A stretch of DNA of 64,000 nt from Gracilinanus agilis (taxonomy: Eukaryota). Of this stretch, positions 1-64,000 are shown in pieces (within the stretch, counting starts at the first letter, position 1; every line of letters starts with the position of its first letter). The stretch is from positions 784,204,020 to 784,268,019 of the forward strand of contig NC_058130.1 in NCBI RefSeq assembly GCF_016433145.1. The letters run 5' to 3'. The position numbers and the translations under genes were made by a program. A model generated the notes under the pieces. That model was not told the DNA's origin. It saw only the letters and a list, made by a program, of their open reading frames with translations, and made no database searches.

Positions 1-100
1 AGCTGTGTGACCCTGGGCAAGTCACTTAACCCTTGTTCATCGCTTGGCCCTTCCCACTCTTCTGCCTTGGACGGATTCGGAGGCAAAAGGTGACGGTTTA
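1..100 (+). mobile_element. SINE1_Mdo-like SINE, 3' part
   Basis: agctgtgtgaccctgggcaagtcacttaaccc...cactcttctgccttgg...aaggtgacggttta. Confidence 0.8.
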
Positions 101-305
101 GAGAAAACCCCCCAAAATATCTCAGGACACAAACAACCTGGTCAGATCCCCAGGGCTCGACCACTGAGGCCCTCCCTCTAATGGAGGGTCTGTGCTTCTG
201 CGAGGGAGGCTGGGGCAGGAGGCCATGGGCCAGGCCACACCACGGAAACCTGGAAGGATTACGGAGGGCTTCTACGCTCTACTCTGGGCAGCTCAAAGCC
301 TCAGA

Positions 306-587
306 AGATAGAGCACTCGGCCCTGTGTTCAAATCTAGCCTTGGACACTAACTGCGTGATCCTGGGCAAGTCGCTTCACCCTGTTTGCCTCAGTTTCCTC
401 ATCTGTAAAACAAACTGGAGAAGGAAATGGCCAACTGCTCCAGGATGTCTGCCAAGAAAACCCCAAACTCCATTTGCCTCAGTTTCCTCATCTATAAAAT
501 TAAGCTGGAGAAGAAAATGGCCAATCGCTCTGGGATCTCTGCCTAGAAAATTCCAAATGGGGGAATTGGACATGACTGAACAACAAG
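306..587 (+). mobile_element. MAR1-type core SINE with ~85-bp internal duplication
   Basis: tttgcctcagtttcctcatct...gagaaggaaatggccaa...caaa occurs at ~384 and ~473; tail ggacatgactgaacaacaa. Confidence 0.8.
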
Positions 588-825
588 TCTCTACTCCTTC
601 CCGCACCCCATCCTGAGACCCCAAAGTGAACCCCCAGCCAGATGGGAAAGACATAAGACCCCTCCAGGGCAAGGACAGAATGTGGTCTGGAAGTCCCTGG
701 AGGGAGAGCCCCTTCCCTCTTGTCTCTGCAGGTACACCATGGAGGGCTGTTGCATTGAGGGGCAGGAGTGTGCAGTCCCCAGCCCTGAGGATACCCCATT
801 GGGCCGGAGCTCACTGGGCACTCAC

Positions 826-934
826 CTACTAGCAACCAGATGGCAAAGCGCAGCCAGGTCATATAACTCAGCTTCAGCATGAGACAGATGTTCAGAAGGA
901 TGCTGAGGGCCGGAGTCAGGGGCACCCAAGGGAT
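826..934 (-). CDS. SLC7A4: SLC7A4 coding exon 3 (terminal exon lies outside the window, left of base 1)
   Basis: ctag|ATC CCT TGG GTG reads IPWVPLTPALSILLNICLMLKLSYMTWLRFAIWLLV(G); donor G|GTGAGT; 109 nt. No GLxVYFGYG-type final exon was found in 1-825. Confidence 0.94.
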
Positions 935-1709
935 CTAGAGGACAGGGGAAGGCAAAGCTCAGGAGTGGGGGAGGGGGTGGGAGTGGGGACCTGAGCAGGA
1001 AGGGGGGGTGACCCACTCCGACCCCTCCCCAGGCTACAGCAGTTCACGTGTGGATGCTGGAGTAGCAGGATGAATATCGGCTTGAGCAAGGCCTCTCCCC
1101 TTTGCCTTCGCTGGCTCCTCATTCCCTCTCTCCTCCCTAGTCTCAAAATGACCCCTTGAGCCTTGACCAGGGTGAGAAGAGTCATCCTCGGGCTCAGAAA
1201 GCAACTTTGCTTAGTAGTGCACCAAGAGAAACCGGAGCCACCAAGCTGAGACCCCTCCAGGGCCAGGAGGCAAAAAAGGGCCCCAGAGATCTCTCACAGA
1301 CCCTCTTGGGATGGCCTGGCCTGGAGGAAGAGAGGAGAAGGGAGCAAAAGGGAAAGAAAAACATTGTCTAACCATCCAAACCACTGAAAAGGCTAATGGG
1401 GTATCTCCTAAGGTAGTGAGCTCTCCATCCATGAAGATCTTACAACCTTCAGCGGCAGGCCTTCCCCTTTAGCATTTACCCTTGGCTCCCCTGCTAGAAT
1501 GGCAGCCCCTTGGGGGAAGGACTCTCTCTTGCCTTTCTTTGCATCCTTAATAAATAAACATTTAACTGAGCGACTTTTGTGTTTGTAGCTTTGTTGCTCT
1601 TCAGGGGGTTCCTTTAAATTCTGCTCTTCTCTGACTCTGGGAAGAAGGGAAATTAGGAGGGAGGGCGGCTGGGGCTGGGGACGGAGGAGAGGAGGGGGTG
1701 GAGAGTTAC

Positions 1710-2356
1710 CTGGAAAGTGTCCTGGCTTGGCTGCTGCTGATGGGCACTGAGGAGGAACAGGCTGAACAGGAAGGCCAGGCTGCAGAGAACCAGCAGGAAG
1801 GCGGTGCACCAGCGGGGCAGATGCAGGGGGGAATCTCCAAAGATGAGCACGCAGCTGAGGCCAATGGCAGACACCATGAGCCCCGCCAGGGCCCAGGTCA
1901 CAGCAGCCCCTGGGCTGCAGCGGGTGCCCAGAAAGGGCAGGTAAGGCCGCCAGGCCAGCTTGAGCTGGCCCGGCTCGGGGGCCTCGGCCTGGGTGGCCCC
2001 CACCAGCTGCAGCCGGTCACAGAAGGACTCATACTCCTTGGAGGGTGGTTCTGGACTGGCTGGGGCCGGCGGCGAGCTGGGGGCCGGGGCTCTCTGGAAG
2101 CGCAGGACGATGATACTGGCTGCCACAAAAGTGTAGGCCAGCAGCGTCCCAATGGACAGGAACTGGACCAGGGCCTCCAGGTCTAAGACCAAGGCCAGCA
2201 GCGCCATGAGGCCTCCAAACACCACGATGGCCACGACCGGCACCTGGGTCTTGGGGTGCACGTGGGCAAACGCCTGGAAGAAGAGTCCGTCGGTAGCCAT
2301 GGCGTAGACGATTCTCGGCAGGGAGAAGAGATTACTGAGCAGGACGGTGTTCATGG
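1710..2356 (-). CDS. SLC7A4: SLC7A4 coding exon 2
   Basis: acag|CC ATG AAC reads (A)MNTVLLSNLFSLPRIVYAMATDGLFF...QDTFQ; donor CAG|GTAACT. 647 nt; phases fit both neighbouring exons. Confidence 0.96.
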
Positions 2357-3282
2357 CTGTGGGAGAGGCCCAGGAGCCGGGTCAGCTCAGAGCAGGGGCC
2401 GGGGAAAGGAGGGGAGCTCAGGGGTGGGCCCAGCTGATCATCTCGGGGTGTCTGGGAGGGCGGAGGGGGTCCATCTGCATCTGTTCCCCCCCCAACCCCT
2501 CATGGCCCAGGTCAGAGCAGACCTAAGGCAAACAATAACATCTAACATCAACATTTATTGCCATGTTTGCTCATTCAGTCTTCACAAGAACCCATTTTAG
2601 AGAGGAGGAAACTGAGGCTGACGGGTCAGCAGCTTGCCCAGGGCCACCCACCCAGCTAGTTGATTGTCTGACTCTGGCTCCCCCAGCTGGCTGTCTGGAT
2701 CTGCAGTTAGGTGGGTACCCCAGGAGAGCCCCCCTTAACCTGCCTGGATTTGGCATCCCCACCTGCCAAATCAGGGGGTCGGACGAGGAGTTCTCTGACA
2801 CCCCGAACTCCACCATCCCGTGACAGGCTTTGATGAGGCCGTGGGAGGTGGGTGCTGTTATTATCCCATTTGACAGATGAGGCAACAGAGGCCCAGAGAG
2901 GCTCCGTGTTTTGCCCAGGGTCTCACAGCGAGCCAGTGTCTGAGGTAGGATTTGAACTCAGGCCTTCCTGACTCCGATCCACTGCGCCTGTGGTGGCCCC
3001 CTTTGGGGCTTGACCGTTTCCCTCTCAGGTCCTCTATTGGGCGGTCATTGTGGCACGGCTAGTCCCTGACTTGGTCCTGTCACCAGACCGCCCTAGAAGG
3101 CCCCAACACGGCCAGGCCCGGACATGTTGGTCGGCTGGCCCCAGAGGAGGAGCGCGGGGTGAAGGGAACCTCCCTGAAAAACCACGGCCAGGCTGGCGGC
3201 CCCCCCCCCGGGCACCCAGGGCCAGAGGCAGCCCCCCCCACCCCGGGCCCCCAGCTGCCTCCCTCCTGCCTCCCGCACTCAC

Positions 3283-4264
3283 CGCAGATGGATCCCGCAG
3301 CCACAATGAAGCCGGCCCAGCCGTAGCCACGCCGGTAGAAAGCATCGGCCAGCGCCGACTCCGGGTCCAGGCTGTACCAGGGCACCATGAGGGTCAGGAC
3401 CATGGACACCAGGATGTAGGCCCCGGCCACCAGGCTCAGGGAGATGGCGATGGCCACGGGCACTGCCCGCTTGGGGTTCCTGGCCTCTTCGCTGGAGGCA
3501 GCGATGACGTCGAAGCCCACGAAGGCGTAGAAGCAGGTGGCCGTGCCCGCCAGGATGCCCGAGAAGCCGAAGGGGGCGAAGCCGCCCTCCTGGGCGCCCC
3601 AGTTCTTGGGCTGCGCCAGGACGAAGCCCAGGACGACGATGAAGACGATGACACCCAGGCTGAGGGCAGAGAAGATGTGGTTGAGCCAGGAGGAGACGCG
3701 GGCCCCGCAGGAAACAAAGGCGGCCGCGATCAGCAGGATGCCCGCCGCCAGGAAGTCCGGGTAGCGGGCGAGGAAGGGCACCCGCCACACGCCCACGTGG
3801 GTCTCCGTGAAGTTCCGGATGTGGTGACTGAAGATGGAATCCAGGTAGCCGCTCCAGGCGCGGGCCACGGCGGCGCCCCCGATCATGTACTCCAGGAGGA
3901 CGTTCCAGCCGATGAGGAAGGCCCAGAGCTCGCCCATGGACACGTACGTGAACATGTAGGCCGAGCCCGTGCGCGGAACCCGGGCCCCGAACTCCGCGTA
4001 GCACAGGGCGGCCAGCAGCGAGGCCACGGCGGCCACAGCGAAGGACACGAGCACCGCCGGGCCCGCCATCTCCTTGGCCACCGTGCCCGTGAGCACGTAG
4101 AGGCCCGAGCCCACCATGCCCCCGATGCCCAGCAGCGCCAAGTCCAGGGTGGACAGGCAGCGCCTCAGGGACGTCTCCATCATGGCATCTTCCAGGGGCT
4201 TCAGGCGGTTGAGCTTCTGGCAGAGACGGGCCAGGCTGGCGGCACTGGGAAGCCCCCACGCCAT
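3283..4264 (-). CDS. SLC7A4: SLC7A4 (cationic amino acid transporter 4), first large coding exon
   Basis: ATG at 4264 reads MAWGLPSAASLARLCQKLNRLKPLED...LGIGGMVGSGLYVLTG...FYAFVGFDVIAASSEEARNP...AAGSIC, matching the CAT4 family. 982 nt, phase-1 donor G|GTGAGT at 3282. Upstream acceptor ccttctggcccccgcag| opens the exon at 4337. Confidence 0.96.
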
Positions 4265-6279
4265 GCTGGGGGAGCGGCCGGGCGCCAAGGGCTGGGCGAC
4301 GAGGAGGTCGAGAAGGGGCCGAGAGCCGGCGCCTGTCCTGCGGGGGCCAGAAGGAAACGGGGCGGCTGAGCTCCAGCCAAGGGCGCCGCCCCACGCAGAC
4401 AGACACACAGGGCTGCGGGACGCCCGGCCTGAGGGAAGGACGTCGAGGTCAAGTCTGGCCTCACACTCGACCTGCAGTGGGACTCTGAACAAGTCACTTA
4501 CCCGCCGCCCGCCTCCGTTTTCTCATCTGTAAAAGGAGGTTCACAGCAGCGCCTCCCTCCTGCATGGGGTTGTTTTGAGGGTAAATACGATAATATCGGC
4601 CAAGCGCCGTGTAAACTACGAGCCACGCGAGCACACGCGGCATGCGTCAGACATCCAGGAGCCTCACCGCCCGGCCCCAGAGCCGGGGGTCCAGGCTGGG
4701 GCTCCCAACTGGCCGGAGAACGGAGCGTGTGGCCAGGACCGAGAACCGGAGAGCAGCAGGCCGGCTCCCCTGCCCTGTGTCCATCCCCGGGAAAGCCTGC
4801 AGCCCCGGGCTGCGCCCCCTCAGTTCTCAGGCACTCCGTACCCCAGAAGGGCGAGAGGCCAGCGCCCGGCTGTGCCCAGGACACCCTCTGAGGCCCAACC
4901 GTGGCGACTCTTCTGCCACTGAGCAGAACTGGGGACGTCCATCGGGCCCTGCTCCCTTCTCTCCGATCTTTAGCCTCCTTCTCTGCTGTCTCAGACCCCC
5001 AACCTTCCAAAGCCTCCTCTCGACCCCGCTGTGCTGCCAAGCTGGCGCCCCATGTCTCCCCCCCTTTCTCAACCAAACTTGGAAAAGTGGGCTTTGCGTC
5101 TGGCTTCCGACCTCCACACTCTATGGAAACGCCTCCCCAAATGACCAGCGAGCTCCCCCTTACCTTCTGGCGTGGTAAGGGCTAGGCAATGGCGGTTAAG
5201 TGACTTGCCCAGGGTCACGCAGCCAGGAAGTGTCTGAATTTAACTCAGGACCTCCCTGGGTGTAGACCCGCCCTCGGTCCCCTGAGCCCCCCAGTGGCCC
5301 CTCTGATGATCTTTTCTTAGCCTCACTCCTCTTGGGCATCTCTGCTGTGGCTGACACTGCGGACTGCCCCCTCCCAGGATGCTCTCTCCGTTCTGGGTTT
5401 CAGGGCCCCTCCTGTGCCTGCATCCCGTCCCTGCATCCCTCTTCATTGCCTTCCCTCCTCCTTCTCCTCCGGGTTCGCCCATCGCCTGCCCCCAGCAACC
5501 CTTGGCCCTAGGCTCCCTGGGATTTCATGATCTCCTCCCCAGAGGGGTCTCCCCATGGCTGCAGCAGCCCCTGGCTCTCCCCTGAGCCTCAGCCCTTCCT
5601 CCCCATTTCAGTCTGGACGTCTGGGACACGCCTCGGCCAGCCCAAAAGAGAACCTTCCCGGCCACCAGAGCCAGCCCTCTCTGGAGCCTCCCAGCGTCTG
5701 GCGGGGCAGGAGCGTCTTCCCAGGCGCCGAGCCCCTTCCACGTACCCCACCAGTGGCCGTGGCTGACCACCCCCTTCCCCCCCAGCGTGGCACCCAGCCA
5801 GCAGCCCAGTGAAAACCCCTCGGCACCTCTCGCCGGGCTAACCGATGGCCTCCCGTGTTCCCCCGCCCCAGAGCTCTCCCCACTCTCTTCTCTGGCTCTC
5901 CCAGCTGGCAAAGGGCTTTCCCTTAAGTGGGGACCAAACCATGTTCCACTCCAACTCTGCCGCCCTGGTGGTGGCGCCCGATGGAGCCTCCAATCAAATA
6001 GAAATGCTGGGCAGCCCTCCAGGCCCTTTCCAGCCCCTCCCACCCTCCTCTAGAAGCCTCACTGCCCGCAGCAGCCCAGCCAGACTGGCCTCCTCTCTGT
6101 TCTGTACCCCAAAGGCTCCATCTCTCCTCCCCCTGCCTTTGCACGGGCGGGTCCTCACCTCCATCTCCACGCCATCTTTTCCTTCAGGAGGCCGCAGCCT
6201 TTTCAGATGCCCTCAACGCCCAGTTCCTGCGTGTCGCTCCCACAGAACATTAGAAATGCATATATGTGAGGGGCTCCCA

Positions 6280-6540
6280 AACAGGCTCGTGTATGTGGGG
6301 TGCGTGGCTGTAGCATGTTCTTTGTGGGAGGCACATACGTGTGGAAATGTGTACATCCATGTACAAACACATCCGTGTATCCTGTGCATGTGGGCATAGA
6401 CAGACCCCAGGCGTGCACAGTGCAGGAAGCCTGTATGTGTGTGTATGTGTCACGGGAGGCTGCTGGGAGCCTGTACATTCTGCAGGAGGCGCGTGTGTCC
6501 ATGTGTGCTGGCAGGGGCACGAGTGGACACGTGGGTGCCC
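6280..6540. repeat. Degenerate (TG/CA)-rich low-complexity tract
   Basis: Runs of gtgtgt, tgtatg and tgcatg in the SLC7A4 upstream intron/5' region. Confidence 0.7.
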
Positions 6541-7029
6541 ACGCGGGGCGCCCCAAGTCCCTGCAGCCTCACTGATGGAGGCGCCAGTCTGAGGGGCACA
6601 GAGAAGGCCTGGGGAGGCCGGGGGAGGGGAAGGCAGCCTGCAGGGTCCCCAGGGCCAGCCCACACCCATTGCGCACACACCCACAGCCTGTCAGGCAGGT
6701 CTGCAGCCCGGATCTCTCCATTAACAAGGGCAGGAGAGCTGGATCTGCCTCTCAGCCTCCCCACGGGCAGGGCCGGCAGGAAGGGGTCCCTGGGAGGAGA
6801 GGGGTCAGGTGGGGAGGCCCGCTGGGAGAAGGGAGGCACTGAGGCCAGAACCCTGAGCCCCAGCCCCGAGTCTTCATTCCTCCGGGAGAAGCCAGAGCAG
6901 GAGAGCCCCAGCCAACAGGCCCTCCACCTCCCACAGCCAGCCGGGCAGGGGCGGCTCCCATCTGTGCCTCCCTTCAGACGCCAGCCAAGTGCCTGAGGGC
7001 TTGTCAGCTCAGCTTCCGCCCCCCCCCCC

Positions 7030-7264
7030 NNNNNNNNNNNNNNNNNNNNNNNNNNNNNNNNNNNNNNNNNNNNNNNNNNNNNNNNNNNNNNNNNNNNNNN
7101 NNNNNNNNNNNNNNNNNNNNNNNNNNNNNNNNNNNNNNNNNNNNNNNNNNNNNNNNNNNNNNNNNNNNNNNNNNNNNNNNNNNNNNNNNNNNNNNNNNNN
7201 NNNNNNNNNNNNNNNNNNNNNNNNNNNNNNNNNNNNNNNNNNNNNNNNNNNNNNNNNNNNNNNN
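7030..7264. other. Assembly gap (235 N) in a GC-rich region, probably near the SLC7A4 promoter
   Basis: N run after a poly-C tract. Confidence 0.99.
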
Positions 7265-9109
7265 TCCTTGGCCCCCTCCCCCCATACTGAGCCTAACTCC
7301 TCCCTAGCGCGTGTCTACTGCCCCAGACACGCCCCCCTTCCTTCCACCCCTCCTGCCCTCTTCTCTTTCTCGAATCCTTCCCGGGCTCACACCGGCCCTT
7401 CCTGCCTGCCTGCCCCCATCCCACCCACCCCCAGCCCCCTGGAGTCCTTCCTCCTCCTCCTCCTCTATCCTTCCGGACCTTTGGGCCCCAACGCCACTTC
7501 TGTGGTCCCTGCTAGAGAAGGTCCTGGATGGAGCCCCGAGCAGGGAAGGGGAAATGCCTTCTACTGCTGGGGGGAGGGGTAAGAAAGTGTACGCAAAGTC
7601 CATAGAGTGCGCGGGGAGGGGGGCGGATGAAGCGAGCTAGGGGACCACAGAAGGGCTAGGGAGAGGCAGTGAAAAGGAAGCATGGATTCCCAGCCAAGCC
7701 CCCCACTGCTGTGGGCCAGTCACTAGGGGAACGGTGCAGAGAATGAGACGCCCTAATTTAGGGAGAGACAACAACAGCTGCGTAAACACTTACAGTGTAC
7801 CCAGAGGGGAGAGTCTTCAGGGCGCGGGGCACAGCCTAGGCAAAGGTGCAAAGGTAGGAAGTGGGTCGTCAAATAGTTGCAATAAGACAGTTTGTCCCAC
7901 TAGGGAAGAGAGGTCAGCCCGGCGCCCTCTTTGGAAAGAAAGCGGCGAGTCTCAGAGAGCCAGCTGGCCGCTACTCCATTTCCTTTCCTGCCTTTTTTTT
8001 TTTTAACATGATCAAGGGGGGCATGTGCTGGGCATGGCTATACATATTTGTTTTTCTTAGCTTCTCCATAGGTGAGGGAGGGAGAAGTGGAAGGAGAGAA
8101 TTTGGACCTGAGAAGAAAATAATTTGGATCAAAAAAAAAAAAAGAAAGGTTAGGCAAGATGAGAAGGGACTTAAATACCTAATGGAGAAGCCTGCATTCT
8201 ATTCTAGAAGCAATAGGGAGCCCCAGAAGTTTCTTGAAGAGAGGAGTGACTTGGTCAGTTAATCAGTCAACAAACATTTTTGAAATGCCCAGAATTGGGC
8301 ACTGTACCAGTAAAGGGTGGAGGATCTGGGAGCTCTCCAAGGTCCACTGGCCAATCAGAGGGAGATAAGGGGTTCCAGGGGCAGGAGGTTCTGAGGAGGT
8401 GCGAGTACCCTTCAATCCCAGGCTTATTCTGAGGGGCAACTAGGTAGCACAATGGCTAGAGTGTTGGGAAGACCCAATTTCAAATCCAGCCTTGGGCATT
8501 TATGAACTCTATGATTTGGGGAGTTATATGGTTTGATGTGTGCCTCAATTATCCATAATAATATATTGACTGGCTTGATTGCTTCCACGTTTACTGACTG
8601 TGTGACTCTGGCCATGTCATTTAACACCTGCCTGTCTCAGTTTCTTTCTCTGTAAAATGGGAATAATAATAGCACCTACCTTCCATGGTTGTTGGGAGAA
8701 TCAAATCAGATGTTATTTGTCAAGGTCTCTGCAAGCCTTTGGGTGTTCTATCAATGAGCTATTGTTACCAATAGTATAATATTGTTATTGTTCTTGATTT
8801 ACGCTTCACAGGTAGTTCTGGAATAAAATGCTGGTTGTTCTCATTCTGGGGATTAAGGCTGGAGAGATCAGCTTGGCTTTTGGTGTCTCTCTTTGTCCTG
8901 GGAGCCCCAGAGCCTGGCACACTACAGGCACTTACCAGCCCTTCTTTACAAATTGCTCAGCTCTTCTGATGCCCACATCTGCCCCCTGAGGCAGACAAAG
9001 GGAGGTGCGAAGGCCCAGCACCTCTGCATATGGGTCAGCTAGATCAGAAGAAACCAGGAGGTGGGGGAATGCCTCTGAAGTCCTGCAATCTTTGATTGGC
9101 AGCCAGGTG

Positions 9110-10290
9110 GTCCGGTGGATAGAGTACTGGGCTTGGAATGAGCTTCATGAGTTCAAATCTGGCCCCAGACACGTACTAATTGTGTGACCCTGGGCAAGTC
9201 ACTTCGCCCTGTTAGCCTCAGTTTCCTCATCTGTCAAATGAGCTGAAGAAGGAAATGAGTTCAAATCTAGCCTCAGAGACTTATTAATTGTGTGACTTTA
9301 GATAAGTCACTTTACCCCCTTTGCTTCAGTTTCTTTGCAGGAAGCCATCAAGCTCATGAGTTTAGCACAGCTCATCACTAGTTCTGAAACCCTCACAGCA
9401 GGTGCCAGAAGGATGGTTATTCTACTCAGTTCCCCCATGTGACTCTTCTCACTGACATTCCCTTTTACTGAAATTATTGTAATCAATATCCTTACTCAGC
9501 CCCAAGGAAACACAGGAAAACAATACAGGCTAATGGCAAGGCCATCCACACACCTCTCACAAACCCCTAAGTAAGCCCCTAAATAAATCTCTTCCTTATA
9601 TGTTATAATACAGAAATTCCCCTAGAAGTCACCTCACAACAAACCAGCATATAGTGAGTTAATGTTAAAGATTTTAAAACTCTAACTTAGATTCTCATAC
9701 GCTGATGCCTGCAAAAACAGACCAGAACAGTCTCCAAGTTTCCCCCCCTCCCTGATTCGATAGTTAACAATGGATGATAAATGGAGAAATTGCCCACAAA
9801 GGTTGGTACGTCCCATTCCACTGACTGGACTGCTTTCTCCACTCCATATCCAAGGAGTCAAGTAAACACACCTTGAAAAGTTGTTAGTAACAAGGTTGTT
9901 GGTAACAAGGTTAGTGTATGACTTGTTCACTATCTCCAAGAAATGACGCATGTTGATTATGGAATATCCATACCAACCCTGTACGTAACCATAAGAAAAG
10001 AAAAGGTATAAATAAAGAAATCAGCAGATGGCACTAGGACAGCCTCTGTGAATACCATCTGAATCTCTGGCTGTGCTAATTCAACCACACTGACACTGCC
10101 ACACCCCCAAGTTTCCTGTCCTATGAAAGCAGGCCTTTTGCATTTCTTCATTTGTAAAATGAGCTGAAGAAGGAAATGAGTTCAACTCTAGCCTCAGAGA
10201 CTTATTAATTGTGTGACCCTGGATAAGTCACTTTACCACCTTTGCCTCAATTTCCTCATTTGTAAAATGATCTAGAAAAGGAAATGAGCC
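9110..10290 (+). mobile_element. MAR1/MIR-type SINE with three tandem core units, interrupted by the LTR
   Basis: Unit gagttcaaatct...gtgtgac...cagtttc.tcat.tgtaaaatg...gaaggaaat repeated at ~9159, ~9257 and ~10178. Confidence 0.8.
9336..10142 (+). mobile_element. Solo LTR (807 bp, 6-bp TSD) inside a MAR1/MIR-type SINE
   Basis: TGCA...TGCA ends; TSD TTTCTT at 9330-9335 and 10143-10148; TATAAA/AATAAA at 10007-10016. The interrupted SINE core resumes exactly after it. Confidence 0.82.
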
Positions 10291-10399
10291 CGGGAGGTGC
10301 TTAATAAATGTTTGTGTCTTACCTTCCTGAAGTCTTCCCTCCACATGACACTAAGCCATTAATGCCTGGTCTTTGGGTCCCTCACCCACCTGATTACAC

Positions 10400-10960
10400 T
10401 CTCAGCTTTCTTCTGTCTTTATGGTCTTTGAGCTTTCCAAGCTCATCGTTCCACTGAAACCGCTGCCCAATCCAGTGCCAGCCTCCATTCTCATACTTAC
10501 TGGCCTCTCTGCCCATCCTTTCTTCTCTCCCTGTCCTCCATCTAAGTCTCTGACCACTCTTCGCCTGGATCATGCCCTCAGACTGTGGCTGTCCCGTGGA
10601 GCTCTGCCCTGCACCCGTCTCATCAGCTCCCATGGACTCGATGAATGCCCCTGGGCTGATGATTCTCCCATCTGCCCCTCCTGCCCCATCTCTGCAGACC
10701 TCCAAGCTCACATTTTCCACTAGATGGATGCCCAATAGACTGCCTTAACTGGCAACATCCAAAACAGAATGGTCCTCTTTCCTCGGAGGCCTGTCAATGC
10801 CACCTCTGCAGCATCACTCAGCACCCCCCTCTTCTCTTCTGTCACGGCTCTCACCCTGGCCCAGACCCTCATCCCTGCAATGGCTTCTGGGGCCTGCCTG
10901 CTTCACATCCCATTGCGCACCTCACTCCCTTTCCCCCCACTAAATGAAAACCTGGATCTC
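10400..10960 (+). mobile_element. Old L2 LINE ORF2/3' fragment
   Basis: Degenerate RT motif LISSHG...WADDS (YADD-like) and L2-type caacatccaaaacagaa segment. Confidence 0.7.
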
Positions 10961-12977
10961 CCTATTGTTTCAGGAGCCTGCACTCCCTCAGTGTCTTCTT
11001 ATAGCTGCTCCTCATGCCCGGCTTCTCCAGGCATTCACCCTTGCCACTAGCAATGTGTGTTCATGGGAGAGTGTTCCACTGGCCATCTTTTTCATATTTC
11101 CTGAAATGCCTCCTGATGTGGCATCTCTCCATCTTGGCCACAGTGATACCACGAGAGATCTTTGCCAAATGCATTGGGGAAACCTGGGGAAACAATAGTG
11201 ATAGAATTCACACTGGAGGAGAAGGGAGAGAGAATGAGCCTGGCATCTAAGTGGCACGTGGAACTCCCAGGGGAGGAAGCTCATCTCACTAAAGCAGGTC
11301 AGCTGCCATCTCTGGAATTTCTAGTTACAAAATCACCATCCCTGAGCCAAGGGATTAGTAGGTGGCTGACCCCAGGTTTTCCTGGCTCCAAGAATGATGT
11401 CCTGTTGCCTCTCTGCTAAGTGGCAAGATGGCACCATGGAGAAAGTGCTGGACTTGAACTCAGGAAGCCACAGATTCAAAGACTCGATGGTTTAGCTTGG
11501 TGATCCTGAGTGAGTCCAGGAGGACGTGCCTCATGGGTGGAGGACATGCCGAGCCCTCCTTGGGGCTGCTCATCCTCCTTTGGTGCCCACCCACCACCCA
11601 GCTCTCCCCCATGGCTCCAAGAAGCCACAGCTTGTACTGCAACCATCTCAGCATCTTGGTTACCCATCTTGTGGGGAATCAAAAGGCCTCAGACCTATTC
11701 ATGATTCAAGGGTGTCTACACCAGGCAAGTGAAGACATTGCCTGGAAGAATGGGTGGGTGAGATGATGTGTTCCAATGGCCTTGATGCTCCAGGGATGCT
11801 CCAAGCTTGGTCAAACGTGGAAGGTGCCAAGGCCATCCACCTCCTCCCAGCCATCGCCCGGGCATCCTGACTTTTGTCTTGCTACTAGACTTGGGCAACA
11901 CTGGAAAAGAGATGGCTGTGCCACCTGGCCTCACCTAGATCCAGCGCATGGGCAAGGCGAGACGTCACCCTCTCATGGCTCTTCCCTGCATGCCACAGTC
12001 AATGACGGCCCATTCTGCTGCCCTTGGCACTCTACACCCATAATCCTACGCCCTGCTCTCATGCTCATCCTTGGGCACCAGCCTGGGTCTCCATCTCTTG
12101 CACATCCTAATGGCAGAGCGGATCCAGAGGTTCCCCACAAATTCCCATCAGTGACACTATAGAAACTCACTCGAGCAGCTCAGTACAGAGATTGCTGGGT
12201 GGGAAAGAGAAGGAGGCCGCCTCATCTGGTAACTAGGAAAAGCTCTTCAGCAAGGCTCCTTCCCTAGGAGCTGGATGTTATAGGGCATAGAGCTGGGCCC
12301 AGGCAGGGAAGTCCCGAATTCAAATCCCACCCCACAATTCATTTCATCCTTGTCTGCCTCAGTTTCCTATTCTGTAAATTGGGAATAATGAGAACATCTA
12401 TCTCCTGGGGTTGTTGAGAGGATCCAATGAGATGATCATTATAAAACCTTTGGCAGCACACATGGCACCTTGTAAGGACCATGAAAATATTAGCTGTTAA
12501 TTAGAGGCAGCCCCATGCGCACACACTCTGCTCAGAAGCTATCATGTCCAATCCCTTCATTTTACAGGTAAGGAAATGAAGGCAGACAGAGTTTTTGTGA
12601 CTCATCCAGCGTCACCCAGCTGACACATGCCCAAGGTTGGATTTGAACTCAAGTCCTCTTGGCTCCAACTCTAGCATCTGGGCACTCCTCAATGTCCTGT
12701 CAGTTCCTTACGGACAGGCTTCTTGAGGTCTTCGAGGACCGAGTGGCTCAAGCTTCACCCCTGGACGAGAGAAGCCTCAGGGGTGGCTTCCCTGGCTCTT
12801 CAGAGAGAATGATCCGGGCCATTGGAAACACTGGCCAGCCAGGGGGGCAGCACCCTCGTAGGCCCGGCTCCTAGTGTAGCCCCCCGACTTTGTGCTGCTT
12901 TTCTGCTTCCTTTGGAGCCTCTTCTCAGATTATTCTCATTCTTTTTCAGTCCTCTCCTGTCTCAGAACTAGGGTTCA

Positions 12978-15390
12978 TACGAACCCAACTACAAAACACT
13001 TTCCAAACAATTAAAACTAGATCTCAACAATTGTAAAAACATTGAATGCTCATGGGTAGGATGAGCTAACATAATGAACATCCTACCCAAATTAATTTAC
13101 TTATTTAGTGCCATACCTATCAAATTACCAAGAAATTTTTTTACTGAACTAGAAAAAATATAACAAAGTTCATTTGGAAGAACAAAAGATCAAGAATATC
13201 AAGAGAAATAATGGAAAAAATGTGAAGGAAGGTGGCCTAGCAGTACCAGATATTAAACTATACTATAAAGCAGCAGTCATCAAAACAATATGGTACTGGT
13301 GAAGAGACGAAAGGGAGAATCAGTGGAACAGACTTGGGGTAAGTGACTTCAGCAAGATAGTATATGAAAAAACCAAAGAGCCCAACTTTTGGGATAAAAC
13401 CCCACTATTTTACAAAAACTGCTGGGAAAATTGGAAAACAATATGGGAGAGATTGGGTTTAGATCAACATCTTACATCCTACACCAAGATAAATTCAGAA
13501 TGGGTGAATGATTTGAATATAAAGAAGGAAACTATAAGTAAATTAGGTGAGCACAGAATAGTATACTTGTCAGATCTTTGGGAGGGGAGGGATTTTAAAA
13601 CCAAGCAAGAGTTAGAAAAAATTGCAAAATGTAAAATCAATAATTTTGATTACACTAAATTAAAAAAGGTTTTGTACAAACAAAACCAATGCAGCCAAAA
13701 TTAGAAGGGAAGCAACAAATTGGGAAAAAATATAACAAAAACTCTGACAAAGGTCTAATTACTCAAATATATAAGGAGCTAAATCAATTGTACAAAAAAT
13801 CAAGCCATTCCCCAATTGATAAATGGGCTAGGGACATGAATAGACAATTTTCAGATAAAGAAATCAAAACTATCAACAAACACATGAAAAAGTGTTCTAA
13901 ATCTCTTATAATTAGAGAAATGCAAATCAAAACAACTCTGAGGTACCACTTCACACCTAGCAGATTAGTTAACATGACTAATGTTAATGTTAACTAATGT
14001 TAACATTAATGTTAAAAAGAGCAAAGGAAAGTGTTGAATGTTGGAGGGGATGTGGCAAAATTGGGACATTAATGCATTGCTGGTGGAGTTGTGAATTGAT
14101 CCAACCATTCTGGATGGCAATCTGGAACTATGCTCAAAGGGCTATAAAAGACTGCCTGCCCTTTGATCCAACCATACCATTGCTGGGTTTGTACCCCAAA
14201 GAGATCATAGGGAAAAAACATGTACAAAAATATTTATATCCATGCTCTTTATGGTGGTGAAAAATTGGAAAATGAGGGCATGCCCTTCAATTGGGGAATG
14301 GCTGAACAAATTGTGGTCTATGCTGGTGATGGAATACAATTGTGCTCAAAGGAATAATGAACTGGAGGAGTTCCATGTGAACTGGAAAGACCTCCAGGAA
14401 CTGATGCAGAGCGAAAGGAGCAGAGCCAGAAGAACATTGTACACAGAGACTGATACACTGTGGTACAATCAAACATAACCAACTTCTCTACTAGCAGCAA
14501 TGCAAGGATCCAGAGCAAGGCTGAGGGACTTAAGAGAAAGAAAGATATTCACATCCAGAGGAAGAACTGTGGGAGCAGAAACACAAAAGAAAAACAACTG
14601 CTTGAACACATGGGTTGATGGGGATATTGTTGGGGATGCAGACACTAAACAATTACACTAGTCCAACTATCAATAATATGGAAATGGGTCTTGATCAATG
14701 ATACATGTAAAACTCAGTGGAATTGCGTGTTGGCTATGGGGGGGGGTTGGGGAGAGGGAAAGAACATGAATCATGTTGTTAGGGTTCAAAATGGGTGGCC
14801 TCCAGAGGAACACACGAGACAATGCAATCAAAGCAGGAGAAAGCTTTATTGCCAGTACGCACTGGGGAAACTCAGCAAAGAGAGTCCCGAGGGGGCATTC
14901 AGAAGAAGGAACATATATATGTTTCTGGGATAGAGGTGCCTTTGTCTTAGGGTTAGCTAATAGCTAGACAGAGGGAGTAGGGATGCTTCCAGGTGCCACA
15001 GGATATGATTCTTAATCTTCAAGGCTGTTCTGTCTAGGAATCTTCAAGGCTGTTTCATCTAGGGGCCCTGGGGCTTCCAGCCAGGAGTTGTCCCTGGGAC
15101 TGTGAGTCAGAGAGATAACTGCCCTGCTTGAGTCGGGCATGACGTTATCCAAAAAATCCCCTGCTTAATTGCTAAGTTTAGCTTTTTGGCTATAATATTC
15201 TTATAAGCTATAAGCTATAATATTTCTATAAACTTTTTTGGCTATAACAATGTAACCATGGGAAAATATTCTAAATTTAAAAAATAAATAAACGAAAATA
15301 AATAAATAAATGGCCAAACAAATAAAAAATAAATAAATGAATGAATGATAGACTACCAAAAAAAAAAAAAAGAAAAGAAAAGAAAAAAAA
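12978..15390 (+). mobile_element. 5'-truncated L1 (ORF2 3' part, 3'UTR, polyA) with nested LTR
   Basis: ORF2 remnants ([14 protein letters not shown]; [25 protein letters not shown]), A-rich tail at 15280-15390, TSD agaact(a/g)gggttca at 12964-12977 and 15391-15404. Confidence 0.93.
14777..15249 (-). mobile_element. Solo LTR (473 bp, 4-bp TSD, ERV1-like) inside the L1 3'UTR
   Basis: TG...CA ends; TSD ATGT at 14773-14776 and 15250-15253. Removing it restores gaacatgaatcatgtaaccatggg, as seen in the L1 at 27.3 kb. AATAAA on - at 14845-14850. Confidence 0.88.
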
Positions 15391-16175
15391 AGAACTGGGG
15401 TTCAGGATCTATCCAGAGAGAAGAGTGGCCATGGCTAGGGAGCGGCGGGAGCCGATGCTGGACATCAGATCGGAACCCGGGACCTCCTGGCTCCTGCTCT
15501 GCTTTTGTGTGTGCGGAGCCACCTTGCTGCCCCTTTCTTTGGGGATTCCCCATCCTCTGCTGGCTTCTATGGCCCCCTCCTGGTCCGGTTCTCTTCCTGG
15601 CTCTCTGCTTCCATGATCAGGCTCTTCCTTTAAACCTTGCTGTCCCCATTTCTGATGGAGAGTTGGATGAATGCCTTCAGCTTTTGCTGGTCACAGATGG
15701 GGCTGATTTTAGCCCTAACCCGGGGAACCTGCCTAGAAATGAAGGAGAGCATTTACCAAAGGCCGGCTGACCCCACGAGCAGGCTGGGCCACCCTGAACC
15801 CCGGATCCTCCCAACGAGGGGGCCATGTCTTCCTCCGGCCCTGTCTGAGGCCAAGACTGGCCCCACGAGGGGAGTCCACCAGCATGGGGGGGAACCACCT
15901 CATGCCTCTGTTTCCCTGTCTGTCCAATGAGCCGGAGCAGGAGAGGGCGGCCACTCCAGAATGTCTGCTGAGAAATCTCCAGGCAGGGTCACGGAGAGTT
16001 GGAAAGCCCTGAATGACTGGCTGGGCTAGTAAGGGGTGAAGGACCAGGAACGTGAATGAGAGCAGCCCAGGCTGCTGGGGAAAGGCACTGGTGAAGAGGA
16101 CTGAAGGACAGTCCAGGGGCCCTTAGCCCAGCCTCAGCTTCCCAACACTCATCCTAAGGGGCTCCACTATAGTTT

Positions 16176-16380
16176 TGTTTTGTTTTTTAACCCTTACCTT
16201 CCGTCTTGGAGTTAATGCTGAGTATTGGCTCCTAGGTAGAAGAGGGGTAAGGGTAGGCAATGGGGGTCAAGTGACTTGCCCAGGGTCACCCAGCTGGGAA
16301 GTGTCTGAGGCCAGATTTGAACCCAGGACCTCCCATCTCTAGGCCTGGCTCTCCATCCACTGAGCTATCCAGCTGCCCCC
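16176..16380 (-). mobile_element. SINE1_Mdo-like full-length SINE
   Basis: Head ggggcagctggatagctcagtgg on -, T-tract tail, TSD actatagttt / actacagttt. Confidence 0.88.
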
Positions 16381-17443
16381 TCGACTACAGTTTGAACATT
16401 TTTAAAGTACCAACTCAAAGGACAGCCCAAACCCCCAAAATGCTTTCTGTAGTGAAGATGCTGCTGCCCCCGAGCCTCAAGACGCCGGCTGTTCCTGGCC
16501 CACTCGGGTCAAAGGTAAGAAGAGGGGTTCAGTTCTGTCCTGGGAGGGACGCCGGCTCAGGGAGAGCGTTTTGGAGATAGTATTACTATTGCTAACATAT
16601 TTGAGGATGACACCAACTTCTCACTCTGCCCAGGCACCACGCCAGCCCGCCTCTGGCCTGGTGGGGCCACGGACTGTGCCCACCACGGAGAGAAGGGCCA
16701 CCGATAGGCTGTGTCCCTCCAAACCTGAAATTTGGGGATCCTAGTACTGTAAGTTATGGCCGCAGAGCCCTCCGGGGGTCTCCTCCGAGAGGCTCTGGGC
16801 CTGGGCTGCCGACATGGGACTTTGCCGTTGGTGGGGCTGGAGCTCCCCCCCCCCCCCAGGAGGGTCCCACTCACTCTACAGCTACTTCTCATGTCTGTGG
16901 AGGGAAGCTGAAAGCCGGAAAGTGATGGGCTGAGTTTGCAGGCTAGACAGAGCGAGCCCCAGAGGAGCGCAGAGAGGCGAGGAGCGGCCAAAGCTCAGCG
17001 CGCTCCCAGCCGCCCCCCCCCCCTCAGAGGTCTGACAGAGGGAGGCAGGGAGGGAGCCCGACGTTCCAGCTCAGAGCCGACCCCCAAAAGAGCGGCCGGC
17101 AACGCAACAGCACCGCCAGCTGCCCAGGAAAGAAACTCGGGTGGAGCCGCCTCCTCTCCGGCACGCTGGCACCCGCCTATACGAATGCCAGGGCCAGTCT
17201 CTGACGTCACAAAGGACCCCTAGAGCCTGCCTGCCAGCCTTCCGACTGCAGAGTAGTAGAGGTTGGATTTGGAAGTTCCACAGAATTGAAGCCCCATCCA
17301 GTAAGGATTCAGCAGTCAAGCGTGTGACATAGAAACAGATCCCTGAGGCTGGTCCATGAGCACTTTGCTCATTAGAGTCAGCTTTCGAATACATCTTTGA
17401 TACCTTCATGATTCATTATAACCAAGACCCTTCACTCTCCCCC

Positions 17444-17646
17444 NNNNNNNNNNNNNNNNNNNNNNNNNNNNNNNNNNNNNNNNNNNNNNNNNNNNNNNNN
17501 NNNNNNNNNNNNNNNNNNNNNNNNNNNNNNNNNNNNNNNNNNNNNNNNNNNNNNNNNNNNNNNNNNNNNNNNNNNNNNNNNNNNNNNNNNNNNNNNNNNN
17601 NNNNNNNNNNNNNNNNNNNNNNNNNNNNNNNNNNNNNNNNNNNNNN
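17444..17646. other. Assembly gap (203 N)
   Basis: N run flanked by CT-rich sequence. Confidence 0.99.
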
Positions 17647-17964
17647 TTTCTCCCTCTCTCCCTCACTCCTCTGTCTGTCAGTCTGACTCTCCCTTCCTCT
17701 TCTCCGACTCTTTCTCTGTGTGCATCTCTAGCTCTGACTCATTGCTGCCACCCAGGAAAAACTCGAGGAGCATCTCTAGAACTAAGCTGAGGCCTGGCTC
17801 CTGTCTTGGGTCCCTTCAGTGCCTCCCCCTGCAACTGGCCCCAGTTGAGCCTGTGTCTCCCTGGTACGACTCAAGGCTCTTTGAATGGGGTCTCCCCTCA
17901 CACTGTGAGCTCCTTGACCACAAGGCACACCTTTTGCCTTTCTTCATAGTCTCATTGCTTAGCA

Positions 17965-18165
17965 CAGTGATGGGCAAACTACGGCCCCGGGCCAGATGCA
18001 GCTCCCTGAAATGTTCTATCCAACCCTTGACATTATTCCTAATCGGATGAATACAGTGAGTAGAATACAGTACAATGAAACTTCGAAAGAGTTGCCTTAG
18101 AAACAGACTGAGAGAGGAGCATTTCCTTTCCTTTGGCCCCTCTGTAAAGAGTTGGCCCATCACTG
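17965..18165. mobile_element. hAT/Charlie-type MITE (201 bp) in an L2 3' end
   Basis: TIRs CAGTGATGGGCAAACT / CAGTGATGGGCCAACT (15/16); 8-bp TSD gcttagca / gcttagcg. Confidence 0.88.
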
Positions 18166-18359
18166 GCTTAGCGTGCTCCCTGGCACACAGTAGGTGCTTA
18201 AGAAAGGTTTACATCAATAAGGTCCAGAAGAGATGCCTTCATTATGTAACAGGTATCAGGTGCGAGATAGCAGCTCTCTCCCTCCATCCCAGAAATGGCT
18301 CACAACCCAGCCGCCTGCCTTATCTGGGTTCCTCCTGTAGCTAATCTGACTCCCAGAGG

Positions 18360-18680
18360 AAAAGGGGTTTGTTGCAGTTGTTGAGTGAGTTGTGTCTAAC
18401 TCTCCATGGCTCCAGTGAGGGTTTTCCGGGCAAAGATCCTGGAGTGGTTGGCCATTGCCTTCTCTGGCTCATTTTACAAATGAGGAAACTGTGGGAAATA
18501 AAGTAAAGTGACTTGCCCAAGGTCACATAGCTAGTACCTGAGGCCAGATTTGAATTCATTTCCTTCTTCAGCTCATTTTACAGAGGAGGGAACCAAAGCA
18601 AATGAGTGAAGTGATTTGCCCAGGGTCATAGAGCAAGTACCTGAGGCAGAATTTGAATTCAGACTCTCCTGGCTCAGGGC
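18360..18680 (-). mobile_element. MAR1-type SINE with dimeric core
   Basis: Two core units plus the BovB-like tail gagaaggcaatggccaaccactccaggatctttgcc on the - strand. Confidence 0.8.
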
Positions 18681-19654
18681 TGGTACATGCCACCTTGATG
18701 CCCTTTAGCGAAAGGTGAAGGAGACTCAATTCTGACTTCTCCACACTCCAGGTTGGAAGGGATAATGAAGTATTTCTAAAGGAAACGGACATGAAAGCTC
18801 AATGAGGAGCTGGAGGAGGAGAGTCTCCACTCTGGCCAGGATGGTGGCGAATGGACGTGACGAAGAAGGAAGAATTGAGAGAGAAAAGGTGGCCGAGCCA
18901 TTTGGGTGCCTTTTCCTAAAGAGGAGGGGGCTGGGCACTCGTCCTCCCAAGGATGCCAAGGCCACGGCAAGGCCAGCATCCAGGTCAGAGGAGAGCCTGA
19001 TGGCCAATTGTGTCTGCCCCTTCCTTGGGACTGGGCGCAGGACCCACAAAGACAGGCAAAGGAAGGAGAGTCAGTCCATGGTTTCCCTCCTGGGGGTGCC
19101 GAGGCAGCTCTTTACTGTCCTGAAGACAATATGAGAAAGATCAAACCTCCAAGATTTATGGCAACAGATGGCAGACGCCCACCCTGTGATTCACTCAGGC
19201 ACACACTGCTCTGCCAGAGGAATCTAAAAAAGGAATCAACCACATGGATCGGTGTGTGGCCAAGCACGGCTCCCAGGCCCAGCAATGAGCCACAAGGATG
19301 CTGGCCAGCAGCAGAAGGCCCAGAGACCTGCCTCAAGGAGACACCCTTGAGAGGCCATTGACATGACATTACGGGGATCCTTTCTTCTGTTCTCAATGAG
19401 GGGGAGCAGGAGGGCAGCCACAGGCAGATTTCTCCTGCTCAAAAAGTAAATAAAAGATCGTTTCCAAAAAGGATTTTAAGGTCTCGGGCAAGAAATAGAA
19501 GTGTATGGAACAAGATGAGTTTTCTTCACGTTTTCCCATTTAAGGGCAGGATGGCAGGAGAGAAAAATTAAGGCTAAAAGAGTGAACAGCTATGGAGATC
19601 TGGAAATCATCAACATAGAGATGGTGATGCAATGATGAGATCAACTGTGAGGAA

Positions 19655-19748
19655 GGAGGGAGAGAGAGGAGAGACAGAGAGACAGAGACAGAGAGAGAGG
19701 GAGAGAGACAGAAACAGAGAGAGAGACAGAGACAGAGAGGGAGAGAGA
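19655..19748. repeat. (GA)n/(GAGACA)n microsatellite, resuming at 21483 into a gap
   Basis: gagacagaga repeats seen directly. Confidence 0.9.
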
Positions 19749-21482
19749 TGTAAAAAAATAAAATCAATATATAATAATAACTTTAAAAATAGTGTGGTTT
19801 TTGTAAGATTTATTAATAGCCACTAGAAAATAAAGCCATGTGCTATGCTTAAAAAGCATGCTGTTGCCTGCTGCCACCATGGTGGATAGGAAGCAAAGAG
19901 GAAGTGAAACGCCAGCCCCTCAATTTCACCCCTCTGTCTACATCATTGTGTAACAACAGGAAGCCAGTGGGCTCATGGGAAATGTAGTTCCAGAACCCCA
20001 ATATTTCCAATAACACATTACCCCCTGAGAGCCAAGGGAGACTGGTCTCCCTGAAGGCTCTTATAAACACAACCAACTTTTAAATTACAGTAATTTGGGG
20101 ATTAAAAAGAAAAGAGGACAAAACCAATGACCCAATAATTGCTAGGCATATTGACAAAAAGTCAATTGGGGTAATCTCCTTTGGCATAACAGTGTACTTT
20201 CAAAACAAATACATTCAAACCTCCACAGTTCAATCAGCTGCACCCCAAAGTTCATTCTGGATCTTCTTGATGCAGTGTAGGTTTCTGCAGGTATCTTCAT
20301 GGTGCCTTCTCCAGACAGTTCACTTTCTGGAATTGGAGAGGTAGCAAATTTCTTATCCTGAAATTACTCTCAAAAGAATTTAAACTTCTCATTATAGGAT
20401 AATACATACCCCCCTGAGGAGAATAATAGCACATTCCCCCCTGAAGAAGATAGAGACAAACACCCAGATCAGCTAAGGATACATGGCTGAGTTATGGGTC
20501 AATTATCAAAAGAAATCCAAAAACATCAAAAAATCCAAATAAAAGGGAAAAATAATTTGTGGACGAAATATAAAATGTCAAAGTCTTATGTGCAAAAATG
20601 TAAATAAAGGAAAAATAAACATATATAGGTCCTTGAATCAGGGCCCAATTAAAGTGAGTTAAGCAATTGTGCAGTTATCCAGTTAGTAACCAGGACTACA
20701 GAAAGTTTGCCACATTATAAGAGAGAAAAGAGGACTAGTTTTTTGTGTAAAAAGGAAGTGTCATTCCCTGGTCAGATTTGCCTTCACTCTCAGGGATAGG
20801 GGGAGCCAGGATGATAGCCAACCTTTGGTACTTGACTAGGATGCGGTTCAGGGAAAGCTGGCCTCTAACATATGTCATAACATCCTCAATCTTGAACCTC
20901 AAACACTAGGTTCAAGTCCTTAGTATTGGCATAGAAATTTCATCAGTCCTACCTGGATTGGTTTGGTCTTTTTTTTTTTTTTTTTTTTTTTTTTACCTTG
21001 TGCTTCTAGGTACTGTGCATATTCGCATCAGTCCCTCTGGGTTGGTTGGTCTCCTTGATCTTGTGCTTCTTTGCACTATATAGTGGTTCTTTTGTTCCCC
21101 TCTCCTGGAATCAGACATAAACATTAATCACAGTCTCGTAATCATTTATCAATAAATGGCAGGTTTCCATAGTCTAAAGCTTTTGGGTATATATTAATAT
21201 AACAAATATATTTATATTAAACATATTACTGTAAAACAAAAAAAGATTAATATTAATTATATGTACTTTGCAAAAAATAAGAAAGGGAAAGATCAAATAT
21301 TCTATTAGAAAAATAAAGGCAATAGCAAAATAAAAATTCAGGAATTTAATGTGTTCCCAAAAACAGTATCCATTTGTCTATGGACTATTATCTCCAATGC
21401 ATGTGACAGGATACAGTCAATCAGATTCAATAGAAGGTGCTCTCTTTACATGTGAACAATGATATTAATTTTATTTTTTACA
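19749..21482 (-). mobile_element. 1734-bp AT-rich TG...CA element with ~21-bp terminal inverted repeats (long solo LTR or DNA element)
   Basis: Left end TGTAAAAAAATAAAATCAATAT; reverse complement of right end TGTAAAAAATAAAATTAATAT. GAGA flanks both ends (inside a GA microsatellite within L2). Internal direct repeats at 20941-21070. Strand inferred from a - strand AATAAA near 19810. Confidence 0.65.
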
Positions 21483-21492
21483 GAGACAGAGA

Positions 21493-21849
21493 NNNNNNNN
21501 NNNNNNNNNNNNNNNNNNNNNNNNNNNNNNNNNNNNNNNNNNNNNNNNNNNNNNNNNNNNNNNNNNNNNNNNNNNNNNNNNNNNNNNNNNNNNNNNNNNN
21601 NNNNNNNNNNNNNNNNNNNNNNNNNNNNNNNNNNNNNNNNNNNNNNNNNNNNNNNNNNNNNNNNNNNNNNNNNNNNNNNNNNNNNNNNNNNNNNNNNNNN
21701 NNNNNNNNNNNNNNNNNNNNNNNNNNNNNNNNNNNNNNNNNNNNNNNNNNNNNNNNNNNNNNNNNNNNNNNNNNNNNNNNNNNNNNNNNNNNNNNNNNNN
21801 NNNNNNNNNNNNNNNNNNNNNNNNNNNNNNNNNNNNNNNNNNNNNNNNN
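21493..21849. other. Assembly gap (357 N)
   Basis: N run after a GA microsatellite. Confidence 0.99.
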
Positions 21850-22063
21850 AGCAACTCCTGTGGTTAGAGGATCTAGCAAAGGACTCATAGGAGAGAGGTC
21901 AGAGAAGTAGGAAGAGAACTGGGAGAGAAGAGTGTCCTGAAAACCTAGAGGAAAGAGGGCATCAAGGGGGAGAGAGCAAGGGATAGGATCAAAGGCTGCA
22001 GAGGGGTCAAAGAAGATGAGGATTGAGAAAAGGCCATTGGTCTGACAATTAAGAGATCATTAG

Positions 22064-22480
22064 GGGGCAGCTGGGTAGCTCAGTGGATTGAGAGGTAGGC
22101 CTAGAGATGGGAGGTCCTAGGTTCATATCTGTCCTCAGATACTTCTCAGCTGTGTGACCCTGGGCAAGTCACTTGACCCCCATTGCCTACCCTTACCACT
22201 CTTCTGCCCTAGAGCCAATACACAGGATCCATTGACTCCAAGACAGAAGGTAAGGGTTTAAAAAAAGAGACAGAGATCATTAGTGAGGCAATGAAGTGAC
22301 TCAGTGGATAGAGTCAGGCCTGGAGACAGGAGGTCCTAGGTTCCAATCTGGCCTCAGACACTTCCTAGCTGGGTGACCCTGGGCAAGTCACATACCCCCC
22401 CCCATTGCCTAACCTTCACCATTCTTCTGCCCAGTACTGATTCTAGGATGGAAGGGAAGGGTCAAAAAGGAAAGCAATCA
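22064..22480 (+). mobile_element. Two tandem SINE1_Mdo-like copies inside an L2 fragment
   Basis: First copy 22064-22271 with TSD agagatcattag (22052, 22272); a more diverged copy follows at 22284-~22470; L2 resumes at atcattaatgactttggagag. Confidence 0.85.
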
Positions 22481-23819
22481 TTAATGACTTTGGAGAGCTC
22501 CGTTTCAGGAGATTGGTCAGATCAGAAACCAAACCCCCAAAGATTTAGAAGGGAGGGAGAGGCCAGGAGGTCTAGGCACTGGGGGGAATTGACTTTTGCC
22601 AGGGAAAGCCGAAGCTCAGACAGAAGTAAGGCAGGAAAGAGAAGTGAAGAGCAACCTAAGGGTGCCGGCTCTCCTGAGTACTTGTTCGCCATGGATGGGG
22701 TGATGTCTCCCTGCTTCACATGCTTCTAGTTTGCCCCATTTTGAATGGCTCCCCCACATGGATGCCAGCCAGCACTAACCTTTCCAGGCTGACCCCTAAC
22801 GGGGGAGCCTGAGTTCCTCCAGCTCTTCTGCTTCTGGTTTCTCTGCCGGGGGGGCCAATTTTACCCGGAGAAATGCGGCCAGTGGCCAGTGGATTCCTTA
22901 GGCTGGTAAGAAGGGGTTGGAGGCCAGCTGCTCCGGATGCCTGATTCTTGGGCCCAGAGAGGCAGCGTCTAAGTGGGAGTGCCAAGAGGAAGGCTCGAAC
23001 CCTTCTGGAAAGAGGGGCCACAGCCAGGAGACCAGGGAAGGCGCAAGTCCTGATTTTTCTAAAAAGTTCCAGGCTTTGGCTCCTGGGGAAATTCCAGAAG
23101 GGATCCTCTGTGGAAAGGCCAGCTGGAATAAGAAGGTGATAATGGCTCCCCCTCTTCTGCCCTAGCCGCCCCCCCAGAAAGAGGGAAGACCAGGATGACC
23201 CAGACTCCCTTAAGACAATAGCCTGTGGCTGGGGCCAGATCCTCGGAGCACAGCTGAGGAAGAGCCTGGACCTACTGGGAGAGCCATGGGGCATTGGATG
23301 GATGGAGCCGCCTTTAGCAAGCCCCTACTGGGCGCTGTGGCTGCACCACTGAGAATAACGTCCTAGAAGACTTCTGAGCTGGGGTAGCCCCAGAGGTCAG
23401 CCCCAGTGCTATGCCTCAAGGCGCAGGTGACCCTCCTGGCCAGAAAAGGGATATCCTGGGAGGGCGGCTTCAGATGGTGGAGGGGCTTGGGGGCTTCATC
23501 CCTGCTTTACTAAATGTGCCCCAAGGGCAGGGGCCTCTGGGCAGAACTGGGGCTCCTTCCACCATTTTTTAACTGTGTCTCAGTTTGCTCATCTGTATAA
23601 TGGGGACAGCAGTGCTCTCCACCAGCCCTCAGCAAAGGTATGATCCACATGAGACAAAAGGTGGGATGAGTCTGGGGAGCTTTAAGTCTTCAGTCACAAA
23701 GGCTGAGCCCGCCTTTTTCCTTCCTCCAACAGAAGGCTCCCACCTCAGCCATCCCTGGGAGTCACACGAGGATCCTAACACCCATTTTACAGAGGAGGAA
23801 AGCCGAGGCTCCAGGCGAG

Positions 23820-24900
23820 CGCAATGCCAGGGCTTGGATGCGCAGGCGCAATCAACTTATGCCCTTCCCCCCCCTAGATTCCCAACCGCTGAGCGCGCTG
23901 TAGCCCCGAGACTTCTTTCTCGGAGACCCTTAGTGGCTTGTGCACAGGCGCAGTAGCCTCGCGCCTCGCTTCATGCGCCTCGCGCCTCGTGGCTCCCTCC
24001 ATGCGCGCGCATCTAGGACTCAGCTTGGCCAATGGGCGGCCGCACTCTGAGCAGCTCGGCCAATCAGCGGTCGGCTTGGCGCGGATGGTGCACGAACAGG
24101 TCCGGCTCGCCCTTAGTCGGTTGCTGGTCGTTGAGGGCAGTGGTGTTGAGGAAAGCGGTGTCGGCGTCGGTGTCTCATCATGGTATGGATTGCGGGGACC
24201 CCGGGCCCAAACCTGGCTCCCTCCTCTGAGGCCTTCTCAGACCGATTCCTGGGCTGGGGAGCCTCCCTGAGGAAGCCCTGGGGCGAGGGCGGGAGACCCC
24301 TAAAGGATGGGGGAGGGGCCGCGGAGTGTGATTCCTCCATTTCGCATAAAGGGGACCCCGGGGCGGTGAGGGCAGGGGAGAGAACCGCAGGGAGAGAAGA
24401 GGGAAGCCGAGGCTGGGATTGGCGATCCCAAAAAGCCAAATAGAAGTCCCCGAAGTTCGGAGGAAGGGGCGCCTCAGGATCCCCGCCCTCAAAAGCAGCA
24501 GTGGGCGGGGCTCAGCATGGAGGCCCGGCCTGGAGACCAAAGATCTGGAATTTTATTGCGAACTCCGAGTGACCCTGGGAGAGGCCCTTCACCCCCCCCC
24601 CCCTCCGGCTGGGATCCCCTTTATGGGATAATTCTGAGACAGCAGGGAAGGGTTGGCCGCCGCCACCCCCACGTGTCTCGTCCAGGGGGGAATGAGGGGA
24701 GGAAGGGGCCAAGCCTTCACCCTTGGAGTTCTTTGGGGGTGGGGGAGGGGAGGTGGTCACGTGGCCCAAAGACCGCCTTGTGCTCACGTGGAAGAGAGAA
24801 TTGGTTAAGTGAGGAAGGGGGATTTGGGGGCCGGGAAGACCCACCCCCGCCTATGGGGAACCAGAAAATGAGGCAATATGGGAAGCTTTGGATCCCCCCA
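23820..24900 (+). promoter_or_regulatory. TUBA3 CpG-island promoter and proximal intron-1 regulatory region
   Basis: NRF1-type TGCGCAGGCGCA 23839-23850 and ATGCGCGCGCAT 24001-24012; CCAAT at 24029 and 24060; E2F-like TTGGCGCG 24076; GGCGGGA 24288-24294; TCACGTG at 24757 and 24784. Confidence 0.75.
24180..24182 (+). CDS. TUBA3: TUBA3 exon 1 coding part (ATG only)
   Basis: catcATG|GTATGG inside a CpG island. Vertebrate alpha-tubulin exon 1 typically ends at the ATG, and exon 2 starts in phase 0 with RECISIH. Confidence 0.88.
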
Positions 24901-25956
24901 AATCACATATTGGGTTTTTTGAGGCTATCAGGAGAAGTGACTTGCCCAGAGTCACCCAGCTAGGAAGGGGCTGAGGCTGGATTTGAATTCGAGGTTCCAT
25001 GCACTGTGCCACCTAACTGCCCCAATCATGGTTTTAAATGCCCAAAATTAGACGCGGAGAGCAACAAAGAAAAGCAGCCGTTGTGAGATAATTAGAAAAC
25101 ACGTAGAATCCATTCCAGGCCGAGGTGTGGTTACACGTGCCCTCCCCCCCCCCCCCCCATTTAGGCTGATGGAGAGGCTGAGGAGCGGGTGGGGACTAGT
25201 CTCAGCTTTGGCTACGGGCCATGATTTTAGATTGTCCCACTTGTTTGACCTCAAGCAGGGTCTGTGCCTCAGTGATCTTCTGTGGGGGGTTGGGGAGGGG
25301 GCATACCTGTAATAGTAACTGACAATAAGACAGTAGAAAGTGTTAGGTTGCCCAGTAGGCAGAGCACTAAGGCTGGAGTTCACATTTAGCCTCAGACTGG
25401 CCCTAGCTGGACAAGTCTCCTGTCCTTTTGCCTAGCCCTTTCCCTTCTGTCTTATGGCTTCCTGATCTTTGGAGGGCTTGATATTTTCAAGTGTAAATGG
25501 CAGTAATTGGGCAGTGCTCTAAAGTTTGTGAGGCACATCAGGCAGCCTCCATTTTGCAGATGGGGAAACTGAGGTTTTAATAGATGAGAGGGCTTGCTTA
25601 GGATCATTTGCTGGCAATCTAATTGGGATTAGAACTTTTACAACAAATGCTGAATTTAGTGAAAATAAGACAAGTGGGCAAGAATCCTGAAGGCTCATTC
25701 TTTTCCTTGCCTGCCTCTTACTTAGCCAGGAGCAGCAAGTCCTTTGGCCTCTCTGATCTTGATTTTCTCACATAAAATGAGAATGAATGTGTCTTCCCTG
25801 CCTCCTGGGTCTGTTTCTAGGTTTGAAAGATACTGGTTGGAAAAGGGCTTTGAAAGCCTGAAAAATAGTATAGAAAAAAAGGTAGAGGTTTTGCTTTTTC
25901 TACAAATATTGATCACCTGGAAAATTAACTTGAGATTTATGTATTCTTGTTCCTAG

Positions 25957-26310
<354 letters not shown>

Positions 26311-26840
26311 TGAGACCAAGCCAGCCTGTGAGAGGGGATCTTTTTTGCCAGGCTAATTGATTCAAAGGGATTCATGTCAATCAGCATGTAATTGAGCACC
26401 TGCCATGTGCAAGGTTGATCCACACTTGTCAGATTCACTGGAATTGCCTCAGTTTGCATTTTCACAGTTGGGGAGAGCATTGTTATATGTGAAAATCTAA
26501 AGTCAGCAGGCATTTCTTAGATTGTGCCAAGTTGTGGGGGCCCAGAGGAAGGCAAAAGCTCTCAGTCTGTGCTGTGTGAAACTGTTAGCTGATCTGTCAC
26601 ACTGTTCAAGGTGAAAAACTAAGACTATTAAGCCCCTCCTTTGTGCTGATGCTAGACTTAGACTTTTGTAGATGACTTTGTTAAGTGGAGTTCCTCTCCT
26701 CAAGTCCTCCGGTACCTTGGAGGTGACAGAAGTTCTCAAAAGACTCTGCCCCCAAGCATTTGCTTGCTCTAATGGCAGGAGCTCTGTGGTATGAATCTTT
26801 GGCTGCCTGCAGTGCACGATAATTTGAAGAGACTTAAAAA

Positions 26841-27028
26841 GGGGCAGCTAGGTGGCTCTGGATAGAGAACAGGCCTGGAGATAGGAGGTCCTGAGTTCAA
26901 ACATGGCCTCAGATACTTCCTAGCTATGTGACTCCTATTCCTAGGCTCTAATGCCTTGGAACCATTACTTTTAATTTCAATTCCAAGGCAGAAGGTAAGG
27001 GTTGAAGAGGAGGAGGAGGAGGAAGAGA
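26841..27028 (+). mobile_element. SINE1_Mdo-like SINE
   Basis: ggggcagctaggtgg head; TSD aagagacttaaa at 26828 and 27029. Confidence 0.85.
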
Positions 27029-27322
27029 AAGAGACTTAAAGTAATTTCTACCTTTTTTAGGCCTAGCAAGGAACAGCCTTCTTGTTCTCTAGGGCTCTAG
27101 CAGCTATCCAAAAGTGGATACAGGGGCTTTTCCATCACTAAAAGATTTCCAGATAAAGGCTGAATAAGCATTTAATGGGATTGTTATATAATTGACTCCT
27201 CACCCCAATCAGGGACAATTTGGGTTAAATTCCCTTGCCCAAGCGCCTCCCTCCCCCATCTGGTCTCCACTAGTTTTAGAATTCTTAAACCTTTTTCCTC
27301 CAGGAGACTTAATAGTCCTTGA

Positions 27323-28827
27323 TGTGATTTTTTTTTATGTTTTAGAAAAAATTTTCCCATGGTTACATGATTCATGTTCTTGCTCTCTCTCCCCTCACCC
27401 CCCAGTAGCCAACACACATTTCCACTGGTTTCTTCCTGTGTCATTGATCAAGACTTATTTCCATATTATTGATAATTGTTCTAGGGTGGTCATTAAGAGT
27501 CTACATACTAATCATGTCTGCATCAACCCATGTGTGGGTTAGGGTTGTTTTCCATAAATCCCTCAGAATTGTCCTGAGTCAATGCATTGCTGCTAGTACG
27601 GAAGTCCATTACATTCAATTTTACCACAGTGTATCCGTCTCTGTGTACAATGTTCTCCTGGTTCTGCTCCTTTCACTCTGCATCAATCCCTGGAGGTCAT
27701 TCTAGTTCACATGGAATTCCTCCAGCTTATTGTTCCTTTGAGCACAATAGTATTCCCAAAGTTCATTTGGAAGAACAAAAGATCAAGAATATCAAGGGAA
27801 ATAATGGGGAAAAAACCCATGAAGGAAGGGGGCCTAGCAGTACCAGATATTAAACTGCACTATAAAGCAGTAGTTATCAAAACAGTATGGTACTGGGTAA
27901 GAGACAGAAGGGAGGATCAGTGGAATAGACTTGGGGTAAGGGACGCTTTGGGACAAAAATCCAGTATTTGACAAAAACTGCTGGGAAAATTGGAAAACAA
28001 CATGGGAGAGATTAGGTTTAGATCAACATCTCACACCCAATACCAAGTTAAATTCAGAATGGGTGAATGACTTGAATATAAAGAAGGAAACTATAAGAAA
28101 ATTAGGCGAACACAGAATAGAAAACTTGTCAGATCTCTGGGAAAGGAAAGATTTTAAAACCAAGCAAGAGTTAGAAAAATTATAAAATGTAAAATAAATA
28201 ATTTCAATTAACATTAAATTAAAAAGGTTTTTGTACAAACAAAAACAATGCAACTAAAATCAGAAGGGAAACAACAAATTGGAAAATCTTTATAACAAAA
28301 AATTCTAACGGGTCTAATTACTCAAATATACAAGGAGCTAAATCAATTGTATAAAAAAATCAAGCCATTCCCCAATTGATAAATGGGCAAGGGACATGAA
28401 TAAGCAATTTTCAGATAAAGAAACCGAAATGATCAATAAGCACATGAGAAAGTTCTAAATCTCTAATAATTGGAGAAATGCAAATCAAAACAACTCTGAG
28501 GTATCACCTCACACCCAGCAGATTGGCTAAAATGACAGCAGGGGAGAGCAATAAATATTGGAGGGGATGTGGCCAAATTGGGACATTAATGCATTGCTGG
28601 TGGAGCTGTGAACTGATCCAAACATTCTGGATGGCAATTTGGAACTATGCTCAAAGGGCTATAAAAGAATGCCTACCCTTTGATCCAGCCATACCATTGC
28701 TGGGTTTGTACCCCAAAGAGATCATAGGGAAAAAACATGTACAAAAATATTTATAGCCACACTCTTTGTGGTGGCAAAAAACTGGAAAACAAGGGTATGC
28801 CCTTCAATTGGGGAATGGCTGAACAAA
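27323..28827 (-). mobile_element. 5'-inverted (twin-primed) L1 in TUBA3 intron 2
   Basis: 27323-27756 is the L1 3' end plus polyA on -; 27757-28827 is upstream ORF2 on +; TSD ttaatagtccttga at 27309-27322 and 28828-28841. Confidence 0.92.
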
Positions 28828-29475
28828 TTAATAGTCCTTGAGAATAATGAGTTCTTTATTGTTTGGGTCTAAATCCCTTTTCTATGAAATATCTATCATA
28901 TGATATATGATAGGAATCTATAGGAATGGAAAGTTGTCCCAGATGTCCCAGTTAAGGTGATATCAAATTGAATACCTCATAACCGAAGAATTATTTCTCC
29001 AGTAATGTTGCTGGGCTGGGTCATTATCCGAGATTGTCGTGCTCTCTCTTTTCTCCTCCATTGGGATTGGTAAGTGTGGGAGGTAAATGGACTTGTCTAG
29101 GGTCTGAATAGTGATGATGGTTGGATTTGAATTCAGAGCCTTGGCACCTCAATTTCCACTGTGCCACCCTTGTTAAAGAGCCTAGACATGAAATGACCTT
29201 GTAAAAGGATTTCTGGCCTCTAGAGGGATTGGCCGGGCTCCGAATGCTCACTCAGCCAAATACTAGGACCGTCACTAGATTTGGGGATCTAGGAGTTAGA
29301 AGGGGCCATAGAGATCCCTAATCTAACTCAGAAACGGCAGGTGTTTTGTGGTCTCTGCTCTGGTGGCCTTGGAGAAGGTCTGAGAGGCCCCAACCCCTGC
29401 AGCCCATTGCACTTTGACCTTCCCTCTTGGGGAGTTTCCTCTCACTCTTAAACACGGTTAAAATTTCTCAGCCAT

Positions 29476-29660
29476 GGGACAGTTAGGTGGCCCAGGGGAT
29501 AGTAGCCATGGGGGGGTCCTGGGTTCAAATGTGGCCTCTGACACTTCCTATCTCTGTGACCCTGGGAAGGTCACTTGACCCCAATTCCCTAATCCTTGCT
29601 CTCTTTTTGCCTTAGATCTGCCACATAGTGTCAATCATAAGACAGGAGGTATGGATTTAA
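29476..29660 (+). mobile_element. SINE1_Mdo-like SINE (diverged)
   Basis: gggacagttaggtgg...gggttcaaatgtggcctctgacacttcc...gacaggaggtatggatttaa. Confidence 0.75.
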
Positions 29661-30169
29661 AGCAGGACTTCTCAGCTGTTGACCTCCCACTAACCTGACA
29701 ATTCCCCTGAACTTTCTCTCCCTGATCTTGTTCAGCAGCCCATGAGCCTGCCCTTCTCCTTCAGCCTGGCACTTGCCGCTTCTCATTTTGGCCCATCAGC
29801 ACCACCCAGTTGTTCTGCTTAGCTCTCGTCTCTCCTCCTGGAGCCTTCTTCAGTTTCTATTCTGCAACCTGCTCAATTCTTCCCAGCCAGGCCTTCTCTA
29901 TCCTCCTCACTTGGCCTGGATCAACACTGTGGCCTGTGGGGTTGTTAGCCTTCATATTGGCCTCCGTTTCTCCTCCCCAGATTCAACCTCTGAGGCTCGA
30001 CTTGGAGTCAGATCCCTCAGTTCCAAAGTGGCCTCGGCCACTTACTAGTTGTGGAATCTTTGGCCTTGTCACTTAGCCTCTGCCTGCCTCCGTTTCATCT
30101 GTAAAATGAGAATAAATAGCTTCCAGCGATGCTAGCATTTATATTGTAACAATTAAATAGATAATAAAC

Positions 30170-30565
30170 TGAGGCCCAGAGTACCAAGCATGATCAATTT
30201 ATTGGCAAAGTGCACGTCTTCCAGGAAGTAGGGTCTCGGCTTCCCCACTGAGCCAACACCCCAAGTTAGGGGGATGTTTTATGGTTCTGGGGGGAGTATA
30301 GGACAGAGAACAGAAGGAGGAAGGAGGTGATGTTATGGACTTGAGGACAGCATGATTGGTTACGTAACTGAGGCACAGAGAGTCACGCGATTGGTTAGAA
30401 GTTTGGTAATGAAGAGCTACCAAGGATCCCCTTCTTCCGTTATTAAGAGGTGTTCATCGTTTGATGCCACCTGGGAGACGGTGGCCCAGACGTTTTGGAC
30501 AGCCAACCAGAACTCAAAGGACTGTTCAGTGGTATAAAGATACGGGCCTGCTTCCCTTTATGGCA
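30170..30565 (-). mobile_element. Probable antisense solo LTR in TUBA3 intron 2
   Basis: On - strand: CCAAT (30394, 30359), CATAAAA (30283), AATAAA (30203), within TG...CA bounds. The TSD is imperfect (aaac/aaca). Confidence 0.5.
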
Positions 30566-30760
30566 AACAGCATCCCCCAAGGTCAGCTAAGTTCCTTGTG
30601 GCAAGAATAGAACAGGGAACAGCAAGAAAACTGGATTTCTAAACCCATTAGAGGCCAGCTGAATTCTGACTAAGTTCAGAGGCAGAGAATCCTGTCTTAG
30701 GCAGTTACAAGATAAAAGTAGCTCATTGTAAATAAAATCAATAGAAAATGATACAGAATC

Positions 30761-30961
30761 CATTTCTTTTAACCCATGCCTTTTGTCTTGGAATCCTACT
30801 GTGGATGGGTTCCAAGGCAGAAGAGCAGTAAAGGCTAGGCCATGGGGATGAAGTGACTTGCCCGGGGTCATATTGCTGGGAAGTATCTGAGGTCACATTT
30901 GAACCCAGGACCTTTCATCTCTAGGCCTGGCTCTCATTCCTTTGAGCCACCTGCCTGCCTC
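30761..30961 (-). mobile_element. SINE1_Mdo-like SINE
   Basis: TSD tacagaatc at 30752 and 30962; gtgacttgcccggggtca core. Confidence 0.85.
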
Positions 30962-31243
30962 TACAGAATCAATCTTAATCATTTCCATACCAAGCACTTT
31001 AAAGTTTGCAGAGTGTTCGACAGATAGTTTCCCTGGAAATGAATTGCCTTATCTGTTAAGAGGATAACATGAGATATTTGTAAAGCTCTTTGCAAACCTC
31101 CAAGCCAATACACGAATGCTAGTTATTTACTGACTTTACTACGACCATCCAGTTTCCCTCTTTCACCCGAGTCCTGATCTACAGTGTTCTCCCAGAGAAG
31201 CTTTCTGATGATCTCTCAGGTCCCTTCCAATGCCCACACTTAG

Positions 31244-31522
<279 letters not shown>

Positions 31523-33163
31523 TAAATGGTCTTGGAGCATAGCTCCTCACTAGACGTGTGCCCGTGGCAAACTCGAAAGGGAGGGAGCTGCCTTAGCCAC
31601 CATTTGGACTTGTGCGAATGCTCTTTGTTTATTTATAGGTGACATATAAGTAGCATTCTGAAGTTTTGTACAGCCCTTTCATCACTAAGCATTTAAGAGC
31701 TCATTGTATTCCAAGCACAAAACCCAGCCAGGGGGGTAGAAGTGAGGAGGGACTGCATTCTGGGCATGAGAACAGAGGACCTATAGAATGGCCCAGTGTG
31801 AGGGAGGTATGGACCAGAGCATAGATACCAAGAGGAGGGCCCAGTGGAGAGGTGTTAACTAAGCAACTGGTGCTAGGGGGCTAGAGCTTCAGAGAGAGAC
31901 AAGGGGGTGAATGTATAGCCCAAGAATCATCAGTATAGAAAGAAGAGAGGGCTGTGAAGAGCCAGGACTCTGGTGAGGGGCCACGAAGGAGGTTCAGGAT
32001 TATGAAACCAGGGAGCTGGCGATGGCTGACAAGCTCCTGGGCTGCAGAGGTCTTCACAACAGACTCTCTTCCTTTGACTCAGAGAGGCTGTCAAGCTGAG
32101 GCCATGGCAGGGTCCAAGTCTAGGTCTCCTGGCCCCAGGTCAGAGGTTTTTTGCATTGGTGGCATCTTGTTTGTTGGAATTGAGCAAAAACTTGTTCTCA
32201 GGCCATGTTGGCAAACCTATGATGCGTGCCAGGATGTGCTGGAGGGGGCTGCTCTGTTCCTCATCTCTCTCACATCTCCCACCCCTCTGCCCAGCAGCCC
32301 AATGGGAGTGCTTCCTCCCTCCCCTGTCTGGGGTAAGGGGAGGCTTATGTGCAGCCTGAGGGTTGTGGTTTGGGCACTCGGGCTCTGAGGTCTCTAAAAG
32401 GTTTGCCATTACAGGCATGTGCTTTAAAGCTGAGGGAGGAGGAAGGGTTCCAAAATTAACTATGGTGATTCCTGCCCTCAGGGAACCTTCCATCTAGTAG
32501 CCAGGTCTGTTTGTACCAACATTTTAAGGCTCCAATTTAATTTAAGGCTCTAATATGTGTGCATATTCCCTCCTCCTGGACCCAGGGTCATTGTGTGACA
32601 TGAGGAGGCCCTGAAGAACTTTTGTGAGGGAAGACTAAGAATAAAAACTCTAAAATACAATGAAACTTGAGTGGGGGAATGGGAGAGGGCCATCAGGAAT
32701 AACTTTGGGGGAGAAGTTCATGGAGAAGGAGGTGGCACTGGAGTGGGGCTTTGAGATCAGAAATTAATAGGCTTAGTGATGGAGAGGACTCTGTGAGTTT
32801 AGAGGAAGTCTTCTGTGCTTCCCATTTCTGTGGGACGCTGGCTAATGTGGGTTCCTTGATGTTACTGCTTGAGATCAGTGGAACATCCTTGGTGGGTAGA
32901 AAAGTGAGGAGAGGATTGACTCTGCAGCACTGTTGGTGATGGCCTTATGCAGGATTGGGATGGATGGCTAACAAGAACGTTTTTTTGTCAATGTAGTGCC
33001 ATCTGTGTGTCTTTCCAAAAGAGATGAAGTCTGTGTTTTAGGTGAAAGTTTTGGAAGGGACCCAAAGAGGCTTTCTTGAAATCCCTTTCTGAACCTTTAG
33101 GAGAAGCCAGACTTGTGGCAGTCTGCGGGGGCCCCCCAGAGAGGCTCCGGCGCCCTTCGGTGA

Positions 33164-34290
<1,127 letters not shown>

Positions 34291-34362
34291 GCCAGGAGGG
34301 ATGCCCGAGCCTCGCTTCCCGCCCCCGAGAGTATAACTAACTGGTTACAGAATTTGTTTACG

Positions 34363-34368
34363 AATAAA
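34363..34368 (+). terminator. TUBA3 polyadenylation signal
   Basis: AATAAA 72 nt after the stop codon. Confidence 0.75.
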
Positions 34369-35133
34369 CGTTTACGTAGTAACGCTGCGTCGTGCGCCTC
34401 TTCTCTGCGGCCTCCTGGCTCCCCCCAGGGAGGGCGTCGGGGTTCAGGGGGGCCTCTGCAATCCTCTGGTCCCATCTCTGCCCTTGACAACTTCCCAGTA
34501 AGAAGTTGGCACTGCGGAGGCAGCCCAAGGGGTACTGGGGAGGGGAAGTGCCCAGTAAGGAGAGTCTCAGAGCTGGCAGGGACCAGGGTTCCTCTAGTCC
34601 AGCCCAAAGGAAACACTTCTCCTTGGTGGCCTTTTCTGGAGGACAAACCCACCTCCCCTGGAGGCAGTCAGGGCCAACGAGCTGTTTCCTGCACCTTCTC
34701 GGCCTCTTGGCAGCCTCTCCTCAGGCCAAGCACAAGGCTCACCCCTCTTGCAAAGGACGGCCCCAGAGCTACTGGAGGATGGCATGTGTCCCCTTAGGTT
34801 TTCCTTCTGGGCCAACTAAGACTTTTTTTCTTGAATTTGGCCTCAAAGGAAATTTAGAGAGCTCTTTGGGGCCCACGAGCTCCTGTGGCTTTTGGGGTAA
34901 CAGACAGGCACACAGAACAGATGGGAAGGAGCAGAGTCAGAACTCGGGGACCTTTGGCGAAGGTTGGACGGCAGCCTGTCCTCCCTTGTAGAGGCAGTTT
35001 GTGTTGAGGCTGGGGACCGCGGCTTGGATTCTGACTCGAGAAGGAAGGGGCCCCCCCTGCCCCATAAGTGAGGTGGCCTGTGGGATAGATAACAGGCCCA
35101 CATCCTGGGTCATGAGGCTTTCTTTTTCAATAG

Positions 35134-35338
35134 TTTTTTTTTTTATCTTTATTTTTTTTTTAAACCCTTGTACTTCAGTGTATTGTCTCATAGGTGGAAG
35201 ATTGGTAAGGGTGGGCAATGGGGGTCAAGTGACTTGCCCAGGGTCACACAGCTGGGAAGTGGCTGAGGCCGGGTTTGAACCCAGGACCTCCTGTCTCTAG
35301 GCCTGACTGTCACTCCACTGAGCTACCCAGCTGCCCCC
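35134..35338 (-). mobile_element. SINE1_Mdo-like SINE, variant 3' end, young-looking
   Basis: Intact head ggggcagctgggtagctcagtgg, long T-tract, TSD tttcaatag at 35125 and 35339. Confidence 0.88.
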
Positions 35339-37447
35339 TTTCAATAGAGTTTTATGGATACTTTTTAACCAAAATTTCTGCCTCCCCTCCCCCCCCAGCC
35401 ATCCCTAATTATAATTTATAAAGGAAAAAGTTAACCAAAGAAGTTGCCATTATGTGTAGTATTCTACGTTTGAGGGCCTCATCTCACGCCACCTATTTTT
35501 TGGGATTACATGTAAAACAGTTTTTGACAATTCTGACATTTCAGGAAATGGTCAGTTAAAGGTTATGCCAGTGCTCTTGTGCAGTGTGTATTTCCATGTT
35601 CCCGGAGCCGTGACAGAAGACACGCCACATAAGTCTCATGAAGGAAATAAAGGGAAGGATTGGCGAGCTTTGATCTGCCACCAGACCCAACGTTCCTCCT
35701 TTAGCCTTGGGCAGCGCGTGCTGCTGCTTTAGGGCCGAGTTTGGTCATTATCATTTCTCCATATTGACTATCGGTTCTTTGCTTCTGTTTACATTTTAAT
35801 GTAAAAAAAGTTTTTAAATTATTTTTTATCATTTTTTTGTTTGCCCGGTTCTACGGGCTTCATTTTGCATCAGTTCGTATGAGCTTTACTAGGCTTCTCG
35901 GTATTCATTCTGTGGCCTTTTTTTCTTTTTTTTTAATTTCCGGGCAATCCAGTTCCTCCCTCACCTCCCCACACCAGAGAAGTCATAGATTGGGTCTTTG
36001 TTTCCATGACTTGGTTCATCTGTGGCTGAATATATAGTATAAGTTTAAAAGAAAAATTAATCCGGGGAGTTCTGGATGGAGAGCCAGACCTAGGACAGGA
36101 AGGCCTGTGTTCAGATCCAGCCTCCGAGGCTTCCCAGCTGTGTGGCCCTGGGCAAGTCACTTCTCCCCCACTGCCTAGCCCTTAAGGCTCTCTGCCTTGG
36201 AGTGGATGCATAGAATTGACACTAAGAGAGGTCAGTGCCCAAACCGCACCCTCATAGCCCATGTGATCCTCTGCCTTACCCCAGACAGGGGAGGGGAGCA
36301 GCCCCCCCCCATCCCCCGCACACGTGCTGTAGGTTCGCCAACACGGCCGGGCACGCTGCCTCTCCCCCCTCTGGGCGCATCATCACCAGACCCATTTCCA
36401 GGGTGTTCATTTCGGGGAGTGATCTCTAAAAGCAGGACCCCACCTCATAAACCCAAATAGCGCAGCGCGCTCAGCCGGGGTCTTCCTCCGGAGGCCGCTG
36501 TCATTCTTTGTTCTAGGTCAGGGCAGCCAAGGCTCTCCCAGGGGAACGTTCTGCCATATTGACCTCCTGCTCTGCAGGGAGGTGGGGGGGGACTCCTCTG
36601 GGGCGGAGGAGGGGTGGCCTGAGGGTTTGAGGAAGATGCCTTCAGAGCTCTTCTGGAGGGTCCAGAACAAGCTCTTCTCTCCCATCCATTCCCTCAGGGC
36701 TGTCTTGGCTCTCAGAGGTCAGAGAAAAGCCCCAGAAGCCCCCCAGGTTTTCTTCTTTTTTTTTTTTTTTAATTTTTTAAGAGCCTGAAAAAACTGCCAC
36801 AAACATGATTTCCACTTTCAGGGCACGGAAGGCTGTTGGGGAAATGGTGGCAATGAGGTCTAGTGGATTCCACTGTACCTCCCAGGCACGCGGGCCCTGC
36901 TGGTCCACACTGGCCTCCCCCTTCCCCGGCTGCCTTCTGGGTATCTGGGTGTTCTCCACCAGCCCACGCCTCCCCCCTCCGTAATCACACCTGCGGGCAG
37001 CAAGCTTCTGCCTGCTTCACGCCGCATCAGCCCCCCCCAAGACACCCCTCGGACCTCGTTCTTCAGGTGAAAGGTGAAAGGGCAGCCTCGGAGTTTCCTG
37101 TTCTTGGCTACAACCATGATTCTGGCCCCGGGGGTCCTGCCCCCAGCCTCTGGTCTCTGTGGATTTGAACCCAGGGCCTTGGGCTACCAGGACCCAGATG
37201 ACAGCCGTTTAAATCCTTCACAGACCTTAAAGGGCTCCATAATGAAGTCGGTGGCGTTGTTGAAAAGGAATTAGCGGGGGGGGGGGGGGTGTCTGCGGAC
37301 CCCGGCGAGTCCCTTCACCCGCCTGGCCTGGCCTGGCCTGGCTGCTCCTCTGCCCAGAACAGATCCCGGGGAGCTTACTAAAGAAGGAAGCGTGAATGGG
37401 AGGACAGAAGCTCTCAGCCCATCCACCAGCCTCAATTTAAAACACGG

Positions 37448-37453
37448 TTTATT
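37448..37453 (-). terminator. MZT2 polyadenylation signal
   Basis: tttatt on + = AATAAA on -, 107 nt past the stop codon. Confidence 0.7.
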
Positions 37454-37560
37454 GTGGGTGGGAGGAAGCAGGCGGCCGGAGGCCCCTCCTGGCCCAGAGC
37501 CGCCTCTCGGGATCCTGCTTCGGCGCCGCTCCTGGGCCTGTTCGTGCCGGGTGGGGGGCC

Positions 37561-37703
37561 TCAGCTGCTGCTCCGGGTGGGACTCTTCCCGGCGCCGCCC
37601 CCCTTGGGCAGCCTGCTGGCGCTGGGCTGCCGAGGCCCCCGCTGGCTCGCTCCCTCTCGGCCTCCACGCTCCCCCAGCACCGGGCCGCCGCTCTTGTTTC
37701 TCC
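37561..37703 (-). CDS. MZT2: MZT2 exon 3 with stop; full CDS 528 nt = 175 aa
   Basis: cccccag|GG AGA AAC AAG reads (G)RNKSGGPVLGERGGREGASQRGPRQPSASRLPKGGGAGKSPTRSSS*, matching the MZT2 C-terminal motif RQPSA.RLPKGGG.GKSPTR. Confidence 0.93.
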
Positions 37704-40700
37704 CTGGGGGACACAAGACGCTCTGTCAGGGCCCGGCGTGGCCTCCGCCCGTCCCCCCACACCCGGGGCCCGCACTACCACAGAAGCCAGCAAAGAGGGC
37801 ACAGACACAAGCGCTCGAGAAGCAGCACAAGCAGCCACTGGGGGGCTCCAGGCGGGCCCCAAGAGCGGAACATGCGTGCAAAGGGACCAGCGAGTGTTTT
37901 TGTGGTGGACGGTGCTGCCCGTCTGAGAGGGCCATCAGACTGGGGGGCCCCCGAGAGGGAAGATCAGAGCAGTGGGGGGCCCCCGCCTGGCTGTCCCCCA
38001 GCCCTTCCCTTCCCATCCAGGCCACAAAAACACTCTCCGCACTGGGTCATGCGCTCGCCTCCTCACAGTAGCAGAAAAGCGGGCCCAGAAGGAGGTAGCG
38101 CGCAGCCGGGGTACCACAGCTCACCAGCCTCACCTGGACAGGCTCTAAGCCCAGCCTGTCCTGCCTGGAGCCCGGATTCCCTTCCAGAGGGCTCTTTGGC
38201 CCCTACATGAAGACTGTGACAGGGAGCTCACTACCTCTCGAGGCTGCCTATTCCATGGTCACAAGCCTTTCCCTTGTTCCCTGGATTCTCAGGTTTAGAA
38301 CTAAAAGGGGCCTCCGACAACCGTCTCTTACACGCACACATCTGGGGCGGCTGCAGCCCAGAGAGGACGCGGCAGGTAGTGTCGCCCTCTGACCCGTTCG
38401 CCTGTCAGACCATCATCCCGAGGCCCTCCTGGCCCCTCATCGCTACCTGGGGGCCGCAGCTTGTTTCTCAGGCTCACCTTCCAAACGTCTGCCTGTCAGC
38501 CCCCTTCCCCCCAGCAGAGGCAGATCGGGCTGGATGATTCCTCCCCAAACCTCCTCCCTCCTTGGCTTGTCGGGACCCTCCCCTCCTGGCCTCCCCCGGG
38601 AGTGACGAGGGGCCTGAGTGGTGCACTCGGGTCCTAGCCGGGGTGCATGTCCTCCAGGAAGGCCCCCGGCTTTGGGCTGCAAATGAGCCTCGGCCTCAAG
38701 CCTCCCTGGACAGGGCCTGGAGGCCCGGCCGGCCCCGGCTTCCAGAGCTCCCGCAGGAAACGACGGGGAAGAGCTGGAGGTGGGGGCCGGAAGGCCACTC
38801 ACGGGTCTCCCAGCATCCTTTGTGCCTGGGCCAGTTCTCTTGACCTCTGCTACGGCACTAGGCAGGTCCCCATTTTACAGGTGAGGAAACCAAGGCAGAT
38901 GTGGAGGAAGGGCCTCGCCCTGGGCCACTCGGCCGGGGTCTTGCTGACTCTGGCGCGGCCCGGCTGCCCTCTCGGGGCGCGGCAGGTGACTGCGTGGGAG
39001 GCCCAGAGAGCCCTGGGCTCAGGGTCCGGTCCTGGCCGGCCTCGGGTTGGGAGGGGGGGGACAAGAAGGGACAGGAGATGCGTCTGCACCGGCCCCCACG
39101 CGAGGCCGGGCCCTGGCTCCAAGCCTGCCTCGTCTCTGAAGGAGAAGGCCCCGGCCGGCCATTCTGGTCAGAATGGAAGGAGCTGCTGTAGGGCTCTGGG
39201 CAGCGAGAGGCTGTGGCGGGGGGAGGAGGAGGAGGAGGACGAAGGGACCCCGTCCGAGCCGCTGTCGCCCTTCTCTGTCCTGATCCCCGGCCAAGCCCCC
39301 TGGAAAGGGCCTCATGGCGGCCCCTCGGCTTCCCCAGCCCGTCAGACAGAGCTCGGGGCCGTGGCTCCATCCAGGCGGGCATGTGTTAGCCCCCCGGCCA
39401 GGTGGGCCGTGCTCTGGGCTGCCCATCCGTGAAAACGTTCCTGGTGGGAAAGGAGTGCCGGATCGCAGACTCCTGGAGTGGCCTTGAGGACCCCCCATAA
39501 TGAGATTTATCAGGCCTCTTGGGGGGTGTTCTGTACAGCGGGGGGCCGGGAGGGGGCGAGGGAAGCCCGAAGGGGATGGCCTGGCCGGGAGAGATGCTGG
39601 AAGCCCCCTGGGCCCCCGCTGACGCCCGCTGCTCCCCAGGCCTCCCTGTCGTGCCCAACTCTGGCTGCCTCCGCCCCCCTGCTCAGCCTCCCCTGGCGGC
39701 CCCCGCTTCCTGCCCGCACCACACTGGGCTCGGGGCTGCCCCTCGTCACCCCGGCCTCTCCAGCCTCTGGCCCGAGAACGTGTCCCCACGATGCCCTCCT
39801 TGCCCTGGTCTGCAGACTCCTTCCTTCCAGCCTCAACACCACCTCCTCCAGGAAGCCTCCAGAACCCGGGGTTCCCCCTTGGCTTCTCTCCCCGGCCTTT
39901 AGCGCGCGCCTCTCGAGTGGACCCGGCCAATGTTTACGGGGGGGCCACATCCACGTGCTAAAGGGACACGAGGCAGGGCGGCGAAGCGGCGGGGGGAGCG
40001 CCAGGCCCGGACTCAGGAAGACACCTCGAGTTCAATCCGGCCTCAGGCGCGTCCTACGGGGCGGCCCTGGGCAAGGCGCCTCCCCTGCTGGCCTCGGTTC
40101 CCTCAGTCTGTCAGACAGGCTGGAGAAGGAAGCGGGGCTGCCCGCGGGGCCGGCCCTTCCCCGGCTTACCCTCCGCCCTTTGGATGGCTCCTTCTCCCTA
40201 GAGACTGGGTGGCTACAGTTTGGGCCTCTTCGGGGCTCCTCTGGGGGGCCTCGGGGTGAGCCCGGCTGGGAGCCCTCCCCCCCTTCAGGGAGGCCCCCAG
40301 GCAAGCGAGGGCCGCGGCATCTCTCCTGCTCTCCAAGCCAGCCTACGCTCCCCACCGTGGCTGCCGACGTCAGGCCTCCCCGCGAGGAGACCCCAACTCC
40401 TGGGCCCCTCCGCCTGGCCTCCCTCGTCCGGCCTTGTCCCCAGCCCTCCGCCCTCGTCCATCCAGCCCGTCAGCCCGGTCAGGCATTCCTGGAGGCTGGT
40501 TCTGTTCTACGGCCACACCAGACAGCAGCAACCCCAGTAAAGAAACTAATGAACGCGACCTGCGAAAGGAGAGAACAGGCAGCAAGAAAACTGGAAGGAA
40601 CCTGGGGCCCTGTGACAGAGCGGCGCCGTCTGGGTGGCAGCCGCGGCGGCCGGGCGCGGAGGCCGGAGGGACGAGAAAAGGGAGGGCGCCGCCGCCGCCG

Positions 40701-42029
40701 CCGCGCTGTTCTTGGCAGACACAAGGGCGTCCTCTGGAGTCGGAGGGAGACACAAACAGCACACGGCGTCAGAGGGAGGCAGGCGCGCCCGGGGCCCGGC
40801 TGCCCTCCTCGCTCTCCTCCCAGGCACGGAGGCTGCTGCATCTGCCTCCTGACCGGAGGGCCTCCCAGGACGAGCAGCGGCCTTCCCCGGGGCAGCTGCA
40901 CCCCGTCACTAGAAGCGCTTCTGGGGGGCTGCGTGGAAGGAGAGGGAAAAGCTCTCGCCAAGTAACTCCCTCGTGTCTGCGTGTCGGCCCCCCGACGAAG
41001 GCAGGCCCTGGGCCTGTTCCCTGCCCGATGGAAGTCCTGAGCGTGGCGGGTCCTTGTTCCCCTTTTGTGGCCGTCGGCCGAGAATCCCTGACCCACGGGG
41101 CCCTCCGCCTGCTGCTTCTCCCAGGAAGTTCTGCTGGAGGGGCTTTAGTGGCCACCAACCAGCCCCTTCCCCAGGCTGTGACCGCAACCAGGATTTTAGG
41201 TCCGGTTGTGGTTCTCCGGAGCTGGAGGCATCTTTGGGATTCTTTGGCCTAGACAGCTCGTGACGGATGGGGAAACTGAGGCCTCCCTAATCCCAGCCCA
41301 GCGTGTGCTCCTGGGAGGGCCCGGACACTCACCCTACGTCTCCCCTCAATTTTAAACGTCAGGAGAGCATTTTCAAGTTGCCCCAAAGCCAAAACAAATT
41401 AGGAGAGAACCCGCCGGGCGCAGAGGACTCCAGCAGATTTGGGAGGGGGCCACGGCGAGTGGCAGCTTCTGGGCCCGGGGGGGGGGGGGGGAAGACCCTG
41501 GTGGGCCGTGGCTGGTGGTGCTAAGCAGTGCCCGTTCCCTTGGGTGGCTGAGGGGGTACGTTTGACAACAGCGCCCAGAGGGCCCTTCTTGGGCACATGG
41601 CCCTCAGCCAGGGGCCCCGGGGCAGGGCAGGGGATCGTGACCTCAGACCACCGAGGGCTCGTCCTCGGCCCTCCTAGCCTGGGCCCCCGGGACCGGGCAG
41701 AATTCCAATAGGGCCTCTCCCATCTCCGGTGCCCGGCGTCCGGGGGGACTTGCTTAGCTCACGGAGAAGAGGCCCCGGCCTGGGGAAAGAGAGAAGGCTC
41801 CACGGCCGAGAATGACGGGGCGGGAGCGGGGCTGGGGGGGCAGGAGGAAACAGGGTCCCCCCATCAAAGACCGCCCGGGCAGCCGCTCTCCGGCCCCCGC
41901 GGGGAGGGGGCTTCCTTAAAGCCAGAAGGCGGCAGAAAGGTGGAGCCTGAGGATGCTGGCCCTCCCGTCCCCCCCAACCCCAGGCTCGAACCCCTTCCTA
42001 AACCTGAGAGAAGCAGGCCCAGTTCTGAC

Positions 42030-42184
42030 CTCTGGCGTCAGGCAAGGCGGATGGGGGCAGAGCGGACCCCACGCTCTCGAGCCCAGGAGGGTCCACGGCC
42101 AGCCGCTGCCCCGCACACATGGACTTCAGCATCTGGAAGACGGCCAGCGGGGCCACGTTCAGCTTCAGTAAATCCACCAGGATC
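42030..42184 (-). CDS. MZT2: MZT2 exon 2
   Basis: cacag|G ATC CTG reads ILVDLLKLNVAPLAVFQMLKSMCAGQRLA...LPDAR; donor G|GTCAGA; 155 nt. Not captured in the correct frame by the ORF track. Confidence 0.95.
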
Positions 42185-44365
42185 CTGTGGGGAGAAGCCA
42201 GCCGTGAGCCATTCTCACGGGGCGGCCCATTCCCCCATCTCTCCTCCCAGGCCCTCCCCCTGGCACGAAGGGCAGCCCGTCCGGGGCCAGGCTGGGGCTT
42301 CTGCCACGGCGGTGCCCCTCACGCCCGGCCCCCTTCTCTGCTCCCACGACAGGCTTTCGCCCAGGGGAGGGGGCCCTGCTGCGGGCTCCCATCCCCGGGC
42401 TGCTGCCTCCAGGGAAGCCTTCCCTGGCTCAGCTCAGTTCGTGGCTCGGCCTTTGCTCCTCGTGGGTCCCAGCAGCACCATCTCCACCCGCTGAGTTCTC
42501 CTCTGGCTTCCTCTCCCCGGCCCCTCTGAACGTGCCTCCTGCACTTGTTGGGGGGAGAACACGCTCTCCTTTGGCCCTGGCGGCCCTTCGTCTGGCACTG
42601 GGCCTGGCACACAGCGGGCATGCATGCTTGCCGCCCATGTGCGTGGCATTCGGACACGTGCCCTCTCCTGGAGGGCAGGGGCGCCCCCACGCTCAGCCGC
42701 CCATTCCAGGCCTGGTGCTCCATCCTCTGCGCTCCCTCAGGGTCCCCAGGGCTCCCCTCTCTAAACCCTTCCCTTCTGTCGGTGCCAGGGCAGAAGAGTG
42801 GTCAGGGCTGGGCAGGGGGGTTAAGTGACTCGCCCAGAGTCCCCCAGCTAGGAAGGGTCCAAGACCTTCTGTCTCTGGGCTGAGTCGAACCCCTGAGCTG
42901 CCTCGATCAAGTGTCTGACATTCGATCTCGCCTCCCGGCCCTGAGCCTGCTACTTGGCAAACGGCAGGAGCTTAAGAAATGGCCTCCGCTGTCCTTGGCA
43001 CCTCTCCTGGGGAGAGGACGGGCATTTCTGAAATTTCTGTGCGACGGATTTGTGTGTCAGTGAGGAAATGTGGAAGCAGCAAGGCCGGCCCTCTGGGCGC
43101 CGGGGCTCTCTCTGGGAGGGACGTTCCCTGCCCAGGCCGGGACTGGGGAGAGCCTGCAGGGCCCTTTCTAGGCAACAGGACGAGCCAGAAACTCAGGGCC
43201 TTCTGGCAGGGAGGATGACGTGGGAGCTGGTTGAGACGTCTCCTCGTTCTGGAGAGGTCCCTGGCCTCGGTTTCTCTGTCTGTCAGACTGCCCTTCAGGT
43301 CCCCAACTGCTCTAAAGCCTGGGGGGGACTCTCTGAGGCTCCCTGCCTGCCTGGGTGCTGTCCCAGACACCACGGGAGTCATGGAGGGGCAACAAGATGG
43401 CTCAGTGAGAAGAGCTGCCAGGCCTGCCATCAGGAGGACCTTCCTGGCTGGGTGACCCTGGACATGCCACTTTGCCCTGTTGGCCCAGCCCTTCTGTCTT
43501 AGAGTTGTAATGAAGGCAGAAAGCAAAGGTTTAAGAAAAACTGATATTAACCAGCCTTTATGGAGCATTTTACAATATTGTTCTATTTGGCCTTCATGGG
43601 AGGCAGGAGCTCTTATTGTCCCTTTACTGTTGAGGAAACTGAAGCAGATGGAAGTGAAGTGACTTGTCCAGGGTCACACAGCTAGGAAGTCTGCATTTGA
43701 ACTCGGGGCCTTCCTGTTCCTGAGCGCAGTCTGCCCTGTAGGGCTTAGTACAGGGTCTAGGGAAATGCTGGGGCCACGGGGCTGCCCCAGGTCACTCTGC
43801 CAGCCCCAAGCCAGCAGCAGGGGCCCCTTTGAGCCCAGGCCTTCCCCTAGCAGCCCAGCGGCACTCAGACAGAACCTCCAGCCTGGAGCCCTGCCCCTGC
43901 CCACACCGGGCTGCCAGGCAGGCATTCTGTGGAAATGAAGGACCTGAGGCCTTGCTGAAGCACACCGGACAGAAGGGCCCTGGTCCCAGGCCCGGAAGGT
44001 CTGGGTTCCAATCCCACTTTTGGACAGGCGCAGAGCAGCTCTGGCCATTCCCCTTCGCGAGAAAGGAGGAGCCTCCAGGAAGGGCTGACCTCAGGGGCCA
44101 CAGAGCGCGGCCTACCATCTTACCGATGGGGAAACGGAGGCCCCGGGGACCCTCTCCCCATGCACCTGCCCGTCCGGCGCCGGCCCAAGGCTTCCTCTTT
44201 TAGTGACACACAGCACCTCTGGCAGCGCGCGGTTTTTCTGCCTCCTCCGCCCTTCCCTCAGACCCGGTTTCTGCCTCCTGCCTCCCTCTGTCCCCCAGTC
44301 TCCCGCGGCACGGGGTCTCGCCCCCGTCCCCAGCCCTGCCTCCTCCTTCCCCCGCCCCGATTCAC

Positions 44366-44595
44366 TTGAAAACGTCCGGGTCTATGGCTCCTCCTGCGGC
44401 CAGGGCGAGCTCGTACAGCTCCGTCTCCTCGGCATTCAGCACCTTCTTCCGACGCAGCGCTAGCTTCTGGAGCGCAGCCTCTAGCCCCGGGGCCTGCCCG
44501 CCCGCTCCGGGGCCTCCCCCAGCCCCAGCTCCCGGACCGGCTGCGCCCCCACCCCCAGCCGCCGCAGCCGCAGCGGCAGCCGCAGCCGCAGCCAT
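44366..44595 (-). CDS. MZT2: MZT2 (MOZART2, gamma-tubulin ring complex accessory protein) exon 1
   Basis: M-A12-G-rich linker then PGLEAALQKLALRRKKVLNAEETELYELALAAGGAIDPDVF(K); phase-2 donor AA|GTGAAT; 230 nt. Confidence 0.94.
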
Positions 44596-44599
44596 GCCT

Positions 44600-44900
44600 G
44601 CCTGCTTGCTTCGGCCTGCTACAGGGAGCTCCCGGAGTCTGAGCCACGCCCCGTCCTGCCGAGGATCCGCCCCCCAAACCCGTCACGGGGGAGGTCCCGC
44701 CTCCAGTCTAAACCCCGCCTCTCAAAGAGTTAGACCGCGTCAGTCACATAGATGTCCCGCCCCCTAGAGACCGTCAGAAAGCGCTAGAATCGTAGAAGCT
44801 CAGTCCCCAGAGGCCTTAGACAGCGTCCGTCTTGGGGAGGCCCCGCCCCCTCACCCGGCCCCGCCCCTTAGCGACTGCTAGTCTTGCGTCAATCTCTCAA
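44600..44900 (-). promoter_or_regulatory. MZT2 CpG-island promoter
   Basis: Several GC boxes (ccccgcccc, gtcccgccccc, ggccccgcccc) immediately 5' of the MZT2 ATG; CpG-rich. Confidence 0.65.
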
Positions 44901-46499
44901 AGGCCCGCCTCCAGCCCCTGGGCCTGCCTCCCTGTTCTCTCTGCCTGAGCAAAGACTTTCCTTCCAGCCACTAGCACGTCTGTGCGAGCAGTCTAGTAGA
45001 GCTCCTACCCAGTCCCGCAGCCCATCCGCAGATATCCATTCAGAAGCAAGCTCTTGAGCACTTATCATGAGGCCAGGTGCTGAGAATAGGAAGACTAAGG
45101 CGCACCAGGGCTGGCGTCCCTGGGAAAAAGCCTGGCCAGCAATCTGCTCTGCAGCATCCCAGACCAGGGCCTGTTCACCTTGGCTTGGGCATTTCCCCGA
45201 CGGGGAACTCACTACCTAGAGGGTGCAGAGGAAAAGTGGCAGACTGAATAATAGCAGCCAGCATTTCTCTTGCACCTTAATGTCTGCATGGGGCTTAAAT
45301 GAATCGAGATTGAAAAAAGATGAGAGGGCAGTCTTGAAGGATGGTCTGAACTTAGTCAGTACAAAACCCCACCCCCTGGGCAAGTCACTTAATCTCTGTC
45401 TGCCTAGGTTTCTGCTTTTGCGAAGTGGAGAGACTAGTAACTCCTGCTTCTGAAGGCCTGGGCGAGAGAATATTTATAAAGCACAGACTAGCCTGACACA
45501 CAGTAGCCCCTCAAAACATTTTCATTCCTAGCTCTACTTTCTATTCATGAATCAATTTACAAACATTTATTGCTCCTGTGAGAATTTATTTTTCGTACTA
45601 TATTCATTTCTATATAAGGGGTGTGGATTAGGGAGAGTTCCTGTGTCTGGGTCCCCAGAACAATTTGCTGCTCTTTGCATTTTCTTTAGGAATGTCTTTG
45701 GTTCATGGAAAAGTGAGCCAAGAATTTTCTTGCCTAAGCAACCTGCGTTCTCTATAGTTTGGGGAGGGGTTGGGAGTTTTGAGGAACCACCTCCTAATTA
45801 GCTAGTGACCATTTAGAGCTGTTTTGGGATGTTAAAGGGAAGAGCCGGATAACGAGGTCCCAAGAAGCATCCAGAGAGGTACCTGGGCCTCTGGAGAATT
45901 TCAATCGCTAGCTACCATGTAGTCCTAGAAAATATCCCTCTCAGGTACTGTTATGATGGGTGAGGGATAAGATGAGGAAAGGGAACGTTTCTTCCCTAAG
46001 GCTTCCAAGTCTAATCCCTGAGGCGGCCGGGGCCACAGAAGAGATAACAGCCCACTTCCAGGAGCTCGGAAAGCACCTTAATGCACTCACAGGTCCAGCC
46101 CATCTGCTCCCACTACCATTCATCTGGGCCCGGCTGTCAAACACTGGATTTCCCATTTCCTTCTTGAACTGAGACAAAGGAGAGGTCCAGGTCGAGAGGT
46201 CTGAGAGATTAGGGAGGGAGAGGCTGCCGGACCTGGGGAGGGTGCTGTGTCCTACTGGAATGGGGGCGGGGGGGGGGCTCCTAGGGAGTCCCAGATCTGA
46301 CATCTGGCAGCTGTGTCATTTCTTCTGCCCCAGGCTGTTTCGCATTTGTCAAAACACTTGGCTCTTCCCGTGGCGCCAGACACTTCGTAACCTTAACACC
46401 TTTTACAGGCTCCCCCAGAGTGGGCATGAACAAGGCTGGAGCAAAGGCATGGAGACTGGAGGGGGCAGGAGGAGAATGTGGGATGAGGAGGAGCAGAGG

Positions 46500-46870
46500 A
46501 ACGGATGCGGGCTTTGCAAGCCAGGCTAAGCCCCACCCCCAGCTCCGCTCCGCCCCACCCCTTTATTGTTTCACTGACTCCTCCCAGAGCCCGTCCTATG
46601 AGGTAGGCGGGGGAGGACTCGGTGAAGGCTAATTTCTGGGTAGGGGAAGAAATCGCGGCGAGGCCCGCTTCAGAATAGCAGCTCCGCCCTAGCTCCGCGT
46701 CCCGGAGCTCGGAAACCACTACAAGTAGGCTGGAGAAGACACTGAGCCCCTTTCCCGGTTCCCGCCCGCAAGCTGTGCGCCGTTGCGCAAGCCTGAGGTG
46801 GGAGAGGGCGGAGGCAGAGCGAGAAGCCCCACGCGAGCCGGAGCCGTCGTTTGCGCATGCGCTCTTCACT
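46500..46870 (+). promoter_or_regulatory. SMPD4 CpG-island promoter
   Basis: NRF1 palindrome TGCGCATGCGC 46852-46862; GC boxes near 46551 and 46605; TATA-less. Confidence 0.65.
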
Positions 46871-47042
46871 GGCGCAGACTCAGTGTGAGACCTGCGTTCT
46901 CTTCCCGCCACCACGAGGGGCGGAGTCTGACGCGCAGGATGATGACGCCAGTGCCGACGCCAGCGCCAGCGACGGCGACCCGGGCTTCTTGGGATGGCGG
47001 CTGGGACTGGCGGCAAAGAGGCCCCGGCAGCTGGGCCTGCAG
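46870..47042 (+). other. SMPD4: SMPD4 probable first (leader) exon; start approximate
   Basis: Strong donor CAG|GTGAGC at 47043 at the end of the CpG island; next acceptor is at 50637. The TSS is inferred, not seen. Confidence 0.65.
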
Positions 47043-50000
47043 GTGAGCCAGCCTGGAGCCCGAGCCTCGGTCTGAGGGTCCTCCCAGGGTCCCCCGTTCT
47101 GACGGCCCACGACTCCTCACCCCCACTCCTGAGGTGGGGGCCCCCGCCCTCATTCTGAGCGGTCACACCCCCTTCATTCCGAGGGGGCGACTCCTGAGCC
47201 CCTACTGTGAGGCACCCGAGCCCCCTTTCTAGGCGGTCAGCCCGCCCCCATTCCCTAGGGTCTTCTCTTATTAGGGCTTCCGAACCCCTTCACCCCAGTT
47301 CTGAGACATGGAGGAAGGCTGGAGTGGACCATGACTTCCATTGTGAGGAGCCTGAAACCTCTACCCTCTGAGGCGGGCCATGACTTCTTCATTCCAGGGC
47401 TGGATGTGATCCCCGTCCCCAAGAGTCTGAAACCCTCCCCCCTTATTTCCCCAATTCGTAGGGGCAATGATCCCCCCCTCCAGTCCTGAGACAAGGACCC
47501 CGCCCTCATTCCAGGTGGAGCCATGACTTCACCTACCTGTGAGGAGCCTCCCCCCCCCCCACTCCTTATTCCTTCAATCTTTAAGGACCATGACCCCGCT
47601 GCACCCCTTTTGGGGGGCATGAGGTCAACTATTCCTGAAGGGCCTTTGCTCTTTTGCTTATGAGAGGCACAAATGTTATCTCCTGTATTCCCTGGGGACC
47701 AGAATGCCCCATGAACCCCAACAACCCCCCCCATCCCCCAGAATTCCCAAGCCATCTCGCTCAGAAGCCATCCTTGGAAATAAACTGCCTGTGTGGCCCC
47801 TTAGGGTGTCTCACTCTCCCCAGCAGTCACAGTTGGAATGAATCCTTCAAAACCCCCTTGCTTTCCCAGATCTGGGTTCTGCCTGCTGGGCCTGACCATT
47901 CTTAATGATCAGAGCCTCCTTAGACTGGTTGGTAGACTCAAAGCTGTAAGGGTCACCTGTCAGTCAATTATGTTGAAGAAAGGAAGAGTGAGCTTCTAGA
48001 AGGATGTTGGGTCCTCCCTAATCACCACAGAACAGCTTTAACAGCTCCCTGCTGAGACCCTGGGGGGGGGGGAAGGGGAGGGCTCAAAAGCCCTGAGCCC
48101 TCCCTCTGGGCATGAGTGGACTGAGCTATATATTGACTGACTGTTCATGGCAGCCTTAGGACTAGAAGGGATCTTGGGGATCTTTTCATCCAACCTGCCT
48201 TCAAATCTTGAAGCCCCAGGCCTTCTGTGGCTATGTTGAGCCATATTACTACTGCCCACGCTGTAGAAGTAGGGCAGGTACAGTTGTAGTCCCCAGACTG
48301 GCAGCTTCTAAAATCTGGAAGGAGCCCTTTGTAAACATTTCCAAAAATCTGGCATTTTCTAGTGTGGCTCCTCCCTTTCTCCCTGATGCTGTGGGTAGGT
48401 CTTCATGGGTTGCTGTGGACCTGGACAGCCTCTCTGGGAGTTAAGAGGAGTCTTTTCAAAGGCCATTTAGCCAGGCAGGTCGTGTAGGACCTGGTACTGT
48501 TGTGAGGTTGTAAGGTCACTTCCACACATGATGACCTAGTATATTGAGGGAGGACATCTGTGGAGGAGCTACCAGATCACTACTGCTTTTTCATAAATTG
48601 AGTGATTGTTAAATAAGCTTTGTGAAAGGCCCCATGCTGGGCCAGGAGGGAGATGGCAAAGGCCTTCCTATCTTAGTAGGAAGGGATGAGATGTGGACAT
48701 AAGTGAGTGTAAGGGCATGTATTAATAAGATCAGCCATTCAGAGCTCATGGAGAAGGAGACCACAGGGGATGGGTTAGATGAAAGACTGAAGTCCCCGTG
48801 GGACATGTGATATTTGAACTAGGTTTTGAATGATGGATTGAATTTGCAAAGGCAGATTTTTGATTCACAATTCTATCCCTTTTCTACCCTTTAGAGACCC
48901 ACTGATAGCCCTGCAGCCATGGGAAATGGGTCTGTCTGAAGTTCCTTAGTGGGATGGGGAGGTGGGGAGGGAGTAGGGTAGCTGAAAGGCTAAGCCTTGT
49001 ATGTGGCAGCCTAAAGTCCAGCCTTCACCCACTAGTGGTCCAGATTACCTTTATTGTTAAACTAAATTCACATCCCTCTTTGGTCCCTTGGTATCTGGCT
49101 CTTCTACTTAGTCTTAGACTTCGCCTCTCCTTCGAACCCTGTTGATTCTGGTAGCAGCAACTCAGCATTCAGGTACTTCTGTCTGTCCATCTCCTAGGCT
49201 CAGCACTGTGTTGGCCTTTGCTCAGCCACACTTAGCTATAGCTTCTGGACCCCTTCTGGTCAGGGTCTTCCCTGCTCCCTAGCTAGAAAAACTTCAGCCA
49301 GTTCCATGATGAGGGATGAACCTGGAGGAGAAATATAATAGGTGCATTCAGGCCCTGGAGAAGAGTGATATGTTAATGGCAGTGGAGGGGAGCTAGCTCT
49401 GGGTCAAAGATAATGTTGAGAATTGTGGAGCCAGACCTCATGGTCTTCTGTAAACTGGGATAGATCCTTGTCCCAGTATTCCCAGCAGCATAGACTCATG
49501 GAGGTAAAAGTGCTCTCTGAGGGCCCCCACTTGAAACAGGGATCTCCAGCAATCAGAGCTGTGAGTCTATTTGAAGATGTTCACTGATGGATACTTCTTG
49601 ACATTTTCTGGGGCAGCTTAGATTCGAAGCTTTTCTTTCTGTTGAGCCCACATCTGCAACATCTACCTTAGTGTCTCATCCTGCTCCCTGAAGCCATGCA
49701 AAATCAGTTTGATCTGCCTTCAGAGACCTGAAGACTGCCCACATGCCCTCCCTGAATGACTTTTTTTCTTGTCAGTCCATCTAGTTTTCAGTCATGTCCA
49801 ACTCCTGATCCCATTTGGGGTTTTCTTGGCAGAGATGCTGTAGTGGTTTGCCCTTTTCTTCTCTTTATAGCCCAAACAGAATTTTGCTCTGAACCTCTGC
49901 CTTTTCCAGTTTCCTTTGTCCAGTAACTGCTGCCCTTGCAGTCCCTTAGGTTGGCCTTGAAGAGAAGGAAGAACCACTTCTTTATCAGAGACTGAGAAAA

Positions 50001-50684
50001 GCAGGGAGTTGTATATTGGGGTGTGTGTGTGGGGGGGGGTTGCCATAGCATGGAGGGAAGTTTTATATGAGGAAGAAGGGGCCTGGAAGGAGAGGGAACT
50101 GGTGGCAAATGGCCTCTTTTTTTTGGATAAAAGAGGAGACAAGGCTTTCAACTGAAGAGTTATTAGTGGGCAGGTATAGGGTTGGAGCTAGGGGAGGCTC
50201 CTGTGTGTTTGCCCTCTCCCTGTGACCTTGACCTCCCACCCCTACTCTCATGATGTAGTTGTGCCTAAAGCTGGGTTTTCATGACTAATGCCATTTGGCA
50301 ATCAGTCACAATCACATTTATTAAATGTCTGTTATGTGTCAGGCATTGTGCCAGCTTCTGAGGACATAAAGAGAAAAGTAAAGGAGTGACAGCCTTCTAA
50401 CAGGATTGAGGGGAGAGATAGCTGGCTGGAGCACAGTGGAGACATCAGTTCAGATCCAGCCTCAGGCACTTTCTAGCTAAGTCAGCCCAGCTGTCTGCCT
50501 CTGTTTCCTTATCTGTAAAATAGGGATAAAAGGTCTCCTGGTTGTTGGGAGGTTCTGCCGAGTTGAGATTTGCTCTTTCATTGCTTCCTTTTACTATTAT
50601 CTTCTAATCTCTCCTGCCTCTCTTGATTTCCCACAGTACTCCCCTAAGAAGACAGAAGTTTTAGACTCTCCTCGGGAAGTTGTT

Positions 50685-50723
50685 ATGGCTCTTCCCCACG
50701 TGCAGCCACCAAGCTTCTTACTA
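50685..50723 (+). CDS. SMPD4: SMPD4 (neutral sphingomyelinase 3) exon 2 coding part; exon starts at 50637
   Basis: ATG GCT CTT reads MALPHVQPPSFLL (human short form MAFPHLQQPSFLL, recalled); donor CTA|GTAAGT; acceptor tttcccacag|. Missing from the ORF track. Confidence 0.9.
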
Positions 50724-52804
50724 GTAAGTAAGCCCTTGAGGGAAGGGGTCTTGTAGGTGGTGATGGGACATCACAAAGGACCCCTGAGCTGGGATGACTT
50801 GACTGGAGCTGGGGAGCCCCCCTCCAAGACTCCATTGACTCATTTTCAAGATGGGCCCTTGTTGCTCACTTGTAGGATTCTGTGAGGCTCTGTCAAGCCA
50901 ATGGGTACACATTCTTACAAACTTCCAGCAGCACAATACACGATGCTGAGTAATGTAAGATCCCAGCTTTAGAGTTGGAAGTCACTAATCCCGTTGAACC
51001 CTGGACACAGAGGCCACCCAGGTGGAAGAGCCGAAGAGCCAGGCTCTGAACCTGACTCCTCCAGCCCTAGGCCCAGGACTCTTTCTACTACACCACACTT
51101 GTCTAACTAGCCATGTGCTCCAAAGTGCACCAGTTCCTTGTGATTCACATCCTCTGGTTTTCTGGTATCCAGGGATTTAGTAGAAGGTAGTGTGGTGGAG
51201 CAGAAGGAACCTTTGGGCCAGGAGGCAGCAGATTTGGTCCTGCTACTTATTAGTTATAGTAATCTGGGCCCTCAGTCTCCTCCTGTATAAAATCGGAATT
51301 AGCATAGTCCTTGCCCTAGCTCTTCATAGGTCTGGGGAGAGAATCAGCTACAGTATTGGGTTTAAGTTGCTTTCTAGTCCCCAAGCACTCCTGGCCTCTG
51401 AGTTTGGTCAAGTGAGAGGGCCTTAGAGATGAAGAGAAAGGGAAGGCCTGGCCTGAGAAGCCAGCCACTTCCTTTTGTTTTCTCAGAAGAGAAAAGGGGA
51501 GAGAGATGCTCTGATTCATCCTAGTGCAAAGGTGACCCTGGGATCTTGAGGGCTGCAGCAGTGGGTAGCAGGTTTTACCAAGCTGGTGGGGTTTTGAGCC
51601 AGGCCCAGGGACCCCCTGCCTGTTTGCGCTCTGAGCACCTGCCCAGGCTGGCTGCCCCCTAACAAATGTTTGCTTCCAAGGACTGTGTGCTGAGTTAGAG
51701 AGAGGCCTTGGTCTACATCAGGGGTGATGGGATGCTTGAAATCTTGAGGGTGTCTTAGGGAGCAGTTTGAACTGCAACAGAGTATGACTTGGAAGAAGGG
51801 AAACTGGATTTTGGTGTCACAATGTCTGTGCTGGAGTTGCTAACCCTCTTGGAGGCCTGGTTCCCTCCTGAGTATGTCGACGAAGGGACTGCCTCCACTG
51901 ACCAGCTCTACCTCCTAGTAATTTGCTGTCCATCCTCCAGGGAGGGGCAGGTAGGAGCCCCAGGACTAGGCTAACAGGACCGTTCTGTCTCCTTCCCCAG
52001 CCCTTCCCAGGACATCTCAAAGGATTGAGAAGCCAAGGCTTTTGGGTGGCCCCAGAGAGCAGCCTTCTTGGGCTCTGGGGCCTGAGTATTGTCATCCAGA
52101 ACATAGGTCTTATTGGATTTGAATTGGAAGGAATGTTGGCATTCATCTAGTCTTCCTGCCTTGTTTTCCTGAGGAGGAGGGCTTGGGGGAGCACTGTCAG
52201 AGGGGAAGATTTGACCAGGCTTTCTGACTTGTCCTGAGGGGTTGCCATTCTTTCCATGCTGTCCCATGTTTCCTTCTTGTGAGAATTTGGAAGTTCTGTG
52301 GGTACCTTCCTTGCATTTTCTGTGCTGGTCTTAGCACAGGGTCTGTCTGAGTTACTGGGGCAGAAAAAAGTCCTCGGCTCTGGGAGGGCCCTTTCTCATC
52401 CAGGCATATCCTAGAGTGAGGGCAAGGAAGGAGCTTGGAGACTGTCAATTCCTGCCTCTTGCTTTATATTATAAAGGAGGAAATTGAGACCAGGGTTACC
52501 ACCTAGGCTAAGTGCTGTGAGGGCGGGATCTGACCCAGATCCTGTGCACAAAGCCCCCTGCTAGGTTTTGTCTCTGCAGAGAGGTCCTTGGCCAGAAAAT
52601 GGGAGGCTGAGACAGAGCTTGCCTCCAACTTGCTTGCTCAAGCATCGGCACACATAGGGGATGGGGCGAAGGGCAGATGGCCCCACTCAGTGTCCATTGA
52701 CCAGATGTTTTGAAAGGCCCCGGGCCTCCCTGGGTACTCATGCCCTTCTGCCCTTCCAACAGAGTTGGTGGGGCCCAGCTCTGACACTGTGGTCTCTTTG
52801 CCAG

Positions 52805-52891
52805 GCGAGTCTGAAAGCGGATTGTGTGAACAAGCCCTTCACCCAGCGCTGCCACGATCTGGTCAAGGTGATCGACGACTTCCCAGCCAAG
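52805..52891 (+). CDS. SMPD4: SMPD4 exon 3
   Basis: ASLKADCVNKPFTQRCHDLVKVIDDFPAK; ccag| ... AAG|GTAGCT; 87 nt. Confidence 0.95.
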
Positions 52892-53659
52892 GTAGCTGCA
52901 GACCTGCTTGTGTACATGTGCTCCTGTGTGTGGGTCCTGTGGGTACACATGGGTATGCGTGTGTGCTCTCTGCTCCGAGGGCCTCTTGTTGGAGGAGCCC
53001 TCCACATCCCAGGGTTCAGGTCCATGAATTACAGCAGGGATGCTGGCAGCCCGATGTAAGATCTTCGAAGACTCCCTGATGCTTATTTTCCAGACTTGTT
53101 AGATTTGCATTAAAAAACAACGCAGCCTCTTGGCATTCCTGTGGTGTGGGGACGCCGTCCCCAGTCAGGGCCGTGATGTCATGGGGGCACAGGCTCCCCT
53201 TGGGTCTCCCAGCAGCCCTGGGTACCTGGCCCTGTAGGCTTCCCTGAGGGCTGCCTGGCCCTCCCAGTGGGAGTGGGTACGACCCAGGCTTCCCAGCTTG
53301 GAGGCTCACTGTTCACTGGTCCATGCTGTGCGGAATGAGAACACTCAGTAATCCAAGAGGATTTCCCAGGATAGTGGAGGGCTCTAGCCTGGCCACACAA
53401 GCTAGAAAAAGACGCACACGGATGCAGGAGAGATCTGTCAAGGCCAAATTCAAAATTAATCCAAAGTGACTGGCCGCCTTGGCTGTTGGAGGGGCTCAAG
53501 CCAGAGCTCTGAGCTCAGACCCTTTTGCCTACGGTGGTCCCTGCTGCAAAGTAAGGTTAGGTGAACCCAAGAGTCAATGACACCCCCTCCTCCCCTCGGG
53601 CATTTCTGTTTTAAATGCTGCTCCTTCCTCTCAGTGAACTCTTGCCTTTCCCACCTCAG

Positions 53660-53802
53660 GAGCTGCACTACATTTTCCCATGGCTTGTAGAAAGTATTTT
53701 TGGCAGTTTGGATGGCATCCTGGTTGGCTGGAACCTCCGGTGCCTGCAGGGAAGAGTGAACCCCATCGAATACAGTATTGCAATGGAGTTTCTAGACCCC
53801 AG
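53660..53802 (+). CDS. SMPD4: SMPD4 exon 4 (followed by a GC donor)
   Basis: [47 protein letters not shown]+AG|GCAAGT; 143 nt. Confidence 0.94.
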
Positions 53803-53837
53803 GCAAGTGGATTTTCTGCAGCCCCGGCCATGGGTGA

Positions 53838-54119
<282 letters not shown>

Positions 54120-54594
54120 TGAGAGACTCCCTCATGCTCTGCAATAATCACACTTGGCCAGAATGGGTGGGAGAGGTGCCTGTGTTTGTGGGCGAAGCAG
54201 GAGTAAATGGTATGAGTTCAGCTGTGTTACCCCAAGCTATTCCTGTGGCCGTCACGTCTCTCTTTGCTGAAAAGCCTTCAGTGCTTCCTCATTGCCCAGG
54301 GAAGGACATCCCCATTCCTTACTCTGGCATTCACGGCCCTTTCAGCCTGACCCCAGCTTCGGTTTGTGAGCATGTCCCACTCTCGTCCTGTTCTCTACAG
54401 CTGGAAAATGCCCTTCATCCCCACTGTGCCTGCCTCTCCTGGCACAGCCTTCTACGAGGGAGGCTGTGGATGTGCCCCCTACTGGAGAGGCAGCTCACAC
54501 AGGGCAGCACAGTCTCGTCAGGCCCTGGGGCTTTGTGTGTGGTGTGGCCAGGGCTTAGGGTGAACTTGGCCTCATTGACCCCCCTCTCTTTCAG

Positions 54595-54703
54595 GAGCCC
54601 GTGAGAGCCTGCATCCAGGAGCGGGTCCTCCCGGAGTGTCCACTGTACCATAACAAGATCCAGTTCCCCCCCGCGGGCGGCCAGGGCCTGCACTTGGCCC
54701 TCA
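54595..54703 (+). CDS. SMPD4: SMPD4 exon 6 (followed by a U12-type donor)
   Basis: ttcag|[36 protein letters not shown]+A|GTATCCTTT; 109 nt. Confidence 0.93.
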
Positions 54704-54811
54704 GTATCCTTTCCAAGCCTGGGGTGGGGTGGGGGATGGTTGGGCAGGAGGGGGTGCCCACTGGCTTCTCCTGGGGCCTATGTGCGCCTTTGTCCTTGAC
54801 GCCCACCTCAT

Positions 54812-54864
54812 ACCCGTTCGAGTATTACATGTTCTTCTTCGCCCTGAGCCTCATCACGCAGAGG
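54812..54864 (+). CDS. SMPD4: SMPD4 exon 7
   Basis: AC CCG TTC GAG reads (N)[17 protein letters not shown]; donor AGG|GTATGA; 53 nt. The preceding intron ends in AT. Confidence 0.9.
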
Positions 54865-56425
54865 GTATGACCAGCTGGCCCTGAGCGGGGGAGGCAGGGT
54901 AGGGGCTGATGAGACCCAAGGAATGGGGGTGCTGGTTAGCCCAAGGGGTGTCAGGGTAGTGTTTCTGAGCATCCTGAGACTGGGCTACTTACTTCTTCAG
55001 CCCCAGGGGGGGTCACCCTGCCAGGGCACTGGGGTGAGGGGTGGGGGTAGGTTCTGGGTTCAGGTCTTGCTGAAGCAAGTCACTTCACCCCCGGTGCTCA
55101 GCCCTTAGTGATAGACTGCTACAGGGGTAGGAGGCGTGGGTATAGGAGGGGCCTGAGAGCAATCAGGGGGCACAGACAGACTGGCTTGAGGGTCCTCTGG
55201 GTCGATGAAGGATGAGTACAGTACAGGCCCTTGGGGGTGGTGGGTGTGTGGTGCCACTGGGGGCTGGGTGCAGAGGACTTGGCTGTACAGAGGCAGGAGG
55301 GTGAGGGAAGAGAACAGAGTTTGGCTTTGTTGGGGTTGGGCTGTGGGGGGCTTTGGAGGTAGGTGCTGAGATTGGGGCAGATACAGGCATACACTATGGA
55401 GCCAGGAGGGAATGAGGGGCTCTGAAAATTGAGGGCATTCTGAGTGGGGAGGCCGACCATGGCAAAGGCTGGGAGCGGGGAGATGAGGTTAGCTACAAGG
55501 AACAACAAGATCAGAACAGGAGCTGGGCCTTTGGGGGCACTCTGTGTCCCAAGGGTGGGAAAGCAGGTTGGGGCTGCCCAAGAGAAGACCCCAGAGGCAG
55601 CAGGGAGGGCCATGCTGCGACTTGAGCTTTAGGACCATGGCTTGGGTGGCCAGGCTGGGCAGGTGCGGAGCCTGGGGGTGCTGTAGTGCTGTAGCTAGAG
55701 GTTAAGTACAGGGCTTTGGAGGTGGGTAGGAGCCAGGAGAGGAGAAGGGAGGGAGGCAACGGGACTTCCTGATGGGCTGTGACTGGTGCTAGGGAAGAGC
55801 CTGTTGGGGCCTCTGGAGCACTCCCTGAGTCCTTAGAGAGCAGCCCCAGAGCCCCAAAAAGGACACAGGGGTGGGGTGGGGTCGCAGTTGCTCTGTAAGG
55901 TGACACCCCTGCCCCCTGCTTTCCTCTCTGAGTAATTCATCTCTTCTGGGAGAAGCGGGTCTGGGGAGCCCCTGGTGGTCCTCACACTGGCCCGGGGTGA
56001 CTCCTTCCCCTCACCCTGAGAGATGAAAAATCAGCCAAGCTGCTGGCTCTGGGGTTGTGTCTGCTCTTCCTCTGGGCATTGGGGTTGGGCCCAAAGGTTG
56101 GTGGGGAGAAGGCTAAAGGCCAAGTCTGAAATTGTGGGGGGAAAGACTAAGCATGAACAGCTTTTTGGGGTGTGGGGGTGCTCAGTGGCCATCCCTGACG
56201 GCTAGTAGCCCGTCTCATGCAGGAGAGGTCAGACAGGTACCCTTAGGCTTCACTGGACAGACTTGGTCAGAGATGAGAGGAGGGAAGTTGGGGACACATG
56301 ACCCCCCCCTCACATGGGCCACAGTGGCGAGAGGTGACATTCCTGCCCCATCCCCCAGGCCTCACCCCGCTTCCTGGCCCACTGGCTGGGGCAGGAGCCA
56401 TAACAAAGGCCCCTTTGTCTTCCAG

Positions 56426-56577
56426 AGCTTTCCGATGTCAGTTCATGTCCGAACTTCCGACTGTGCCTATTTCATCCTGGTGGACCGCTACCTGACGTGG
56501 TTCTTACCCACAGAAGGCAATGTCGTCCCTCCCCCTTCGAGCACCCTGGGGTGCTCCATCCCTTCTCCCACTCCCAG
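56426..56577 (+). CDS. SMPD4: SMPD4 exon 8
   Basis: [31 protein letters not shown]...PSPTP+AG|GTGAGG; 152 nt. Confidence 0.95.
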
Positions 56578-58225
56578 GTGAGGCTCCTGGTGCCAGACAT
56601 GTCCTGGGGCCCCCCTTTTGGGGCTGAATGTCTGTGCTCTTGTCCCCTGTCCTGGCCTGCAAGACTGTCCACTCTTGGGCATCCTCTGGCCTTTTAGGGG
56701 CTCACCGTGGATGGAATGTTCTGATTTCCCACATGCTCTCTGGCTGCCAGGAAGCTCGGCCACAAACCCACAGGAGTCTAGTCGGCCCCAGGGCTGGCTT
56801 GGAGACATCCAGGGTCAGCAGCTGCCCGTCTCCTGTGCTCCTGAGGGGTGCAGCGGGGTCAGAGAACACCTCTCTAGTCACCCTCATAAGCCTGCACTAG
56901 GCTGGCCTGCCCTGCCTCTGGCAGCACGTGACCCAGGACTCTGCCAGTACCCCAGCCAGCCCCCCACCTCCCAGGCTCTCCCTCATCTCTGGCAGTACCT
57001 CCATGGGGTGTCCCCCTGTCCAAGTAGTGCCCACCCTCCCATGCGCATGCACACTAGCCCCCACTGTGGAATGTTAAGTTCCCCAAAGGCAGGAGCTAGT
57101 GTTTGGGGGTTTTGGGGAGGAAGTTTCTGCCTGTCCAGGGCCAAGTACCCCCCAGCCCATGGGAGACGCTGCCTCAGGACTGCTCTCCCGCTTGTTAGGG
57201 GGGAGTGTCTGAGGTCAGCGATTGAGGGGGGCCGACCCCAAGCGCCCTCAGCTCTTTTGCTCAGAGCCAGCATTCTAGACAGGCAGCAGGATCGCTGCCA
57301 GTGGCTTTATCCCAGCTCCGTCCTTCTGGCCCTGCGATCCCCCTTGGAGCTGGGCTATGGGAGATGCCCCGTGTGGCCTGGACATTCCTTTTGTCCAAGG
57401 CTGCCTCAGGCCGTTTCTTCTCTGAGGAGGAGGTGCCAGGCTGTTCCTACCCTCCTAGACCCACGTGCCCCACACTTGTATTTCGTGAGTTCTCTGTCGG
57501 TCTCTTTGTCCCTCAGTCTGGCTGTTTCTCACAGTTCACATCTGCTGTTAGACCCTCAGACGGCTCCATGCCGTAACCACTCTTCCTCCCACAGTTAAAC
57601 CTCCCTCCACGGCCATAATTAAGGCCTGCCCCGTGCTGGGAGCTACGATACAAAGTCAGACCCACACACAGCTAAGGCCTGGTTCTCCCCACCCTTCACA
57701 CTCCAAGGGGGAGGGCCCTGATCCCCACCTGGAAGGAAAAAAAGGTGGGGTCACCCCTGACATCCCACAGAGGGTGTGGGAAAGGGGGAGCCTCGCAGGC
57801 TGGGCTGGTGAATCACAGGAGAGAAGGGGAGGGACATTGGAGGCTAGAGAGAGGCCCACTCGTGGGGCTCCGAAGGGTGGTCTGGAGCAGAGGACGGGGC
57901 CTGAACTGGGATGTGGGGGATTTGGCTGCCCCCTTGGATGTCTGTGCACACACGTCCCCTTTCTGGCTGGCACATCCGCCTGGGGTAATGCCCGTCCCCC
58001 CAGTCTAGGCCCCTCGCTTAGACCTTCATCCCTGGCCATGCGTGTGTCACGTGTCCCACGAGAATGGGGCAGGGCCTAGGGAGGCTGTGGGGAAGAGGGC
58101 CAGGCCCCAGGACAGCTCGGACAGCGAGGCGCTGGTTCGTTGACCACACACTGGTCTTCTGACCGAGGCCGAGGCAAGTGCTTGCCCATGTGGCAAGCCA
58201 GGGGCTTCTGGTGGGGCCAGAGTGA

Positions 58226-58597
<372 letters not shown>

Positions 58598-58629
58598 TAA
58601 GCACGAGGGGAAGGGGCAGCGGGCGGCTC

Positions 58630-58765
58630 GGGGTGGAGAGCCAGGCCCAGACACTGCCCAGCTGGGTGACCCTGGCCAAGCCACTTCACCCCCATTGCCT
58701 AGCCCAGACCATTCTTCTGCCTTAGAGCCAAGCACAGGATTAATTCAAGGCCAGGGTTTAAAACA
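58630..58765 (+). mobile_element. SINE1_Mdo-like SINE
   Basis: ccaggcccagacactgcccagctgggtgaccctgg...ccccattgcctagccc...aaggccagggtttaaaa. Confidence 0.75.
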
Positions 58766-59591
58766 AACAGAAAAATCCCAAAGAAAATAGAACTCTGTAC
58801 GAAAGAGGCTCAGATGGGAAAAAGGGGGTTAGGGAGGGGATCAGGGAAGGCTCATGAAGGCGGTGACATGGAGTTGCGCCTTGAAGGATGAACCAGGCTT
58901 CCAAGGGCAGTAACCTCGCTGGCAGGGACCGTCTCGGAGCTGGGAGGGGCCCAGCAGGGCAGGCATCTGGTTGCCACTCGTGTGCCTCCAGAGAGGGGGA
59001 GTCCCCTTGGGAAATCCTGCCCTTGGTGGGATAGAAATCTGCCTCTGCTCTGCCCCTGGGGCTTCCTCCCTCTTCTCTTGAAGACTTCTCAGACATTCAA
59101 GGACTCCTCCCTCCCCTCTGCGGGGTGCCTCGCCCACGTTCTTGGTCATGCAGGACTCGAGCTGGGGCCGCCTTGGGGTGGCAGTGCCCATCCCTGGGGC
59201 ATCCTGGAGCCCTTTTGGACCTTCTCATTCTGGGTGGTGCACGGACCCAGTGAAGCCTTCCTTGTAATACTGTTACTTCCTTCAAATGTTGGGAGGCCCA
59301 TCACGGGTGACAAGCATTCAGCCTATTCTGGGCTCAGTCAGTGCTAGCTCAAGGCAGGGGGCAGGTTGGGGCCCACAGAAGCAGGATTGTCAGTAGCCAA
59401 AGTGGAAACATGCCCCACTTCATAAGGTAGTGAGTTCCTCATCTCCAGAGGTGTTGAAGCCGAGGTGATCCCTGAGGTCTGGCAGGGAAGGGCCTGGTGG
59501 CCTGGGCCCTCCTTTCCCAGCTCTGATGTTCCCCAATTCTCCGAACGTTGACCCAAGGGAGGAGGAGGCGGGATCTCAGCCTGCAGACTGA

Positions 59592-59987
<396 letters not shown>

Positions 59988-62127
59988 TGATGGGTGGCTG
60001 TGGTCGTTCCCAGCGTGGGGCCCTGTCCACAGAGGCATTCTCGTGTGCTCTGCACGTCAGGGATGGCCCAAGAGGCAGGGCGCCCACTTGATGGCTTCCT
60101 AAACCCACTTCCTTCTGCCCTACTTCCCAGTGAGGTCTTGCCACCTCCGCAGAATGTTTGGGGCGGCCGGTGTGAACCTGAGAGCTGACCCCTGTGGCCT
60201 CTTGGGGTGGTAGAGAAGTACCAATAAATGCTGGCCAGGGCTCCTGTTGTCCCCCCAGATTGTGGGAGAGGGGTGCCTTTCAGCCCCCGCTGCATTCCCC
60301 TCACCTTGGGTGCTTAGTCTCTTCTCTCTTCCTGCATGCGGCTTGGCCTTGCAAAAGGAGGATCATGGGGCGCTTCCAGTCTGTCTTCTGTTTGCTCGTT
60401 CTGTCTGGACCTCTTTGCAGGGTAGTGTTTCTTTGCTGGATGCACTGGCATAAGGAAGCAGCCTAGAAGTTGTTTGGGGGGCCTGGAGGGCAAGAGAAAA
60501 CTTTGGGGGACTCCCTGTTTGGAAGATGGCTAAGTAAGGGGACTTTCCCTCTCACTGTGTCCATGGGGCCTCCTGTGGCCCAGAATTTAGAGGCCGGGTT
60601 CTTAGAGCCACATGCCTATTCCAGGCCTAGGTAGCAACTAGCCTTTGTGCAGGGAGGCCTCTCTAAGCCTCGGTTTCTCCATCACCAAAGTGGGGACATA
60701 GATCCCTGCCTGTTGTGTTGTAGAAGGCCCCCAGTCTCTCCATGGCTACTTCAGGAGAGTCTCGATAAGTTCTCAGGGTTCCTGATCTGAACTGTTAACA
60801 GTATGCATATCTGGGGCCTGAGAGTTGGTCTTGCCAGTGCTGATCATGGCAAAGCCAGCTCACTGCCCAGGGGGCCAAGGGCTGCCCAGAGAGGAGTAGG
60901 GGGTGTCCTGAGAGTGCTGCCCTACTGTGCTGCTGTGCCCCCCAGCTCCGCCTCGGCTGTGTCCCCCCCACTTCCTGGCCTGAGCAGTCTCTCCACCTTG
61001 GAGCTACCTTTCTCCCAGCCCTTCCATAGACAGGGCACCTGAACCCTGTCCCAGCGCACCCATAAGGGAGAGGAGGGCTACGGGGCAGACAGCACGGATG
61101 ACGGCTGTATCCCACTCTGGAGCCATCGTCTCTTTTGATTCCCCCCCACAACACTGCCTCCTCCCTTAACTACCAGTCGACGAGTCTGAGCACTGTGATT
61201 CCTGGGCCTCCCCTGCATCAAATTCCTTCCCATTTCCAAAAGCCCGAGGCCAGTGGAGACTGGGACTTGTCCCAAGTGACTGGCCTCAGCCAGGGTACCC
61301 CCTGCAGCCTTGTTCCTGTCCTGGCTTCGCCATTGCTCTGCAGCAAACATTCAAGGAGGAAGCTCTGAGGACTTGCTGCTGCCGCACTGGTGACTAGAGA
61401 ACGTTGGGAGGACAAGGAAGAGCCTGGAAGTGGAGGCAGGAGGCAGAGAAGAGCAGGATCCTGGCCTGTGTGGGGAGCCCAGCCAGATGCCTGTGTGCCC
61501 AGGATGCCAAGAAGCTGCCCATTCCAGCTAGCAGGGACTCCACGCATACCAGGATGCTTTTTGCTGCCCTTCCAGCGATGGAATATTTCAGAGGGAGAAA
61601 ATGGAGCTGTGACCTTCTCAGGCTGGTCAGGCTCAGGCTGGGCCTGGCCCAAAGCCCTCGCAGGTGCCCCCGGTTGTAAGCTGGAGCTGGAGCCGGGCTC
61701 CAGGAGCCAGTGGGTCCTTTAGGGTAGCCAGGGTTATGCCAGCGCTTGAGCTGCCCAGGATTCTTTGTGTTCTCTCTGCTCCTCATCGGGCTTCTCATCT
61801 CCCCATTTCCTGCACTGCTGTGGCTCACCTCCTAACTCCTTCCTGCTTCACTAATGGATGCGCCCTTAGAGGGTGGCAGGCAGCTCTTCCCAGCTCCAGT
61901 GGGCCGGCCTGCCGGAACAGCTTCCGAGTTAATCTGTGCCTTGTCCAGATTCTCCCGGGACCTGCATTCAGGAGACTCTCATTTATCCAGATGAGTTGGG
62001 GTTGGTTGAATGAGAACACCCATGTACCGAGACAGAAAGCAGGCAATGGGGGCCGAGCCCAGGCCACTGGGGGCCTCTCGGAGCCTCTGCTTCCTTTCCT
62101 GGGATAGATGAGCCATGCTGGTGTTTC

Positions 62128-62306
62128 GAAGCTCTTCCCTTCTGTCTTAGAATCAGTACTGTGGATGGGTCCAAGGCAGAAGAGCGGTCAGGGCCAGACA
62201 TTGGGCATTTAATGAGTTTCTCAGGGTCACCCAGCTAGGATGTGTCTGAGGCCTGATTGGAACCCAGGACCTCCTGTCTCTATCCACTGAGCCACTTAGC
62301 TGCTCC
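62128..62306 (-). mobile_element. SINE1_Mdo-like SINE
   Basis: cccttctgtcttagaatcagtactgtg...aggacctcctgtctctatccactgagcc. Confidence 0.75.
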
Positions 62307-63074
62307 TGCCAGGCAGTGTGACATATTCATTTACAGATCACTGCTCTTGATCAACCGTAGCTGATAGGAGGGGATGTTTCTCATCCATAGTTCTGGGGCT
62401 GACTCCTTGCCCCTAGGGCAATGAATGCCCTTTGGACACTGGCCACCGCTCCTCTCTGAGCCCCAACACCTTTTGAGCTAGCTGATTGGCCATCCCGATT
62501 CCAGGAAGCTAGAATTTAATGAAGTCCCTGAGCGCTGCTCAGAACCATTTACTTCTCTCAGGACCTCCAGGCTGCCCATGTGTGTAGTGACCTGGGAGGT
62601 AGAGAGGGCTTGTGAAAGAAATCCTCGTTGCCCCGGTTTTCTGGTGTTTGGAATTCTGAATAAATTAGAGTCTCCTGTCCCACATTCCATAGCCAGCCAT
62701 TGGGATTTTGTAGAAGGCTGCTCCCTGCACCTGCTTCAAAGGCTTCCCCCAGAGGTACAGGGCCCAAGAAGGGCAGGGATGGGCTCCTTCCCCCATCAGT
62801 GCCCCATCACTCAGGAGCTAGCCTTTGCAGAGCTTAGGCCCCCTCCTGTCCCTAGGAGGCCAGGATGCTTGGGCAGAGTCAAAGGCCCAGTGCCCAGGCC
62901 GGCTCTGGAACTTGTGCCCTCCCCACCCGTGCAGTTGGCAGGCTTATAGAGGGGCCAGGTCACCTGGGTGGGCAGAGAACCGAGGGCAGGGCCTGGGTGG
63001 GCAGAGACCGAGCATCGGCAAGCAAGGGCTCCCGTTTTGCTGGAAGGAGGGCTCTGTGGCTGGATTGGCACTGA

Positions 63075-63470
63075 CTGCATTTGTTTTTGTTTTTGTTGTC
63101 TTTTTTCCTTTTCTTGGGCTCGTTCTTACTTTTTCTCTTTCTCTCCCCCTGCTCCTTAACCCTGTTTTCTTTCCCCATCCTTGGCCTCATTTCTTCTCTT
63201 CTTCCTCCCTTTGTTTCTCCCTTGCTCTCCTCTTGTTCCCCATGCCCCACCTCTTGCCCTTCTCTCTCCCATCTCACTCCCTCCTCTCTCCCCCTTCTCC
63301 CTCTTCTCTCCTCTTCCTCACCCCTTCTCTCTCCCTCTACTCTCCCCCTTTTCCCTCTTCCTTCTCTTTTCTTTCTCCCTTCTCTCCTCCTCCTCTCCCA
63401 CTTCTTTCCCTCTCCCCTGTCTCTCTCTCCTTTTCCCCCTCTGTTCTCTCTTCTTGTTTTGTTGTCTCTT
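63075..63470 (+). repeat. ~400-nt CT-rich polypyrimidine tract before SMPD4 exon 11
   Basis: Almost purely C/T sequence ending at the exon 11 acceptor. Confidence 0.9.
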
Positions 63471-63472
63471 AG

Positions 63473-63562
63473 CTGGAGGTTCTTCACTACCGACTCAGTG
63501 TCTCCAGTAGCCTCCACAGTTCTCCTGCCCAACCCAGCTACCAGGCCCTCCACGCATATCAA
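63473..63562 (+). CDS. SMPD4: SMPD4 exon 11 (probable cassette exon); gene continues beyond the window
   Basis: tcttag|LEVLHYRLSVSSSLHSSPAQPSYQALHAYQ|GTACAC; 90 nt. SMPD4 CDS in window totals 954 nt = 318 codons. Confidence 0.88.
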
Positions 63563-64000
63563 GTACACCATCTTTTTGTTTGGTTTTCTTTTTTTATTCT
63601 TGTTGGCAATCTAGAGTATGCGTGTGTGCGTGCATGTGTGTGTGCGTGTGTGGCACGTGTGGCACCACGGGATGCCCCGGGGGTACCTGGGGGTCTTCAG
63701 GGGGTCTGAGGAAGCCGGTCGGAGCAGCCCAGAACGCAGCCCTGGCTAGGCTCGGAGCTTTGCTAGACAGTGTAGGGAGGTGTGTGCGCGTGTGTGTGAC
63801 ACACACCCTGGTCGCTTCCTCCGGTTGGTGGTCACTCGCTCCTCTTAGGGAAATGGGACCAAAGGGCGGCCCGGCCCGTTCCCCCTTCTCGGGCCTGGGA
63901 GGGCAGATTCCACGGCGCATGCCCGAGAAAGGAGAGGTGCCGGCACGCTGGCCGCTGCCATGTTCCCCTTCCTGCTGGCGGCTGCACGGTTCGATGGTTC

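Follow-up and report, generated by a model that had tools for sequence, protein, structure and literature searches.

The locus examined here raises the question of how an intron that carries the marks of the minor, U12-type spliceosome is removed when its last two bases are AT rather than AG, and whether that ending is a genuine, inherited state of the gene. The intron lies in SMPD4, a human disease gene that is mentioned in rare-disease exome reanalysis and in the arthrogryposis literature. It was studied in a stretch of 64,000 nucleotides from Gracilinanus agilis, referred to below as the window, together with related genomes and with orthologous introns from other vertebrates. In all, the evidence makes it highly probable that the feature is the conserved U12-type intron of SMPD4 in a rare form, the GT-AT subtype, with a predicted cut site after the terminal AT and a presumed dependence on the minor spliceosome.

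A probable U12-type intron ending in AT

Mapping by tblastn with the armadillo SMPD4 protein places nine SMPD4 coding exons between 50685 and 59687 of the window, and the intron in question follows the fifth coding exon seen there. The first-pass annotation had set it after exon 6, a numbering that may include a 5′ UTR exon. It is the one U12-like intron in the part of SMPD4 that the window holds. The remaining eight introns of SMPD4 that the window contains have ordinary ends, GT-AG in seven cases and GC-AG in one. The last of these, a U2-type intron in the region 53801-53930, follows an exon that ends ...GAC CCC AG and has the donor AG/GCAAGT at 53803 (here and below a slash marks a splice junction). 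Some 16 kb before SMPD4, and in the same orientation, lie alpha-tubulin (TUBA3-like) exons (33164-34287, +) that end in ...EEGEEY. The features of the U12-type intron and its flanking exons are collected in Table 1.

Table 1. Features of the predicted U12-type intron of SMPD4 and of the exons on either side, in window coordinates
Feature	Position	Strand	Description
Predicted U12-type intron	54704..54811	+	108 nt, GT...AT termini, phase 1
Putative U12 5′ splice site GTATCCTTT	54704..54712	+	sole RTATCCTTT match within the window
G-runs in intron	54721..54755	+	possible intronic enhancers; detail not conserved
Putative U12 branch-point sequence TCCTTGAC	54793..54800	+	branch A at 54799, 12 nt from the 3′ boundary
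Non-canonical 3′ terminal dinucleotide AT	54810..54811	+	
SMPD4 coding exon upstream of the intron	54595..54703	+	36 residues and first base of an Asn codon; follows ...ctttcAG; armadillo SMPD4 residues 152-187 by tblastn
SMPD4 exon downstream of the intron	54812..54864	+	53 nt; AC (completes Asn AAC) and 17 residues; then U2-type donor GTATGA

The upstream exon ends in ...GCC CTC A, directly 5′ of GTATCCTTT, and coding sequence resumes at 54812 with AC CCG TTC GAG TAT TAC. Joining 54703 to 54812 (…ctcAT/AC CCG) yields the peptide LAL-N-PFEYY. Positions 54800-54811 read cgcccacctcat, in which AG is absent. Ending the intron at the AC (54813) would lengthen it to 110 nt and ending it at the next AG (54822) would lengthen it to 119 nt, both with a frameshift. 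Neither AG nor AC occurs at the alternative boundaries 54811 ± 3k, and among the candidate 3′ boundaries the one at 54811 alone keeps the frame. Since the flanking bases differ at each boundary (A at 54703 against T at 54811, and G at 54704 against A at 54812), the junction cannot slide and the ends of the intron are fixed. The first-pass annotation had described this same arrangement, and it could be reproduced base for base: the coordinates of the intron, the two signal sequences, the branch A and its 12-nt spacing all stand, as do the lack of an AG between branch point and boundary, the frameshifts caused by the AC at 54813 and the AG at 54822, and the length of 108 nt with G-runs in the first half of the intron at the positions given in Table 1.

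The two signals differ in what they contribute. The 5′ splice site fits RTATCCTT at +1 to +8, and its nine-base form, RTATCCTTT, is found once on the two strands of the 64-kb window (0.53 matches expected from shuffles), exactly at the end of an exon. TCCTTRAC alone occurs four times in the window against 5.3 expected; it is not rare, and the branch site is therefore informative by position only. That position, 12 nt from the 3′ end, falls in the expected range of about 10-15 nt, and no polypyrimidine tract accompanies it. With a GT start, an AT end and unambiguous boundaries, the intron has the form of the GT-AT subtype.

Relation to catalogued minor introns

The Minor Intron Database lists SMPD4 among the minor-intron genes of human and mouse (Olthof et al., 2019, PMC6717393, Table S2). 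The mouse entry gives a 5′ splice site 12-mer TCAGTATCCTTT with a score of 94.9, a branch-site 12-mer TGCCCCTTGACA with a score of 77.0 and an intron of 100 nt, and the human entry gives TGAGTATCCTTT (88.0) and TTGCCCCTGACG (59.8) for the two sites (PMC6717393). The window intron is orthologous to this catalogued intron: it interrupts the same gene in the same codon, after the first base of Asn in LAL-N-PFEYY, and it belongs to the same short length class (108 nt here, 100 nt in mouse). Its 5′ 12-mer, three exon bases included, is identical to that of mouse Smpd4 in the database, and frog, snake, fish-like and placental-like sequences keep the U12 5′ splice site as well. The branch site, in contrast, has the full consensus TCCTTGAC here, whereas the placental ones are weaker (CCCTTGAC, scoring 77.0, in mouse and CCCCTGAC, scoring 59.8, in human). 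The window branch-site 12-mer, TTGTCCTTGACG, differs by its last base alone from table entries that score 87.4 and 89.9, and by comparison with these scored entries it would clearly be stronger than the catalogued placental sites. The U12-type GT-AT intron proposed in the first-pass annotation is thus supported both by the DNA itself and by its orthology with a catalogued minor intron.

Natural U12 introns of the GT-AT subtype are few. Four are reported in human and three in mouse, and those of DEADC1 (DEADC1/ADAT2) and SLC24A6 are conserved between the two species (Sheth et al., 2006, PMC1557818). GT-AT, alongside AT-AN, is competent for productive U12 splicing according to Dietrich et al. 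(2005), as their work is summarized in PMC1557818, and the workable 3′ ends reported for introns with G at +1 are AG and AT (PMC1557818). Subtype switching between species is frequent, and tools that expect canonical ends often mis-map such introns (PMC1557818). In later surveys, non-canonical ends account for about 4-5% of minor introns.

The SMPD4 intron resembles the natural GT-AT introns (PMC1557818) in its U12 5′ splice site with G at +1, in its 3′ AT and in its conservation across species. It differs from them in the gene concerned and in being lineage-specific: the other vertebrates fetched have GT-AG at this intron, which lets the direction of change, from AG to AT, be read. Published shifts of terminal dinucleotides (Sheth et al., 2006, Table 3; Parada et al., 2014, PMC4176328, for ACTR10) likewise involve a single-base change in a minor intron that is otherwise conserved and presumably still spliced; however, they set human against mouse or primates, whereas the SMPD4 case sets an apparently marsupial lineage against placentals, a snake and fish-like sequences. 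Judged by these comparisons, the intron is the known SMPD4 U12 intron in a rare form that has been described before. That SMPD4 relies on the minor spliceosome is no novelty, since the Minor Intron Database already records it. What is new is the lineage-specific switch from AG to AT and its long retention together with a consensus branch site.

The terminal T in related genomes

A T/G error at 54811 had been raised as a possibility in the first-pass annotation, and the base was followed in one run and two related genomes. In run X3, from the same organism as the window, 98-100% of the sampled words are present, and one separately assembled contig of 8178 nt spans 53850-56650 with a single difference in 2801 nt, at 54544; it reads T at 54811. 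X3 is possibly the assembly's own sample, so its independent support is weak and the relatives carry the weight. In organism A, which is about 8-10% diverged in introns, the end of a contig from DNA run X12 reads GACAACCACCCCAT/ACCCTTTCGAGTATAC (the junction is also given as ...GACAACCACCCCAT/ACCCTTTCGAG, that is, CCCCAT/ACCC), which places AT/AC at 12 nt from the branch A, the state at 54811 being in this case a loose-end consensus. The other relative, L002, is a Logan contig found via a read-through ORF. Its intron ends ...TCCTTGACGTCTGCCTCAT/ACCCGTTTGAA, or in longer form ...tttgTCCTTGACgtctgcctcAT/ACCCGTTTGAA, with CTCAT/ACCC at the junction and the same 12-nt spacing as in the window. Because three genomes read T at this base, it is not an error, and the terminal T is, on the strength of these contigs, a real and inherited genomic base.

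L002 is deeply diverged from the window. Exon identity to the window is about 82%, and the central part of the intron could not be aligned. In the final 31 intron nucleotides, however, identity rises to 87%, above the value for the exons, and the branch-point motif TCCTTGAC and its spacing are the same in both. As three diverged genomes share the same T, the 3′ end of the intron is evidently constrained. The two sequences have in common a 15-residue form of the exon, and the exon differences between them are mostly synonymous, which indicates that SMPD4 is under selection in both the window genome and L002. The G-run region is unalignable with L002, and in organism A it has about 10 nt of deletions.

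Transcripts and proteins were also sought. Searches of sequencing runs turned up no RNA run from the window's own organism, and run X4 yielded no contigs for this region. Run X1 of organism A, labelled 'RNA?', has even depth over introns and exons of 53850-56650, carries the indels of X12 and has no spliced joints; its contigs look genomic rather than RNA. A query of 90 amino acids covering exon, intron and exon returned two Logan ORFs and no marsupial SMPD4 protein model, a query with full-length goat SMPD4 returned placentals only among the best 120 of 1158 hits, and the hits to an exon-7 query were all placental or sauropsid-like fragments. When metagenomes were scanned for the pattern running from branch site to exon, four matches emerged, all of them unrelated microbial sequences that fit by chance.

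The same runs reveal a high-copy repeat at 55072-55165. Its summed contig depth is about 20,800 in X3, 12,500 in X1 and 23,700 in X12, against about 25 in the flanks, and many loose ends with SINE-like tails are attached to it. The repeat is common to the window's organism and organism A, and we take it to resemble a marsupial SINE. Between L002 and the window, no common repeats were found.

From AG to AT

Orthologous introns were retrieved via ORFs that read into the intron and, for the cobra, through a gene model. Two placental-like sequences read CCCCTGAC...gtcAG/ATCCG (L001, intron of 108 nt) and CCCCTGAC...ttcAG/ATCCC (L006, 87 nt). Naja naja (L003) reads CCCTTGAC...gccAG/ATCCG, with an intron of 803 nt. 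Two fish-like sequences read TCCTTAAAC...tgcAG/ATCCA (L004, 132 nt) and TTCTTTAAC...cccAG/ATCCT (L005, 141 nt). All non-marsupial orthologues fetched (L001 and L003-L006) therefore have AG/ATCC at the junction, and the contrast with the placental-like pair is one of AT/AC here against AG/AT there. The comparison of orthologous intron ends that the first-pass annotation had suggested accordingly separates AT, in the two related genomes, from AG, in the placental-like, cobra and fish-like sequences. The rest of the intron's architecture is shared. The 5′ splice site is kept in all seven orthologues, with the TATCCTT block at +2 to +8 after the A of the Asn codon, and the branch site stands 12 nt from the intron end in each of the three AT genomes and about 10-14 nt from it in the other orthologues whose branch site is callable. 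At the protein level the donor is also conserved in a frog, Ranitomeya, whose protein P0031 reads into GTATCCTT.

Since every non-marsupial orthologue fetched reads AG/ATCC, AG/AT, with Asn encoded by AAT, was the ancestral state. GT-AT arose in what is apparently the marsupial lineage, and it may extend to marsupials as a whole. Two substitutions mark the window lineage: G>T at the last base of the intron and a synonymous T>C at the second base of the exon, which leaves Asn as AAC. Of about 120 SMPD4 proteins compared, nearly all carry Asn at the junction codon.

Several gene models of this region are of interest in their own right. In the Naja naja sequence (CM019165.1, 15655549-15660586), GenBank splits SMPD4 into two genes, one of 232 aa, partial, and one of 561 aa, and in the annotation of the first the intron after the U12-flanked exon is retained. 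The cobra U12 intron is also long, measuring 803 nt where the other species have 87-141 nt. In goat, the partial GenBank hypothetical protein P0037 (Capra hircus) is garbled exactly at the U12 junction (...PTGAGLIWPSVSFYYMFFFAWSLIAQK), and the goat RefSeq model is normal; the garbled model may equally be attributable to assembly indels.

A model of splicing and its alternatives

In U12-type introns, 5′ cleavage is fixed by pairing with U11 and U6atac, and the 3′ site is the flexible one. In the SMPD4 intron, U11 and U6atac would recognize GTATCCTTT, their pairing with TATCCTT setting the 5′ cut, and U12 would pair with TCCTTGAC. The 3′ cleavage would be chosen mainly by distance from the branch A, 12 nt leading to a cut after AT at 54811, and CTC A would be joined to AC CCG to restore the conserved ...LAL-N-PFEYY.... 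A cut after the AC, 14 nt from the branch A, would call for A at +1 and cause a frameshift. The evolutionary counterpart of this model is a passage from ...AG/AT CC (Asn AAT), by way of G>T in the intron and T>C in the exon, to an AT/AC junction that at least three diverged genomes have kept along with a branch site of perfect consensus.

A different outcome, which we consider unlikely, is that the AT end is weak and the intron inefficiently removed. A sizeable share of transcripts would then retain it and carry 36 extra in-frame residues (...LTPTSY) instead of Asn, other transcripts, spliced through the frameshifting AC at 54813 or AG at 54822, would be degraded, and the site might act as an expression throttle. 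The 108-nt intron is indeed open in frame: it amounts to exactly 36 stop-free codons, and exon, intron and exon form one open stretch of 103 codons in the window (54559-54867). Minor introns are, moreover, described in PMC3728624 as generally slow to be removed, and splicing at a non-canonical 3′ end is reportedly less efficient than at AG (PMC1557818). Openness, however, is not conserved. The intron of L002 has 106 nt and contains a stop, and that of organism A, with its deletion of about 10 nt, has about 98 nt, so in-frame openness was rejected as a conserved feature of the intron; the read-through ORFs met in other species reflect the route by which the sequences were retrieved and not a conserved property. 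The perfect branch site and its optimal spacing also argue for efficient use.

Another account keeps removal by the minor spliceosome and moves both cuts. In this register-shifted splice of the AT-AC subtype, which is quite unlikely, the intron would run from 54706 to 54813 (ATCCTTT...CATAC, again 108 nt), and the junction would become CTC AGT CCG, giving LAL-S-PFEYY. Length and frame are preserved by such a shift, and the two lineage-specific substitutions are the very ones that create ...ATAC. Serine at the U12-split codon (LALS-PFEYY) is found, too, in two placental gene models, Oryx dammah isoform X2 (P0056) and Equus asinus isoform X9 (P0117), where it could be a real substitution (A/GT) or an effect of how the boundary was modelled. 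These models show that Asn is not absolutely required, which weakens the case from frame and residue against the shifted splice. What tells against it is the 5′ end. The AT-AC subtype requires ATATCCTT there, and the shifted start, ATCCTTTCC, agrees with the AT-AC consensus ATATCCTTT in only 3 of its 9 positions. The shift would also leave the conserved TATCCTT block displaced by 2 nt relative to its snRNA partners; in all seven orthologues this block stands at +2 to +8 after the Asn-codon A.

Removal by the major, U2-type spliceosome is very unlikely. An intron that begins with GT might offer it a donor, but TCA/GTATCC is a poor fit to U1 at +4 to +6. At the other end, no polypyrimidine tract lies within 20 nt of the frame-keeping boundary, and AG is absent from 54800 to 54820, the next one (54821-54822) causing a frameshift, so that the intron does not have the form of a U2-type GT-AG intron. 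The orthologous intron is, in addition, classed as minor in human and mouse. Least credible of all is an assembly error or private polymorphism that would hide a G at 54811 and an ordinary GT-AG U12 intron, for although G is found in all non-marsupial orthologues and X3 may be the assembly's own sample, T stands in the X3 contig and AT/AC in organism A and L002, and it is not believable that the same base was misread independently three times.

Implications

With the feature read as the conserved U12-type intron of SMPD4 in its GT-AT form, what is understood of the gene and of the minor spliceosome is left unchanged, since the dependence of SMPD4 on minor splicing was already catalogued. The change from AG to AT possibly, though somewhat doubtfully, became fixed before the living marsupials diverged and has been kept since then, with the branch site strengthened to the full consensus. 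If this were true, the intron would represent a natural, long-term compensation, in which recognition of the 3′ end relies on branch-site strength and spacing rather than on a terminal AG, and it might serve as a test substrate for how 3′-site factors such as ZRSR2 read a non-AG end.

As it stands, the SMPD4 intron provides a dated and polarized example of how the terminal dinucleotide of a conserved minor intron can switch, one in which the new ending has persisted across deep divergence. It also bears on annotation: pipelines that demand AG may mis-model the intron, as the first-pass annotation proposed, and correct SMPD4 gene models in the genomes that carry AT would need a non-canonical acceptor.
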